A stretch of 64,000 bases of DNA from the IMG/VR virus record IMGVR_UViG_3300047508_000265, positions 1 through 64,000 of that record; one strand, given 5' to 3'. This DNA comes from a virus. Positions 1 to 64,000 of the stretch are shown in pieces; the stretch's first letter is position 1, and each line of letters begins with the position of its first letter. The notes beneath the pieces were generated by a model. The model had not been told where the DNA came from. It saw only the letters and a list, made by a program, of their open reading frames with translations, and made no database searches. Both the position numbers and the translations under genes were made by a program.

Positions 1-91
1 CGTGGCGAAGGCCGATCGTTGTAGACTCACTGACAAAGCCAGATAGAAGTGCGGACTTGGAATACAATCGGCCTTACATGATGGAGGTGTA

Positions 92-262
92 TTGAAAATA
101 ACAAACGCACAAGCAGAAAACTTAGCATCTGATATAGTTAAAATTGTAGATGAGGATATTTGGGGCCAACTCTTTGAGTTTCCTGAAGAGCCTGATCTTG
201 CAGATGCGCAAATTAACCAAATGATACAAACTATCAAAGCTTGGGGTTCAAAACTAAAATGA
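92..262 (+). CDS. small hypothetical protein (56 aa, TTG start)
   Basis: Translated by hand: GGAGG RBS, TTG start, stop overlaps next ATG (ATGA). Confidence 0.5.
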   Translation: MKITNAQAENLASDIVKIVDEDIWGQLFEFPEEPDLADAQINQMIQTIKAWGSKLK

Positions 263-474
263 CATTCGAAGAATATTGGAACCTCGTCGGCTCTCGACAG
301 CAAGTGGAGTCTCACGAGGAACGAGCACGGAGAGCGTGGGGCGCCGCGATACAATCAACAGCTAGGTTAGTTCCACGAAGTCCTAATGTCGCCTTATGTG
401 GCATGAGCTTTAAGTTACAAAGCAATAGTTCGCCTAGCGAATCTGCTACGGCATCTAAATATGGGCTCACCTAG
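259..474 (+). CDS. hypothetical protein
   Basis: ORF track 241..474; ATG at 259 is coupled to the upstream stop. Confidence 0.5.
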   Translation: MTFEEYWNLVGSRQQVESHEERARRAWGAAIQSTARLVPRSPNVALCGMSFKLQSNSSPSESATASKYGLT

Positions 475-596
475 AAAACGGGCAGCACCGCAGCCGTGGC
501 ACGGCGAAGCCGTATCCAAATGGAATGAGTTCGGCGAGCGATGCAAGAGAGACAAGAAAATGCAGATGAAAGTGAAAGAAATATGGGAGAATAGAC

Positions 597-809
597 TTGA
601 TACAAATAAACGAACTAGACGCACCGCTTTACATTGATGTTTATTGCTACGGCTGTAAGCGTCGTGTGGCTATGTCGAATACTATAGAAAACGACGGAAG
701 ACGATTTTGTTACAGATGTTTTACGGCAGGGGGTAACGATTGTTTAAGAATACTTGGCGATCACGGCAACCGCAATCCTGGCCAAACTTCTCCCGATACC
801 AATCCTTGA
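597..809 (+). CDS. small CxxC...CxxC zinc-finger-like protein
   Basis: CYGC and CYRC pairs; overlaps the convergent gene end. Confidence 0.45.
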   Translation: MIQINELDAPLYIDVYCYGCKRRVAMSNTIENDGRRFCYRCFTAGGNDCLRILGDHGNRNPGQTSPDTNP

Positions 810-1167
810 AGGCATCACCACCAGCAGGGCCAATCGTGCGGGCAATAATGTCGCCCAATCCACGATCTTTTTCTTGCGCAAGCAACCGAAAAGGCAAGAG
901 ATATGCGGGCCAAGGTTCAGGAGGCGCGTCTGAACACAGGCGCCTCTGGTCCTCGGGAGATAGGCGACCGCAGATGGCGTCCTGTATCTCATCCGATATG
1001 GTATTGAAACCCTCCTTGATTACAGGCAACTTCATATTCAGGCGATGCTGCGCAATTTTAACAAGTAAACCGTGGAAGGTCACTCCGCCGTTCATTGGAT
1101 ATCCAGTTTCTGGTTGAGTGTAGCACCATCCAAGGGGCACCATGAGATTTGTATCGTTTAGGCGCAT
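721..1167 (-). CDS. conserved phage protein with C-terminal GLGD...CGC..R...LN motif
   Basis: Motif GLGDIIA...DCGCRDRQVFLN; ATG at 1167 directly follows the HNH stop. Confidence 0.65.
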   Translation of the reverse strand: MRLNDTNLMVPLGWCYTQPETGYPMNGGVTFHGLLVKIAQHRLNMKLPVIKEGFNTISDEIQDAICGRLSPEDQRRLCSDAPPEPWPAYLLPFRLLAQEKDRGLGDIIARTIGPAGGDAFKDWYREKFGQDCGCRDRQVFLNNRYPLP

Positions 1168-1168
1168 A

Positions 1169-1717
1169 TTAAAACCACTTAACTTTTCTGTGTCTAGCTC
1201 GATGGCAATTAGCACACAGTACTTTTACTATTGGAGGGAAATTTTGATTTATTAACCAGCGAAAAAATTGACCGCTTTTGCCTACTTTTTCCCTATTTTG
1301 TTTTCCATCGCCGTTGATATGATCAAGTTCAAGAACCTCAAAACAAGTAACTCCGCAGCCCCGAGCCGTGCAATGTGGATCACCTTTGCAATAATGAGAT
1401 ATGACTATACGTCGTAAACTACGACGATTAGTTCGATTTCTTACTAACGCACAATCAATACAAGAAGTATCATGCTCATAAAAATCTCGTTTAGATTTCT
1501 TTTTCTTGCATCTCCAACAACACATCATTGCTGGTTTATTTTTTCGCCAGCGTTTGTGAATTTCCTTTGAGCGTTCTTTATTGGAATGATACCATTTAAA
1601 GGCTCGGATTCTATCTTCACATTTCTTTTCTTCTGATTTAGGAGAAATAGTACGTTGCAACAGCCAATACATTCTATGAGCAATCACTTCTCTTTGTTTG
1701 TTAGTCATTTCCAACAC
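1169..1717 (-). CDS. HNH homing endonuclease, family B (DHI..G..R...W...FP...LC.NC)
   Basis: LELDHINGDG...FFRWLINQNFP...VLCANCH; Cys pairs; basic N-terminus. Confidence 0.8.
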   Translation of the reverse strand: MLEMTNKQREVIAHRMYWLLQRTISPKSEEKKCEDRIRAFKWYHSNKERSKEIHKRWRKNKPAMMCCWRCKKKKSKRDFYEHDTSCIDCALVRNRTNRRSLRRIVISHYCKGDPHCTARGCGVTCFEVLELDHINGDGKQNREKVGKSGQFFRWLINQNFPPIVKVLCANCHRARHRKVKWF

Positions 1718-1731
1718 CCCATCATTGGAAT

Positions 1732-1759
1732 AATTTATGAAATAAAATAATTATGTCAA
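1732..1759 (-). promoter_or_regulatory. sigma70-like promoter TTGACA-16-TAAATT
   Basis: Consensus -35 in an AT-rich gap upstream of the HNH gene. Confidence 0.45.
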
Positions 1760-1913
1760 CTAAATTAAGTAACTATCTTCCGTGGTCGTTCTGCGTACCG
1801 TGGGGTTTCGTATTAAGTATCCCTGACCCAAACTCCGCAGTCTTAGCAGGACTTGGATTTGCAATACAAACAGCGGGCTTCATAACATATCTAATACGAG
1901 GAAGCATGGCGCG

Positions 1914-4900
1914 TTAGAGTTTACCGCCACCTTTCTTCTTGAAAGGATGCTTCCAATCTTTAAGTGTGACCCGCTTGCCAGGTTTCTCAGGGGGGGCAGG
2001 GTGAACGTGAGTAGCTGCGATGCTAGCCGCTGCGGCAATGCTATCTCCGATAAAAACTTTGGCGAACTTGCTACCCACGCCATGTTCTCGCAGGAGTTCA
2101 AAGTGTTCCTGCGCAGTCTGAGCTATGGGAATAGGCGCCTTGGCTAAAGCATACTCATACCACTTCAATGGTGTCTTGGGCGCCTCTCCAAACTTCGCTT
2201 CCTTGGCATTTTTCCAAGGCAAAGGACGACCAGTGTATGCCTGCTTACCCCTCGCAATCTCCAGCAAATCAGTAAACACAGGATTGACTTTGCCTAAAGC
2301 ATATTGCAATAATTTATCTGCAACATCTGAGCGGTTTTCCGCTGGTACAACTTGAGACACAGTTGTAGCTAAACTAATACGAAGCGGCGACAGGAATGAA
2401 CTAGGCGATATGATTGTCTGACCATGTGCTTTGAATGCAAGCCAATCCGCTTTACTCGGGTCGAGCCAGTTGATCTTGTCTTTCTTATCGCCTGATGCTT
2501 GAATGGCAATTTCGTTGGCGCCAAGTAAAGCAAAATAAGTAGCGGCTCTAAAAGCATTCTGGCGAAGTACCAAACGCCGAAACATTTTCTCTGCCGGTGT
2601 AAGTTCAGTAAAGGCGCCTTTGGCATATAACGCGCCCATACGAGCAGGATTAATAACTACATCTTGCCAGCGGGCAGATTCTAGGCGGGGAGCAAAGAAT
2701 ACTTGGCGCCAATTCGGATGTTCAAATAACCCGCCTAGAAAAGTACTTCTGTCTGTCGTGCCTGTGGAATGGTTCACCAGCGTCATAAGTTCCTGCAGAA
2801 TCTGATCGCCTGCCTTGGAGCCGCTGGCCACTTTTGCTTTCTCGGCATCCGTAAGTCGTGTTTCATACCACTTGTTAGCAATGTCCATGCGCATCGCCTT
2901 TAGCACATCCATGCCTCTGTTACCCGCCCTTGCCAAGCCACCGACATAAGGAACCTTCTCCCACAAACTTTGATACTGTGCAATATCGTCTAGTGTCCCC
3001 ACTTTAACTTTAAGTCCTGCCTTTACAAACTTCCCGTAGTTCTCATCTGCCATAATGTTCTGCAACATTTCTTCATGTGTAGCAGGATCGCCAAATGCCT
3101 TGAACGTTTGTAGTATGTTACGACCTTGGATTCCCCAAGTCGGAGGATAGAAAATCAGGCCGAGACCGTGCGTAAGAGGCGCGTTAACGTGGGCGAGCAC
3201 ACTGAGCGATCGCTGGAAGTTCCAAGCAAAGTCTGCATACTGTCCCAACTTCCCTTGTGCAACATTGTTCATCCACATACGATTGGCGACGAGAATAGCG
3301 CGCTGTTGCGCCTGTGCTCGATACAGGGCATCACTTGCATTTCGAACAGTTTTGTTAGTGTTCAGGGCCTCACGAACTAGTTGAGGACTGATGCCCAATT
3401 CCTTGGACGCCCAATCAAACAACTCCACAGGCTTGATGGGAACCTGCCCCATGATATCCACGGAATTAGTCTTAACCCAATTCCAAATAGCGGCGGCTTC
3501 TCGTGGTGTGAAGTTACCACCTGCTGCTTTCGGCGGATTCGCCTCGAATTTATCAGTGAAATATTTCTGCAGGTCTTTGGTGGAGTCTATAGGTAGCTTG
3601 GCCAGCTTCTTCGCATCTTCTGGCTTTACTCCCTGCGCCACAGCTTGCTTCACTATCTTATCCTCATCTATCGGGGTTTCCTTAGTTCCTAATTCCTTGG
3701 CGATATCCTCACCCATTGTCTTGTATTTATCAGCCACTTCTGTACGAGCCTTTTGCGTTTCATCAACTTGCTTCTGAATTTCAGCGCTTTCCTTCTCGGT
3801 AGGTGTGCGGCCTACGTCTCGAACAAACTTGCCGCGAACATCATAATAATTTCCAGTGTCTACATCATTTGCCCCGATGTGCGCCGCCAACGCTTCGCCC
3901 GCGCCAGTGGAAAAAGGTTTCACTTTGTTCGCCCAATCAAGCTCTGCTTTTACTGCTTTTTGTAGAGCATCCTGATTCTCCTGCGACGGGTCTTTAGCGA
4001 CTTTATCCCGCAAGTCGCTGGTTTCTTTTCCTAGCATAATTGCCTTTGCACGAAAACGGCCAAAGTCTTCGCCAGTAGCGGCAGCGGCACCAGACTCTAC
4101 CCCCTTTAGATCGGCAATACGTTTGTCCAGATCGTAGCCTTCTTCAATATCCTTTATTCCTTGCTCCGTCAGTTCTTTCGCTCTAGTCACTTCTCCTGGC
4201 AGCACGGGTATATCTCGCTCATCCCACATGCGTTGTGAAATACCTGCTCGCCATGCGCTTCGTTGATTTGATTCCACTTTGGCGCCAATGGTTCGATCAT
4301 GAATGTCCTCCACCTGTTTTTCAGTCAGGGAGTTTTCCTTGGCGACTTGCTCCACGGATTTACCGGAGCGAAGTTCTCGGACAATCATTTGATCTTTGTT
4401 TGAAGCTCTTTGCGCTTCCTCTGCCGCGCCTTCTCCCACTCGTTCTTTTTCCACTGGAGTACTGACCAACTTCATCACTGCATCATATGCCCCATCCAGC
4501 AAGGAACCGGGCTTCACTACCTTCCCGTAAAATAGTTCCTTAAACCAGTTGCCCACGGATTGTAGAAAAGTTTTCTTAGGTTCAAGCTTGGGCAAGTTCG
4601 CCAAAGCTTTTCTGAACTCGGCGTTGGCTCCTATTTCTGCTGCAAACTCACGAACGTTTGTTAGCCCATAATGCTCTTGTCCGCTGGAATCTACCGTTCC
4701 CCGTAGCCCTTTCTTCGCTGCCTCAAATGCTCTGTTAATATTTTCATAAGCAGCCTGTTCTGTTGGATTGCGCTTGTAATCCTCATCTAGTTTCAACACG
4801 GTATTATCATGCACTGCTTCATGCAGCAAGGAGCCAGACATTCCTCCCGCTTGTCCTTGAGGGTCGGCGGTATTGATGAAAAGTGTCGCCTTTTCCGGCT

Positions 4901-7900
4901 CATCCACGTTATCAATGCGGTGTCGCATTGCATAATTTTCTTTCGATTTTTCATTATACGGCCTGAACTTTCGGACCACTCGTACTTGAGAAGTGTCTCG
5001 ACCGGAATCAAGATAAGCTTTCGCCAAGGCCCTGTTCTCAGGCGATTCCCTTGGATCATTGGCGATGTAGCGCAGAGCAGTTCCAAAAGGATCGGGCGTA
5101 TCCTTGCGGAGGATGCCCATCGCGTCCAGTATTTCCAAATTCCTTTTTGCTGTTGCCTTAGCTGCTGCACGATCTTCCTTGGTTGGGCGCGCGCCTCGAT
5201 CGTAGTCGCCTTCTTTTCTGGTATCATCATCCTTGTCCAGCACTTCATTAGGCTTCAAGTCCGGATCGTGCTCCTTTAATATGTCCTCAAACATCTTCTC
5301 CTCTTCGAGATGTATCCTTTCGCCTCTTACTCCCAGCGTCTCTGATTCAGGAGGCAAAGTCTCCTCTCCCGGTTTGGGCTGGCGAGCAAGATTTTCAGCA
5401 AGGCCTTGAAGTTTATCTACCTCTGGAAGGCCTTCAGGGCTCTTACGGAAGAATCGAAGCAAGGATTCTTTCTGAGCATCGTAAATAGTTGCGGCATCTA
5501 GACCTCGTTTTTCATTAGCTTGAAATATTTTTCCGCCGGGAGCCAAACCTTTATCCTTCATATACTCCACAACCTTCACGCCTTCTGCTTCTGTTATTGG
5601 CCCGCCTTGTCCAAGCTTCTCCGTTTCTTTCCGATATCCCTTCTTCAACGGAGTCAACTCTCGTGCTGTCTTCCCGCCGGTTTGCGCCTCGGAAGCTTCC
5701 TGCACTTTCGGATTTTCTTTATAAGCTTTCGTCAAGTCGCCGGGATTTTTAACCTCACCAAATTTCGGCAGGTCAACGGAGACAACTTGCTCTCGGCCAT
5801 CAGGTAACGCCTTAGTTTGTATGCGCGGATTAACTTCTGTTCCTTCCGGCACAAACAAATCATTCCCAGCGTTTAGGTGGGCCGCAACTTCTCTAGGCTT
5901 GTTAGTAAATCGAGGGGTAATTTTACCATCGGCGTCCGTTGTCATCGGCAAAGTAAACTTAGGCACCTCAGATTTCTCTGTGGTCTCCTTCGCCCCTTCT
6001 GGCACTGGTTCAGGTGGATAGGCTTTCTCCAATTCCTTGCGCAAAGATTCCTTGGCTACATTGGCGCCTGTTTTACCTACTTCCTTCTGTAGAAAACGAT
6101 TACCTTCCACAGATTCCAAGTCGTGTCCACCAATCGTGCCCTCTTTCAATAACTCGTCTCGTAGTTCCGCGGTCCTAGTCGCAATCTGTTCCGGCGTCTT
6201 TGTTGGTGCTCGTTTGGGCTTTGCTTCCGCAGGTTGTATGCGCTCTTGAATCTCCTTCAACAGGGCCACACGGGTATCGGAAGGCATGGCTGCATCCGAG
6301 ACATGCTTGGCAAGTTCTCGAAGTTGATCTATGCTGGCGCCCTCTGGGATGTCCAGCGTATGTTTTGGCCCCTCAGGAGTTGCTTCTGTGATCAAGCGGG
6401 GCGCAACCTCAGCGGGTTGATTAGCATTTCTAAGTTCACCAGCTTTTCGTTCGGCCACTTGTTCTAAAGTTTCAGGAGGCGCGGGAACCTGCGGCGCGGC
6501 TTCTGAAGCTGGTTTTTCGGCCTCTGCAACAGGGGTCTCAGGCTTCGGCACAGATTCAGGCGTTTCCTTCGCCAGTTCTTCTTGAGGCACTGTTTGCACA
6601 GCTTTCGCTGTTTCAGGAGCAACCTGTGCCAGTTCCTTATTCTTTATGGCGTCTTCGACATTCATGGGCTCCAGTCCTCGCCTAGTCAATTCATCCATTA
6701 CTGCCGCATGAACTTCGGGCGCACGTTCTTTCAGGTCGGCATTTCCGCCTGCTACCTGCAACAGGCGATCAGATAATTCCGGAGTATGTTTTTCAATAAC
6801 TGCATCAGAATGAACTGCATGCTTGGCGGCAATACCGCCCATCGCCAAGTCAACAGCAGTGTTGAGAATGCCTTCTAAAGCTTGGCCAGGAGTCTTGGCA
6901 GTGAACGCATCTTCGAGATGCGGCTTAACCTGCGAAAGCATTTGTTCTCCAAACCCAGCAGAAATTATCTTGCTCATGTTCCCCTCGCTTGGCCCCAAGC
7001 CCATCCACATTCCCGGCGTAAGCAAGGTCATTAACAATCCTTGCGCGGCGTTGAACGATCCCTTGGCGTAAGAAGCGGCGGTAGAATCTGTAGGTCTGTG
7101 TTCATAGAAAAAGTTTTCAGGCTTCATCCCCGCCGCAGTCGCCACTGTCATCGGATTTACAAAGAGTTCGTTCTGAATAAGCGGAAGCAAACCTGTATCG
7201 TTAGGCGTAGCACCAAGAGGATGGTACTCATATCTCGTAGACCCATCTGGATTTTTGCCCCACGGAATCATATTCAAACTCTTTTCCTTTTCCGTTACCC
7301 CGAGAAGAGGAGCGAACTCATGGCGAAAATCCTCGTATGCTTTACCGGCGAATCCCGCAATATCGCCTTTGTAATAATAGTTTCCTAATCCGGGCTCAGC
7401 ACTGATCTGTTCTCCCGCGGGACCTTTGCGTTCTTGCGCATCCTTCAACTGCTTATCTGCTTCAGCTTGCGCCTGTCCTATCTGTGCCTTGTAAAAAGAA
7501 TCCTTGATATCTTTGGGCAAAGGATACACGGCTTCTCGGATCGCTTGCGCATTGGTTTTCCATCCTGCTGTTGACTGCAATGATAGATCAGGGATTTCTG
7601 GCGCAGGAGGAAGTTCCGCAGCAGGAGGCTCACCGGGAACAGGAGGCAGGGGCTGTGGAGAAAACGGCTCTATCGCCTGCACTGCAAGCTTAACGCGAGC
7701 TTGTTCCGGCGTAAGATCGCCTGCTGCTTTGCTTAGTTCGGTTTGTTTATTCGCGGCGAACTTGTTGAAGTCCTCGGATTGATTGCTCCATTCCGGATGC
7801 TGGGATGCCCAATTATAGGCGGCATTGTGCCAGCGATCGAAAATAACTAACTGCTTCTCAGGTGGGGCTTGCTGATAATTATCCAGCGCTTCAACTTCAG

Positions 7901-7973
7901 ACCAACGAGGTGGAACCGCGGGCTGTTGCTGGTCGCCTCCACCATTATCTACTGGAGGGGTTTCATCCGCCAT
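1914..7973 (-). CDS. large internal virion/ejection protein with zincin-like metallopeptidase (MPTase-like) domain
   Basis: 2019 aa at the end of the structural arm; LLHEAVH followed by GLTNVREFAAE, a zincin signature seen in phage polyvalent proteins. Confidence 0.65.
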   Translation of the reverse strand: MADETPPVDNGGGDQQQPAVPPRWSEVEALDNYQQAPPEKQLVIFDRWHNAAYNWASQHPEWSNQSEDFNKFAANKQTELSKAAGDLTPEQARVKLAVQAIEPFSPQPLPPVPGEPPAAELPPAPEIPDLSLQSTAGWKTNAQAIREAVYPLPKDIKDSFYKAQIGQAQAEADKQLKDAQERKGPAGEQISAEPGLGNYYYKGDIAGFAGKAYEDFRHEFAPLLGVTEKEKSLNMIPWGKNPDGSTRYEYHPLGATPNDTGLLPLIQNELFVNPMTVATAAGMKPENFFYEHRPTDSTAASYAKGSFNAAQGLLMTLLTPGMWMGLGPSEGNMSKIISAGFGEQMLSQVKPHLEDAFTAKTPGQALEGILNTAVDLAMGGIAAKHAVHSDAVIEKHTPELSDRLLQVAGGNADLKERAPEVHAAVMDELTRRGLEPMNVEDAIKNKELAQVAPETAKAVQTVPQEELAKETPESVPKPETPVAEAEKPASEAAPQVPAPPETLEQVAERKAGELRNANQPAEVAPRLITEATPEGPKHTLDIPEGASIDQLRELAKHVSDAAMPSDTRVALLKEIQERIQPAEAKPKRAPTKTPEQIATRTAELRDELLKEGTIGGHDLESVEGNRFLQKEVGKTGANVAKESLRKELEKAYPPEPVPEGAKETTEKSEVPKFTLPMTTDADGKITPRFTNKPREVAAHLNAGNDLFVPEGTEVNPRIQTKALPDGREQVVSVDLPKFGEVKNPGDLTKAYKENPKVQEASEAQTGGKTARELTPLKKGYRKETEKLGQGGPITEAEGVKVVEYMKDKGLAPGGKIFQANEKRGLDAATIYDAQKESLLRFFRKSPEGLPEVDKLQGLAENLARQPKPGEETLPPESETLGVRGERIHLEEEKMFEDILKEHDPDLKPNEVLDKDDDTRKEGDYDRGARPTKEDRAAAKATAKRNLEILDAMGILRKDTPDPFGTALRYIANDPRESPENRALAKAYLDSGRDTSQVRVVRKFRPYNEKSKENYAMRHRIDNVDEPEKATLFINTADPQGQAGGMSGSLLHEAVHDNTVLKLDEDYKRNPTEQAAYENINRAFEAAKKGLRGTVDSSGQEHYGLTNVREFAAEIGANAEFRKALANLPKLEPKKTFLQSVGNWFKELFYGKVVKPGSLLDGAYDAVMKLVSTPVEKERVGEGAAEEAQRASNKDQMIVRELRSGKSVEQVAKENSLTEKQVEDIHDRTIGAKVESNQRSAWRAGISQRMWDERDIPVLPGEVTRAKELTEQGIKDIEEGYDLDKRIADLKGVESGAAAATGEDFGRFRAKAIMLGKETSDLRDKVAKDPSQENQDALQKAVKAELDWANKVKPFSTGAGEALAAHIGANDVDTGNYYDVRGKFVRDVGRTPTEKESAEIQKQVDETQKARTEVADKYKTMGEDIAKELGTKETPIDEDKIVKQAVAQGVKPEDAKKLAKLPIDSTKDLQKYFTDKFEANPPKAAGGNFTPREAAAIWNWVKTNSVDIMGQVPIKPVELFDWASKELGISPQLVREALNTNKTVRNASDALYRAQAQQRAILVANRMWMNNVAQGKLGQYADFAWNFQRSLSVLAHVNAPLTHGLGLIFYPPTWGIQGRNILQTFKAFGDPATHEEMLQNIMADENYGKFVKAGLKVKVGTLDDIAQYQSLWEKVPYVGGLARAGNRGMDVLKAMRMDIANKWYETRLTDAEKAKVASGSKAGDQILQELMTLVNHSTGTTDRSTFLGGLFEHPNWRQVFFAPRLESARWQDVVINPARMGALYAKGAFTELTPAEKMFRRLVLRQNAFRAATYFALLGANEIAIQASGDKKDKINWLDPSKADWLAFKAHGQTIISPSSFLSPLRISLATTVSQVVPAENRSDVADKLLQYALGKVNPVFTDLLEIARGKQAYTGRPLPWKNAKEAKFGEAPKTPLKWYEYALAKAPIPIAQTAQEHFELLREHGVGSKFAKVFIGDSIAAAASIAATHVHPAPPEKPGKRVTLKDWKHPFKKKGGGKL

Positions 7974-7977
7974 AAGC

Positions 7978-8916
7978 TTACGTAGTTAAATCTACCGGGT
8001 TAATTACAGCGGGTTTTTGATTGCCTGTAGCCCCCTCTGGTGGGTTACCTGTGGACGGTTGAGGTGTAGCCGCAGGATGCGTAGGAATTGGAGTAGGAGC
8101 TTGCGCGCCTGCCCAATCACTCACCTGTTGTTCCTTAGGAGTAGACGCTGCGGGTGTTTCCGGCACGGAAGTAGAAGCAGAAGTTTGGGCAGGAGGAACA
8201 GCAGGAGGAATAGGTTGCATTTCTTCAGAAGGTTTCGTGCCTGCCATTCGTTTCAAGGCACCATAATAAGCGTCCTTCATCAACTGTGCAGGCAACGCCC
8301 CGTCGCCTCCCGCGCTTATTGCGGCATTTAAACTACCTTCAATTCCTTTATCCTCGTTACCATATTTTGTATTAAGATACTTCATTAACTGGAAATCTTG
8401 TGCAGTAGGAGTCGTCGCCTTTTCCTGTTCTTTATCATAAGCGTCCCGTATTTTGGCGACCTCTGGATTAAGTCTTGCATTAGGAAATGTTTGATCAAGC
8501 CACTGCATTTTGTTATCGTAGTCAGGATCGCCTTTTACAATTAAAGAATGCTTCTGTAAATATCCTGTGGCGTCATTCATTATCCTAGTGTTATTCGTTA
8601 TCTTATCATACTCGGAGGCGATCTGTAGTCCCTTAAGAGCGGCGTCCTGCGACTCTCTAGCTTGCGCTAAAGATTCCTGAGCGGCAGCATGGGTCTTATC
8701 AAAATCAAGTCTTGACTCCTGTAGCCGACGAGTTTGTTCTCCTTGTGCTGCCTCTCGTTGTTCCTTCTGAACCGCCAACTCTCTTGCAGCAACTTCGTTT
8801 GCTTGCTTAGCTTGAGCGATTTTCTTGGCATCCTCATATGTTTGAGAACCGGGACCAGCGTAGACTCCGCCCCCTCTGCGATTAGCGATCATTTGAACGA
8901 CAGGTCTATCAGCCAT
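7978..8916 (-). CDS. putative internal virion (ejection) protein
   Basis: Coiled-coil, Q/A-rich, Pro/Thr-rich tail; lies between adaptor and large internal protein. Confidence 0.5.
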   Translation of the reverse strand: MADRPVVQMIANRRGGGVYAGPGSQTYEDAKKIAQAKQANEVAARELAVQKEQREAAQGEQTRRLQESRLDFDKTHAAAQESLAQARESQDAALKGLQIASEYDKITNNTRIMNDATGYLQKHSLIVKGDPDYDNKMQWLDQTFPNARLNPEVAKIRDAYDKEQEKATTPTAQDFQLMKYLNTKYGNEDKGIEGSLNAAISAGGDGALPAQLMKDAYYGALKRMAGTKPSEEMQPIPPAVPPAQTSASTSVPETPAASTPKEQQVSDWAGAQAPTPIPTHPAATPQPSTGNPPEGATGNQKPAVINPVDLTT

Positions 8917-9944
8917 TATTGTTCCTCCTTTTTCTTTTCTTCCTGCGGCGGAGGTGGCGGAGGGTTAGGGTTTGCTTGCTGTTGCGGAGTCTGACTGGCA
9001 GACATTGCAGCCAAAAGATCAGGCGATCCTTTTATCATATTAAAGGTGTTATCGGGTTTTCCAAAATTAGCCGTGCCCCCACTAGGCAATTGTAAAGTAG
9101 TAGTTTGATTAGGGTTTTGAATCATATTTCCTGAAAAAGCTCCGGGGGCTCTATTATCTGTAAATGACGGGGATTGGCCAAAATTGGCAGGAAGTTTTTC
9201 GGTATTATAATTATTTCCTTCTGTGTAGGACTGACCTACAGTCCTAGCGTAATTGATATAACCTTCGCCGGTGTTCTGATTAGGTCCGCGGATATCGGGT
9301 TGCGAAAGTAGACGTTGATTCTCTGGACTATTATATTGCTGCACGGTTTTAAAGTATCTATCTGCCGCATCAGGCGAAGCCCCAGCATGAGCGCCTGTTT
9401 GTGCTGCGCTCATGACATCATTAGCCGTTACTGCTGTTGGCCCTGTTGCCCCTCTAGCAGCAACTTCTTTTTCCAAAGCCAACTGATTACTAGCGGAAAG
9501 AAATTTAGTAGATGTATCCTGCCACTGTTTCTGGGCTTCAGGGGTGCCCAGCCTATCTGCTACTGTTTTTGCAACATACACATCCTGATATGTGGTTAAC
9601 TGTGCAGGAGGCTGCGCATAATTATTTAGATATTGTGTAGCAGTCTGCTTGGCTGCGTCAGCGGGAGTACTGCCAGTAGCTTGAGGCGGCGGAGTGTAAA
9701 AATCCTTATTGTTATATTTATCCGGAGTGGGGATTGGTTGCTGTGCCGTAGGTTTCTTAGGCTTCTCCTCTGGTTTCTTAGGAGGCGGCTTCATAGAAAA
9801 ATGACTGGGCTGCCCAGGAGCCAGATCGCCACCAGCCGCCGGAACTGGTTGCTGAGCCATCGTCCAACTGAAAGCATTACTCCCTTTGGCACGAGCTACC
9901 GCGGCTCTGTTTTCCAGTTCGTCTGTGTTATCGTATAGTGCCAT
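8916..9944 (-). CDS. putative internal virion protein, low complexity
   Basis: Q/P/A/T-rich 342 aa, tightly packed in the operon. Confidence 0.5.
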   Translation of the reverse strand: MALYDNTDELENRAAVARAKGSNAFSWTMAQQPVPAAGGDLAPGQPSHFSMKPPPKKPEEKPKKPTAQQPIPTPDKYNNKDFYTPPPQATGSTPADAAKQTATQYLNNYAQPPAQLTTYQDVYVAKTVADRLGTPEAQKQWQDTSTKFLSASNQLALEKEVAARGATGPTAVTANDVMSAAQTGAHAGASPDAADRYFKTVQQYNSPENQRLLSQPDIRGPNQNTGEGYINYARTVGQSYTEGNNYNTEKLPANFGQSPSFTDNRAPGAFSGNMIQNPNQTTTLQLPSGGTANFGKPDNTFNMIKGSPDLLAAMSASQTPQQQANPNPPPPPPQEEKKKEEQ

Positions 9945-9949
9945 AAAGG

Positions 9950-10879
9950 TTACATGTGGGAAGTTAAACGTGGAGCGCCGCCCGGATAGAAAAATCTAAT
10001 CATGGGAATTTCATCAGAGCTGTGGCTGTCTTTAAGCTCAGAATTTAAAATAGCTAAGGCGCGAGCGTGATAATTATCGGAAACTGAAATATCGTTCTCA
10101 GCCAAATACTGTAGAGAATCTAGTTCCAGCCCGAGAGCCGTTACATTTGTAATCGGAAGAATGTCCTGATCTGAAGTAGTTTCTATATGGCGCCTCTTTA
10201 CTAAGGCAATAGCATTAGCCTGAGCCACATTTGTTAACGAATCGTCCCGATATCGTCTATAAAAAGTGTCTTCCTCGCCCCCTTCCATAATGGCTAAATT
10301 AGTGACTGTGCTATCGTCAGCTATTTGTTGGACCTTTACTACAAAGGCTGTTTGATCTTTATGCAAGCGCTCGATACGAATAAAGGAGTTGGCGATAGAA
10401 GGAGCAGTGTTTGTTAAAGTAGCTACTAGAGGCATGCCCTCAGAATCGCGGCCATAAACTGTTACAACGTATTCGTCTGCTCCTGTAGGCAAAGAAGTTA
10501 ATGTGCCGCCCAAAGGAAGATCATGAAGAGTTGGCCACCCATCGCCGAGAGATCTCACCGCATCGAGTCCAAAGCCTTGTCGACTTGCGTCTGCTAAACT
10601 TTCTTTTCCTTGGAGAAACTCAAACCAGCCATTTGTTAGTGTGCGCACCCTATAGGTTCCATCACTATTTTTGTCAAGTTTGATTCCTTCTAAAGTTCTG
10701 TAGCCCCTTGGAAGCGTCAAGTCTCCAAATTCGCACAACAAAGCAATTCTATCGGTCCCGCCAAGAAATTTTCCATCGAGTAAAATGCGTTCGATAGCTC
10801 TGTTGATGCGGTCCTCTAAGACATCCTCTGGGGCATGGCTAGCCAGTAATCGTTTTGCTTCTCCTAAAATTAACCGCAT
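9950..10879 (-). CDS. putative head-tail adaptor / tail tubular protein
   Basis: N-terminal 'DRINRAIERIL' helix and C-terminal helical region typical of adaptors; synteny. Confidence 0.5.
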   Translation of the reverse strand: MRLILGEAKRLLASHAPEDVLEDRINRAIERILLDGKFLGGTDRIALLCEFGDLTLPRGYRTLEGIKLDKNSDGTYRVRTLTNGWFEFLQGKESLADASRQGFGLDAVRSLGDGWPTLHDLPLGGTLTSLPTGADEYVVTVYGRDSEGMPLVATLTNTAPSIANSFIRIERLHKDQTAFVVKVQQIADDSTVTNLAIMEGGEEDTFYRRYRDDSLTNVAQANAIALVKRRHIETTSDQDILPITNVTALGLELDSLQYLAENDISVSDNYHARALAILNSELKDSHSSDEIPMIRFFYPGGAPRLTSHM

Positions 10880-10915
10880 AAACCTACCTTATACGAGGAA
10901 GAAATAAAAGCAAGT

Positions 10916-11623
10916 TTAGTGGAAGACCTTCTTAACCTTGTAAGTTAGACTATCGCTTTTGCAACCATTTTCGTAAGCAGAAATAATCTGCAAATTTTCA
11001 GGCGAATGGGCGCCTCCTTTTGCAAGCGGAATTATGTGATCAACTTGAACGTTAAATCCCTGTTGGCGTAGTTCAGAAGCACGAATATAAATTTTTGCGA
11101 TCTTAGTAAGATCGCCAATAGTAACCAATCTTTTTAGCGCTTCTCGCTTGGCATTCGTGGCGCTTTTCTTTCCTGGATTCTTTTTAGACCATAATCTTTT
11201 AGTTTTTCTTACTCTTTCGGGATATTGACGCCGGTATCTTCTCGAATTTTCACAATGTTTTTGTTTATTAATGGGCTGATTGCGCCATTTTCTAGCTTGC
11301 TTGGCTATTCTTTTTTGGTTAGCACGAGCATAATTCTTTCTCCATTCAGGATTGTTTCTATGCCAAATTCGGCATGCTTTTCTTCTTTCGTCTACATATT
11401 TTAATCTAGATTTGCGGCTGTTGCTTCTAATCTTATCTGGAAACGCAAGAAAATATAACGCTTTGTACATTCGAAATTGCGCCATACGTTCTTCATCTTG
11501 TCCACAAGCTAGGCAGCAGTTATTGCTTTTTCTTCTGCCGCACTTCCACGTATCGTGTCCATTTACACAATAACGTTTTCTGCTTTTGCGAACCTCTTGT
11601 TTACGTCGCTCTTTGGAAATCAC
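10916..11623 (-). CDS. HNH homing endonuclease, family A (VDHIIPL.KGGAHSPENLQII)
   Basis: VDHIIPLAKGGAHSPENLQIISAYENGCK; N-terminal C..GH...C..C zinc motif. Confidence 0.9.
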   Translation of the reverse strand: MISKERRKQEVRKSRKRYCVNGHDTWKCGRRKSNNCCLACGQDEERMAQFRMYKALYFLAFPDKIRSNSRKSRLKYVDERRKACRIWHRNNPEWRKNYARANQKRIAKQARKWRNQPINKQKHCENSRRYRRQYPERVRKTKRLWSKKNPGKKSATNAKREALKRLVTIGDLTKIAKIYIRASELRQQGFNVQVDHIIPLAKGGAHSPENLQIISAYENGCKSDSLTYKVKKVFH

Positions 11624-11868
11624 GAAGGCAAATCAAGAGCCATGATAGATATTTCAGGCCAAATCCGGCCTGAGCTTATGTCTAATTTAGCGACGTGAAG
11701 CGAGACGTGGTAACTTTTACAGATATCATTTATCGCTTTTATGGCGCCAGTTTGTCTTGCTTGGCGTTGTTCGGGGGTTTCTACAGTACGCGGTAACGGC
11801 GTAGGTTTTACTGCATCGGTTGGCGGTTGAACGGGAGCGGACGGTTGCGGGACGGGTTGATTTTCCAT
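11620..11868 (-). CDS. hypothetical protein
   Basis: ORF track; coupled to the HNH start. Confidence 0.6.
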   Translation of the reverse strand: MENQPVPQPSAPVQPPTDAVKPTPLPRTVETPEQRQARQTGAIKAINDICKSYHVSLHVAKLDISSGRIWPEISIMALDLPS

Positions 11869-11885
11869 GTTGCCCTTAATATCCC

Positions 11886-13214
11886 TTAAAGTTCCCCAAT
11901 CGCAAATCCTTTTTCTACACTTCCCGAAACCGTGGGGCCGATAATCTTGAAGTTTTCCAGCATGGAATTCGAGCGCTGTGTGCGTCGGATAAGCTTGGTA
12001 ATGTCCTCATCTTTGTAGAAAATTTTGGCAGGCAATTCTACCTCGCGCAGAGGGTGGCTTCCCGCTACGCCTAGTCCCCCGCAGCAAGGATTTGGAATTC
12101 CGCATTCCGTATTAAGTCCTAAATAAGTTCCTCCGGAAGCAATGCAATCCGCTTCCGTTGTAATACTGCAATAACCATTTAAACAGCAAGCACCAGTGCC
12201 CGCGATTTCCGCTCCTAAAGTTAAGAAGGGGCCGAAAGATATTTGATTCCGGTAATCTATTAAAAGTTGATCAACAGAGCGACCGGCATTTAGAAACCGA
12301 ACTTCGTCCAAAATTCCATCCCAGTAACAACAACTAAAGGTGCGTATTTTGCCTATAACAGTTGCGGGACTAAAATTTATATTAATGGGGCCATTTGGAG
12401 CAACATTAAAATCTAATACTCCATTTACATATCCGCTCAAACCATTAACTGAATCATAAGTCAATGAAAGATAATACCACGTAGCAATTAATAATGTGTG
12501 GCTACCTAAACCATCATAAGAAACTTGACTATTAGCTTTAATGTTCAGTGAAAGTTTTCCGTCACTTCTAACTCCTAATTGATAGGATTGAAAAGGAGGC
12601 CCAGGATTAAACCCGCTTTCTACAACTCCAGCACCGGGAAAACTAGTAGCATTTACCCATGCAGAAATTGTCATTGCACTAGTAGGATGATACCCGCTTG
12701 CCGCTTCTAGCCATTGAGAACTAGAAGCATTAAACTGCGCCCCACCATCAATCTGCCCAATCGCGGGAGTGACAACATTATTATTACTAAGTTCAGATAT
12801 TCCAGTTACGCTGTTTATTCTAGATAACGTAGCTCCATTCTTTAAGTGAAATGCTGCCATGAAAGCGCTGCTCCAAACATTTGTTGGGTCTGATTGATCG
12901 GTAGTAATGGAAGCATCCCCATAGAAAATATAGAATACTGTAGGAACCGTACTGGATATATTTGGAAGTTTCACCCAAGCAACAACTTCTCCAGTGACTG
13001 GATTGTAGCGTTCCATTTCCCATTTAAGTATAATTGCGGCTCCTGAGTCAGCATAAAATCCTATATCAAAACCATCTTCACTCTCTACGTGGCCCCCATT
13101 AGTCCGAGACTTCAGTGTGGTATTAGTAAAATTTACAACTACTGGGAAATCAACTTGGTCACTGGGAACCTCAGTAAAATCTACAGTAATCGAACGATGA
13201 TAAGTAAAGGCCAT
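11886..13214 (-). CDS. DUF2341 + LamG/concanavalin-A virion protein with Cys-rich C-terminal extension
   Basis: FPVVVN...DGFDIGF...LKWEMERY...WVK (DUF2341); TISAWVN...WYYLSLTYD...YVNG...WDGILDEVR (LamG); GACC...C...C...GG.YLG.C repeat. Confidence 0.8.
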   Translation of the reverse strand: MAFTYHRSITVDFTEVPSDQVDFPVVVNFTNTTLKSRTNGGHVESEDGFDIGFYADSGAAIILKWEMERYNPVTGEVVAWVKLPNISSTVPTVFYIFYGDASITTDQSDPTNVWSSAFMAAFHLKNGATLSRINSVTGISELSNNNVVTPAIGQIDGGAQFNASSSQWLEAASGYHPTSAMTISAWVNATSFPGAGVVESGFNPGPPFQSYQLGVRSDGKLSLNIKANSQVSYDGLGSHTLLIATWYYLSLTYDSVNGLSGYVNGVLDFNVAPNGPININFSPATVIGKIRTFSCCYWDGILDEVRFLNAGRSVDQLLIDYRNQISFGPFLTLGAEIAGTGACCLNGYCSITTEADCIASGGTYLGLNTECGIPNPCCGGLGVAGSHPLREVELPAKIFYKDEDITKLIRRTQRSNSMLENFKIIGPTVSGSVEKGFAIGEL

Positions 13215-13372
13215 TAGTTTTCCTGGGGATTATAAACGAAACCTGTCTCCACATTGCCTTCTATCCCAGTTCCTTCCAATCTAATCTTCCCGAGACCAGT
13301 CTCCAGTTTAGAAGTTTCGTCGTGAAGTAATTGGATTAGCGCGCTACTACTGACTTCGTTTGTATCTTCCAT
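13214..13372 (-). CDS. small virion-associated protein (52 aa)
   Basis: ATG at 13372; resembles the C-terminus of the 11886 protein. Confidence 0.5.
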   Translation of the reverse strand: MEDTNEVSSSALIQLLHDETSKLETGLGKIRLEGTGIEGNVETGFVYNPQEN

Positions 13373-16080
13373 AATCTGGGAATATCTGTTGGCACTACTG
13401 TAGCAGAGATTACTCGTTCTGTCCCTATCCAACCTGTGCCGGGAATATATGTAGGCGAATCCCAACCAAATACATTCCATTGGGAGCCGTACGATGAAGA
13501 AAGAGGTCCAGTAGTACCATTAGGAAAAGAGCCGCCTAAACCATCTGAGTAGGCCAAAATTGAATTACCCACGCCTAAAGCAGTAATTATAATATCGTTT
13601 TTGGAGTAGGCGCCTAAGAGTAGTGTTATGTGTGCGCCGAGAATCGCCCCCGCTCCAGGATTATAAAGCGTAGCAAGATTTTTATGAACTGTTGATCCCG
13701 AAGGAATTCCAGAAACATATTCTGAAGCACTCGGTGTAGTCGCTGCAAAGGCGATTGATCCGTATACATAAGCATCATGAAGCACATCATGAACAAATTC
13801 AGGCGCTCCACTAAGACCTGTTATGACAGCGCTATCCGTGATAATTTCGCTAAACTCTACATCTGATCCCGATCCCGGTATGCCGACTGTTGGAGTTGTA
13901 TCCTTTAGCATAAACCAAGTACGAATGGTATGCTTCACCAGTCTGGCCGACGCCCGTTTATAAAAAGCCGCGCTCGGAATAATCCCTATGTATCCCGGAA
14001 ATTGATAAGGCTCAAAAGAGTATGTAATGATGGCAGAACTGGGACCGGTCGCCAAAGGCTGCCGTGTAATCTTAACACGCTTGCTCCTCCATTTATCAAG
14101 AGGTTTTACATTCTCAACAAAGTAATCGCCACTTGTGCCAGTATAGCTGACGTCTACAACCTGCTCTTCCTCCAAGCTGTAATTCTGCAGTTCCTCATCC
14201 CACTTCCGTCCAGTAAGAGTAGGCCACGCAACAACATTAAGCTCGCTAGTTTCTTTGAGAAACAATCCCGCTCCAAGAGATTTCACCCTAGACTTGGTTA
14301 TCGTTACCCCCTCATCAGGAATCATAGGCGTGATATCCAAAGTCCTGACGATACCCAGAGAGCCGCCACCATATTCTTCCGTAGTCTCGAAATCGATCAA
14401 AACCGCAGGAAGACCAAGAGTATTACGGCTAACAGTTCCTACCCTATGTTTAAATTCTGTAATCTGGTCGTCTGTCGCCCGCAAATCTCCAGTGCCCAAC
14501 GTAGGAGGCGTTGCCTGCCCTTCCAGTATTTCCTCAATAGAATCAGTTGGTATGGCCGCTCTGAACTCCTGCGGGATGACGTCAGGTATTTCAACAGAGT
14601 ATTTTATGGCATTGAAAACATCCGGTACCACTCCAGATGTTGCCAACGTAGTTCCATTTCCCAAAGGTTGAATTTCCAACTCCTCAGTTCTCGCGTTAAT
14701 GGTCGGCAGTTGTTGCTGGATTCCCGAGAACAGAGTGGCAGTAATAGTTTCCAACTGCTGAACTGGAGTCATCTTGAAATTAACTAGGGATACTGGAAGA
14801 TGTAAGATGTCTCTATCCTCTATGGTTACCCTGCGCCAAAACTCAGTAGTTTGTTCTTGGATTTCTGATAACTCTCCGGTGCCTAACACAGGCTGCGCCG
14901 CCTGACCAATCTCTGTATAAGAATCAATTCTAGTAGGCAGCAATGCACGAAATTTTTCTGGAATAAGATCTGGTATCTTTGTCTCAAATCTCGCCTTGGA
15001 GAAAACATTTGGAACAGTTACTCTAGAGAGCAGAGAGGAGTTGTTGCCAAGCTGCATCATATCTCCCTCTATTAACAATGGGGCGGGAACCAAATTTTGT
15101 ATCCCGTTCGCCCAAGTATCTGTAGCCGTGGAGAGTTGCTGCTCCGCGGTCAGGCGAAGATCTGTCAGTGTTATAGGCGCCTCAAGATCACGAACAGTAG
15201 ATGAAATCTCTTTCTTGAACTTAGTGGTCTGATGCTGCGACGCCTCCCAATCGTGATCTGCTAAGACTGGTGCCACTGCTATTCCGGCGAGAGTTTGACT
15301 GGTTTTCTGGGACGGTAGCGCAGCAAGAAATCTACGATGACGATAGGGAAGCACCGCATCGTCCCGCGAGGTAGCCAAAATTGTATTAGGAAAGACGTCA
15401 GGCACTGTGCCGATGGTTACTTCTGCCTTTGCGGTAGTCTTTCTATCCTCCTTGGCGATCTCCGTTAGGGCTGAAAGGGGAAGCGGGGGGACAGCATCTG
15501 TTTTTACAGTTTGAGTTTGGACTGTAACTAATTGTTGAACTTGATTCTCTTGGTAGGAAGTAATGACTGGTCCGGGCAGTCGCTCATACGTACGAATTAC
15601 CGAAACAAACAAAGCATCAATTTCGGGATTTTGTAATCGCCCAATTTTATGATCCGTAAGAAAGAGATCAGGATACACAGGATCTTTTGAATCCGCGGCG
15701 GGCTCGTCTTCTCTTTGGTCGCCTCTTAACACCACGTAAGTCCTCGTGATTGTAGGGTAATTAGGGTCGGCAAAAGGGTAGCTTATCTCGAAATTATAAT
15801 CATTTTGGTTCTGTCTTTCATTCAACCAGTATTCATTTACCCAGCCTATCTGATCAAGAGATTTGGAAGTGGCGAATAAAAATCCTTCCATTTTTTCAGG
15901 CTCAAGCCCTGTATAGGTGTCGCCTTTTTCGGGCTGTTTATATCCCGCAGCACGAGTATCTTTGCGAATAACTACAATGCGATCGTCGAGATTTGGCGTA
16001 GGAAGCTCTTGTACGTTGGGCTTCCCTGGGATTGCGGGACTGGGACCCACATAGGAATTAGAAGGTTGTTGGTTCGCCAT
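13336..16080 (-). CDS. tail/virion structural protein with three ~130-aa internal repeats
   Basis: VP(D/N)VF...F.A..P...G.A..P.L...Q.T.F repeated at 15405, 15015 and 14628. Confidence 0.7.
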   Translation of the reverse strand: MANQQPSNSYVGPSPAIPGKPNVQELPTPNLDDRIVVIRKDTRAAGYKQPEKGDTYTGLEPEKMEGFLFATSKSLDQIGWVNEYWLNERQNQNDYNFEISYPFADPNYPTITRTYVVLRGDQREDEPAADSKDPVYPDLFLTDHKIGRLQNPEIDALFVSVIRTYERLPGPVITSYQENQVQQLVTVQTQTVKTDAVPPLPLSALTEIAKEDRKTTAKAEVTIGTVPDVFPNTILATSRDDAVLPYRHRRFLAALPSQKTSQTLAGIAVAPVLADHDWEASQHQTTKFKKEISSTVRDLEAPITLTDLRLTAEQQLSTATDTWANGIQNLVPAPLLIEGDMMQLGNNSSLLSRVTVPNVFSKARFETKIPDLIPEKFRALLPTRIDSYTEIGQAAQPVLGTGELSEIQEQTTEFWRRVTIEDRDILHLPVSLVNFKMTPVQQLETITATLFSGIQQQLPTINARTEELEIQPLGNGTTLATSGVVPDVFNAIKYSVEIPDVIPQEFRAAIPTDSIEEILEGQATPPTLGTGDLRATDDQITEFKHRVGTVSRNTLGLPAVLIDFETTEEYGGGSLGIVRTLDITPMIPDEGVTITKSRVKSLGAGLFLKETSELNVVAWPTLTGRKWDEELQNYSLEEEQVVDVSYTGTSGDYFVENVKPLDKWRSKRVKITRQPLATGPSSAIITYSFEPYQFPGYIGIIPSAAFYKRASARLVKHTIRTWFMLKDTTPTVGIPGSGSDVEFSEIITDSAVITGLSGAPEFVHDVLHDAYVYGSIAFAATTPSASEYVSGIPSGSTVHKNLATLYNPGAGAILGAHITLLLGAYSKNDIIITALGVGNSILAYSDGLGGSFPNGTTGPLSSSYGSQWNVFGWDSPTYIPGTGWIGTERVISATVVPTDIPRLWKIQTKSVVAR

Positions 16081-16221
16081 TACCAGCAACTCTAAGCCAA
16101 ACCTACTGAATTACAAGAACAGGGATCGGCTTCTTGATCTTAGGACGTTTCGCTTTCCACTGTTTTCTCCGCCAATGTTTCCTGTCTTTGCTGCGCCAAG
16201 GTTTCCCGTTGCCGAAATATC

Positions 16222-16626
16222 TCATAAGTCAGGAATGAGGATACAACCAAAACGTGCTCTATGTGCTTTTTTATAAGTAGAGGGCAACCAAACCGAACAA
16301 TCGGTATCGAATAACATGCCGCACATCAAAACGACCACATGGGGAAGCCGAAGCACGTTAGAATAATTTATTGCTAAAATCCCCTTATCAGTGAGAAGAT
16401 TACAATTCCTTTTCTTACGTAAGGGATATCCTACTCGTTTGGCGATGTTCACTATACTGGTCATGTATAGCCCAGATTCATGAGGGCTTCTCCCTGCTCG
16501 TTTCTCTGTAGCCGCCGCAACTAGGATATCTTCATAGCTCTTTCCGGATAACGTAGCGAGACAGCTTATGCCGCAATCGCCAGAAGCTCGCTGAGGCTCA
16601 AACTTAAGAATGGGTTGGTGTTTCAT
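16222..16626 (-). CDS. papain-fold (C39-like) cysteine peptidase
   Basis: Q...GDCGISCLA (Gln/Cys), PHVVV (His), LFD (Asp). Confidence 0.65.
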   Translation of the reverse strand: MKHQPILKFEPQRASGDCGISCLATLSGKSYEDILVAAATEKRAGRSPHESGLYMTSIVNIAKRVGYPLRKKRNCNLLTDKGILAINYSNVLRLPHVVVLMCGMLFDTDCSVWLPSTYKKAHRARFGCILIPDL

Positions 16627-16911
16627 TTTTCGTTACAATGTTTTGTAAAGCTGAGCTATTCTTAAAATCTACCGCAGCTATGGCACTGCAACCAACTGCA
16701 ACTAATCCGGCGAAACTTGTAACCACAATTTGTGCTAATGTTGCGATGTTTCCAGCTAGCGCGGGTTTAATAAATAAGAGAGCCGCAGAGACTACGAAGA
16801 TACTGAGAACTCCAAGCATACCTCTATTTATCAATCGCCATTTTTTGGAGTCTTCTGAAGGTTTATCAAGCTGATCCTTGAAAAACCTTACGGAGTCATA
16901 AGCTGGTTCGT

Positions 16912-16915
<4 letters not shown>
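16604..16915 (-). CDS. two-TM membrane protein, holin candidate
   Basis: Two hydrophobic helices, charged termini, late region. Confidence 0.5.
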
Positions 16916-19761
<2,846 letters not shown>

Positions 19762-19765
<4 letters not shown>

Positions 19766-19908
19766 GGTAATACTAATCTATAATCTCCTTCTTCAGTTAC
19801 GCGAATGTTTTTATCTTCCGTTGCACGAAATATATTATCGCCTTTTTCCTCAACAGAAACCCCACCGCACTGTGGTCCTTCCTCTACAACACCATCTTCC
19901 TCGCTCAT
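19762..19908 (-). CDS. small fibre-associated protein (R.TE.(G/K)..R repeats)
   Basis: ATGA-coupled at both ends; [18 protein letters not shown] motif. Confidence 0.55.
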
Positions 19909-20291
19909 GGTCCCGTGGCTCCTGTAGCAATTGTTTGGGTAACTTCTCCCTCGGCGAATATGGTTCCAAAACAAGGTGTGGCAACGGCGCCTGTCTCATC
20001 CTCCACCAACTCCACATCCCAATAATATGGGCGACCTGGTCGCATTTGAACTGTGTTGGTGTGGGGCACTGTTACGTCTAAAATCCCATCCGCATCCTCG
20101 CCTACGACTTCAATATCCCCGTCCTCAAGCGAACCTTGGAAGATAGCAGCAAAATCCGAATCATACTTACTGCGCTTGATTGTGAAGTAAATTCCATGAA
20201 AAGTGGCCAAGCTGATGGGCGTTCCATCTGGATTCAGAACGGGTATACGAAGTATAGCAGTGTCGCCTTGAACAATAGAAAGCCGCGTCAT
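19905..20291 (-). CDS. BppU-like Ig-fold fibre attachment protein
   Basis: IVQGDT...PISL...FTIK...G.L.V.V...T.....YYWDVEL pattern; ends ATGATGP. Confidence 0.6.
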   Translation of the reverse strand: MTRLSIVQGDTAILRIPVLNPDGTPISLATFHGIYFTIKRSKYDSDFAAIFQGSLEDGDIEVVGEDADGILDVTVPHTNTVQMRPGRPYYWDVELVEDETGAVATPCFGTIFAEGEVTQTIATGATGP

Positions 20292-20293
20292 AT

Positions 20294-20749
20294 TTACACT
20301 TTATTCATCTTCGCCTCAATTACAACTTTGGACATGACAAAAAGCAGTAACTCCGCTCTGCGTCTTTCATCGGCGTCTTCATTCGTATCATCCGCCTTTT
20401 CGCGCAATAAAATCTTTAGTCTAATCGTCTTTTCAGGAGTCAGGCGAAGGTGCTCCAAATCCTCCAAAAGCTTGTCAAGCTCCCGAGATTCAGGGTGCGG
20501 ATGATGCAATGTGTCAGCAATTTCTTTTTGAAGAGCAGACCAAAGCGGGCTCACTTGTGTTTCCAAAGTCGTGAGTCTGGTGTTTATTTTCCAAGCATAC
20601 CCAAGAAGAGCCATGGAAATAGGAACCAAGGCCCCCAATATCCAAGGAGTATAAGGCGAGGCATCTGCCAAGACCGCCAGAACACCAACTAGAAGAGCGC
20701 TAAAAACTACAGGAACAGCTTTTGTACCATAAAAAATATGTGATATCAT
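20294..20749 (-). CDS. membrane protein (2 TM + coiled coil), possible holin/lysis accessory
   Basis: Hydrophobic N-terminal half; RLTTLE coiled coil. Confidence 0.55.
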   Translation of the reverse strand: MISHIFYGTKAVPVVFSALLVGVLAVLADASPYTPWILGALVPISMALLGYAWKINTRLTTLETQVSPLWSALQKEIADTLHHPHPESRELDKLLEDLEHLRLTPEKTIRLKILLREKADDTNEDADERRRAELLLFVMSKVVIEAKMNKV

Positions 20750-21012
20750 GGATTAAAAAGCCTTTGATACCAAGGACGTTTTACAGGAACTTGGTGGTGA
20801 ACTCTTGGCGATCTGATTCGAGTTGGAGTTGGAGTTGGAGTTGGAGTTGGAGTTGGAGTTGGAGTTGGTGGAGGAGAAGCATTTTCTATCAGCTCAATTC
20901 GATCCATGTTTTGATCGCTTTGTTCTGCTAAATGAGAAAGCCACCTAAACGACAGTCCTGTAACAAAAACAACTATCGTCAGGATTACAAATCTTATAAT
21001 CCACACTCGCAT
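20746..21012 (-). CDS. membrane-anchored protein with (PT)8 linker
   Basis: N-terminal TM helix; SPP(PT)8; C-terminal KRPWYQRLF. Confidence 0.6.
   Translation of the reverse strand: MRVWIIRFVILTIVVFVTGLSFRWLSHLAEQSDQNMDRIELIENASPPPTPTPTPTPTPTPTPTRIRSPRVHHQVPVKRPWYQRLFNP
20821..20868. repeat. perfect hexanucleotide repeat (AGTTGG)8 encoding (PT)8
   Basis: Read directly. Confidence 0.95.
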
Positions 21013-21013
21013 T

Positions 21014-21340
21014 TTAAAAAGGCGAAGGATTTTGTGTTGCTATGCCAGTTGCGGGCGGCGAAGTATAAGGCTCAGGATTGACCTCAGATTCGGCCTTGAC
21101 AGGAATGCCCTCCAACTTGGTCAGGCAAAGATCGCCATCTTCATCCAGCTTGAACGTGCCAACTGCGGTAAATTCGTCTCCTGCCTTAACGCCAGAAGGA
21201 AGCTGGTAACCTTCTGGAATTGCGAAATCGACTTTGTCTTCCTCATCGTAATCTTGCTGTTCATCCGGACCGGCAGGGCCCATACCTTTCGGAAGAACGC
21301 CTTTCATCTGGGCTATAATATCAGAGGCTTTATTAGGCAT
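21014..21340 (-). CDS. acidic virion-region protein (paralog of 25806..26198)
   Basis: V.F..P..Y.LP.G..AGD.F.AVGTF..DE.G shared with 25806. Confidence 0.7.
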   Translation of the reverse strand: MPNKASDIIAQMKGVLPKGMGPAGPDEQQDYDEEDKVDFAIPEGYQLPSGVKAGDEFTAVGTFKLDEDGDLCLTKLEGIPVKAESEVNPEPYTSPPATGIATQNPSPF

Positions 21341-21356
21341 GGGAATACGATAACAT

Positions 21357-22037
21357 TCATAAAGCGGTCGCGCTAACTATTTCTGACCAATCTGAAAAAA
21401 CATTTCCGCCCCACAGAAACGGGTTCTGCGCTCGGACACGATAATAGTAGGTTGTGCCGGAGATAACAGTGATATCAGTCAACGAGTGGAGCACAAAGTT
21501 GTTTAGGTAACGCCATGTCACTAGATCGGTTGAACGATAGATGTAAAATATCATTCCTGTTCCATCAGGTTCGGGGATGAAATATCCATTAGTCCAAGAG
21601 ACGCGGATAGAACCAATTTGTGGAACCGCCGCCACATTGATAGGTGGCGCTGGTATTTGCTGGTTTGGCATCGGCCCATCCGCTGTCGTAAAAACAACTT
21701 CATCGGTAAATACGGAAACCTGCCCCTGTGCGTCATAGGCGCGGGATTTATAACACCACATTGTCCCTGGCAAAAGCCTTACTGAATCGATAAACGAACC
21801 CTGCGGGTAGCCGGAATTTATGTTATGAAATACCTCAGTAGGCATTTGTGCCCGCCACGCTTGAAATCCTACTTGAGTCCCAACTTTAGGATCTACGTGG
21901 AAATGAACCTTGTAAGGATCGACCGAACCGTCAGCCTCAAACACCGGATCGACATGAAAATTTGTTGGTGGAGGCGGCGTCGGCGATTGTCCGTAAGCAG
22001 TTAAAGCGAGCAATGCGATTAAAAATAAATATTTCAT
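21357..22037 (-). CDS. secreted protein with two fibronectin type III domains
   Basis: Signal peptide MKYLFLIALLALTAYG; PPTN...F.D...PGT...Y...AY and PAPP.NV...VSW...YIYRS...D....GTTYYYRVRA...SDWS. Confidence 0.75.
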   Translation of the reverse strand: MKYLFLIALLALTAYGQSPTPPPPTNFHVDPVFEADGSVDPYKVHFHVDPKVGTQVGFQAWRAQMPTEVFHNINSGYPQGSFIDSVRLLPGTMWCYKSRAYDAQGQVSVFTDEVVFTTADGPMPNQQIPAPPINVAAVPQIGSIRVSWTNGYFIPEPDGTGMIFYIYRSTDLVTWRYLNNFVLHSLTDITVISGTTYYYRVRAQNPFLWGGNVFSDWSEIVSATAL

Positions 22038-22073
22038 AGGATTCAAAAATAACCCTAAAAGGGAATCAAGCAA

Positions 22074-22792
22074 TCACTGAATCATAAATCCACCAAACCC
22101 CCCACCCAACCCATAAAGCAATCGCACGTATCCTGCTGCTCCCGTTCCACCGGCACGATTCGTGGCTGTCGTGGAGAATGCACCACCACCCGCACCACCA
22201 TAAGCATTGGCAGGACTGCCGGTTCCTGCCGTTGTTCTTGCCGCTCCACCAACTCCACCGACATTGTTAACGTTGGGGTTTATTGAAGTACCTGTGCCGC
22301 CCGCGCTAATCCCTCCCGCGCCACCAGCCCCCTGGCTGCCTGCTGCCCCTCCGCCTGCCGCGCCATGAGTTGAATCGCCAGTGCCGCCGCTACCACCAGC
22401 AAATAGAAGATCGCCTACGCATCCAGTAGTTGAACCTACCCCGCCCGTCGAACTATTAGCCACACTTTTTCCACCCGCGCCGCCTTTGGCGACACAACTC
22501 GTGGAACTATCACCTACAAAGCTACTGTCGTTTCCCTGTCCGCCGTTTCCTGCGCTCGTTCCAGTCTTAAGGGCCGCCACGGTGACGGTGTAACTGCTGC
22601 CGGGAGTAACGGGAATCATTGCTTTAGCTGCATAAGTTCCGCCTGCTCCTCCACCACCACCAAAATTTCCGCCGTCCGTGGTGCTCGTGCCGCCGCCCGC
22701 GCCGCCGCCGCCCCAACACTCAGCAGTGACAAACCGAATACCTGCTGGACAAGTCCAACTTTGGGTTGTTGTGAATTCTTCAACGTAAGCCA

Positions 22793-22793
<1 letters not shown>
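22074..22793 (-). CDS. glycine-rich virion/fibre tip protein
   Basis: FTT..SWTCPAG...V.AECWGGGGAGG ... GG.GAAGYV pattern typical of phage Gly-rich domains. Confidence 0.7.
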
Positions 22794-25840
<3,047 letters not shown>

Positions 25841-26768
25841 AGTTCAAGGCGTTACGTGGAAGCACAATGCCACGAGTTCCAAAAGGCGTTACTGAATTAG
25901 TCAAGCCATTAACTCCCATTGCTCCCGGAGCCGCAGGATTGGGGTCCCCTTCGCTCTGCTCTGGTGACATAGACGGATCAATAGGCATGCCGTCAACTTG
26001 AACAATCTCCATCAAGCCCGCTTCATCAACACGAAAAGTTCCCACAGCATTGAATAAATCTCCTGCAGCAAGTCCATCAGGCAAAGGATAATTTTTAGGT
26101 AGTGGGAAAGTTACTCTCGGAGCTTCTGATATTGGCTCACCAGCAGGGTTAGTCTGCGGCTTCATCATCTGCGAAATTATATTACCGACATTGGCCATTA
26201 CTGAAGGTCTCTCAATTAGCAGCTAAGTCAAGGAGCTTTGTTTAACGGAAGGAATATGACCAACCCGTCCCAAGAAGTATGAGCGTAAAGCCACCTGTAA
26301 TGTTTTGCAGTCTTGTGATCACATTGAAAACAAGGGCCATTGTTAGGACACACCAAAGCGTTAGGTTTACCATTACGATAATCAGGAACTGTTTCTCCGA
26401 GAAGTATTTGGCAAAATCCAAAATATACCATCACTATAACCACTATCCGCTGTAGGAATTCCATTTTTAATTAATCCTAATTTAACCGCTTGACTCCACG
26501 TTCGGTACTTCAACATTTTAATTTTCTTTTTCATTTTCGTAGGCAATCGATGATTTGAACCAACCCTTCGACGGTAGAATAGTCGCCAACACCAGCCCAA
26601 GAACGCTTCAATCGAGCTTTTGTGTCGCTTAGCAGTTTTTGTTCTTCCTTAGTTAATTCCTTTTTCACGGAGTTACAAGCGCATTAAACATATGAGAACA
26701 TTCTCGAAGCACTAAAATCGCAACCACAATTACCAAAATCCCAAAAGCAATACTAGCCACGGTTCGTA

Positions 26769-27332
26769 TCATTTTGCGCTAAATGAAAGTACACGAAAGT
26801 TAGCTGACCCATTGCTCAAATAAGCGCCATGGGCGTATCCGTGATCGGTTCCACCAAAACAAACTGAAATATCTGAGTCACCGGCAACAGCTTTGTTAAA
26901 TAAATTAATATGCGCCTGATCGTAATTACACGGAAATCCATCTATCGTCTGCCAATTTTCAGGAGTCATCTTAACAGTCAAGGTATGCCTACCGATCTGT
27001 AAATCTTGTCGATTGGCATGATTGGAAAAAATTGTTGCACTAGCAAATTTGAATCCTACCTGTCCTGGTTCGTTTTCAGTGGACGTAAAAATAGGATTTT
27101 TACCAGTGATCTCATAAGTCATGGAAACCTGCTTAACTAATTTAGCTCCTCTATCGACAGAATGAATTCCATCTTTGTTTGGGAAATCAAAAGAAAAAGT
27201 ATCTCCAGTCACAACTAGTTTTACATTTTTTGTCCAAGCATCAACATGCCAGTTTTTAGATTCGATACCTAACGCGGCGCACCCCACAAGAAACAGGGCA
27301 AATAAAACAGATAAAAAATTACTTGTTTTCAT
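26769..27332 (-). CDS. predicted lipoprotein, beta-sandwich
   Basis: MKTSNFLSVLFALFLVGC lipobox. Confidence 0.65.
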   Translation of the reverse strand: MKTSNFLSVLFALFLVGCAALGIESKNWHVDAWTKNVKLVVTGDTFSFDFPNKDGIHSVDRGAKLVKQVSMTYEITGKNPIFTSTENEPGQVGFKFASATIFSNHANRQDLQIGRHTLTVKMTPENWQTIDGFPCNYDQAHINLFNKAVAGDSDISVCFGGTDHGYAHGAYLSNGSANFRVLSFSAK

Positions 27333-27507
27333 AAACAATATGGTTGACCTCTACTTTGAATAACACAAATTCCGCTTTGGGTCCAGAGGATTTCTCACTT
27401 TTGTATAAGCTAACTCCTCCACTAGTAAAATAACCGGCAACCATAGGCGCAGCAGCACATCCGCTAAGTAAATAGATCGCCACAATAGCTTCAATACACT
27501 TTATCAT
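27319..27507 (-). CDS. small predicted lipoprotein
   Basis: IVAIYLLSGC lipobox. Confidence 0.55.
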   Translation of the reverse strand: MIKCIEAIVAIYLLSGCAAAPMVAGYFTSGGVSLYKSEKSSGPKAEFVLFKVEVNHIVYENK

Positions 27508-27700
27508 TTTCTGGATCGGGATTGGCCCACTTAGCTTTGGGCGGGTCTATACTGAAATGGAAGTCAATTTTTATGTTGAAGCGATCGAGGAGCCCGTGAA
27601 GAATTCCTGCCGCCCGCATTTCAAAATCTTGGGCGATTGGGCCCAGAGTTTGAACAGCTTCTAAGCCCGCTTCTTTACCAGTACTAGCGAATAAGCCCAT
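27491..27700 (-). CDS. hypothetical protein
   Basis: ORF track; packed in the operon. Confidence 0.55.
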   Translation of the reverse strand: MGLFASTGKEAGLEAVQTLGPIAQDFEMRAAGILHGLLDRFNIKIDFHFSIDPPKAKWANPDPENDKVY

Positions 27701-27764
27701 AATAGTCCTGCTGCCGCAATAACCTGTAAGCTGTTAACTTCTATTAGAAATTGAAAATAGGCGA

Positions 27765-28121
27765 TTAGCACCCGGATTGCACTTTGACAGCCAGTGCCTC
27801 TAAAACTTGGTTTACTTGAGCAGGAGTAACCGGATGCGCTGCTACAAAGTCATCTATAATCCCTCTGATGAAATCGGTGTATTGATTCCCAGACGGTAGC
27901 CAACTGTCAGCCAATGCTTGCAGTGCCGCCGGAATTCTGGTCGCATCTCTAGCAAGTGCACTGCCTTCAAGACTGCGTATAGCAATTGCAAACGCCTGTT
28001 TATAAACACAAGAATTAGGTCCAAGAACGCATACGTATTTTGTTCCTGTGGTTTTATTCACACAGCACCCACTTTGAAAGAGCATTGCTACTGATAAAAT
28101 TAAGGCGATTAGATATTTCAT
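27765..28121 (-). CDS. predicted lipoprotein
   Basis: MKYLIALILSVAMLFQSGC signal with lipobox-like Cys; ATGA-coupled start. Confidence 0.6.
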   Translation of the reverse strand: MKYLIALILSVAMLFQSGCCVNKTTGTKYVCVLGPNSCVYKQAFAIAIRSLEGSALARDATRIPAALQALADSWLPSGNQYTDFIRGIIDDFVAAHPVTPAQVNQVLEALAVKVQSGC

Positions 28122-28300
28122 GGACAACCTTCGCTAATGTTTCCGCTCATTGCAGGAAAACCTTTTCCAGAATCTCCTGCACGTTCATCAGAAGGCCCGC
28201 CATCACCACTGCCAATACCGAAAGATTTGCAAGTTTCACTGGCGATATCCTCTGGCATAATTGGAGCGCCGCTGGCGCCTTTTATTAGATCTTCGTTCAT
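28118..28300 (-). CDS. small Gly/Pro-rich protein downstream of capsid gene
   Basis: AAAGGA RBS; ORF track. Confidence 0.6.
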   Translation of the reverse strand: MNEDLIKGASGAPIMPEDIASETCKSFGIGSGDGGPSDERAGDSGKGFPAMSGNISEGCP

Positions 28301-28313
28301 TTATTTCCTTTCG

Positions 28314-28562
28314 TTAACAATTGGTTCCAAATGTCCCGCGAGCGAGCCCGTATTGAGAAACACTAGGATCGCCAGCTTTAATATCCGGATTCATATTCAC
28401 CGGTTCCGCCTCGGGAACAATCTTAGGTTTGGTTGGAGGAGACATAAACGGTTTCATGGATGCCATAGCATCCCCCTCTCCGTCGCCACCACCATCGCGT
28501 CTTAAGGCGGGTGGTCTTGAAGCTGTAGATGGTGTATTAGTTCCTGTAGGTATTTGATCCAT
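28314..28562 (-). CDS. small Pro-rich protein downstream of capsid gene
   Basis: ORF track; follows the post-MCP hairpin. Confidence 0.6.
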   Translation of the reverse strand: MDQIPTGTNTPSTASRPPALRRDGGGDGEGDAMASMKPFMSPPTKPKIVPEAEPVNMNPDIKAGDPSVSQYGLARGTFGTNC

Positions 28563-28578
28563 AAATTAATGTAGGACC

Positions 28579-28609
28579 GCGCAGCAGAACTGTCAAGGTT
28601 CTGCTGCGC
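28579..28609 (-). terminator. 12-bp perfect hairpin after the capsid gene (attenuator or mRNA stabiliser)
   Basis: GCGCAGCAGAAC-7nt-GTTCTGCTGCGC; no strong U-tract. Confidence 0.6.
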
Positions 28610-28625
28610 TAATCCAAGTTAAGGT

Positions 28626-29789
28626 TTAGGCACCAGTACAACCAGTGTCGCCAGGAATCACTGGACCACAGCGTAAGTGACGAATCACATAACCGAGGTC
28701 AGGACGCTCTTCTTTTATCCCATACGCAAATAGCGCACGGAAGAAGCCGATGTTGCCATCGATATTGCAGTCCCGGGACGGGATGTTGCGCCACACGAAC
28801 TCACCTGCCCACGAATACTGGGCGAGATAGGTCATGCCGCCAATGTTGCCCTGAGGCTTGGGAATCAGCACACGAAGAACTTCCTCGTGATAGATTACCG
28901 TATCCTCGTAGTCAGCATCTTTGTAGACGTCATTAACCAGCCATTTCTGACCGCGAGAAGCACTTGCAGCAGAATACGGATATCTCCGCGCATAGGCGCC
29001 GGTCACGATATCGTATCTAGGCGGAAACTGCACAGCTTGGAATTTAAAGCCATGGTAAACTTTTCCGCCAAGCCCAGGAGCACCAACCAATACATCAGGT
29101 TCGTTAAACGAGAAATACCGGTAGTCATTCCTGTTATTGGAACTCAGTTTCTTGAGGTTGTTGAACGTGTAATTCGAGCCAACCGCTGTGTAAACAGCAG
29201 TGCCATCATCAACACGCGCAGTAGGTTTCAAAGTTCCGCCATTATACCCAAGCTCTTGGTGAATTGTTTCAAGCAACTCAAAGCTCAAGGTTGATGTAGG
29301 CGGAACAGAAGCGTCAAAGGTTGTCTCAATCGTAGGCGAGGCGCCTATAGCTGAAACACAATTAGCTGAATGGGCGATTACTTCTGTTTGATAGGTCTGG
29401 GACCAAACCCACTTTGAATTCTCGGCGAGAACTCTAGTTACGTTTTTGATCTGGTCTAGCACCTGCCATTGGAACTTGAAATCATCCAAGCAGATATCTG
29501 GACTATTGACGGCAGCTTTCTTCAAAGCCACGGTCTTCACATCAACAGCGAAACTGTCAATGTTATAGCCAGTGATAGAACATGCGCCGGTACCGATCAG
29601 GTTATTACCTGTGGCACCAGTGGCGCTGAGAGTTGCAAACGACTGGAAGAAATCCGCATCCGTTACCGCTTTCGTGATTAACGATCGCTGATATATTGGG
29701 TACGAATATTGATAGCCTTGGCCGTCAAGCCAAGGTTCCTTCGGCAGTGTTTTAATGTAAAAATCTGAGTCTTGAATTTGGACTGCAAC
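28626..29789 (-). CDS. major capsid protein, exon 2 (spliced product 407 aa)
   Basis: Position after portal and scaffold, size, downstream hairpin; joins in frame to exon 1 after intron removal. Confidence 0.8.
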   Translation of the reverse strand, partial: VAVQIQDSDFYIKTLPKEPWLDGQGYQYSYPIYQRSLITKAVTDADFFQSFATLSATGATGNNLIGTGACSITGYNIDSFAVDVKTVALKKAAVNSPDICLDDFKFQWQVLDQIKNVTRVLAENSKWVWSQTYQTEVIAHSANCVSAIGASPTIETTFDASVPPTSTLSFELLETIHQELGYNGGTLKPTARVDDGTAVYTAVGSNYTFNNLKKLSSNNRNDYRYFSFNEPDVLVGAPGLGGKVYHGFKFQAVQFPPRYDIVTGAYARRYPYSAASASRGQKWLVNDVYKDADYEDTVIYHEEVLRVLIPKPQGNIGGMTYLAQYSWAGEFVWRNIPSRDCNIDGNIGFFRALFAYGIKEERPDLGYVIRHLRCGPVIPGDTGCTGA

Positions 29790-30009
29790 CAATATTGTTA
29801 CTACCTTTTCAGGCGGCTATGAGCTTTCGCCATAGCTCTTTGGTTTTATCTATATCCAAAGATCGGACTATATCATCCCTTTCGGGCCCTGCGTATAGTC
29901 TCTACGGGGTCATTTACGACTTCCCTCGGTATTGTCCTTTTCAGGAGTTTCACCGATATAGCAAGGTTTTCCATTTCAGCTATTTCTAACTGAAACGCGA
30001 CGTTGGTCC
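29790..30009 (-). ncRNA. group I self-splicing intron, 220 nt, ORF-less
   Basis: P7 GACTA/TAGTC in GTAGAGACTA and GATATAGTCC; P3 CCTTGC/GCAGGG; P4 TCGGTG/TACCGA; GAAA-capped P2, P5, P8, P9.x; P1 U.G pair at CGAU|G; terminal G; P10 CAAC/GUUG. Confidence 0.92.
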
Positions 30010-30069
30010 ATCGTTCCGAATTAGCATCGAATGATCAAGAAACAGATTTTCTAAAGCAGTACATGCCAT
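30010..30069 (-). CDS. major capsid protein, exon 1 (MACTALENLFLDHSMLIRND)
   Basis: ATG at 30069; 20 codons end at the 5' splice site; the unspliced frame stops in the intron. Confidence 0.85.
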
Positions 30070-30095
30070 AATAAAATCTTTCTTAAAAGGTTACA

Positions 30096-30240
30096 CTGAG
30101 GATATTCCTATCGCCTAATGCGATAAGTCTCAGCTTTCTCCCTTTCCGCAGCGGTTATGAACTCGGATTAGGGAACTCCGAAACCGCGAAAAGCTAATTA
30201 AGGGTTAGCAACCCTGCGCCTTATTATCCTTCGAGCGCAC
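30096..30240 (-). promoter_or_regulatory. structured 5' leader of capsid gene
   Basis: Nested inverted repeats CTGAG/CTCAG, TATCGC/GCGATA, AGCTTT/AAAGCT, GCGGTT/AACCGC, AGGGTT/AACCCT. Confidence 0.45.
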
Positions 30241-30269
30241 TTGTTCTTTAACACCAACAAACTAACTCG

Positions 30270-30731
30270 TCAAGAAATTTCTTTATGAGGACAAACGCCA
30301 TAGTTAGATTTGGCGTTATTGCAATTGTGGCACAACACTTGAAAGCCTTTAGGAAATTTATTCTTTTTTAACCAACGATAAAAATCAGTTCCCGCTCTTC
30401 CATTAGTGTATTTACGTCTATGAGCATTGCCCCTTCCTTCTATATGATCAATTACTAAAAATTGAAAGATATCTTCACCACAACAAGCGCATTTAGATGG
30501 CGTACCGCCATAATGCTCCAAGCATTCTTTTCGAAGAGCTTGTTCCCGTTTCTTTTTCTTTGCGATAATCTCTACAGAATGATTACGATACCAGACTTTC
30601 CATCCCTTTCGTCTAGATCGTTTCCCTTTTTCGGACATGTAATATCGACGACTAGCTGCCTTCCCTTTGTCAGAATGGTTGTACCGGTATTCAGTAGCAA
30701 GTCGAGCTTCGCGCCGTTCATGAATATTCAC
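30270..30731 (-). CDS. HNH homing endonuclease, family B
   Basis: YGG...CACCGE....LVIDHIEGRG..HR...FYRWLKKNKFPKGFQVLCHNCN. Confidence 0.88.
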   Translation of the reverse strand: MNIHERREARLATEYRYNHSDKGKAASRRYYMSEKGKRSRRKGWKVWYRNHSVEIIAKKKKREQALRKECLEHYGGTPSKCACCGEDIFQFLVIDHIEGRGNAHRRKYTNGRAGTDFYRWLKKNKFPKGFQVLCHNCNNAKSNYGVCPHKEIS

Positions 30732-30772
30732 TATCCTAATATTACCAGATTACTGGTACAATATCAAGATAA

Positions 30773-32065
30773 TTATTGCGGTAAGATATTCGGTAGACTC
30801 TTCTTCAATACATCAATGAAGCTCGCACTCTCTGCGGGTTTCGCAGAAGCCGGTGCGGGAGCAGGAGGAGCGCCGCCGCCAGCAGGGGGTGTGCCACCAC
30901 GCAATTTGGTAACCTCTTCCTCTAAGTCTTGGTTACTTTTGACCAAGTCAGCAACAAGACCGAGAGTCATATCCAAAGCTTCCTTCTTATAAAGAGCCTC
31001 GGCGATAGCGCTATTAGGCATACGAGCAACGTCTACAGCTTGAACTCGTGCAATCGCCTGCTGCATATTTGTATCCCAAGCAGCATCCTTGGTAATGCCA
31101 AAGATAGGAATGTTCTGGGCGAGATTCTTTAGAGTATCCGTGAGTGCGCTCTTCCAATTCGCCTGATATTCCTGCACCGCTTGATCGTTGGCTTGTTTAG
31201 CAGTTCGCCTGTTCTCCTCAAGTTTCTGCATCGCAAACTCAAGAACCTGTTGCTTCTCTACATTCAATCGGTCGTAATCAAGCACAGATCGATCGAACCC
31301 AGTCATATCTAGGCGATTAAAGCCCGCGGATAATTCGGACAATTTATCGCTTCTTACAGTTTGATCGGGCTCCATCAACGCCGAACGCAATTCAGTAGGA
31401 TCGATCTTATATTTAGTAGAATACGCCTTGAAGCTGTTCTCGACAGTCTCAAGCGGCTTGGCGATCTTGTTCTGGAACTCTTCAGTATTCTGATAATCTA
31501 CAATCGACAAGCGTTTCTCATAATCATTTACTTTGTCTTGGAGTAGTTTGACCTCGGCTTCATTTACCGGCGGAGCTTGTGACGCCGAAGAAAGCTTCTG
31601 TTCCGCCTCGGCAAGTTTCGCCTCTGAATCTTTCAGATTTCTTCGAAGAATCTTAAACGCCGTTCCCGCAGCGACCGTCATCTTGCTCTGGGCAGCATCT
31701 AACTGTGCTTCTGTGGGAGCCGCCGCTGTCGCACCGGTGGCGCCAGTTTCAGCCGTAGGACCGGTAGCGCCCGTATCAGCCGCTGCTGTCGCACCGGTAG
31801 CAGCCGTATCACCTGTCGCACCAGTCTCTGCAGTAGCTCCTGTGGCCGCGGTATCGCCTGTAGCGCCGGTCGGAGCCGGTTCTGCAGCCGCTGTAGCGCC
31901 GGTAGCACCAGTGTCAGCAGCCGCTGTAGCGCCGGTTGGAGCCGGTTCGTTTTCTAAATTTCCTTTTGCTGGCAGGGCTTCTGGCGGAATAACGCCTCCT
32001 GGGTAAGCTGCTGCTAAAGCGGCTTCGAATGATGTAACGGCGGTATTTGTGACGGGTTCGGGCAT
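30773..32065 (-). CDS. capsid scaffolding protein with N-terminal TGAT-rich tract
   Basis: Between portal and MCP; long coiled coil; Pro/Ala linker and short C-terminal helix. Confidence 0.7.
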   Translation of the reverse strand: MPEPVTNTAVTSFEAALAAAYPGGVIPPEALPAKGNLENEPAPTGATAAADTGATGATAAAEPAPTGATGDTAATGATAETGATGDTAATGATAAADTGATGPTAETGATGATAAAPTEAQLDAAQSKMTVAAGTAFKILRRNLKDSEAKLAEAEQKLSSASQAPPVNEAEVKLLQDKVNDYEKRLSIVDYQNTEEFQNKIAKPLETVENSFKAYSTKYKIDPTELRSALMEPDQTVRSDKLSELSAGFNRLDMTGFDRSVLDYDRLNVEKQQVLEFAMQKLEENRRTAKQANDQAVQEYQANWKSALTDTLKNLAQNIPIFGITKDAAWDTNMQQAIARVQAVDVARMPNSAIAEALYKKEALDMTLGLVADLVKSNQDLEEEVTKLRGGTPPAGGGAPPAPAPASAKPAESASFIDVLKKSLPNILPQ

Positions 32066-32066
32066 A

Positions 32067-32396
32067 TTAAACGACTACCTTTCCTTCTAGGATTTCTTGT
32101 GCTCTTTCTTCGACATTGCCTGAATCCCATGGTTTTCGGTCAGGCATGCGATGAACATTTAGTTCAGCAAGTTTAAGTAAATTTTGAAGCGCAGCCTCGT
32201 ATCCAGCTTTCTTAGCGCCGTATACTGCGTAGACTTCCATTAAATTAGGAGCGCTTAAAGGAGGAGAACCAGAAGCTTCGTAAAGTTGTTCTTTAACGAT
32301 TGCCAATGCATCGACAAATGCAGGCTGTTGCATTAACTCGGCGAGTTCTCTACGTCTTGTTGGAGATTCTTTCCACTGATCTAATAATGAGGGCAT
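32067..32396 (-). CDS. conserved small protein between portal and scaffold
   Basis: Helical 109 aa; synteny. Confidence 0.6.
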   Translation of the reverse strand: MPSLLDQWKESPTRRRELAELMQQPAFVDALAIVKEQLYEASGSPPLSAPNLMEVYAVYGAKKAGYEAALQNLLKLAELNVHRMPDRKPWDSGNVEERAQEILEGKVVV

Positions 32397-32438
32397 ACGA
32401 TTATCTGAATTTACAGGCCCAATCTAGGGCGATGATTA

Positions 32439-32466
32439 CTTATCTCACACGGAATTTACTTGTCAA
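32439..32466 (-). promoter_or_regulatory. promoter TTGACA-16-GATAAG (TGAGATAA variant)
   Basis: Consensus -35 plus the TGAGATAA core shared with the rightward promoters. Confidence 0.5.
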
Positions 32467-32590
32467 CCAAAATCAGGATGCCCGCGAGAACGGCCACAAT
32501 TCCAACAATTACAGCAGGAATTGGAAGACCGAACGAGACAAGCCCGAATAGGATCAAGAAAATTGCGAGAGCTATAGTTCCGAGTTTCAT
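32456..32590 (-). CDS. small two-TM membrane protein (44 aa)
   Basis: Translated by hand: MKLGTIALAIFLILFGLVSFGLPIPAVIVGIVAVLAGILILVDK. Confidence 0.6.
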   Translation of the reverse strand: MKLGTIALAIFLILFGLVSFGLPIPAVIVGIVAVLAGILILVDK

Positions 32591-32601
32591 AAGCACCAAC
32601 A

Positions 32602-34845
32602 CTACGCAGTTTGTTTAGCTTGTCCACTAACTTTTTGAGCCGCGGCGGCGTCCGCTAACGCTCGCGCCTGCGCTGCCGTAGCCGCCTTCTCTTTCATAGT
32701 TGATTGATGAAGTTCTTCTCGATGCCGTATCTTCTGACTGTGCTCCTCTTGGGATTGACGGAGATTCTGAGCATGCTCATTCTCAGCCGCTTGAGAAGCA
32801 GGATCGGGCGGAGGAGGTTGAGTCGCAGCTTTAATCTGATCTTTCATCGCCTGCCGCTTGGCCCTATCGTCCGCTGCAGAAGTGCGCTCGGCTAAATTAT
32901 TAAATTTCCTAGTCAACTCAGCAACTAACTTCTCCTGCAATTTATCCGGTTTCAAAAGCTGCATATGCTGCGCGGAATGTTTCGTCTTCAATATCGCCAC
33001 CTGCAAAAGTTGCGGGGTGGCCTGACCCTGTTCAAGTTGAACTAAGTCGTTCTCCAAACTGGGTAAATGCGCCTGTAGATGAAGAATATGATGATCGTTG
33101 GGCATGACCGACATAGGAACACCATTACTCATTGCGACATTTTGGAGTTCGGCAATCTCGGCATCAAGCGGAGTCCGGCCATTCATTTGAATTGAAGGAA
33201 CAAATTCGTCTACTTGTGCGTATCCTACCTTTTGAGCAAACTTAGCACGAAGCAAATTATTCTGGCCCACTGGATCAAGGGAACCCCAATAATCCATAAA
33301 GTCATCGAACGCAGCCTCTCTCGCTGCGGGCGAACCATACCCAACTGCACGATAAGGTTCCACCCAAGAAGTGAGATCCATTAGCATGACTTCAGGAACG
33401 CCTCGCCTCATACATCTTTCTCTATAGGCGAAAACTTGTATGCCTCCAGGATCGTTTTGCTTTAGCTTTGGATTTTTAACTCGCCGCCATACCTCGTTCA
33501 GGTGGCGCTTCCATGGCTGATAGAAAAGATTCAAGGACGCTGTTGGAAGAACTGACTCCTCGGCGATATCCGCTCGCTTCTCGAATTTGGTTTTTCTCTG
33601 ATCGCCACTTTGCTTCTGATTTACATTAGGCTGCTGATCCTGCAGCAACATAGACATGTCCTGAATAATTGGAAGCATGCTATCAGATGGATTCTGAAGT
33701 TTTGTCTGAACCACATTAACCTCAGGTGGGATATAGACCACACCACCGTACCAAATCAAAGCCATATCCTCCGCCTCAGTAGCTGACTTAGGCTGAATAA
33801 TCATGCTACCCGCCAATCGAGCGTTATCTACCGATTGATTACGAACTGTGTTAAGAACCTGTGCTTCGGGATACCTTTCATGAGCTAGGCCCCTGACGGA
33901 ATGCAACTGACCGTTGGTCCCAACCTCGTAAGGAAAAAAGTTGAAACATTGATTAACGTTCTCGAACCGATTTTCGTACTTGAATAAGTAGTCTTCATTA
34001 TCGCCAAGGCGCAAAGTTAAGTAATAGGAAACTTTCCCGGAATATTCTTTCACCCAGCAGTGAGCTAACTTCACATACTCATTCGCCTTTGTAGCTGCAA
34101 AAATGTCGTTATTTTTAAGAATCGTTTCCCACTTTTCCCATTCTCCCTGCGACCAAACTGCCTGCTGATTGTACGCCTTTAATATCGCCTTATAAACTTC
34201 CGGCCTGTTCCAACGCTTATCTCCGGGATCGCTTTGCATACACCATTGATAAAGAGTAGATACTGTAACCTCTCGAAATGCTACAGCGATATCTACTTCC
34301 TCTTCAGCAAGTGTAGTTCCGCGAGCCATCTTAAAGTCCTCCATACCCGCAACTCGCCACTGCCAATTCAAGTCGTCCTGAAAATACAGAAATCCCATAC
34401 CATGAGTAACAAATTTCTGAACAAGCAATTGATGGTACGTTTCAAAAGACGACCAATCCTTTAACATCTTATGAAATTCTTCCGACATGACGGAACACCA
34501 CTCTGATCGCTTAGTGGGATCAACGTCCATGTTAGAATTCACACGAGCCAATACTGGAACTGATTCAGTTAGATCATAATAAGATACACACTCTCGTTTT
34601 ACTCTACGCTTAAGATCAAGGAAGTTTAAGTTAGCACGACCTTCTTGTCCCGAATCTCGCATATACTGTTCATCATATGGCGCCTTGCCATCAACTGCAG
34701 CCTGTATGTCCTGTCGCTGCAAGGCAGAAATTAAATCCAACTCAACAATCTTCTTGACAATATTGTTAAGAGACCCAACATCGGCGATACGCGTTTTAGG
34801 GGCTTTGCCGGTTTCTGTTATTTGAGCGAAGTTAAAATCTGCGAT
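32602..34845 (-). CDS. portal protein (probable ATC start at 34845; ORF track starts at TTG 34740)
   Basis: Follows TerL; portal-like NFLD..R and Q..LN..RN...DNA.L motifs; DDH..H...H C-terminal motif; frame open 35 codons upstream of the TTG. Confidence 0.8.
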   Translation of the reverse strand: MADFNFAQITETGKAPKTRIADVGSLNNIVKKIVELDLISALQRQDIQAAVDGKAPYDEQYMRDSGQEGRANLNFLDLKRRVKRECVSYYDLTESVPVLARVNSNMDVDPTKRSEWCSVMSEEFHKMLKDWSSFETYHQLLVQKFVTHGMGFLYFQDDLNWQWRVAGMEDFKMARGTTLAEEEVDIAVAFREVTVSTLYQWCMQSDPGDKRWNRPEVYKAILKAYNQQAVWSQGEWEKWETILKNNDIFAATKANEYVKLAHCWVKEYSGKVSYYLTLRLGDNEDYLFKYENRFENVNQCFNFFPYEVGTNGQLHSVRGLAHERYPEAQVLNTVRNQSVDNARLAGSMIIQPKSATEAEDMALIWYGGVVYIPPEVNVVQTKLQNPSDSMLPIIQDMSMLLQDQQPNVNQKQSGDQRKTKFEKRADIAEESVLPTASLNLFYQPWKRHLNEVWRRVKNPKLKQNDPGGIQVFAYRERCMRRGVPEVMLMDLTSWVEPYRAVGYGSPAAREAAFDDFMDYWGSLDPVGQNNLLRAKFAQKVGYAQVDEFVPSIQMNGRTPLDAEIAELQNVAMSNGVPMSVMPNDHHILHLQAHLPSLENDLVQLEQGQATPQLLQVAILKTKHSAQHMQLLKPDKLQEKLVAELTRKFNNLAERTSAADDRAKRQAMKDQIKAATQPPPPDPASQAAENEHAQNLRQSQEEHSQKIRHREELHQSTMKEKAATAAQARALADAAAAQKVSGQAKQTA

Positions 34846-35299
34846 AAAAATCCCTTCCTTTAATTAGATTATCTCGGGCCCAAAGCGGCTGGGTATTGGT
34901 ATAATGAAAGGCAGCTTTCTGACCAGCTAATGTAGTAAGGTCAAATTTACAAATTGGGATTTTGTGGTCAATGTGCCATTCACCATAATTTGTCCAAGAC
35001 ATCCCAGGAACAAACTGTCGCTCAAGAAAAGTTTTGTAAAAGTGATAAGAACAGCCCAACAACTCCTTAGTATGCCCCATTTTCAGTAATCCAGATACCG
35101 CTCTTCGCACACGTTCACGACAACTATGTCGTAACTTAACTAAAGGTTTTTGTTTATATTTTCGACAAGCCGCTTTATGCTTTTCTGGATTAGCTAACTG
35201 CCAGCATTTACGGTATCCTTTAAATTCTTCAGGATGTCCTAATGCCCATAAATACTTGTACATTCTTCTTTCCAAATCAGTTAACTTGGCCATGATCAA
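34832..35299 (-). CDS. HNH endonuclease, family C (LLGCS...QF..GMSW.NYGEWHIDH...FHYTN.QPLW)
   Basis: Recognisable motif string; has its own TTGACT-16-TAAGAT promoter at 35303-35330. Confidence 0.88.
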   Translation of the reverse strand: MIMAKLTDLERRMYKYLWALGHPEEFKGYRKCWQLANPEKHKAACRKYKQKPLVKLRHSCRERVRRAVSGLLKMGHTKELLGCSYHFYKTFLERQFVPGMSWTNYGEWHIDHKIPICKFDLTTLAGQKAAFHYTNTQPLWARDNLIKGRDFYRRF

Positions 35300-35330
35300 T
35301 TAATCTTAGGCGATGCCCCGATAAAGTCAA

Positions 35331-37145
35331 TTAGACTTCTGGATGGGCCCCCACTCGGATACGAGATAAGGCGGAAGGCCGAGCAAGTTTGGGATTACGC
35401 AATCTGCACAGCTCTCTCCAACTTCGCACAACTTTTTTTAAATTACTGTCGGGGGCAATCTTCATCGTAAATCCAAAACGTTCCCGTGCCAATGTGACAA
35501 GAATAAAACCCGCATCCGCAATATCGGGACTTCGATGGGTTCTAAATTTCATATCTGTTTTGCTCTCAGCGAAAATTCTTTTCTTAGCGCCAGTGGTTCC
35601 ATACATTCGTATCACCATCTCTTGCGCCATCGCGGGGCATATGCCTTTAAGTTGTGACTGACGAAGTAATTCACGCCCGCTATACCAAATTTCCGAAACT
35701 CTATCATGATATTTTTCTTTGGCTGGAGTTGAATCAGTAAGGCTGACTGGAAACTCGCTAGCACTACCACCAAAGTTTACGCGAAGTATCAGAGGAGACC
35801 ATACAGTAGCTACCACATCACAAAATGGATTACCCGCCCCCGTATTATCTACTCCGCAATTATAAGGCGGAATATCTCGTTTCTCGCACTGTTCTTTTAA
35901 CTGTCTGGCAATTTGAAAAGATCGTTCTTCTTTTGTGTTAGTGACATCTTCGGTTAACTCAAGGTATTCATCAAACTGTAATACTTTCTTTCCTTCTTTA
36001 TCCTGACCCAAGGTTCCAAAATATAAAATTGATCGATCGCCGCCATTCGTAAATCCGGGATCCAAGGCTGCTATACGAATAAGCGGAGAATCCCCCCAAA
36101 CAGCGGGCTCGTCACCCTTAAACTTCACAATATCAACTTGTGAATAAATCAAATCGGCTTGACCCATAGGCGAAGGGAAACCGCGAATCATACGCCAGAA
36201 ACGCAGGGAATTTGCACCACCCTCAGACGCTAGCGCCGCATCAATCTTCTCTTGGGTTGGAAGAAACGACAGTCCCGTATTTGGCGCCTTATAAATTACC
36301 TCAGGAATGTTAGGCGATTTCATTCCATCTAAATGCAAGGCGATACCGTATTCAGTTTCCCAGCGAGTATCCTCTACAGTGATAGAAGTCCAACCAGCTT
36401 TCGGTTTCCAGATTCGAGCAAAGCTATCATAATAAGAGGCTGGATTCGCCAACCCAATCACTTGATACTTGGGATTTGAAGAAAGATTTCCACCGGGAAG
36501 CGCATACTCTATAATTGACTCAGGCAATTCTGTAAGCTCATCCGCCACTACAATCACCTCATCTTGGTGTTTTCCAATCAACTTTCCAATCGCCTCTTTT
36601 TCCTGTTTTCGTTCACCAGCGATTAAGCATAGACAAGCCCGCTCTCCCGCCTTAAACGTAGGTGAATTGTAACGAATTATGCCGGTTGCCATAGCTTCCA
36701 ACGGCAAAACCCCCTTTGGAATTGCATGAACGAAGTCTACGGCAGAACCCCAAATACGTTGTTTCGCCTCCTTTAGGGAAGTGGATATGGCAAAACCAAG
36801 AGTACGGCGAGCATTAGATAAATACTTTACAAGCAACCACAAAGCCGCGGTTTCTGATTTTGTCGAACCACTGGCGCCGCCAACAGCAACATATTTGTAG
36901 GAGCACAATTCATCCACAATATCCTCGGACCAAGGATTTTTGATGAAGTATTTGGAGGTATTGTGAACTGGATTATTAACGCCCCAGAGATAAGCCACAA
37001 TCTCCCAAAAATGTCCCGCCTGCCCAAGACCACCCTGTTCTTTAGTTCGACCTATTTTGAAGCAATGCAAGGCTATGTCGAGATTTGTCCACTTCTGGGG
37101 AAACATCAATCCATATTTTTGTCTGCGCTGCATTCCCTGTATCAT
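35331..37145 (-). CDS. terL: terminase large subunit
   Basis: Walker A variant GGASGSTKS, Walker B VIVVADE, coupling motif GLANP, nuclease AALDPG and SPDIADA. Confidence 0.88.
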   Translation of the reverse strand: MIQGMQRRQKYGLMFPQKWTNLDIALHCFKIGRTKEQGGLGQAGHFWEIVAYLWGVNNPVHNTSKYFIKNPWSEDIVDELCSYKYVAVGGASGSTKSETAALWLLVKYLSNARRTLGFAISTSLKEAKQRIWGSAVDFVHAIPKGVLPLEAMATGIIRYNSPTFKAGERACLCLIAGERKQEKEAIGKLIGKHQDEVIVVADELTELPESIIEYALPGGNLSSNPKYQVIGLANPASYYDSFARIWKPKAGWTSITVEDTRWETEYGIALHLDGMKSPNIPEVIYKAPNTGLSFLPTQEKIDAALASEGGANSLRFWRMIRGFPSPMGQADLIYSQVDIVKFKGDEPAVWGDSPLIRIAALDPGFTNGGDRSILYFGTLGQDKEGKKVLQFDEYLELTEDVTNTKEERSFQIARQLKEQCEKRDIPPYNCGVDNTGAGNPFCDVVATVWSPLILRVNFGGSASEFPVSLTDSTPAKEKYHDRVSEIWYSGRELLRQSQLKGICPAMAQEMVIRMYGTTGAKKRIFAESKTDMKFRTHRSPDIADAGFILVTLARERFGFTMKIAPDSNLKKVVRSWRELCRLRNPKLARPSALSRIRVGAHPEV

Positions 37146-37157
37146 ATCACGAAAGGC

Positions 37158-37192
37158 TTGACTTTCATCCCAAAATTTGAGATAATAGAAGA
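37158..37192 (+). promoter_or_regulatory. rightward promoter TTGACT-17-GATAAT
   Basis: At the divergence point; 21 bp identical to 43436-43456. Confidence 0.75.
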
Positions 37193-37394
37193 CACTTAGA
37201 AATGAACTATTTTATCGCAGGATTTCTCGTTGGTGGTTTTTTCGTATTATTTTTCTGGATAATTAGCGATTTACGAAAATGATTAAATGTTTCTTTCATA
37301 TACACAAATGGAGCTATTTTGTCGATGGCAGCGTAAGACAATGTAGACGATGTGGTAAGTGGCAATATCAAATTTTTACACGATTACGTTGGGT

Positions 37395-37835
37395 ATGATA
37401 GCAATTGATCCAGGACAGTCCGGCGGGATAGCCTCAAATGAAGAGCCCGGCGATATCGTCGCGTGGGCAATGCCAAAAACCGATAGAGAAATAGCAGATC
37501 GTTTGAGCCCCGGGGCAAATCCAATAGCTTATCTTGAAGACCTTGTAAAATTTACAGGTAGAAATATGCCCTCCTCAGCTATGGCGGTTTACGCTTCTAA
37601 CTGGGGGTTTATCAAAGGAGTGCTAACGGCAAGAGGTTTTCGTATAGTAATTATACATCCCAAAACATGGCAGAAAGCTCTCGGCCTTGGGACTACAAAA
37701 AGCCTCTCTCGAACAGAATGGAAAAATAAATTGAAACAAAAAGCAGAACAACTCTATCCAAAAATCAAAGTGACTTTGGCAACGGCAGACGCTTTACTAA
37801 TTCTTGAAGCCGCCCGAAGAGGTGCCCTAGGATGA
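37395..37835 (+). CDS. ruvC: RuvC-like Holliday junction resolvase
   Basis: IAIDPG.SGGIA, LED, P.TWQK, ADALLI. Confidence 0.85.
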   Translation: MIAIDPGQSGGIASNEEPGDIVAWAMPKTDREIADRLSPGANPIAYLEDLVKFTGRNMPSSAMAVYASNWGFIKGVLTARGFRIVIIHPKTWQKALGLGTTKSLSRTEWKNKLKQKAEQLYPKIKVTLATADALLILEAARRGALG

Positions 37836-38125
37836 AAGTCTTATTTATTGGGGGACAAATGGATGGGTATCGTCGAGATTGGCCCGCTTCCCGAGACCAA
37901 ATAGCGAATTTCGCCATTCGTTGTCCGGGTCCATTTAATGCAGCTTTTGCAACAGCGCACTGTGATCAAGCAGTTAGTTTTAAAACTGATACATATACTC
38001 TTCGACAATTCGCAGAAGGCGACAACAGGTATTTCGTTGCAGCGCATCCAAGCGTCAAGAATACAATGGAGAAGTTAATCAAGGGCTACCACGGTCACCG
38101 ACATGGACGATCAAGGCGAGTATAG
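37832..38125 (+). CDS. hypothetical protein (LFIGG..DG family)
   Basis: ATGA-coupled; common small phage N-terminal motif. Confidence 0.6.
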   Translation: MKVLFIGGQMDGYRRDWPASRDQIANFAIRCPGPFNAAFATAHCDQAVSFKTDTYTLRQFAEGDNRYFVAAHPSVKNTMEKLIKGYHGHRHGRSRRV

Positions 38126-38315
38126 GGCTTACAGGAAGCAGACAGGTTGGGGGAAGGGTGACGTCCAGAGGCCCCGACAAATTAGTAGAAAAGAGTTCGA
38201 GGATAACTGGGATTTGATAGACTGGGGAAAAGTACCAAGACGATCACAAAGCTTTCTTAAATCTTCTCATGCGCCCGCGGAATCAGATGCATTTCGAAGA
38301 GCGACAGGCAAATGA
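38103..38315 (+). CDS. hypothetical protein (GKGD..RP....F..NWD.I family)
   Basis: Common small phage motif. Confidence 0.6.
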   Translation: MDDQGEYRAYRKQTGWGKGDVQRPRQISRKEFEDNWDLIDWGKVPRRSQSFLKSSHAPAESDAFRRATGK

Positions 38316-39049
38316 ACCATAGCTGCATTGTTCGATCTCATGGGGCAGGGCTGTTCTCAAACATCAACAAAATTCTAGTATGTTCGAGAATTTACGATCA
38401 TGTGCATGTAGATTGGAGTGTCGTTGATCACAATGACGCCGCATACAAATACGGAGGTAGTTTTTACGGCGATTGCTGGAATGTTTTATTCGAACCAACT
38501 ATTGCGCCCGATCCCCCATTCGATTCGATTTGGGAATACCCTTTTTACGAAATCACGGCTGGCTGTGCGGGCGTCTTATACCAAAACGAGCAATGGAATT
38601 GGAGACAACGATACAACAACGAATGGAAAAAGCTCACCTGTAAAGTGCAAGGGCTTCCAGTCGAGCCTAATACCGTGGGAGTCTTGATTCGTAGTGAGGC
38701 TCTTGGAGGCGAACAACTTTCAGGACGAAGTCCTACACTGGAACAATATGCTGCGTCAATCGACAAAAACGCTAATCTGTTCGTTGTATCAAGCGATCAA
38801 GAAAGTCTTTCATGGTTTTGCAATCAGTATCCAAATACGAAATTTACTGAAGGGATTAAACGAAATGCCAAACGTTCCGATCGAGAACAGCACATTCATA
38901 TTCCGCAAACTAAAGAGGATGCAGTGCAGGTAATGCAAGAAGTGCTAACTCTAGCAAATTGCCAAACCCTTGTCCATCCAGTTTCAAATATGGCAACCGC
39001 GGCGCTCTATATGAATTTGAATCTGAAAAGTATTTTCGTAAAATCATAA
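38312..39049 (+). CDS. NodZ/O-fucosyltransferase-like glycosyltransferase (GT-B)
   Basis: GAGLFS; GVLIR (motif I); FVVSSD (motif II); EV..LANC..L....SN (motif III). Confidence 0.65.
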   Translation: MNHSCIVRSHGAGLFSNINKILVCSRIYDHVHVDWSVVDHNDAAYKYGGSFYGDCWNVLFEPTIAPDPPFDSIWEYPFYEITAGCAGVLYQNEQWNWRQRYNNEWKKLTCKVQGLPVEPNTVGVLIRSEALGGEQLSGRSPTLEQYAASIDKNANLFVVSSDQESLSWFCNQYPNTKFTEGIKRNAKRSDREQHIHIPQTKEDAVQVMQEVLTLANCQTLVHPVSNMATAALYMNLNLKSIFVKS

Positions 39050-39051
39050 TC

Positions 39052-39696
39052 ATGCTCAACCTATCTAACATAACTTTAGTGTGTTTTGAGGCACGGCATT
39101 TCAAACGGGCTCTAGCATTCATGAATGACATGTTAGACTTCGCAATCTGGGGCGGCATGCGTTGGTACAACCATCATGATAGCTACAAAGATTTTTGGTA
39201 TTCTGAACTAGAGGCCCACAAAATCGTTCATACATCTCACATGATGTATACCCATTTGGATGGGTTTCCTGTTAACTCGGAAGTATGGGACCCAAAATGG
39301 TTGGAATATGACTACATTGGCGCACCTTGGCCTGAAGGTTGGCAACCTTATCGAGTAGGAAACGGCGGCTTTTCTCTTAGAACTAAAAAATTAGCGGCAA
39401 GATTAGAAGAATTATCGCAGGGACAGACAGATATCGTAAATGATATTCTTGTTAGCGTTACTCATAGAAAACAACTAGAACGAGAGGGCTTCAAATTCGC
39501 ACCAATCGCAGAAGCAGCAAAATTTTCTGTAGAATTTGCAGTAGCTGAGACCCCCAAAAAGACTTTTGGTTTTCACGGTTATTGGCCAGACCCTACGCAA
39601 ACCCCTCCACCATATTTTACTCTCAGCGGCTGCATGATTCCTAAACCCGATGCAAAAATTGATAGTTGGGATTTCTTTTGCAAAACTAAGAAATGA
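39052..39696 (+). CDS. DUF5672 putative glycosyltransferase
   Basis: DG......W...WLEYDYIGAPW...VGNGGFSLR...FS.E....FGFHG. Confidence 0.8.
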   Translation: MLNLSNITLVCFEARHFKRALAFMNDMLDFAIWGGMRWYNHHDSYKDFWYSELEAHKIVHTSHMMYTHLDGFPVNSEVWDPKWLEYDYIGAPWPEGWQPYRVGNGGFSLRTKKLAARLEELSQGQTDIVNDILVSVTHRKQLEREGFKFAPIAEAAKFSVEFAVAETPKKTFGFHGYWPDPTQTPPPYFTLSGCMIPKPDAKIDSWDFFCKTKK

Positions 39697-40556
39697 ATAT
39701 TTACCATCATTCCGGCGATATTGGTGACGTAATCGCAAGCATGCCGGTTATGCGCGAATTGGGCGATGGTAAACTAATAATCAGTGAAACCTCTTACCCG
39801 CCAGGAAAAAATCCAGCAAGAAGCATGCGAGGAAAAAGATTCGAAGCACTGCAGCCAATGTGGGAAGCCGCGCCTTACGTCACTTCAATCGAATGGCAAG
39901 ACCAACCGAAAGGCGTTACTCACGACATCGGAAGATTTAGAATGGAGGCAGCATGGACAGCAGGGGAAACCTTATACCATTGGCAAGGCAGAGCAATGAA
40001 AGTGAACTTGCCTGAAGCGCCGCAACGATGGCTGCATGTCGAGGTTCCATACCATGATATGATTGTAATTGGCCGCACTGCCCGTTATCATACTCCTCAC
40101 TTTCCTTGGCGATTGATAGTTGAAAAATTCCATAACAACCTTTTATTTCTGGGTCTGCCGGAAGAATACAAAGCTTTTCGGGAAGAGTTTGGCAAAGTGG
40201 AATACCAGCTCACCAAAGATTTGCTGGAAGCCACCAAGATTATCGCAGGCTCCAAGTTATTTATCGGCAATCAATCTGTTTTGTTCTGGATAGCCGCGGG
40301 GCTCGCGCATCATCTGATTCAGGAAACCTTTCACCAAATCTATTCACACGATTCCATAGTGCCAAGGCGGAACGCCTTATATGTCAATTCTGCAGAAGAT
40401 CTGTTATTGGTACATACGACCTTGGGGCTCAGCACAGACTGGCTGAAAAAATACAATTTCCCAATTTCATCCCGCGTCAATCTCACCACAAGCGCAGGCG
40501 ATCCCAGAAAAAACTTAACCACTTCCGCCGAGATATTTGAACTACTAAACTCATGA
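39693..40556 (+). CDS. GT9/heptosyltransferase-like glycosyltransferase
   Basis: HSGDIGDVIAS.P N-terminus; I.GSKLFIGNQS...IAAGL. Confidence 0.7.
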   Translation: MNIYHHSGDIGDVIASMPVMRELGDGKLIISETSYPPGKNPARSMRGKRFEALQPMWEAAPYVTSIEWQDQPKGVTHDIGRFRMEAAWTAGETLYHWQGRAMKVNLPEAPQRWLHVEVPYHDMIVIGRTARYHTPHFPWRLIVEKFHNNLLFLGLPEEYKAFREEFGKVEYQLTKDLLEATKIIAGSKLFIGNQSVLFWIAAGLAHHLIQETFHQIYSHDSIVPRRNALYVNSAEDLLLVHTTLGLSTDWLKKYNFPISSRVNLTTSAGDPRKNLTTSAEIFELLNS

Positions 40557-41209
40557 AAGCTGTTACTTATTTTAACGAAGTGGAAAGTTTACACGATCCT
40601 GCCCTGCTTGAATTATGGAAAGCTTCATGGGCAAAGTTTGGATGGGAGCCCGTGGTGCTTACTATCAAAGATGCCTTGGAAACTGACCCCGATATGGTGG
40701 AACGTTTTCAGAAATCTCCTCTACTAAAATCCCATCCCGGAAATCCATCCGGTTATGTTTGGGCTTGCTTAGTACGCTGGGTAGCGCAACTTAAAATAAA
40801 AGAGCCAAGCCTGCTGCTGGATTGGGATGTTATATGTAACGGATACAAACCAGAAGACGCACCGAAAGAAACTAACGATTTTAGACCCGTATTTCTAGCT
40901 GGTGGTTTATGTCCATGCGCAGTTGCAGGAAGACATATGACTTGGCAAATGATTTGTGCTTGGCTAGAATTCGCACCCTTTGCCCCAAACTTTAGCACAG
41001 AAGCTTTGGCGAAAGACAACGCAGACCAATATGCTATTGCTTACGTAATGCCTAAAGAATGGGCGATCGTCGATCCAAAATCTCCTTGTATAGCATATCA
41101 GAACGAAGGCTGGAAAACAGCGCCAATGATTCATTTCCCAAATCAAGTAACAAGCTATCCGAGAAGTGAAGTAATTAAACATGAATTAGGGATATTAGGG
41201 AACAGTTGA
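40553..41209 (+). CDS. putative GT-A glycosyltransferase (DxD)
   Basis: LW..SW...GW.P.VL; C..RW; LLDWDV; DQ; IHF. Confidence 0.55.
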   Translation: MKAVTYFNEVESLHDPALLELWKASWAKFGWEPVVLTIKDALETDPDMVERFQKSPLLKSHPGNPSGYVWACLVRWVAQLKIKEPSLLLDWDVICNGYKPEDAPKETNDFRPVFLAGGLCPCAVAGRHMTWQMICAWLEFAPFAPNFSTEALAKDNADQYAIAYVMPKEWAIVDPKSPCIAYQNEGWKTAPMIHFPNQVTSYPRSEVIKHELGILGNS

Positions 41210-41697
41210 AAACTCCTTTAAAAATTCTAGAAAAGAATAAACGCTGGCGACTGCGGCATCCGGTTCAAGTAAAAGCAATAAACCAAAGCTATTATTCAAA
41301 AAATTCTAGAAAAATAAAAGCCAAGGTTCGTAGATACAAAAAACAAAACAAAAAGAAAGTAAACGCATCCAACAAAAAATGGCGAGCAAAGAACAAAACA
41401 AAAGTAAAAGAAATAGGCCGAAAATACTACTTAAAACACCCCGATAAGGCAAGAACAAATTGCGTTAAAAGACGAGCCTTAAAACGAAAAGCTACAATTG
41501 GTGATTTAACAGAAATCGCCAAAATTTACGCCCGCGCCAGAGAGCTTAGACAATGGTTTAATGTCGTAGTTGATCATAAAATTCCTCTTTCAAAAGGCGG
41601 GGCGCATTCACCCGAAAATTTACAAATTATTTACGCTTACGAAAACGCTCAAAAACACAACAGTTTAACTTATAAACCTAAAATAATTTTCAAATGA
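41206..41697 (+). CDS. HNH homing endonuclease, family A
   Basis: VVDHKIPLSKGGAHSPENLQIIYAYEN. Confidence 0.9.
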   Translation: MKTPLKILEKNKRWRLRHPVQVKAINQSYYSKNSRKIKAKVRRYKKQNKKKVNASNKKWRAKNKTKVKEIGRKYYLKHPDKARTNCVKRRALKRKATIGDLTEIAKIYARARELRQWFNVVVDHKIPLSKGGAHSPENLQIIYAYENAQKHNSLTYKPKIIFK

Positions 41698-41897
41698 TCC
41701 CCGAACTTAAAATCACAGAACGGGAAGATTATATTTGGTTCCGCATCCCTTGGCGCAATTGGTACATGAGGTGTTGCAATTGCCATCTGATACACAGAAT
41801 TAATCACAAACTTGTTAACGGAAAACTATTCTTGCAGGCGATCAGAGAAGATGAGCTAACAAAACAAAATGAGAATACTAAAAATAACTTGGCTTGA
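41694..41897 (+). CDS. hypothetical protein (CC.C.L.H motif)
   Basis: ATGA-coupled to the HNH stop. Confidence 0.6.
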   Translation: MIPELKITEREDYIWFRIPWRNWYMRCCNCHLIHRINHKLVNGKLFLQAIREDELTKQNENTKNNLA

Positions 41898-42108
41898 CAG
41901 TATAAGAAACGGAGGATGGCAATCTAACCAAGCATATTGCGATGAAGCAGACTACAAGGGCCTTCTTCATACTTCAGTAGGCTATGAAATACAAAACGCC
42001 ACTCACTCAATCCTTCTCGCCCAAAGCAAAGCAGAGCACACTACAAATATTTGTGATACAATTCAAATTCCAAAAAGAACTATTATCAAAATCAAAGTTC
42101 TAAAATGA
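41869..42108 (+). CDS. conserved small phage protein (I.W.DS...GW...SVG...IP)
   Basis: Recognisable motif string. Confidence 0.65.
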   Translation: MRILKITWLDSIRNGGWQSNQAYCDEADYKGLLHTSVGYEIQNATHSILLAQSKAEHTTNICDTIQIPKRTIIKIKVLK

Positions 42109-43358
42109 CGCCACTTTTTTCAATCCAAAAAACGCACGTAGCAAAGCTACAAAAAATACTTGATACACACTCGGCAGTCCTTGATTCCTCAGATTGTGGA
42201 ACGGGGAAGACATATGTCGGAGCAGAACTAGCTCGACTTCACAAAGGTCCAGTTCTAGTGGTTGCGCCTTTAGCAACCCTTCCTTTCTGGCGAGCTATTA
42301 TGAAGGATCGCGGAGTTCCTGCGGGCTTCATAAATTATGAGAAATTACGCACTGGTAGAACTGAATTTGTAAAGAAAGAGCCAATGCTGTGGAAATGGCA
42401 GCTTTCTAATTCGGCTATGATTATCTTTGATGAGGCGCATCGCCTCAAATCAAGAGACTCCATTATCAGTAAAATCGCCATCGCTGCCAAACCTTACAAG
42501 AATATTTTCCTTAGCGCCACGATAGCAGAGAACCCTCTACACCTTCGCGCTGTAGGATTTCTGCTTGGCTTACACAATCTCAAGAACTATTGGAATTGGT
42601 GCCGGATTTTGAAATGCGCTCCAAATGGTTGGGGCGGTCTTGAGTTCACTGGAGGTCAAAAAGAACTGCAAAAACTCCACGCACAAATTTATCCCGAACA
42701 CGGCGATAGAATTTCCCTGACTGACATGGCTGACCTGTTTCCTGAAAACCGAATCGTCTATCAAAAAATAGACTTCGGCGATAAAGGAAAAATTCAGGCG
42801 TTATATGAGGAAATGGAAGCAGAGCTTACCGCGCTCAAGGAAACAGCGGAACAAGATAGCAAGGGCGCAGAGGCTTTAACTATCCAGTTGCGCCAAAGGC
42901 AAAAAACGGAACTGCTGAAAGTTCCGATGTTGGCAGAACGAGCACAAGATTTAGTAGAAGAAGGAATGTCTGTAGTTATCTTCTGTTGCTTCCGAGATAC
43001 TATTCGCGCCTTGCAGCAACGCCTTCCCAACGCACCAGCGATAGAAGGAGGCCAGAAACCTGAGGAACGGGAACGAATTAAGCAGGATTTTCAATCAGAC
43101 AAAACCCCAATCCTTCTCTGTAACGTCGCCGCCGGAGGCGCGGGAATCTCACTTCATGGAACCAAACCACGAGCAACCCTGATTACCCTTTCTTGGACTG
43201 CCCCTGACATCAAACAAGCTCTGGGACGAACACATCGGGCTAAAGGTTCGTCCTCTATCCAGTATATTTTGACCTGCAGCGATTCAGTGGAAGAACAATT
43301 GGAAGTCGCAGTACGACAGAAACTTGCGAATATTGAAACACTAAATGTTGGAAATTAA
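42105..43358 (+). CDS. SF2 DNA helicase
   Basis: GTGKT, DEAH, SAT, AGG.GISL, QALGRTHR. Confidence 0.9.
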   Translation: MTPLFSIQKTHVAKLQKILDTHSAVLDSSDCGTGKTYVGAELARLHKGPVLVVAPLATLPFWRAIMKDRGVPAGFINYEKLRTGRTEFVKKEPMLWKWQLSNSAMIIFDEAHRLKSRDSIISKIAIAAKPYKNIFLSATIAENPLHLRAVGFLLGLHNLKNYWNWCRILKCAPNGWGGLEFTGGQKELQKLHAQIYPEHGDRISLTDMADLFPENRIVYQKIDFGDKGKIQALYEEMEAELTALKETAEQDSKGAEALTIQLRQRQKTELLKVPMLAERAQDLVEEGMSVVIFCCFRDTIRALQQRLPNAPAIEGGQKPEERERIKQDFQSDKTPILLCNVAAGGAGISLHGTKPRATLITLSWTAPDIKQALGRTHRAKGSSSIQYILTCSDSVEEQLEVAVRQKLANIETLNVGN

Positions 43359-43421
43359 CTGCTTATTTGTAAAAATACTTTTGTGTTATATGCGCTTTTG
43401 TAAAATTTAATCACAATAATA

Positions 43422-43456
43422 TTGACTTACAGGTTAAAATTTGAGATAATAGAAGA
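43422..43456 (+). promoter_or_regulatory. promoter TTGACT-17-GATAAT
   Basis: Shared 21-bp element; start codon 9 nt after the -10. Confidence 0.75.
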
Positions 43457-43459
43457 ACA

Positions 43460-44674
43460 TTGAAAACGGATTTAGACGGGGCCGCAGAAGAGTCAGAGTT
43501 GCAGAAACCTTCTCAACTTGAAACTGTGGTTCCCGAACGAATAGATGAAACAGGACAAGCACATGCCACCTTTCCGCCTTCTCAACTGTCGAATTTCGAG
43601 AAATGTCCTGGCTTTAGAAATCGCCCCAGCGCGGAATCAAGTAACCCTGAATCCGCGGCCAAGGGCACACGAATCCATAAAGCACTGGAGAAAGATGCAG
43701 TTGACGACTTAAAAAATGAAGAAGAAAAGGGGCTCGCGCAAATTCTTAAAGATTACATAGATGGCGTTATTCAAGAAAATTTACCTACCCTCCCTTCGAT
43801 TGATCGGCGTGAAATCAGACTCACGATGGATTTGGGCGGAGGACTTAAAACGTTTGGAACCTGTGATCGTATTCTTATCTACGGTACCAAAGGACGAGTT
43901 TTTGATTACAAAACGGGTTTTCGTGAGGTGGCTGATGCGGAGACAAATGCGCAAGCGTGGAGCTACTCGTTAGGCAGCTTTCAAAAATACGACTACTTAG
44001 ATGAAATCAAATTCACCTTTCTCGTCCCGCAAAGAGACGAAGTCCTCTCTCATACTTTTAAACGATCAGACATGCCAGATATTAGGCTTCGGCTCAACAC
44101 CATTATCCGCCGCGCTATGGCAATTGACTGGTCAAAACCCGTCGATCCTAAAAAACTTAATCCTCAACCCTCGCTTTGCGAGTGGTGTAAATATCAAGGA
44201 ACCTGCCCTGCCCTAGCCGAAAAGGCATTGAAAATTGGCGCTGCCCTCCTCCCCGGTCTCCCAGTGCCGACATCAGTGCTCGTAGATGCCAGCCGTCCGA
44301 ATGATATCCCCCTCATTCTGCGGCTGGCACCTCTCATGGAGGAATGGGCCAAGAATGCACGGCAGACCGCACTCAAGCTGAATATGGAAGAAGGGTTAGA
44401 TATTCCTGGCTTCAAGCGCATCGAGCGATCTACACCACGAGCGGTTACTTCCGTAGTGGGCGCATGGGAGGCCATAAAAGATAAAATCGGATTGGACGAT
44501 TTCTTAGCCGCTTGTGCCCAAGTATCCGTGCATCAATTAGAGCAGATGTTCGCCGATCAAGCGAAGCGAGGTGGCAAGGCGAAAGCGAGACAAGACCTCG
44601 AAATCAGATTGCGTCAAGCTGATGTGCTACGCGATCAGGGAAAAATTTATTATTTACGAGAAAAAAAATCATGA
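43460..44674 (+). CDS. PD-(D/E)xK Cas4-like exonuclease (DUF2800-like)
   Basis: H..F.PS......CPG; GT.IH; FGTCD...VFDYKTG; Q...Y; C.WC.....CP. Confidence 0.85.
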   Translation: MKTDLDGAAEESELQKPSQLETVVPERIDETGQAHATFPPSQLSNFEKCPGFRNRPSAESSNPESAAKGTRIHKALEKDAVDDLKNEEEKGLAQILKDYIDGVIQENLPTLPSIDRREIRLTMDLGGGLKTFGTCDRILIYGTKGRVFDYKTGFREVADAETNAQAWSYSLGSFQKYDYLDEIKFTFLVPQRDEVLSHTFKRSDMPDIRLRLNTIIRRAMAIDWSKPVDPKKLNPQPSLCEWCKYQGTCPALAEKALKIGAALLPGLPVPTSVLVDASRPNDIPLILRLAPLMEEWAKNARQTALKLNMEEGLDIPGFKRIERSTPRAVTSVVGAWEAIKDKIGLDDFLAACAQVSVHQLEQMFADQAKRGGKAKARQDLEIRLRQADVLRDQGKIYYLREKKS

Positions 44675-44868
44675 GCAAAGCAAATTCATCAATTCAAATC
44701 GGCCCCAGCGGATCAATGTTACTTACAATCGTATTCGTATTTTTAAAAGTACTCGGATACATTACTTGGTCTTGGTGGTGGGTTTTCTCGCCACTTTGGA
44801 TTTCCGCAATTATTGGACTCTTAATTCTAGTAGCAGTAATCGGATTAGCACTATGGGCCGAGTCATGA
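44671..44868 (+). CDS. small membrane protein (LK..G.I.WSWWWV.SPLW family)
   Basis: Common phage TM motif. Confidence 0.7.
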   Translation: MSKANSSIQIGPSGSMLLTIVFVFLKVLGYITWSWWWVFSPLWISAIIGLLILVAVIGLALWAES

Positions 44869-45173
44869 AATGAGCCCACGATACAATTTCTTAGTGTTTA
44901 TGATTCTGTTAGGATTAGACTTCGGTCGATCTTACGCAGGTCTATTCGCTACGATAGCAACAGGAATCCTCTTAATAGTCGATATCCTGCCAAGTAAACC
45001 CAAATGAAACTACCTAACGAAATATTCGTAATCAAAGAAAAAGACGGTAATGATTCCTATCTGATCGCCTTTAATTCATTGGATGAAATTCCAATGGACC
45101 AAAATGGTGATTCAGTAGGCGTCTACCAGCTTCAAGAAACCCGAAAATTAAAAGTAACAACTGAATTAATCTA

Positions 45174-45929
45174 ATGGCAAAGACATCATTCGTAAAGAAA
45201 GCAGAAGTAGTAGAATCTACTCCGGAATCAGTCACGGATACGACTGTCGCTGTGGCGCAGCCCAAAACGCTCGCAGTGCAACATGAGGGCAAGGATGACA
45301 TGTTTGGCGAGTGGCTCCCAGGAGACTCAAAACTCCCTAGGCTGAACATCAGACAAAAATCCAGTGGTGATGAACTACAGGAGAACTTTGAATTCGGAGA
45401 CCTTGTATTCGCCAAGAAAATCAAACTCGCAGATGAGAATTCAACTGTAACCGTAGTGCCTATTATTGCTGGTAAAGATTACCAGCAGAAGGTGCCATTC
45501 GGTGAGGGCCAAGGCGTAGTTTATCCTACTGCCCAAGCTGTAATCGACAATGGCGGAGTGCTGCAGTATAGCAAAGAGGCTGTAAACGAGCAGACCTACT
45601 TCGGTCCGAGAGCGCATATTGAACTTGCAATTAAGGCGCCGAAAGGCTTGTCGGAAGACGACCTCAACTACTTCCCATTTGAGTTTAATGGCGAAAGTTG
45701 GGCGGTCTGCCTGTTCACAGTAGCGTCTAGCGCTTATACATCATTCGCAAAAGAACTGGAAACACTGCGACGTCATAACGTAATCATGCGCAAAGGATTA
45801 ATATATGGCCAACTAGAGTTGACTACTAAGCAAAGGAATAAACCTGGACAATCATGGTTTATTCCTGTAGCTAAATTAGTCGGTGAAAACCCGCCTGAAT
45901 TAGTAGAGTTCTTAGAGAAGATTAAATAA
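45174..45929 (+). CDS. putative ssDNA-binding/recombination protein
   Basis: D..LPRLNI.Q N-terminal motif; W..P C-terminus; lies between exonuclease and polymerase. Confidence 0.55.
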   Translation: MAKTSFVKKAEVVESTPESVTDTTVAVAQPKTLAVQHEGKDDMFGEWLPGDSKLPRLNIRQKSSGDELQENFEFGDLVFAKKIKLADENSTVTVVPIIAGKDYQQKVPFGEGQGVVYPTAQAVIDNGGVLQYSKEAVNEQTYFGPRAHIELAIKAPKGLSEDDLNYFPFEFNGESWAVCLFTVASSAYTSFAKELETLRRHNVIMRKGLIYGQLELTTKQRNKPGQSWFIPVAKLVGENPPELVEFLEKIK

Positions 45930-45940
45930 CCAAACAACAT

Positions 45941-45975
45941 TGGACACGCGGGTCCAACCCCCGCACTGTCCATTT
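45941..45975 (+). terminator. hairpin after SSB, directly before the HNH ATG
   Basis: TGGACA.GCGGG-loop-CCCGC..TGTCCA followed by TTT. Confidence 0.55.
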
Positions 45976-46320
45976 ATGTATTACAAAAGTAAAAAATTTT
46001 ACAAGACACGGAAACGTTATGCTAAAACGCATCGAGTCGAGCTACGAATTAAGCAACGTCAATATAATAGAAAACTAAAAGAAGATATATTTAATCATTA
46101 TGGAATCGAATGCGCTCACTGTAAATTTTCTGATTTACGAGCTTTATCTATCGATCATATTAACGGGGGCGGCACTCAACATAGAAAAAAGTTTAAAAGT
46201 CCCTACTCTTTTTACATATGGTTGCGACAAAATAAATTTCCAAAAGGGTTTCAAACTCTTTGTATGAATTGCCAATTTATCAAACGACATACAAACAACG
46301 AAAGTACCCGAATAAAATGA
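45976..46320 (+). CDS. HNH homing endonuclease, family B
   Basis: YG.ECAHC...LSIDHINGGG..HR...YIWL..NKFPKGFQTLCMNC. Confidence 0.85.
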   Translation: MYYKSKKFYKTRKRYAKTHRVELRIKQRQYNRKLKEDIFNHYGIECAHCKFSDLRALSIDHINGGGTQHRKKFKSPYSFYIWLRQNKFPKGFQTLCMNCQFIKRHTNNESTRIK

Positions 46321-46850
46321 AACTAATCGGCATCACAGGACGCAAAAAATCAGGTAAAGATACAGCAGCGCGAGCCCTGATAACAGAAGGCTACTGGCCA
46401 CTGCGCTTCGCAGGCGGGTTGAAGGCGATGGTGGCATGCCTACTCACCTACATGGGCATAGAGCCCGCGACCATCGAGAAGATGATCGATGGCGATTTGA
46501 AGGAAATGCCTTTTCCATATCTGGAAGGCAAGTCTTGTCGACAGATTATGCAAACTTTGGGTACAGAATGGGGCAGGGATTGTGTAGGCAGGGATTTATG
46601 GGTTCACATTTGCATGGAACGAGCGAAGTCCTACGACAAGGTTGTCGTTACGGATGTTCGCTTTAAGAATGAGGAGAAAGCAATCAGGGAGGCAGGCGGA
46701 AAGATCGTGAAGATTGAACGACCTACATTGGTGAGAGACGATCACCCCTCTGAGGCAATTGACAAAATCCACCCCGATCTAATTATTATGAACACAGGAA
46801 CAATTAAATACCTACAGGAGAAAATTACTGAATATGCGCGAAGGAACTGA
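46317..46850 (+). CDS. deoxynucleoside monophosphate kinase
   Basis: IGITGRKKSGKDT; FA..LK; RQIMQTLGTEWGR; TDVRF.NE; H.SE. Confidence 0.88.
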   Translation: MKLIGITGRKKSGKDTAARALITEGYWPLRFAGGLKAMVACLLTYMGIEPATIEKMIDGDLKEMPFPYLEGKSCRQIMQTLGTEWGRDCVGRDLWVHICMERAKSYDKVVVTDVRFKNEEKAIREAGGKIVKIERPTLVRDDHPSEAIDKIHPDLIIMNTGTIKYLQEKITEYARRN

Positions 46851-47334
46851 GAAATTTAATGACGAAGCTAAAGGCGGCTATTCGTACGCCGAAAAACTTG
46901 CTCTGGTAGCACAAGAGGCCATGGATCCCTCCGAAATAGGTTTAGAGACCGCAGCACAAGCAAGAGCGAAAATTGTAGACAAGCCGCCTGCGTTAATGAA
47001 ACTCAGTGACTTCGTGACATTTGAGGCATCTGTAGTCCCGCCGCAACTCCGCGCTCACTGGGCCTACCAAGATTTAACAATTAAACCCGAGAATATGAAA
47101 GCTTGGGAGGCTGATTGGTGTGAACAGCACAAAAATGAATACGCTATCCAAGGCCTTCTCCACAGTGGCGGCTTGGCCGCACAAGTTGGCCAACTCTTCA
47201 CAGACCCGATACTGGGATTCTGTGAAATGTTGCGCAAAGCTGCAGAATTACTAGAAAAGAAATATGAAGAGCTTAAAAAGACAGACCCCAACCCTATCAT
47301 CACAAGAGACGAAGCTACTAAAGAAAGCAGTTAG
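46834..47334 (+). CDS. hypothetical protein
   Basis: ORF track, 166 aa. Confidence 0.65.
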   Translation: MREGTEKFNDEAKGGYSYAEKLALVAQEAMDPSEIGLETAAQARAKIVDKPPALMKLSDFVTFEASVVPPQLRAHWAYQDLTIKPENMKAWEADWCEQHKNEYAIQGLLHSGGLAAQVGQLFTDPILGFCEMLRKAAELLEKKYEELKKTDPNPIITRDEATKESS

Positions 47335-47764
47335 TTTATTTCCAAGCTTAATTGCAAGAGACTGCGGAAATGTTGAAGGAACTCCATGTAATGATCTTAA
47401 CCACAGATATGTTTGCAAGTATCATCGTTGGTTAACCAAAGCTCGTGCTGCATTAAAAAATGAAAAGAAAACGTAAACGAAGCCAGAGGTTTGACCGGCC
47501 CTTCTACCAAACAAAGCACGGACTCCGAGGAGGAATAAAAGACTCCTACGGAAAAGTGTATGAAGTCCGACCTGACGGATCGATAAAACGAATTTCTTCA
47601 AGACGCCATGAATAAATTACTAACCGCTTTACTTTTTATCCTTTCCTTCTCAGTTGGATTTTTTATTGGTTGGGCGATTCTAAACTATCCGTTGCCCGTA
47701 ATCGCAGCAACAATGATCATTCAAACCTTTACAAACAGACTTTAACAAATTAAAATGAAAGCAT

Positions 47765-47894
47765 GGACCTGCACAACTGGCTGGTGCTTTGGCGAAACGC
47801 CTAGACGGGTAGCGGGAACGGATTCTGTCCCGTTCAACCGCATCTCTCCCATCGCAAGATGGCGCCTTGTGAATTGCCTTAGGTGTGCGGGTCC
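47765..47894 (+). ncRNA. unidentified structured RNA element (130 nt)
   Basis: 11-bp closing helix GGACCTGCACA/TGTGCGGGTCC enclosing GGCG-AAA-CGCC, GCGG.GAACGG/CCGTTC.CCGC and CCATC-GCAA-GATGG. Confidence 0.55.
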
Positions 47895-47902
47895 TTTAAT
47901 TT

Positions 47903-48343
47903 ATGGGTTCCTCAATTAAATACTACAAAGAGCATCCAGAAAAACGTCGTGAACATATGCGACAATGGAGAGCTAACCGTCCGGGCTATAAATCTGCAGA
48001 AGGAAAATTATATCGTAAACGGTACCCTGAAAAAGCTAGATTATCTTGTCGAAAAAATTATCAAAAGCACAAACAAGAGAGAATTCAAAAAGGCGCCATT
48101 CATGCCAGAACTTATAGAGCCAGAAAACATGGCGCAACTATAGGAAACGCAAAAGACATCCTAAAAATTTATAACCGAGCGAAAGAACTGCGGCAATCTG
48201 GGTTTGATGTAGCCGTTGATCACATTTTCCCGCTTTCAAAGGGAGGAGCGCATTCTGTGGAAAATCTTCAAATAATTTACTCTTTTGAAAACTCTCAAAA
48301 AGGCGATCGGCTTAATTACATACCTTCTATTATTTTCAAATGA
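47903..48343 (+). CDS. HNH homing endonuclease, family A
   Basis: VDHIFPLSKGGAHSVENLQIIYSFEN. Confidence 0.9.
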   Translation: MGSSIKYYKEHPEKRREHMRQWRANRPGYKSAEGKLYRKRYPEKARLSCRKNYQKHKQERIQKGAIHARTYRARKHGATIGNAKDILKIYNRAKELRQSGFDVAVDHIFPLSKGGAHSVENLQIIYSFENSQKGDRLNYIPSIIFK

Positions 48344-50103
48344 TCACTTACGATTTTGACTACGAGACCTACTACGATCGTGATTTTTCAGTTAAGACCC
48401 TTGGAAATTGGATGTATACTCACGACGAACGTTTCGATGCTTATCTTCTCACTGTTGAAGGCGACAACGGTTACGAGTGGGCAGGGAATCCAAAAGAATT
48501 TGATTGGGAAAGATTCAATGGACAAATCGGAGTAGCGCACAATGCAGGATTTGACTTCGCGGTAACAGAACGGCTAAAGGAATTAGGCATCGCGCCAGCT
48601 TTTACATGGGCAGAACTTTATGACACTGCTGACCTTGCAGCCTATCTCGGCTACCCACGGAGTTTAGCTTCCGCATCTTTTCATCTTCTAGGCGTCAGTC
48701 TTAGCAAGGAAATACGCGACAAGGCTAAAGGAAAGCATTGGAATGAAATGACGCCTGAATTCCAGAAACAAATGCTCGCCTATGGCAAGAATGACTCCAA
48801 AATTGGGCTACGTCTTTGGAAAGAGCATGGGCACAAGATGCCACAATGGGAACGCGAGCTATCCAGATTGACGAGAGAAATGTGCTGGCGGGGAGTTCCT
48901 ACAGACCCAGCAAAAGTCAAGGCAGCTATCACAAATCTTGAGACCCGCTTGATCACAGCACGGTCGTTGATTCCATGGGTTAAGGATAATCCAGAGGCGC
49001 CAGTATTGTCATTGAAGCAAGCAGGACTGGAAGCTCGCAAGCACGGCGTAGCACCGCCAAAGTCGTTTGCGAAAGATAGTGAGGAATTTGCAGAATGGGT
49101 TACGCAATACGGCGAAAAATTTCCATGGGCCCGCGGGCTAGGGGAATATCGCAGCGTTAACATGTTGCTCCAAAAACTAATTACACTCAAAGAAAGAACA
49201 GATTCGTCTGGCGTATTCCGTTATGGATTAAAATACTTTGGGGCGCATACAGGCAGAGACAGTGGTGACTCCGGTTTCAATCCACAAAATTTGGCAAGAA
49301 AACCGATGTTTGGGGTTGATGTTAGAGGATGCGTTATTACCGCTCCAAAAGGATATATTTTAGGAATCGCAGACGAGGCCGCTATTCAACCTAAAATAGT
49401 AACTCTTTTTTCAAAAGACAAAGAAATTTTGGATCTTCTGCACAAAGGGCAAGATATTTATGAGGCCCAAGCTAGAATATCTCATGGTTACACAAATCCT
49501 GAGCCTCTAAAAGAGAGCGATCCCGACTTCCGCAAACATATGAAAGTCGAGTTATTGGGCTGCATGTTTGGTGCTGGCGCCGCAAAAGTACAAATTATCG
49601 CCAAACAACAGGTAGGACTGGATATCTCCTTCTCCGAGGCAGAGAAGATTGTAAACACCTTTCGCAAAAGAAAATTTATTCCAAATTTATGGAAGCATCT
49701 TGAATCGCAAATAGCAAAATCTGCTCCAGGAGACTGGGAACTTGAACTGCCCTCAGGCAGAATAATGAACTACCGAAATGTACGAAGCTTTGGGAACACC
49801 AGTGCCGAAATTCCACGACTAGGAAAAATGCTGCGAGTAAAATTATGGGGTGGCACATTATGCGAAAATTTAGCCCAAGCGGTAGAACGAGATATAGTAA
49901 TGTGGCATGTTCTTCAAATAGTTAGTGCTGGATTTCAAATTCTGCTAAGAGCGCACGATGAATTAGTCCTATTATTAAAAGAATCCGAAGCAGAAACAAA
50001 ATTAGCAGAAGCTCTTGCTATAATGAGTCAGCCTCCGCCATGGCTTAAAGAATTTCCTGCTGGAGCAGAAGGGCAACTTAGCAAATCCTATAAGAAAATA
50101 TGA
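48340..50103 (+). CDS. polA: family A DNA polymerase with 3'-5' exonuclease
   Basis: Exo DYET, AHNAGFD, Y..D; HTGR..G...N.QN; motif A DEAAIQPK; motif B RKHMK...LG..FG; motif C HDE. Confidence 0.9.
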   Translation: MITYDFDYETYYDRDFSVKTLGNWMYTHDERFDAYLLTVEGDNGYEWAGNPKEFDWERFNGQIGVAHNAGFDFAVTERLKELGIAPAFTWAELYDTADLAAYLGYPRSLASASFHLLGVSLSKEIRDKAKGKHWNEMTPEFQKQMLAYGKNDSKIGLRLWKEHGHKMPQWERELSRLTREMCWRGVPTDPAKVKAAITNLETRLITARSLIPWVKDNPEAPVLSLKQAGLEARKHGVAPPKSFAKDSEEFAEWVTQYGEKFPWARGLGEYRSVNMLLQKLITLKERTDSSGVFRYGLKYFGAHTGRDSGDSGFNPQNLARKPMFGVDVRGCVITAPKGYILGIADEAAIQPKIVTLFSKDKEILDLLHKGQDIYEAQARISHGYTNPEPLKESDPDFRKHMKVELLGCMFGAGAAKVQIIAKQQVGLDISFSEAEKIVNTFRKRKFIPNLWKHLESQIAKSAPGDWELELPSGRIMNYRNVRSFGNTSAEIPRLGKMLRVKLWGGTLCENLAQAVERDIVMWHVLQIVSAGFQILLRAHDELVLLLKESEAETKLAEALAIMSQPPPWLKEFPAGAEGQLSKSYKKI

Positions 50104-50399
50104 GGGCCCGCGATCAAGCATATGTGGATAAAATCTTCAATCACTACGGACGGAAATGCATCTGTTGTGACGAAGATGAAATACGTTTCCTAACGATTGA
50201 TCATATCAACAACGACGGAAATAAACACAGAAGGAACTTCAAACAATACACCGGCGCCGCATTTTATCGTTGGATTGTGAAGATGGGATTTCCAAACGAT
50301 CTTCAAATCCTATGTGCTAATTGTAATTCAGGCAAACATCGTAATGGCGGTATATGCCCGCACCAAACAAAAGCGGCCAAAGAAATCGAGGAAGGGTAG
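50100..50399 (+). CDS. HNH endonuclease, family B (short)
   Basis: YGRKCICCDE....LTIDHINNDG..HR...FYRW.....FP..LQILCANCN. Confidence 0.85.
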   Translation: MRARDQAYVDKIFNHYGRKCICCDEDEIRFLTIDHINNDGNKHRRNFKQYTGAAFYRWIVKMGFPNDLQILCANCNSGKHRNGGICPHQTKAAKEIEEG

Positions 50400-50453
50400 C
50401 CTCTTTACTAGGACAAGTCTCTTCACAAACTCCAATGACCGCAGGATAACATA

Positions 50454-51047
50454 ATGAGAAAACCAGGAATTGAAACTTTTACTGGCAAAAGAGTTTTGAT
50501 TAAAAACACAAAACCGAAGAGCATTAACATATATGATATTGCTCGCGGACTGGCCATGACAGTTAGGTTCAATGGACAACTCGATGATTTCTTCTGCGTA
50601 GGACAGCATTGTATAAATGTAAAAAACATGCTGAAATCAATGGGCGAGCCCCCGCCTGTTCAAATGTATGGACTGCTTCACGACGCTCCTGAATTCGCTT
50701 TAGGCGATTTAGTACGACCGGTAAAAATAATGCTTCCCTCCTTTAAAAAACTAGAGACAGGAGTGATGAAGGCGGTGTTAAAGGCACTGGGACTCCGCAA
50801 ACAACTTGCTCTAACCAAGGAGCAACTCAAAAGTGTGAAGTTCGCCGACAACTATCAGGTAATCATTGAACGTCTAGCTCTTAAATCTGCAGCATGCAAA
50901 AAGAACGGTTGGAATGATTTTGGTCCTCAACCAAGAGAACTAGGAATGGACCCCAAGGCTAAAAGGAAAAAACTAATCTGCATGAGTTGGAAAACGGCCG
51001 AAAAGAAGTATCTTAAGGAATTCAAAAAACTGAAAGCGGAATTATGA
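50454..51047 (+). CDS. HD-domain nucleotide phosphohydrolase (YfdR/YfbR-like)
   Basis: IETFTGK...DIA..LA...RFNG...V.QH...LLHDA.E...GD...P.K...AD. Confidence 0.85.
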   Translation: MRKPGIETFTGKRVLIKNTKPKSINIYDIARGLAMTVRFNGQLDDFFCVGQHCINVKNMLKSMGEPPPVQMYGLLHDAPEFALGDLVRPVKIMLPSFKKLETGVMKAVLKALGLRKQLALTKEQLKSVKFADNYQVIIERLALKSAACKKNGWNDFGPQPRELGMDPKAKRKKLICMSWKTAEKKYLKEFKKLKAEL

Positions 51048-53155
51048 AATTCTTCTCTCTCCCAAACCTATCATCACAAGACGTTTCGGAGACTGATCCA
51101 CGCACAGCGAAGCGACCGGATTTTGCAGAGAAGGCAGAGTTCAGAGCTTGGTGTAATGATATCAAAACGCAGCATTGCTTCTACAATCACACGGAAGCAA
51201 TTACGCCAAGCCTGCGAGTAACCGTCAATAATGAGCCCTTTTATTTGCATGGCTTCACAGCAGATTACGATGCAGAAATAAAACAGAAGGAAGCGCTGCT
51301 GATCATTACACGTAACGCTCCTGCAGGACTCCTGCCGCGCTTCATATCGTCAACCTTCTCCGGCGGTATCCGTCTGACTTGGGAGTTCGAGGAACCTGTG
51401 CTTGTAGATCAAGGCGAACTGTCGGAGAAATTCATGAAGCTGCTGGTGGCAGAACTGGGAGCAAAGAATTTGGCAGCAGGGTTTGACGTCGCCTCCCTGA
51501 AACTAGGGCAGTATTATGAAGCAGGACGAAATTGGAACGAGATACCAAACTCCAAGCCAATCAGTAATAAGATTTTACAACTCATCTTCTTTCGAGCGGC
51601 AAATCAAACGACCATAAAATCTGAAGGACCGAAGATACCGATCGAAAAGGTGGCAGAGCAAGTGGAGAAACTATTCCCCAGCAGGGTGAAAGATTTCTCC
51701 GTAGGGCAGAGAGTCCCCTTATTTTGGGTAGAACCATTTGAGCCCCGAGTTGGTGCACAAATAGGCGATCTTGGAATGCTCTGCTACTCCACTCGCGCAG
51801 GCAAGAGCTTCGTTCCGTGGAGCGAAATCTTGGGCACGGAATTCATGAGAGATTATCAGGCGCAGAGAATTGGTGCTGCCGCGGAAGGGTTGTACTTCGA
51901 TGGACAGCACTACTGGCGGAAGGATTTCGAGTTTTACTGGCAGAAGGCTACGAAGGAAGACACGATCATGTGGCTCAAAAGTCAGGGCGTAAATCCTCGA
52001 CCGGAAACTAAGAGTTACGCCAGCGAGGCAGAGCGAGTCCTGTTGGTATCACAGGCACAGCATCGCGTGAAGGCAGCAGTGCCGATTGTTCATAATAAAA
52101 ACACCATCGTAGTAGATGAAAGCGGCAGTAAATTTCTTAACATATCTACCCGCAAGATAATGCAGCCCGCGGAAGAGGACGGAAGCTTCAACTGGATAGC
52201 GAAGTTCTTCCAAAATATCTGGGCGAAACCTACGGAGACCCAGAAAGATTTCTTTCTAGCTTGGCTACAACACGCCTATCAGAGTTGTTTAAATGGGAAG
52301 CCGGATCAGGGTCAGGCGCTTTTCATTGCAGGTCCGCCCTCAAGTGGTAAGACCTTCATGAATTACCACATCCTAGCCAAAATATTTGGTGGATGCGCCG
52401 ACCCTTCCGAGCTTCTGATGGGCCGCACAAATTTTAATAAGAATGAAAGTGAAAACTATTTGTGGGCGATTGATGACACTCGCGGAGCAGCGATGTGGGA
52501 TAGCAAGCTGAAGTTCGGCGCCAGTATCAAGAAATATGTAGCAAACCCCTATGTAAGATGTGAAGGTAAAGGAAAAGATGCAGCACAAATATCATGGAAC
52601 GGACGAATTGTTGTCACCTGTAATACTGACACCCGATCACTTGAAATCATTCCTCCCTTGGACGAAGAAGGAATACTCGACAAAATTAGTCTGTTTCTCT
52701 GGGACGGATGGAAGGCTCCATTTTTACCCAATAAAGGTACCGAAACCGTTGTGACCAAAGAGCTTCCCCACTTCCTGCGTTGGTTGATCGGATGGAAAGT
52801 GCCAAAGGAATGTGTTTCAGACAATCCTCGCTTCGCGGTCAACTCATACCACCATCCGGATTTGTTAGAAAGCACTCAGGATTTATCCAGCGGCGCCAGG
52901 CTAAAGGATTTACTGAAACACTTACTCGAATCACAAGATGGACTTGGAACAGGGAAGCAGTGGATGACCCCCACAAAACTCAGGGCTTGGTTGAGCAAAG
53001 TTGTGGGTTCCGGCGAATTAGTTGAATTTGGAAAGAATCGGATGAAAGAAGGTCTCGAAGAGCTTAAATTTAAGAGGCGAAGGAACGGAACCTCAACAGA
53101 GTATTTGGTTTACGACTCAGACCCTGAGGCGGGAGACAAACATCTATATGAATAG
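51044..53155 (+). CDS. primase / SF3 helicase fusion (DUF5906-like C-terminus)
   Basis: N-terminal ADYD...TFSGG; C-terminal GPPSSGKT, WAIDD, VVTCN. Confidence 0.75.
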   Translation: MKFFSLPNLSSQDVSETDPRTAKRPDFAEKAEFRAWCNDIKTQHCFYNHTEAITPSLRVTVNNEPFYLHGFTADYDAEIKQKEALLIITRNAPAGLLPRFISSTFSGGIRLTWEFEEPVLVDQGELSEKFMKLLVAELGAKNLAAGFDVASLKLGQYYEAGRNWNEIPNSKPISNKILQLIFFRAANQTTIKSEGPKIPIEKVAEQVEKLFPSRVKDFSVGQRVPLFWVEPFEPRVGAQIGDLGMLCYSTRAGKSFVPWSEILGTEFMRDYQAQRIGAAAEGLYFDGQHYWRKDFEFYWQKATKEDTIMWLKSQGVNPRPETKSYASEAERVLLVSQAQHRVKAAVPIVHNKNTIVVDESGSKFLNISTRKIMQPAEEDGSFNWIAKFFQNIWAKPTETQKDFFLAWLQHAYQSCLNGKPDQGQALFIAGPPSSGKTFMNYHILAKIFGGCADPSELLMGRTNFNKNESENYLWAIDDTRGAAMWDSKLKFGASIKKYVANPYVRCEGKGKDAAQISWNGRIVVTCNTDTRSLEIIPPLDEEGILDKISLFLWDGWKAPFLPNKGTETVVTKELPHFLRWLIGWKVPKECVSDNPRFAVNSYHHPDLLESTQDLSSGARLKDLLKHLLESQDGLGTGKQWMTPTKLRAWLSKVVGSGELVEFGKNRMKEGLEELKFKRRRNGTSTEYLVYDSDPEAGDKHLYE

Positions 53156-53378
53156 GCGAAACATCCACAAAACATATATGGCCATATACAAAACATATAT
53201 TGGCACTTATCTGCTTCAAGGCGAGAGCTTTAAGTCCTATTGAATGATCATTCATATATGTTTTTACTATTCTGTCCGCTAAACAAAAAAAAAGAGGAAA
53301 GTGTAAAGAAATGATACACATTATGGTCAAAGTGGGCCCTTTGGCGCTACGGACTTCAAAAACATATATACATATATG
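53138..53378. repeat. AT-rich iteron-like repeats AAAACATATAT (putative replication origin)
   Basis: Direct copies at 53169, 53190 and 53359; inverted copy 53254-53264; palindrome TGAATGATCATTCA at 53241-53254. Confidence 0.55.
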
Positions 53379-53609
53379 AACCCCTTAAAATGGTTTAAAT
53401 CCCTGTGGCCGCAGCAACGAGCCCAAGTCCCGTTGGATATCGCCGTTCGCAACGCCCTGCGAGTTTGCATCCAACCCGTTCAGCTTACCGAGGAGCAATT
53501 TGAGGCCCTCTACTGCCTCATTATGGAGAACGAGGTCTTGGCGCCAAATCACAAGGATGCTGGGGAGATTATTACTAAGTTCTTTAAGGAGAATAATATA
53601 CATATATGA
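53376..53609 (+). CDS. hypothetical protein
   Basis: First of a coupled chain of small ORFs. Confidence 0.6.
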   Translation: MNPLKWFKSLWPQQRAQVPLDIAVRNALRVCIQPVQLTEEQFEALYCLIMENEVLAPNHKDAGEIITKFFKENNIHI

Positions 53610-53893
53610 GCCGTCTGCGTTGCACTTGTGATCCTGATTCAGAGGGCTGCACTTGTGGTTATGCTTTTGCTGGCATTGACCTTTTAAACCCTGACACCTG
53701 GCACAACCCATACCCTATGCAAATAACACTGGAACAAAGAATCAAGGATGAGATTGAGTATCTGAAAGATCGAGTAATCTTCCTCAGTCGAGAAATAGAG
53801 GCAAGACATGCTCAGATTGAAGAGATCAAGAGATTTCAGTTGTCTTTGGAAACGAAACTAATGCTGAACAAAACCGATGAATCCCGAAAATAA
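53606..53893 (+). CDS. hypothetical coiled-coil protein
   Basis: ATGA-coupled. Confidence 0.55.
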   Translation: MSRLRCTCDPDSEGCTCGYAFAGIDLLNPDTWHNPYPMQITLEQRIKDEIEYLKDRVIFLSREIEARHAQIEEIKRFQLSLETKLMLNKTDESRK

Positions 53894-54058
53894 ATACACC
53901 ATAGAGGGCCTCGCCCCCGATCGCTTCCTGATTCAGGTAGAGCGCTCCGGGTATCCTCGCCTACTAATATGCACAGCACATTCCGAACCTTACGCCCGTG
54001 TAATTGTGATCGCCTTAATGGAAATTGACAAGAACCGCGGCATCAACTGGGATAGATT

Positions 54059-54409
54059 ATGAAGGTAAAACTTCGCCCTATGAATAAGAGATTTGTCGTG
54101 CCTATTTATGAAGCGCGAATTAGATTGGTTGTATCATATGATGTTACCGCGGAGCGTAAGAAATTTATACATTTGTTCGGTTCTGTTCCGGATGAATATT
54201 ATGACGCCGTATGTTCTTATTCAGGCTATGGTGATTTTGCCTTATTTTTTGAGTGTAAGCCCCTGTCTTTGAATGTTTTGTCTCATGAAGTATTTCATCT
54301 TACTCACCGCATTCTTGATTGGGTAAGCGCAAATTTTGATGGCGGGCACCATGAGCAGGGAGCTTTATTGCATGGTTATTTAATGGAGACTATAAAAAAT
54401 AAATTATGA
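54059..54409 (+). CDS. small HExxH metallopeptidase-like protein
   Basis: LSHEVFH...E..A.L.GYL. Confidence 0.6.
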   Translation: MKVKLRPMNKRFVVPIYEARIRLVVSYDVTAERKKFIHLFGSVPDEYYDAVCSYSGYGDFALFFECKPLSLNVLSHEVFHLTHRILDWVSANFDGGHHEQGALLHGYLMETIKNKL

Positions 54410-54505
54410 TAATTATTGGCCTTTGGATTACGATTACACATACTGATGTCTTGCTTCACCAGTTTACTCCGGATCAGTTTCCTGTACTTCAAGAGAAAGA
54501 GATTT

Positions 54506-54829
54506 ATGAAAGATAAAGGTAAGAAAATTCAAGCAGCGAAGGCGGCTAAGCAAGCTGTTTTCGGTAAGCAACTTATAAAAGTTAATGACGAGTGGTCTAT
54601 CGCCAGAATAGACGAATACAACTGGCAGATCAGGAAAAAGACCCTGCCCTATCCCAAAGCGCAGCCTTGGTATTTTGGGACTCTTCAGGGCGCTTTTGTG
54701 GCTCTTCCTGAGAAGATGCTTGATGAAGAGGCTAAAAACTCCATGGCGGAAGCCCAGAGAGACTACAGACGCTTTCTAGAAGTTGTCGAGAAGACTTTGG
54801 GGAAGATCGGAGTAGATACAAATAGATGA
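54506..54829 (+). CDS. hypothetical protein (DUF5405-like)
   Basis: I.VN.EW.I..D.YNW...WYF.TL..A pattern. Confidence 0.55.
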   Translation: MKDKGKKIQAAKAAKQAVFGKQLIKVNDEWSIARIDEYNWQIRKKTLPYPKAQPWYFGTLQGAFVALPEKMLDEEAKNSMAEAQRDYRRFLEVVEKTLGKIGVDTNR

Positions 54830-55386
54830 TTGGATGTATTTGCTGCCACGGGCCTCTGGATGAAGAAGGTCTGTGCTATATTTGTGACTGGAAGAAAATG
54901 GATGAGAAGCATTTGAAAAATAGAAGGCACCATTATCGAGCCGAAGACGGCTTCCCTTGCCCTTGCGGCAAGCCCATCGATGATCCAATTCATATCCCTA
55001 GAATATGAAAGTTGATGTCTATAAAGACCGGATACTCTTATTTCCTGAATCCGACGCAGAAGTGCATCAACTAGAATGGATTAAGGATCGTGTGGAGAAG
55101 GAAAGCGAATTCGCCTTTTGCGAACATCGCCAGTGGGATATTGTGAGTTTGACCCTGTATCCGGAGAGAAGAATATGAACTCGCCGTTTTGGCTGGGTTT
55201 TTTGGCGGGATAAGACTTTTTACGTAAAATACATATGATATACAGATTTAAACGAGTCCGCAATCCGGATAGATATATGATTAAAGATGGAAAATACATT
55301 CGTGCCGTGCTCTCTAAAGGCCCATCTAACCCAGCTTGGAAGACTGTGCCAAAAACAGTGTTTATTATGCGCGGAGTTGATTTGTC

Positions 55387-55425
55387 TTTACATTCGCCCC
55401 AGAATTTGAGATAATATAAGAACAT
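55387..55425 (+). promoter_or_regulatory. promoter TTTACA-17-GATAAT, probably leaderless
   Basis: 22/23 identity with 43438-43460; ATG 8 nt after the -10. Confidence 0.7.
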
Positions 55426-55708
55426 GAAAATCAGTAAAGAAGAGCGAAGATTACGACAAGAACTACGAGATTTTAAAAATGAGATGGACGCTGCTTGGTT
55501 TAAAGTCGAGCATCCTATCACTAGGCAAGGCCCACATTATTATCCTGATACTTGTGTAAAATCTTTCAATCTTAGTTCCTTATACAATGAGATAGAAGCT
55601 GTAGACAGACTTGGCTATGATGTAGTGCTTCGCGCTTCATTGCCCCAAACTATCAATGTAATGTATGCGCAAAGACCTCCTTCAAAACCATGGCAACTAA
55701 GATGTTAA
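55424..55708 (+). CDS. hypothetical protein
   Basis: Follows the promoter motif. Confidence 0.65.
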   Translation: MKISKEERRLRQELRDFKNEMDAAWFKVEHPITRQGPHYYPDTCVKSFNLSSLYNEIEAVDRLGYDVVLRASLPQTINVMYAQRPPSKPWQLRC

Positions 55709-55859
55709 GATTCGGTTGGACTACAAGTATGGAAACCCCATTGACTATGCATGTTTGTGACGAAAAACATTCGGATGATAATATTCCAGTAGTCGTGATT
55801 CGCCTGCCGTTTTTATCCACGAAGATGAAGAAGAAATGTGAAAAGTTTGCAGAGGAGTA

Positions 55860-56198
55860 TTGTCCCGCGTGATTAATCGAGAACGATTTTGGATTAAGGG
55901 CGCTAACATGGATGTTCCTTGGGGAGTTTCTATTTATTATGGTTTAGAAAGCACTGATGGGCCTAAGGCTTTTGCTTTACCGGTTGAATTAAAGGAGTTC
56001 TCCGAGGATTCTCCTGAAAGGCCAAAACCTATGTTGGTTGTAGAGTCTGCCGCTGCTTTGCAATCTCTTATGGATGAATTGTGGAAAGAGGGAATTCGCC
56101 CTTCTGACATTGGTACTCCTGGCCATCTGGCTGCGACCCAAGCGCATCTTTCTGATATGAGAAAACTTGTTGAAGGAACTTTGAAAATAAAATTATGA
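55860..56198 (+). CDS. conserved phage protein (Q.LMDELW..GIRPS...A...HL.DMR)
   Basis: Recognisable motif string. Confidence 0.7.
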   Translation: MSRVINRERFWIKGANMDVPWGVSIYYGLESTDGPKAFALPVELKEFSEDSPERPKPMLVVESAAALQSLMDELWKEGIRPSDIGTPGHLAATQAHLSDMRKLVEGTLKIKL

Positions 56199-56584
56199 AA
56201 CGAAGAAACTTTCTAACTCTCGCCCTTGCATCCCTGCTTCCCTTACCCTTTGTTGCGAAGAAAAAGTGGTATCCGATTCCTCCGCCTTTACCACTTTATG
56301 AACGCTTTAGTTTTACTGTGCGGGAATTAGGTGAACGATATGATATAGAAGGGAACGTCTTGCTTCCCTGTTTCCGTGCAGTTATTAGAGATGGCAGCAA
56401 GCATATGGTTATTCAATCAACCACTTTTACAAATACCCGAGAGCGCCGTATGGCTTTGGACGGCCTGTATCATAATATCGGATACGTAACCCGTCGGAGA
56501 CAATTCCCAAAAGATACGCTGATCTACGATCGTGTAGATGATGAGCCGGGTTATCGCCTTTGTAATCCAAGATATCCTGTATGA
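56195..56584 (+). CDS. protein with twin-arginine-like N-terminus
   Basis: MKRRNFLTLALASLL. Confidence 0.55.
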   Translation: MKRRNFLTLALASLLPLPFVAKKKWYPIPPPLPLYERFSFTVRELGERYDIEGNVLLPCFRAVIRDGSKHMVIQSTTFTNTRERRMALDGLYHNIGYVTRRRQFPKDTLIYDRVDDEPGYRLCNPRYPV

Positions 56585-56772
56585 CGGCGGAAGAGTTTGT
56601 AAATAAAGTTTGTCCTGAGCATTGTAGAACAACTTGCTCTGATGATAATTTAACAAATGGGTTAGGAAGTGGTGATACAGAAAATGATTTTCGCTGTTCT
56701 AAATGTGTTTTACTGGAAGTTGCCCGAGAGTTAGTCGCACTTCCTCCCAAATTTTACTTGGTAGGTTCATGA
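56581..56772 (+). CDS. small Cys/His-rich protein (PEH.RT.CSD...NG...RC..C.LL)
   Basis: Recognisable small phage family pattern. Confidence 0.6.
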   Translation: MTAEEFVNKVCPEHCRTTCSDDNLTNGLGSGDTENDFRCSKCVLLEVARELVALPPKFYLVGS

Positions 56773-57030
56773 AACTTCTGATCCCCTGCATCCCTGTCTC
56801 CTTGCTTCTTGGCTGCGCGAGAGTTGGTGAAGCTTTTACGCGACCCCATGATCAGGTGACGGGAATAGATAATTTAATACAGACCGGTGTTATAGTTGGG
56901 GTTATTCTAGTTTTTGCTATTGGATTCGGTGCGGTTATGAAATTACTGAAATGAAAGTTCTGGGCCTAATCGCCTTTATCGTTGTCTATCTGACTATCTT
57001 GTATCAAATTTTAAAACGAGTGAAGCTTAT

Positions 57031-57921
57031 ATGACTATTTGCCTGCATTGTATGGTTAAAAATGGTCGCTGGACTTTGCCTGCGCTGTTTGAGTCTTGTG
57101 AGAAGTTTGTTGATAACGCTGTGATTTTAGATACCGGCAGTACAGACGGTACTCGAAGATGGCTACGTGAGCAGTCCATAATTCCAACAGAAGTGATAGA
57201 GCAACCTTTCGTGAATTTCGGCAAGACCCGAACCATTGGAATGGCCCACGCCCGCGGGCAAGCTGACTGGCTTCTCCTGCTGGACTCTGATATGGTGCTT
57301 CGCTGCGACAAGCCGGTAGAGGAAATTAAGGCTTCGATCGATCCCACGGCCAAAGCCTACATGCTCCAAATGGATCAACCGGTAACCTATTGGAATACTC
57401 GCCTGGTTAGCGGCAAGGAATTGTGGGAATACAAGGGAGTGACTCATGAGTATCTGGATCGTTCCGCGGGTTCGCCTAAGTTGGAAGGTCTTATGGTTGA
57501 GCATCACTTCAATCATGGACCACAGAAGTTCGAACGCGATCTTCGTCTGCTTTCTGCGGACGTTTCACGAGATCCGTATGATGCTAGAACAATTTTTTAT
57601 CTTGCTCAGACTTTGCGGGATATGGGCCACACTCTTCCTGCGATTTGGTACTATCAGTTACGTGCTGCGATGGGCGGATGGGAAGAGGAGAAATTCTATT
57701 CGTTATATGAGGCAGCAAGATTGGCGGGAGACCCAAGAGCTATGGAAGCTGCTTATAAATTTCGACCTAGTCGCGCTGAAACTGCTGATTGGTTGGCGAA
57801 TTATTATAGAACTCAGGGGGACAATATGTGTACCGGAAAGTGGGAAAACATAAGGGCCAATATCCCTCTTCCTCCCGATATACTGTTCCTTAACACCAAA
57901 AGTTATGGCCCCCGAAACTAG
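57031..57921 (+). CDS. GT2 glycosyltransferase with C-terminal TPR-like repeats
   Basis: ICL.CMVKN; DTGSTDGT; F.NFG..R; LLDSD; Y.GVTHEY; D.R..FYLAQT; GW.EE; RP.RAE. Confidence 0.88.
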   Translation: MTICLHCMVKNGRWTLPALFESCEKFVDNAVILDTGSTDGTRRWLREQSIIPTEVIEQPFVNFGKTRTIGMAHARGQADWLLLLDSDMVLRCDKPVEEIKASIDPTAKAYMLQMDQPVTYWNTRLVSGKELWEYKGVTHEYLDRSAGSPKLEGLMVEHHFNHGPQKFERDLRLLSADVSRDPYDARTIFYLAQTLRDMGHTLPAIWYYQLRAAMGGWEEEKFYSLYEAARLAGDPRAMEAAYKFRPSRAETADWLANYYRTQGDNMCTGKWENIRANIPLPPDILFLNTKSYGPRN

Positions 57922-58123
57922 AAGCCCTTACCGGTATTACTATAGAACTCGTCCTGCGACGTTTCGAGAAAAATGGCGAATGTTGTGGACTGATTGGTCT
58001 TGGCCAATTACAATTGATTATCTTGTTCCTGTAAAGAAAGGCGAGCCGGGATATGAAGAAGCGCCTTATGAAGAAACATTTATTCAGTATAGAGATGTTT
58101 GGAGTATAGAATGTACGAAGTAA
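57905..58123 (+). CDS. hypothetical protein
   Basis: ORF track. Confidence 0.5.
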   Translation: MAPETRSPYRYYYRTRPATFREKWRMLWTDWSWPITIDYLVPVKKGEPGYEEAPYEETFIQYRDVWSIECTK

Positions 58124-58274
58124 TTGACAGCCAAGGAATAGTTTTAGCAGAATATGAGGATTTGAAAGACGCCGAGTTATTTACGGATGGTATAGAGACT
58201 GAAGAAACCTTGGATATTGTAGATACCTGCCCGCATCCACCAAATCTTTTTCTTAGTCATGGGAATTTAACACA

Positions 58275-58592
58275 ATGATACTTGATGAATACCAAGAGCG
58301 AGCTTATGACTTGGCGCTTCCTACGACCAAAAATATAACTTACATGTTGCTTGGAGTAACTAATGAATCTGGGGAGGCCGCTGGGAAATTGAAGAAAGCG
58401 CTTCGAGGCGATAAGAAACTAGCCGCGATAACTGAAGATATCGCACAGGAATTGGGTGATGTGCTTTGGTATGTATCCGGAGCCGCTAGAGTTCTAGGGT
58501 ATTCTTTGGATGAAATCGCCTGTATGAATTTGAAAAAATTGGAAGATAGACAATTGAGAGGTAAACTGCAAGGTGACGGAGACGAACGCTAA
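58275..58592 (+). CDS. mazG: MazG-like nucleoside triphosphate pyrophosphohydrolase
   Basis: EYQ; E.GE...K.KK; ELGDVLWY; N..KL.DR..RG...G.GD.R. Confidence 0.88.
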   Translation: MILDEYQERAYDLALPTTKNITYMLLGVTNESGEAAGKLKKALRGDKKLAAITEDIAQELGDVLWYVSGAARVLGYSLDEIACMNLKKLEDRQLRGKLQGDGDER

Positions 58593-59064
58593 AATTATTT
58601 ATTCGCTTTTATGGGGTTTAGTTTTTCCTGAAAAAAGGAAAGTGATTCTTCATAAGTATAATATTTCGGATAAAAGAAAAGCGGTAACGAGACGATATGC
58701 ACAATCTGAGCGCGGAAAACAAACTATTACAGCTTATAACAATTCATCTCAAGGTAAGAACAATAGACGGCGAGCCAAACGAAAATACAAACGGTCTGAA
58801 AAGGGCCGACTAAAGAATTGTGTTCATGCTGCAAAACGTAATGCTCTGAAGAGGTGTCGTACGGTTGGTGATCTTTTTGCTATAGAAAAGGTTTACGCTC
58901 GTGCGCAAGAGCTTCGACAATGGTTTGATGTTGTAGTTGATCATATTGTTCCTCTTGCTAAAGGCGGCGCCCATTCTCCAGAAAATTTGCAGATTATTTA
59001 TGCTTTTGAAAATGAACGCAAGGGAGCCCGCTTAGATTATAAGCCACGAGTTATTTTCAAATGA
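58573..59064 (+). CDS. HNH homing endonuclease, family A
   Basis: VVDHIVPLAKGGAHSPENLQIIYAFEN. Confidence 0.9.
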   Translation: MTETNAKIIYSLLWGLVFPEKRKVILHKYNISDKRKAVTRRYAQSERGKQTITAYNNSSQGKNNRRRAKRKYKRSEKGRLKNCVHAAKRNALKRCRTVGDLFAIEKVYARAQELRQWFDVVVDHIVPLAKGGAHSPENLQIIYAFENERKGARLDYKPRVIFK

Positions 59065-60965
59065 TTTTATCAGAAAAGTTTCTCAAGCCTTATAAAACAG
59101 CTAAACCGCCCTTCGGGTTTAATGGTCTTGGGCATGTTGTATATCGCCGGACCTACAGTCGTTTTAAAGAGGACGGTCAGTTAGAAGATTGGTGGGAAAC
59201 TTTGCAGCGTTGTGTGGAGGGCGCTCAAAAGATTGGTGCGGAATACACAGTTGAAGAAGCAGAAAAACTTTATAACCATTTATTTAATCTTAGATGCTCG
59301 TTCGCCGGAAGGTCTTTGTGGCAGTTCGGGGCTCCTACACTTGACAAACTCGGCGCGGCATCGCTACTTAATTGTTGGTTTGTTCCGATAACCAAACCTT
59401 ATGACTTCTGTTTTTTATTCGATAATCTTATGCTCGGAGGAGGCTGCGGATTTTCCATCCGTCGTCAAGATGTTCACGAACTTCCAAGAGTTAAACGCGG
59501 AGTTTCGATTACTCATCAAAAATGCAGCGACGCCGATTTCATTGTTCCCGATTCCCGTGAAGGGTGGGTACGGTTATTGCGCCGAGTTCTTAGGTCCTAC
59601 TTTGAAACCGGTACAAGTTTTAATTACTCGACTATTCTTGTGCGACCTCGCGGTGAAAGGATAGCGGGATTCGGGGGGATTGCTAGTGGGCCTATCAATC
59701 TTATAGAAGGTGTAGAGTCTATTTGTAAAGTTTTACGAGCACGAGAGGGCAAAAAACTTAGGTCTATCGATGCTCTTGATATTTGTAATATAATAGGAAG
59801 CATAGTTGTTTCGGGTAATGTTAGACGTTCTGCTGAAGTTGCGCTTTTTGACCCTGATGATGTCCTTCTTTTACGAGCTAAACGTTGGGATTTAGGAGAC
59901 GTTCCCAATTTTCGCGCAATGTCTAATAATAGTCTTTACGCTGATAGTTATGATCATATTATGGATCATGTGTGGCAAACATATGAGGGAAACGGCGAAG
60001 CGCTTGGGTTGTTTAATCTTCCCCTTGCTCAAAGCCAAGGACGATTAGGAGAGGAGCGAGACGATAATTGTGAGGGAGCTAATCCTTGTATGGAGGTTCC
60101 TCTTGCGCCTTATGAATGTTGTAATCTTGCAGAACTATTTTTAAATAATATCGAATCGCCTGAACAATTGTATGAGTGCGCCCGACTTCTCTATAAAACC
60201 CAAAAAGCAATTGCTGCTGCTCCCTATCACCATCCCGAAACAAATAGAGTGGTCCACCGAAATATGCGATTGGGACTTGGTGCCACTGGAATCTGTCAAG
60301 TTTCGAAAAAACTCGAATGGCTCGATAAGTGTTATAGAGACCTTCGGAAGTTCGATAGGGAATGGAGCAAGAAACGAGGATGGCCAGAGTCCATCAAACT
60401 TACCACCATTAAACCGAGCGGTACGTTGTCCCTCCTCGCGGGTTCCACGCCGGGTTGTCATCCAGCCTACTCGCAGTACTATCTTCGTCGTGTCCGATTA
60501 AGCTCCTCTGATTCCCTGATTCCCTGCCTCCGTGAAGCTGGCTACAATGTAACTTTTCAGGAGAATCAGGACGGTTCCGTGAATCGTGACACTCTGGTTG
60601 TTGAGTTTCCTTGTGAGGCTGGGGAAGGAGCGAAGCTCGCCTCTGATATGACTGCGGTGGACCAGCTTGAGTTAGTGAAGAAGCTTCAGACGATATGGGC
60701 TGATAACGCCGTCTCAGTTACTATTTATTATGAACATAGCGAGTTAGACGCCATACGCGCTTGGCTGAAGGAACATTATGCTTCCTCAATTAAATCCGTG
60801 AGCTTTCTCCTGAAGCAGGGCCATAACTTCAAACAGGCGCCTTATGAGGCGATAGATAAGACAACCTATGATATGCTAATGCAGAAAATTAAACCGATAA
60901 AAAATATCTCGCAGGGCGAACTAATAGAGGAGGAGTGTGCAGGAGGAAAATGCCCAGTTCGCTAA
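59061..60965 (+). CDS. nrdJ: class II (B12-dependent, monomeric type) ribonucleotide reductase
   Basis: RTYSR; GR.LW; NCWF; GNVRRSA; NPCME...ECCNL.E; TTIKPSGT; C-terminal CAGGKCPVR. Confidence 0.93.
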   Translation: MILSEKFLKPYKTAKPPFGFNGLGHVVYRRTYSRFKEDGQLEDWWETLQRCVEGAQKIGAEYTVEEAEKLYNHLFNLRCSFAGRSLWQFGAPTLDKLGAASLLNCWFVPITKPYDFCFLFDNLMLGGGCGFSIRRQDVHELPRVKRGVSITHQKCSDADFIVPDSREGWVRLLRRVLRSYFETGTSFNYSTILVRPRGERIAGFGGIASGPINLIEGVESICKVLRAREGKKLRSIDALDICNIIGSIVVSGNVRRSAEVALFDPDDVLLLRAKRWDLGDVPNFRAMSNNSLYADSYDHIMDHVWQTYEGNGEALGLFNLPLAQSQGRLGEERDDNCEGANPCMEVPLAPYECCNLAELFLNNIESPEQLYECARLLYKTQKAIAAAPYHHPETNRVVHRNMRLGLGATGICQVSKKLEWLDKCYRDLRKFDREWSKKRGWPESIKLTTIKPSGTLSLLAGSTPGCHPAYSQYYLRRVRLSSSDSLIPCLREAGYNVTFQENQDGSVNRDTLVVEFPCEAGEGAKLASDMTAVDQLELVKKLQTIWADNAVSVTIYYEHSELDAIRAWLKEHYASSIKSVSFLLKQGHNFKQAPYEAIDKTTYDMLMQKIKPIKNISQGELIEEECAGGKCPVR

Positions 60966-61104
60966 CTTATAAAATGTTGGAGCATATTTCTAAGGAACTT
61001 AAGAAATGCAAAATGCCGCCGGTGTATAACTCGAAAGGCGAACCTTGTTATGCTTTGCGGTTTTCTGGTACAAAAAGACAATATCGTAAATTGATGAAGA
61101 AGTT

Positions 61105-61776
61105 ATGCACGACTACCTAGTCTTCTGTTCCACCCGCCACGGCCAAACGAATGCCGAGCTTGGCATCTACGGCGCTGATCGGAACTTCGATCTTTGCATT
61201 CATGACTATTCGAGTTGGGGCACAGATCCACAGGAAAAGTTTAAACGATCAGAATATTGGTTTACTCGTCCAAAGGCTGAGAAGTTAGAAACGGCAGCTA
61301 TGGTGCTTCCTCATTTGCCTGTAAGTTACAAGTACTATGCTTTTTTAGACGACGATCTTACGATTACAACTGACCAGCTTAATCGTTTGTTTCTTGTTGG
61401 TGATTCCCTTGGTCTCGATCTTTATCAACCGGCATTGACAGGAAATAGTTATGGCTCGTGGAAACATTTGTTTCAATATGAGCTTCCAAATTGTCCTGCT
61501 GTTCGGGATGTAGACTTTGTTGAGATAATGATGCCTTTTATGAGCAAGGCGTTTTTAGACAAGCATATTGGAATGTTTGATTGCAACATTTCCGGTTGGG
61601 GCCTCGACCTGTATGATTGGGGCAAGGGCTATCTAGTAAATTCTATCGCCGTTGGACACTATCGTAAACCAGAAAGGCGTAATCGTATACTTCGCAACGG
61701 CCTCACACCTGCACAAGAACTTTGGATAATGACTAAGATATACAACCCAGATGACTGTAGTTTGCCGCCATGTTAA
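61105..61776 (+). CDS. DUF707-family putative glycosyltransferase
   Basis: FLDDDL; L.L.QPAL; FVEIM.P..S; GWGLD. Confidence 0.75.
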   Translation: MHDYLVFCSTRHGQTNAELGIYGADRNFDLCIHDYSSWGTDPQEKFKRSEYWFTRPKAEKLETAAMVLPHLPVSYKYYAFLDDDLTITTDQLNRLFLVGDSLGLDLYQPALTGNSYGSWKHLFQYELPNCPAVRDVDFVEIMMPFMSKAFLDKHIGMFDCNISGWGLDLYDWGKGYLVNSIAVGHYRKPERRNRILRNGLTPAQELWIMTKIYNPDDCSLPPC

Positions 61777-62006
61777 TGCCTTATCAAGACCCAGATGATT
61801 ACGTGAGTTTTTTCGACCAACATACCTGTCGTTTTCATGAAATAGCTCCTGGCGAACCTTATGCTGGCTGCACATGCAGCACAGATTGGGGACAACGAAA
61901 GGCTACGCCGGAAGAGCGAGAAGCCAATAGGAAGAGTCGTCTAGAGCGGGAAGAACGAAGAGCTAGGACTTATCGAGCAGTAGGATTTTTATGCAGTCAG
62001 CCTTAG
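61770..62006 (+). CDS. small Cys/His-containing hypothetical protein
   Basis: ORF track; lies between the two GT-like genes. Confidence 0.5.
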   Translation: MLMPYQDPDDYVSFFDQHTCRFHEIAPGEPYAGCTCSTDWGQRKATPEEREANRKSRLEREERRARTYRAVGFLCSQP

Positions 62007-62773
62007 TCGTAGCTTGGCACAATCCAAAACAGATCGCCGAGTTTAAGGAGGCGTGGAAGATTCAGTCTGGTCACCAGGTCTATTTTCAGCAGGATAAGGA
62101 CAAAGAGGGCTGTGCCGTAACGAAGAACAAAGGAATTCGTCGAGCGTATGATGACGGCGCTGAGATGATCGTTGTTTTAGATGATGACTGTTATCCTAAA
62201 GACGAACACTATACTCTGCAGAATTTGTTTGAGGATTATGAATCCGCCTTGAAGCCGCAGAAGGTTTTGATGTATTATGCCATTACTCAGCCTCGTTCTC
62301 GTGGAACGCCGTATTTAAACCGGACTATTCAAATGCCGGTTGCTGCGGCTTTGGGGTATGCTTTAAAGTTCCCAGATTTGGATGCCGCTTCTTCTTTGGT
62401 TCTCGGCAGCCAGATTGAGATTGGAATGCTGAAACAACCAATACACGGAAGGTATTTTAGTGGTTGCGGAATGAATTTCGCCTTTCGTCGTGAATGGATT
62501 GATTGTGTTCAATTTATCAACATTCCCAGATTCGACGACATTTGGATGTTTTTAATCTTCCAGAAAATCGCCTACGCGAAAGGATTTTGTTTTTCTTTGG
62601 AAGGTCCTGATGTAATTCATCAGCGTCAATCCAACATTTGGAGAAATTTACAAGACGAAGTCAAATATCTTGAGATAAATGAAACTCTTTGGCAGACGAT
62701 TCATGCTGCTCCTTCTTGCTTGTCCGCTTCGGAATTGAGGGATAAACTTTTTCTAAGTTATCCTCGAACATGA
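61991..62773 (+). CDS. RGP/UAM-like GT75 protein (putative UDP-arabinopyranose mutase)
   Basis: LDDDC, RGTPY..R, PDLDA, CGMNFAFRRE, RFDDIW and H...SN...NL..E follow the plant RGP motifs in order. Confidence 0.8.
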   Translation: MQSALVVAWHNPKQIAEFKEAWKIQSGHQVYFQQDKDKEGCAVTKNKGIRRAYDDGAEMIVVLDDDCYPKDEHYTLQNLFEDYESALKPQKVLMYYAITQPRSRGTPYLNRTIQMPVAAALGYALKFPDLDAASSLVLGSQIEIGMLKQPIHGRYFSGCGMNFAFRREWIDCVQFINIPRFDDIWMFLIFQKIAYAKGFCFSLEGPDVIHQRQSNIWRNLQDEVKYLEINETLWQTIHAAPSCLSASELRDKLFLSYPRT

Positions 62774-62916
62774 GTTAGTCTTGGATTTCGTTTCTTAGCG
62801 CCAGCACTCGCCTTACGAGAACTTGCGGCAAGGATTTTGTTTGCCGTTGCTTGTGAGTAATTTTCGCGTCTTGCGATCGATTGAGAGGCTTTCCGGAAAC
62901 CTGGGTGCTTGTTCAT
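62758..62916 (-). CDS. small conserved basic phage protein (HPGF...IA...ILAA..R.AS..A...NP.L..V.G)
   Basis: Translated by hand, 52 aa, ATGA-coupled. Confidence 0.65.
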   Translation of the reverse strand: MNKHPGFRKASQSIARRENYSQATANKILAASSRKASAGAKKRNPRLTHVRG

Positions 62917-63037
62917 ATTGAGGGAAGCACGGGCGGATCAAGTTTATATACAATGAAAATTGTAATTAAAGAAGCCAGCCATATTCGGAAGGTTTCGCAA
63001 TAAACTTGTCTAAACGGAATTTTCCAATAATCTTTTA

Positions 63038-63262
63038 TCATGTGTTTACTTTCTCGGGTTGGCAAGATTCGAACTTGCGATCTGATGCTCCCAAGGCATC
63101 CGCGCTGGCCGCTACGCTACAACCCGAGGAAGGAAACCCTCGGTTGCATCCGGGCGGCAATGGTTGTGTCTTGAGTTCGCGCATAAGATTAGGATCGGGT
63201 TCTGAGCCCATTTGTCTAGACATTTCTTTTAGGAATAAATTTTCGAATGTTTCTCGGTTCAC
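63038..63262 (-). CDS. coupled small ORF reading through the tRNA
   Basis: GTGA overlap at its start and ATGA overlap at its stop. Confidence 0.35.
   Translation of the reverse strand: MNRETFENLFLKEMSRQMGSEPDPNLMRELKTQPLPPGCNRGFPSSGCSVAASADALGASDRKFESCQPEKVNT
63054..63126 (-). tRNA. trnP: tRNA-Pro (TGG), CCA not encoded
   Basis: CGGGTTG/CAACCCG acceptor, GCG/CGC D arm, GATGC-CTTGGGA-GCATC anticodon arm, GCAAG-TTCGAAT-CTTGC T arm, A73. Confidence 0.9.
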
Positions 63263-63687
63263 AGTCCTAGTTTTTGCAGAACTTCTTGAACAGTCCTGTC
63301 CGTTAACTCATTCATGCGGACGTCATCGTCTGCGTCATCGTCGTCCTGCGTGAGTTCTTTCAAGTGATCTTGAGCCGCTTTCGCGCGCGCTTCTAACTCC
63401 ACCAGAACTGCACGACTTTCGCGTGTGCGCGTGGTCGGGTCGGAATTGAGTTCGCTTGTGAAATGCTCCAATAGCACTGTGAGCGCCCATACATCGTCGG
63501 CAGCTTTAATAATTTCGTCGTCTTGGCGCGAATCTTCTGCGATCCATCCGCGAAGGAAGCCGATGCCTGCTGTGTTTTCAATTCGAGTGAACTCGCCTGC
63601 GTGAATCAGATTGTCTCTCGCGTTTTTACGCTCTGCTTTTCTATCATGGCCTTCCGGTTGTAGTATGCTGCCTGTTTGTTCGCTCAT
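63259..63687 (-). CDS. acidic hypothetical protein
   Basis: ORF track, 142 aa. Confidence 0.65.
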   Translation of the reverse strand: MSEQTGSILQPEGHDRKAERKNARDNLIHAGEFTRIENTAGIGFLRGWIAEDSRQDDEIIKAADDVWALTVLLEHFTSELNSDPTTRTRESRAVLVELEARAKAAQDHLKELTQDDDDADDDVRMNELTDRTVQEVLQKLGL

Positions 63688-63688
63688 A

Positions 63689-63871
63689 TTAGCACCAAGT
63701 TATATAAGTATTCATCCAAATTGGATTTGGGTATGGATTGAAAGGAGGCGGATCGTAGGGCCCTCTTCCGCAATAAGGGCTTCGACCGCAGTGCGGACAG
63801 ATATGCTGGTTTGGGGTATTTGTGATAGTGGTGGAATCCACTTTTACATCGCTGCCAGTTGTAGTATTCAT
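63689..63871 (-). CDS. small protein with tandem CP.CGR motif
   Basis: CPHCGRSPYCGR. Confidence 0.55.
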   Translation of the reverse strand: MNTTTGSDVKVDSTTITNTPNQHICPHCGRSPYCGRGPYDPPPFNPYPNPIWMNTYITWC

Positions 63872-64000
63872 TTACAAGTTTCTGGTGTACAAGGTATCAT
63901 AATACTTTTAAGACCGCAAACAATAAGACAACGCCCGCAAATTAAGTTTTTCCCATCCATCATTGGTTGTGGGTGTTCACAGTCATAAGGGCAGTGAGCA

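What the first reader, a model, noticed from the sequence alone, without database searches (positions are those of the whole stretch)
61105..62773. Plant cell-wall-type pair in a phage: GT75 RGP/UDP-arabinopyranose mutase next to DUF707
Seen: 61991 matches, in order, the RGP motifs DDDC, RG.P(Y/F)..R, PD.DA, CGMN.AF.RE, R(Y/F)DD.W and H...SN...NL..E, including the Arg that is self-glycosylated in plant UAMs. 61105 has the DUF707 motifs QP.L, FVEIM.P and GWGLD. Known: plant RGPs convert UDP-Arap to UDP-Araf; prokaryotic homologs are little studied. Inference: the phage makes its own furanose donor and DUF707 may be the cognate furanosyltransferase, which would also assign a function to the DUF.
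Basis: partly seen in the sequence, partly recalled or inferred. Interest (0 to 1): 0.8.

Follow-up and report, generated by a model that had tools for sequence, protein, structure and literature searches.

The report
Phage furanose-sugar cassette: GT75 mutase plus DUF707
A complete 83-kb phage genome carries two coupled genes, a compact metal-dependent enzyme that converts six-ring sugar donors into five-ring (furanose) ones and a DUF707-like transferase that most likely attaches that sugar; the repeated pairing gives a testable function for a protein family with no assigned function.

Summary
Observation confirmed. 61991-62773 encodes a 260-aa GT75/RGP-type protein. Pfam RGP scores 23.5 bits against a cut-off of 23.8, and 42 of 43 homologues match it. 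The model matches the mutases MtdL and rice UAM2 at Z 22, against 14 for the next GT-A. Every MtdL catalytic residue is invariant, including the nucleophile Arg (R104). 61105-61776 encodes a soluble GT-A DxD enzyme distantly related to DUF707: its own match is weak, but 33 of 36 homologues match.

The GT75-DUF707 pair recurs on at least 11 other contigs. More distant DUF707-like genes instead sit beside FAD-type UDP-galactopyranose mutases, an unrelated enzyme class with the same function. That argues DUF707-like proteins are furanosyltransferases.

Three corrections apply:
- Most phage GT75 genes pair with TAGT glycosyltransferases, not DUF707.
- The phage encodes no sugar-nucleotide synthesis genes, so the donor is more likely host UDP-galactose than arabinose.
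- The acceptor is unknown. Collagen-like Gly-x-Thr fibres are the best candidate. DNA is disfavoured because no hydroxymethylase or TET was found.

Earlier unchecked scan notes report the same pair, and other GT75 cassettes, in other phage genomes. No activity has been tested biochemically.

The parts
61105..61776 (+). DUF707-like soluble GT-A glycosyltransferase (223 aa; DxD = D82-D84). It is the proposed furanosyltransferase.
   Evidence: ORF. Pfam DUF707 is weak for this protein (14.9 bits), but 33/36 homologues match. AlphaFold model pLDDT 91. GT-A fold: Foldseek E about 5e-7 to TarS/TarP/CgT; VIA Z 13.1 SpsA, 11.1 GlfT2. Nearest Atlas clusters are DUF707, mostly Uroviricota. Mutase linkage.
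61770..62006 (+). 78-aa ORF overlapping the stop of the DUF707-like gene and the start of the GT75-like gene. Its status is uncertain.
   Evidence: ORF. No Pfam or PHROG match. Absent in the syntenic relative L007, where the two genes are only 25 bp apart.
61991..62773 (+). Compact GT75/RGP-type Mn2+-dependent NDP-pyranose/furanose mutase (260 aa). Key residues: DxD D64-D66, nucleophile R104, D129, G160-M161-N162, R180, D183, H210, R212.
   Evidence: Pfam RGP 23.5 bits for this protein and 42/43 homologues. Profile against PDB: OsUAM2 4.8e-10, MtdL 1.4e-8. Model pLDDT 95.5. Foldseek top hits MtdL 3.8e-12 and OsUAM2 7.6e-11. VIA Z 22.0 and 21.9 against 14.4 for the next GT-A. Catalytic residues mapped with PMC9937993 and invariant in alignment A1.
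60935..61120 (+). 61-aa ORF bridging the RNR gene and the DUF707-like gene. It lies in the same co-directional, overlapping gene string; function unknown.
   Evidence: ORF. Conserved at 43% identity at the same position in L007.
17964..18833 (-). Collagen-like fibre protein with Gly-x-Thr triplets (22% Thr). Candidate acceptor by inference only.
   Evidence: A Gly-x-Thr x6 DNA pattern occurs only in the one other phage carrying DUF707-like plus GT75-like genes, out of 31 GT75-bearing viral records.
18830..19765 (-). Second collagen-like Gly-x-Thr fibre protein. Candidate acceptor by inference only.
22793..25840 (-). Large (1015 aa) fibre protein with long Gly-x-Thr collagen-like tracts. Candidate acceptor by inference only.
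57031..57921 (+). GT2-TPR glycosyltransferase in the same rightward gene block. It is conserved with the cassette in L007 and is probably part of the same glycan pathway (inferred).
   Evidence: Pfam Glycos_transf_2 2.6e-7 and PHROG beta-1,4-glycosyltransferase 2.7e-20. 64% identical copy in L007.

Best explanation
The two genes form a co-transcribed, translationally coupled furanosylation cassette.

Step 1 is inferred from homology, fold and a complete catalytic set. The 260-aa GT75 enzyme binds a host nucleotide-sugar in the pyranose form through its DxD/His-Mn2+ site. The donor is most likely UDP-D-galactopyranose; UDP-L-arabinopyranose or a GDP-L-sugar are alternatives. R104 attacks C1 with D183 as base, the ring opens on the Arg-sugar adduct, and it re-closes as the furanose. 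This is the mechanism proposed for MtdL.

Step 2 is inferred from gene linkage. The pyranose/furanose equilibrium strongly favours the pyranose (established knowledge for UGM and UAM), so the mutase needs a consumer. The adjacent soluble DUF707-like GT-A DxD enzyme takes the NDP-furanose and transfers the furanosyl residue to an acceptor.

Step 3 is the weakest. The acceptor is probably a glycan built on phage proteins in the cytoplasm, together with the phage's other sugar enzymes (DUF5672, two GT2s and a pyruvyl transferase). The three Gly-x-Thr collagen-like fibres are the leading candidates.
For: GT75 identity:
- Profile hits to OsUAM2 and MtdL.
- 42/43 homologues match Pfam RGP.
- Z 22 to MtdL and OsUAM2 against 14.4 for the next GT-A.
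- Equivalents of MtdL D109-D111, R159, D195, R257, D260, H287 and R289 are invariant across 43 homologues.
- The sugar-site motif is the plant-like G-M-N, not MtdL's S-Q-N.

Coupling: the start and stop codons of orf61, the DUF707-like gene, orf78 and the GT75-like gene overlap.

Linkage of the pair:
- L007/L108 and L111, plus nine contig-length pairs. One is a 1,851-bp contig holding 272-aa and 219-aa products.
- All 12 GT75-linked DUF707-like rows fall in one clade.

Linkage to other mutases:
- Glf (E 2.9e-126 to 1i8t) overlaps the start of a DUF707-like gene in L117.
- UGM-like genes (E 8.8e-35 to 4dsg) abut DUF707-like genes in L115 and L116/L118.

GT75 relatives sit beside GT-A/GT enzymes or NDP-sugar epimerase/dehydratases in about half of the loci surveyed (22 of 41 close loci have TAGT).

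Host-derived donor: no Epimerase, NTP_transferase or GLF match in the complete phage genome.

Acceptor hint: Gly-x-Thr fibres are present. They occur only in the other DUF707+GT75 phage among 31 GT75-bearing records.
Against: - No biochemical data exist.
- The window proteins fall below Pfam's curated cut-offs on their own.
- Positions equivalent to MtdL S86/D87 are Cys41/Ala42. They match neither the GDP-type nor the plant UDP-type enzymes, and D87 is essential in MtdL, so substrate and even activity cannot be read off.
- Canonical bacterial DUF707 genes on Rhizobium and Comamonadaceae plasmids have no adjacent mutase.
- No DUF707-mutase fusion was found.
- The fibre co-occurrence rests on two related phages, which amounts to one evolutionary event.
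- Two short DUF707-like contigs (L113, L119) show no mutase.
Confidence: 0.6

Rival explanations
1. DNA hypermodification. The cassette puts a furanose on a modified base of the phage genome to block host nucleases, as T-even phages do with glucose or arabinose.
For: - The cassette follows class II RNR, MazG and an HNH gene, in the block that also holds dNMP kinase, dNMP phosphatase and PolA.
- In 22 of 41 loci with close GT75 relatives the partner is TAGT (PF20691, E to 4e-36). That family is linked to DNA sugar addition in T6-like phages (PMC13390438).
- Unchecked earlier scan notes report GT75 beside hmC pathways in two large phages.
Against: - All known DNA glycosylations need a hydroxylated base made by a thymidylate-synthase-type enzyme or by TET/JBP. 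Neither is detectable in this complete genome at E <= 1.
- Neither is detectable in five GT75-bearing relatives (at least three of them also carry TAGT), three of them complete.
- This phage has no true TAGT, and the DUF707-like family shows no profile similarity to TAGT beyond the DxD.
- A pyruvyl transferase and several further GTs point to a complex glycan rather than a base adduct.
Confidence: 0.12
2. Host-envelope remodelling. The enzymes add a furanose to a lipid-linked host surface glycan (LPS, capsule or wall polymer) to mask the receptor or help release.
For: - Distant bacterial GT75 relatives and bacterial DUF707 genes lie in polysaccharide-type clusters with GT2, GT4, epimerases and pyruvyl transferases.
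- DUF707 occurs in Acinetobacter outer-core loci (PMC4172580).
- Both enzymes are cytoplasmic and could act on undecaprenyl-linked intermediates.
Against: - No membrane-associated Gtr-type or flippase partner was seen.
- The phage looks lytic: it has terminal repeats and its own polymerase and nucleotide-metabolism genes, and I saw no integrase in the ORFs scanned. Seroconversion is a temperate-phage trait (established knowledge).
- The host is unknown.
Confidence: 0.12
3. The GT75-like protein is not a mutase. It would act as an arginine glycosyltransferase, self-priming or modifying another protein, and the DUF707-like enzyme would be an ordinary pyranosyltransferase that happens to be adjacent.
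For: - GT75 proteins self-glycosylate Arg, and with some donors (UDP-Glc) that is their only activity (PMC9937993).
- The phage protein is about 100 aa shorter than MtdL or plant UAMs, and it has Ala where MtdL needs Asp87.
Against: - The residues needed specifically for ring contraction in MtdL (D195, R257 and D260 equivalents) are invariant.
- Mutases of an unrelated superfamily replace GT75 beside DUF707-like genes. That is hard to explain unless the shared property is furanose supply.
Confidence: 0.1

Closest known systems
MtdL / Hyg20 (bacterial GT75 GDP-L-galactose / GDP-L-fucose pyranose mutases; PDB 7xpr, 7yua)
   Same: Same fold (Z 22.0, rmsd 2.7 A over 235 residues). Same Mn2+ site (third Asp of the DxD plus His). 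Same nucleophile Arg, Asp base, beta-phosphate Arg and loop-A Arg.
   Different: - Only 20% identity and 260 aa against 376 aa.
- G-M-N replaces S-Q-N at the sugar site.
- Cys41/Ala42 replace Ser86/Asp87.
- Most homologues carry Pro at the aligned position of the GDP-selective Thr13, as plant UDP enzymes do. This alignment is inferred, not residue-verified.
- Encoded by a phage and not by an antibiotic gene cluster.
Plant UDP-arabinopyranose mutases / reversibly glycosylated polypeptides (GT75; OsUAM2 structure 8cid)
   Same: Pfam RGP family. Motifs DDDC, RG.P(Y/F), CGMN.AF, R(F/Y)DD.W and H..SN. Z 21.9 to 8cid.
   Different: About 90 residues shorter and cytoplasmic in a bacterial host. No UDP-Arap source is evident. 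The partner is adjacent in an operon rather than in the Golgi.
glf-glfT type gene pairs (FAD-dependent UDP-galactopyranose mutase next to a galactofuranosyltransferase in bacterial glycan loci)
   Same: Same logic: a mutase immediately beside its consuming transferase. DUF707-like genes occupy that position beside Glf/UGM in L115, L116/L118 and L117.
   Different: Here the mutase is the cofactor-independent GT75 type. The transferase belongs to a family with no assigned function and is not GT2 or GfsA-like (GlfT2 Z 11.1 and AfGfsA Z 10.0, no closer than any other GT-A).
ParB - TAGT - GT75 cassettes upstream of terminase genes in other uncultured phages
   Same: The GT75 gene is 40-54% identical and has a GT-A DxD enzyme directly upstream.
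   Different: The partner is TAGT (PF20691), not DUF707-like, with no profile similarity between them. The genomic position differs, and those phages have no Gly-x-Thr fibres.
Plant and bacterial DUF707 (PF05212) proteins
   Same: DxD, QPAL, VEIM.PF and GWGLD core. 33/36 homologues match the Pfam model. The predicted GT-A fold agrees with earlier fold predictions for Arabidopsis members (PMC3522684).
   Different: The window protein scores below the Pfam cut-off. It has no N-terminal membrane anchor and is shorter (223 aa against a 299-position model). Rhizobium members have no adjacent mutase.

Membership tests
GT75 / RGP (PF03214) | Sequence match to the family model above the curated threshold | tested here: inconclusive
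   The window protein scores 23.5 bits against a cut-off of 23.8 (E 3.9e-5). 42/43 homologues match at E <= 0.01, best 2.3e-16. The family profile hits OsUAM2 at 4.8e-10 and MtdL at 1.4e-8 among PDB chains.
GT75 / RGP (PF03214) | GT-A Rossmann-like domain plus the GT75-specific core and helical region | tested here: met
   Model pLDDT 95.5. VIA Z 22.0 (MtdL) and 21.9 (OsUAM2) over 235-245 residues; the next family scores Z 14.4. The Foldseek E-value gap is five orders of magnitude.
GT75 / RGP (PF03214) | DxD motif and conserved His coordinating Mn2+ (MtdL D111, H287) | tested here: met
   D64-D65-D66 and H210 align to MtdL D109-D111 and H287. D64, D66 and H210 are invariant and D65 is nearly invariant in 43 sequences.
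GT75 / RGP (PF03214) | Autoglycosylated/nucleophile arginine (MtdL R159) with Asp195, Arg257 and Asp260 around it | tested here: met
   R104, D129, R180 and D183 align to these residues (roles from PMC9937993). All are invariant.
GT75 / RGP (PF03214) | Divalent-cation-dependent NDP-pyranose/furanose interconversion or reversible self-glycosylation | not testable with these tools
   This needs purified protein and HPLC/MS.
DUF707 (PF05212) | Sequence match to the family model above the curated threshold | tested here: inconclusive
   The window protein scores 14.9 bits against a cut-off of 24.1 (E 0.016). 33/36 homologues match at E <= 0.01, best 1.9e-8. The nearest Atlas clusters carry PF05212 in 80-86% of members.
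DUF707 (PF05212) | GT-A fold with a DxD motif, as predicted for plant members | tested here: met
   Model pLDDT 91. Many GT-A families match at Z 10-13 and Foldseek E about 5e-7. D82 and D84 are invariant and D83 nearly invariant.
Mutase plus furanosyltransferase gene pair | The mutase and the transferase are adjacent, co-oriented, and the adjacency recurs in independent genomes | tested here: met
   The genes are joined only by short overlapping ORFs in the window. The pair recurs in L007/L108 and L111 and on nine contig-length-matched contigs. Glf or UGM-like genes sit beside DUF707-like genes in L115, L116/L118 and L117.
Mutase plus furanosyltransferase gene pair | The transferase uses the NDP-furanose made by the mutase | not testable with these tools
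   This needs a coupled enzyme assay.
Phage DNA glycosylation systems (T4-like hmC, TET/JBP-TAGT) | An enzyme that makes a hydroxylated base (thymidylate-synthase-type hydroxymethylase/hydroxylase, or TET/JBP) | tested here: not met
   No PF00303 or PF12851 match at E <= 1 in six frames of the complete 83-kb genome, while control genomes did match. None was found in five GT75-bearing relatives either, at least three of which also carry TAGT.
Phage DNA glycosylation systems (T4-like hmC, TET/JBP-TAGT) | A DNA glycosyltransferase of a known family (TAGT, alpha/beta-GT) | tested here: not met
   The only PF20691 signal is 14 bits on the N-terminus of the GT75-like gene itself. The DUF707-like profile against a TAGT profile gives probability 0.8%.

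The most novel reading that the evidence does not exclude
DUF707 as a whole is a family of furanosyltransferases. This phage pair would then be its smallest soluble working example: a cofactor-free GT75 mutase feeding a DUF707 enzyme that decorates Gly-x-Thr collagen-like virion fibres with a furanose. If so, the eleven uncharacterised Arabidopsis DUF707 proteins become candidates for unassigned Golgi arabinofuranosyltransferases, working downstream of the plant GT75 mutases.
Probability: 0.25. Interest if true: 0.8.

Novelty: new variant of a known kind. Interest (0 to 1): 0.62.

Why it matters
Furanose sugars occur in microbial and plant glycans but not in mammalian ones. Their nucleotide donors are hard to make, and the transferases that use them are poorly catalogued.

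This finding has three consequences:
- GT75 mutases, so far characterised only in plants and two actinomycete antibiotic pathways (PMC9937993), form a large phage-borne branch of compact 255-300-aa enzymes with every catalytic residue in place. These small soluble enzymes are candidates for testing in enzymatic NDP-furanose synthesis.
- DUF707 gets its first concrete, cheaply testable function. The papers held here only predict it to be a glycosyltransferase. The argument is that two unrelated mutase classes occupy the same slot beside DUF707-like genes.
- It adds a furanose branch to the little-explored field of phage-encoded glycosylation. The target could be virion, DNA or host.

Tried and rejected
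- Direct DNA or protein similarity to deposited phages gave almost nothing. Only a tRNA-Pro matched at DNA level. GT75L had one 32% hit in an unannotated 595-kb uncultured phage, and the DUF707-like protein had none.
- The single-sequence scan of IMG/VR for GT75L found nothing. The alignment-based scan was needed.
- I looked for DUF707-like/mutase fusions. None appeared among longer proteins (weak evidence) or among 145 profile hits checked with the GT75 HMM and UGM queries.
- I tried to survey DUF707 in reference genomes. There were 0 matches in 401 sampled Pseudomonadota and 0 in five GT75-bearing MAGs. The family is too rare there for a neighbourhood statistic.
- Rhizobium and Comamonadaceae plasmid DUF707 loci have no adjacent mutase, so the linkage is not universal.
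- I tested whether the DUF707-like family is a diverged TAGT. It is not (hhalign probability 0.8%).
- The DNA-modification reading was considered and down-weighted, as set out under rival explanations.
- Promoter and terminator scans around the cassette were no better than shuffled sequence and were not used.
Full report
**What is there.** The window is the first 64 kb of a complete 83,126-bp IMG/VR phage record with direct terminal repeats. The rightward gene block from about 38 to 63 kb carries replication and nucleotide-metabolism genes:
- helicase, PD-(D/E)XK nuclease, dNMP kinase, family A polymerase and a dNMP phosphatase;
- MazG, class II ribonucleotide reductase and several HNH endonucleases.

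The block ends with four ORFs whose starts and stops overlap:
- a 61-aa ORF (60935-61120);
- the 223-aa DUF707-like gene (61105-61776);
- a 78-aa ORF (61770-62006);
- the 260-aa GT75-like gene (61991-62773).

Beyond them lie convergent genes and a tRNA-Pro on the minus strand.

**The GT75-like protein.** On its own it misses Pfam's RGP threshold by 0.3 bits (23.5 against 23.8, E 3.9e-5). A database search returned at least 159 homologues of 250-310 aa, almost all pre-annotated with PF03214. In a 43-sequence alignment, 42 members match RGP individually, best E 2.3e-16.

The profile of that alignment finds only GT75 structures in the PDB: rice UAM2 (8cid, 4.8e-10) and the Marinactinospora mutase MtdL (1.4e-8). 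The AlphaFold model (pLDDT 95.5) has MtdL and OsUAM2 as its best structural matches:
- Foldseek gives 3.8e-12 and 7.6e-11, with the next family at 6e-6.
- VIA-align gives Z 22.0 (rmsd 2.7 A, 235 residues) and 21.9, with the next GT-A at Z 14.4.

I mapped the HMMER alignment to MtdL numbering and used the structure-function paper on MtdL (PMC9937993). Every residue shown there to be essential has an invariant counterpart:

| MtdL residue | Window protein |
|---|---|
| D109-D111 (DxD) | D64-D66 |
| R159 (nucleophile and autoglycosylated Arg) | R104 |
| D195 | D129 |
| R257 | R180 |
| D260 (proposed base) | D183 |
| H287 (Mn2+ ligand) | H210 |
| R289 | R212 |

The nucleotide and sugar therefore cannot be read from sequence. 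The protein is about 100 residues shorter than characterised GT75 enzymes but spans the whole fold (model 1-259 against chain 6-362).

**The DUF707-like protein.** Its own Pfam match is weak (14.9 bits, E 0.016). Of 36 aligned homologues, 33 match DUF707, best 1.9e-8. The ESM Atlas places it in clusters where 80-86% of members carry PF05212, and those clusters are mostly tailed phages.

A full HMMER scan with the family profile finds 3015 cluster representatives at E <= 1e-3, of which 139 are at <= 1e-30. The model (pLDDT 91) is a generic GT-A fold with no specific nearest family:
- Foldseek gives about 5e-7 to TarS, TarP, CgT, LH3 and GalNAc-T2.
- VIA-align gives Z 13.1 to SpsA, 11.1 to GlfT2 and 10.0 to the fungal Galf-transferase GfsA.

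It has a DxD (D82 and D84 invariant, D83 nearly invariant) and begins directly with the first beta-strand. It is therefore soluble, unlike the plant proteins, which I recall as membrane-anchored.

**Linkage seen from the GT75 side.** Alignment-based scans gave 64 viral and 41 genome loci. Relatives at 40-54% identity are essentially all on viral contigs. Relatives at 25-35% identity are split between phages and bacterial MAGs, mainly Solirubrobacterales.

Only one locus, L007, carries a DUF707-like gene next to the GT75 gene. L007 is a 79-kb syntenic phage with the order GT2-TPR, MazG, RNR, orf61, DUF707-like, GT75-like. In 22 of the 41 close loci that could be evaluated, the immediate neighbour is a TAGT glycosyltransferase (PF20691, E down to 4e-36). 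The usual order there is ParB-like, TAGT, GT75, terminase.

Around the distant relatives, the commonest neighbours are NAD-dependent sugar-nucleotide epimerase/dehydratases (13 of 80 neighbour proteins) and GT2/GT4 enzymes. So in about half of the loci surveyed the GT75 gene sits beside a transferase or a sugar-nucleotide enzyme, but the partner varies.

**Linkage seen from the DUF707 side.** Nine DUF707-like homologues come from contigs whose length equals that of a contig carrying a GT75-like homologue: 13362, 3037, 1851, 2265, 59384, 3175, 6361, 6876 and 4430 bp. Several of these contigs are so short that the two genes must abut.

A metagenome scan added L111, which has the pair, and a set of relatives at 28-39% identity. 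In that set:
- L117 has an E. coli-type UDP-galactopyranose mutase (2.9e-126 to 1i8t) whose end overlaps the start of a DUF707-like gene fused to a GT90-like domain.
- L115 has a DUF707-like gene followed, with overlapping stop and start, by a eukaryote-type UGM-like flavoenzyme.
- L116/L118 have the same UGM-like enzyme class (8.8e-35 to 4dsg) abutting the DUF707-like gene.

On a tree, all 12 GT75-linked rows fall in one 39-row clade. The UGM-linked rows fall in two lineages outside it. GT75 and FAD-dependent UGMs are unrelated in fold and cofactor and share only the pyranose-to-furanose reaction. Their interchange at the same position is the strongest argument here that DUF707-like enzymes consume NDP-furanoses.

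The argument has limits:
- Canonical DUF707 genes on Rhizobium and Comamonadaceae plasmids have GT2 neighbours but no mutase.
- L113 and L119 show no mutase on their short contigs.
- No fusion protein was found.
- DUF707 is too rare in sampled reference genomes for a statistic.

**Which sugar.** The complete phage genome has no match to the Epimerase, NTP_transferase or GLF families at E <= 1, while control genomes did match. The pyranose donor must therefore come from the host pool. UDP-galactose is the common bacterial nucleotide-sugar with a furanose form, and plant GT75 enzymes can convert it (PMC9937993). The alternative partners of DUF707-like genes are galactopyranose mutases.

I therefore rank UDP-Galf above UDP-Araf, but this is inference. 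An earlier, unchecked scan note describes a GDP-mannose-3,5-epimerase, DUF707-like and GT75-like island elsewhere. That arrangement would point to GDP-L-galactofuranose, so the sugar may differ between lineages.

**Which acceptor.** Three options remain open.

DNA:
- The position among nucleotide-metabolism genes and the TAGT partners of relatives suggest it. TAGT is implicated in adding a second glucose in T6-like phages (PMC13390438).
- However, no thymidylate-synthase-type or TET/JBP enzyme is detectable in this genome. None is detectable in five GT75-bearing relatives either, at least three of which also carry TAGT. No known DNA glycosylation works without one.

Virion proteins:
- The phage encodes further sugar enzymes: DUF5672, GT2-TPR, and beyond the window a GT2 and a polysaccharide pyruvyl transferase.
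- It also has three collagen-like fibre proteins made almost entirely of Gly-Pro-Thr and Gly-Ala-Thr triplets. Such repeats are O-glycosylated on Thr in Bacillus BclA (own knowledge).
- A Gly-x-Thr x6 pattern occurs in only one of 31 GT75-bearing viral records, the L007 phage that also has the DUF707-like gene. This is suggestive, but it amounts to one evolutionary event.

Host envelope glycans cannot be excluded.

**Comparison with the known, and novelty.** The library holds no paper on phage GT75/RGP enzymes or on DUF707 function. [quoted passage not shown]

The gene-pair logic (mutase plus consuming transferase) is well known from glf loci. Two things are new:
- the GT75 type of mutase in phages;
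- the DUF707-like partner, which gains a functional hypothesis.

Earlier notes of this scan, which are AI notes and mostly unchecked, had already seen the DUF707-GT75 pair in two other genomes, the ParB-TAGT-GT75 cassette, and GT75 genes beside hmC pathways in two large phages. The phage GT75 theme is therefore recurrent in this scan.

**Verdict.** The acceptor is unresolved. I rate it a new variant of a known kind, of moderate to high interest.

Noticed in passing
window 17964-18833, 18830-19765, 22793-25840 (all - strand): Three collagen-like fibre proteins built from Gly-Pro-Thr and Gly-Ala-Thr triplets (15-22% Thr), including a perfect (GAT)x12 run. The same kind of repeats occurs in the related 79-kb phage (L007 record) but in none of 30 other GT75-bearing viral records.
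   Followed up: partly
window 38959-39696 (+); genome 64041-64931 (-) and 64879-65760 (-) (L107:1041-1931, 1879-2760): More glycan enzymes in the same phage: a DUF5672 protein (E 1e-19), a second GT2, and a polysaccharide pyruvyl transferase just beyond the window. Neighbouring ORFs 38312-39049, 39693-40556 and 40553-41209 have no Pfam or PHROG match.
   Followed up: partly
window 41206-41697, 47903-48343, 58573-59064 (+): Three similar 146-163-aa HNH endonuclease genes are scattered through the replication block. One lies directly between MazG and RNR.
   Followed up: no
L030:2869-6001 (+): Four tandem TAGT paralogues lie directly upstream of the GT75 gene in one viral contig. L027 and L029 have TAGT copies on both sides of it, which suggests stepwise building of an oligosaccharide.
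   Followed up: no
L117:1919-4670 (+): A metagenome contig has a bacterial-type glf gene overlapping the start of a 551-aa protein. That protein joins a DUF707-like domain to a GT90/CAP10-like C-terminal domain.
   Followed up: partly
L001-L040 (for example L002:2504-4697): In most close relatives the GT75 gene is the last gene before the small and large terminase subunits and follows a ParB N-terminal-domain protein. Some neighbours are FkbM or other methyltransferases and one is a sulfotransferase.
   Followed up: partly
window 63053-63127 (-): A tRNA-Pro(UGG) gene lies just after the cassette. Its only DNA-level relative among deposited phages is a tRNA-Pro of Salmonella phage KKP_3831 (82% over 60 nt).
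   Followed up: no
window 46260-46850 and 50454-51047 (+): T5-like nucleotide-salvage genes (dNMP kinase and deoxyribonucleoside 5'-monophosphate phosphatase) are present, with no thymidylate-synthase homologue anywhere in the genome.
   Followed up: partly
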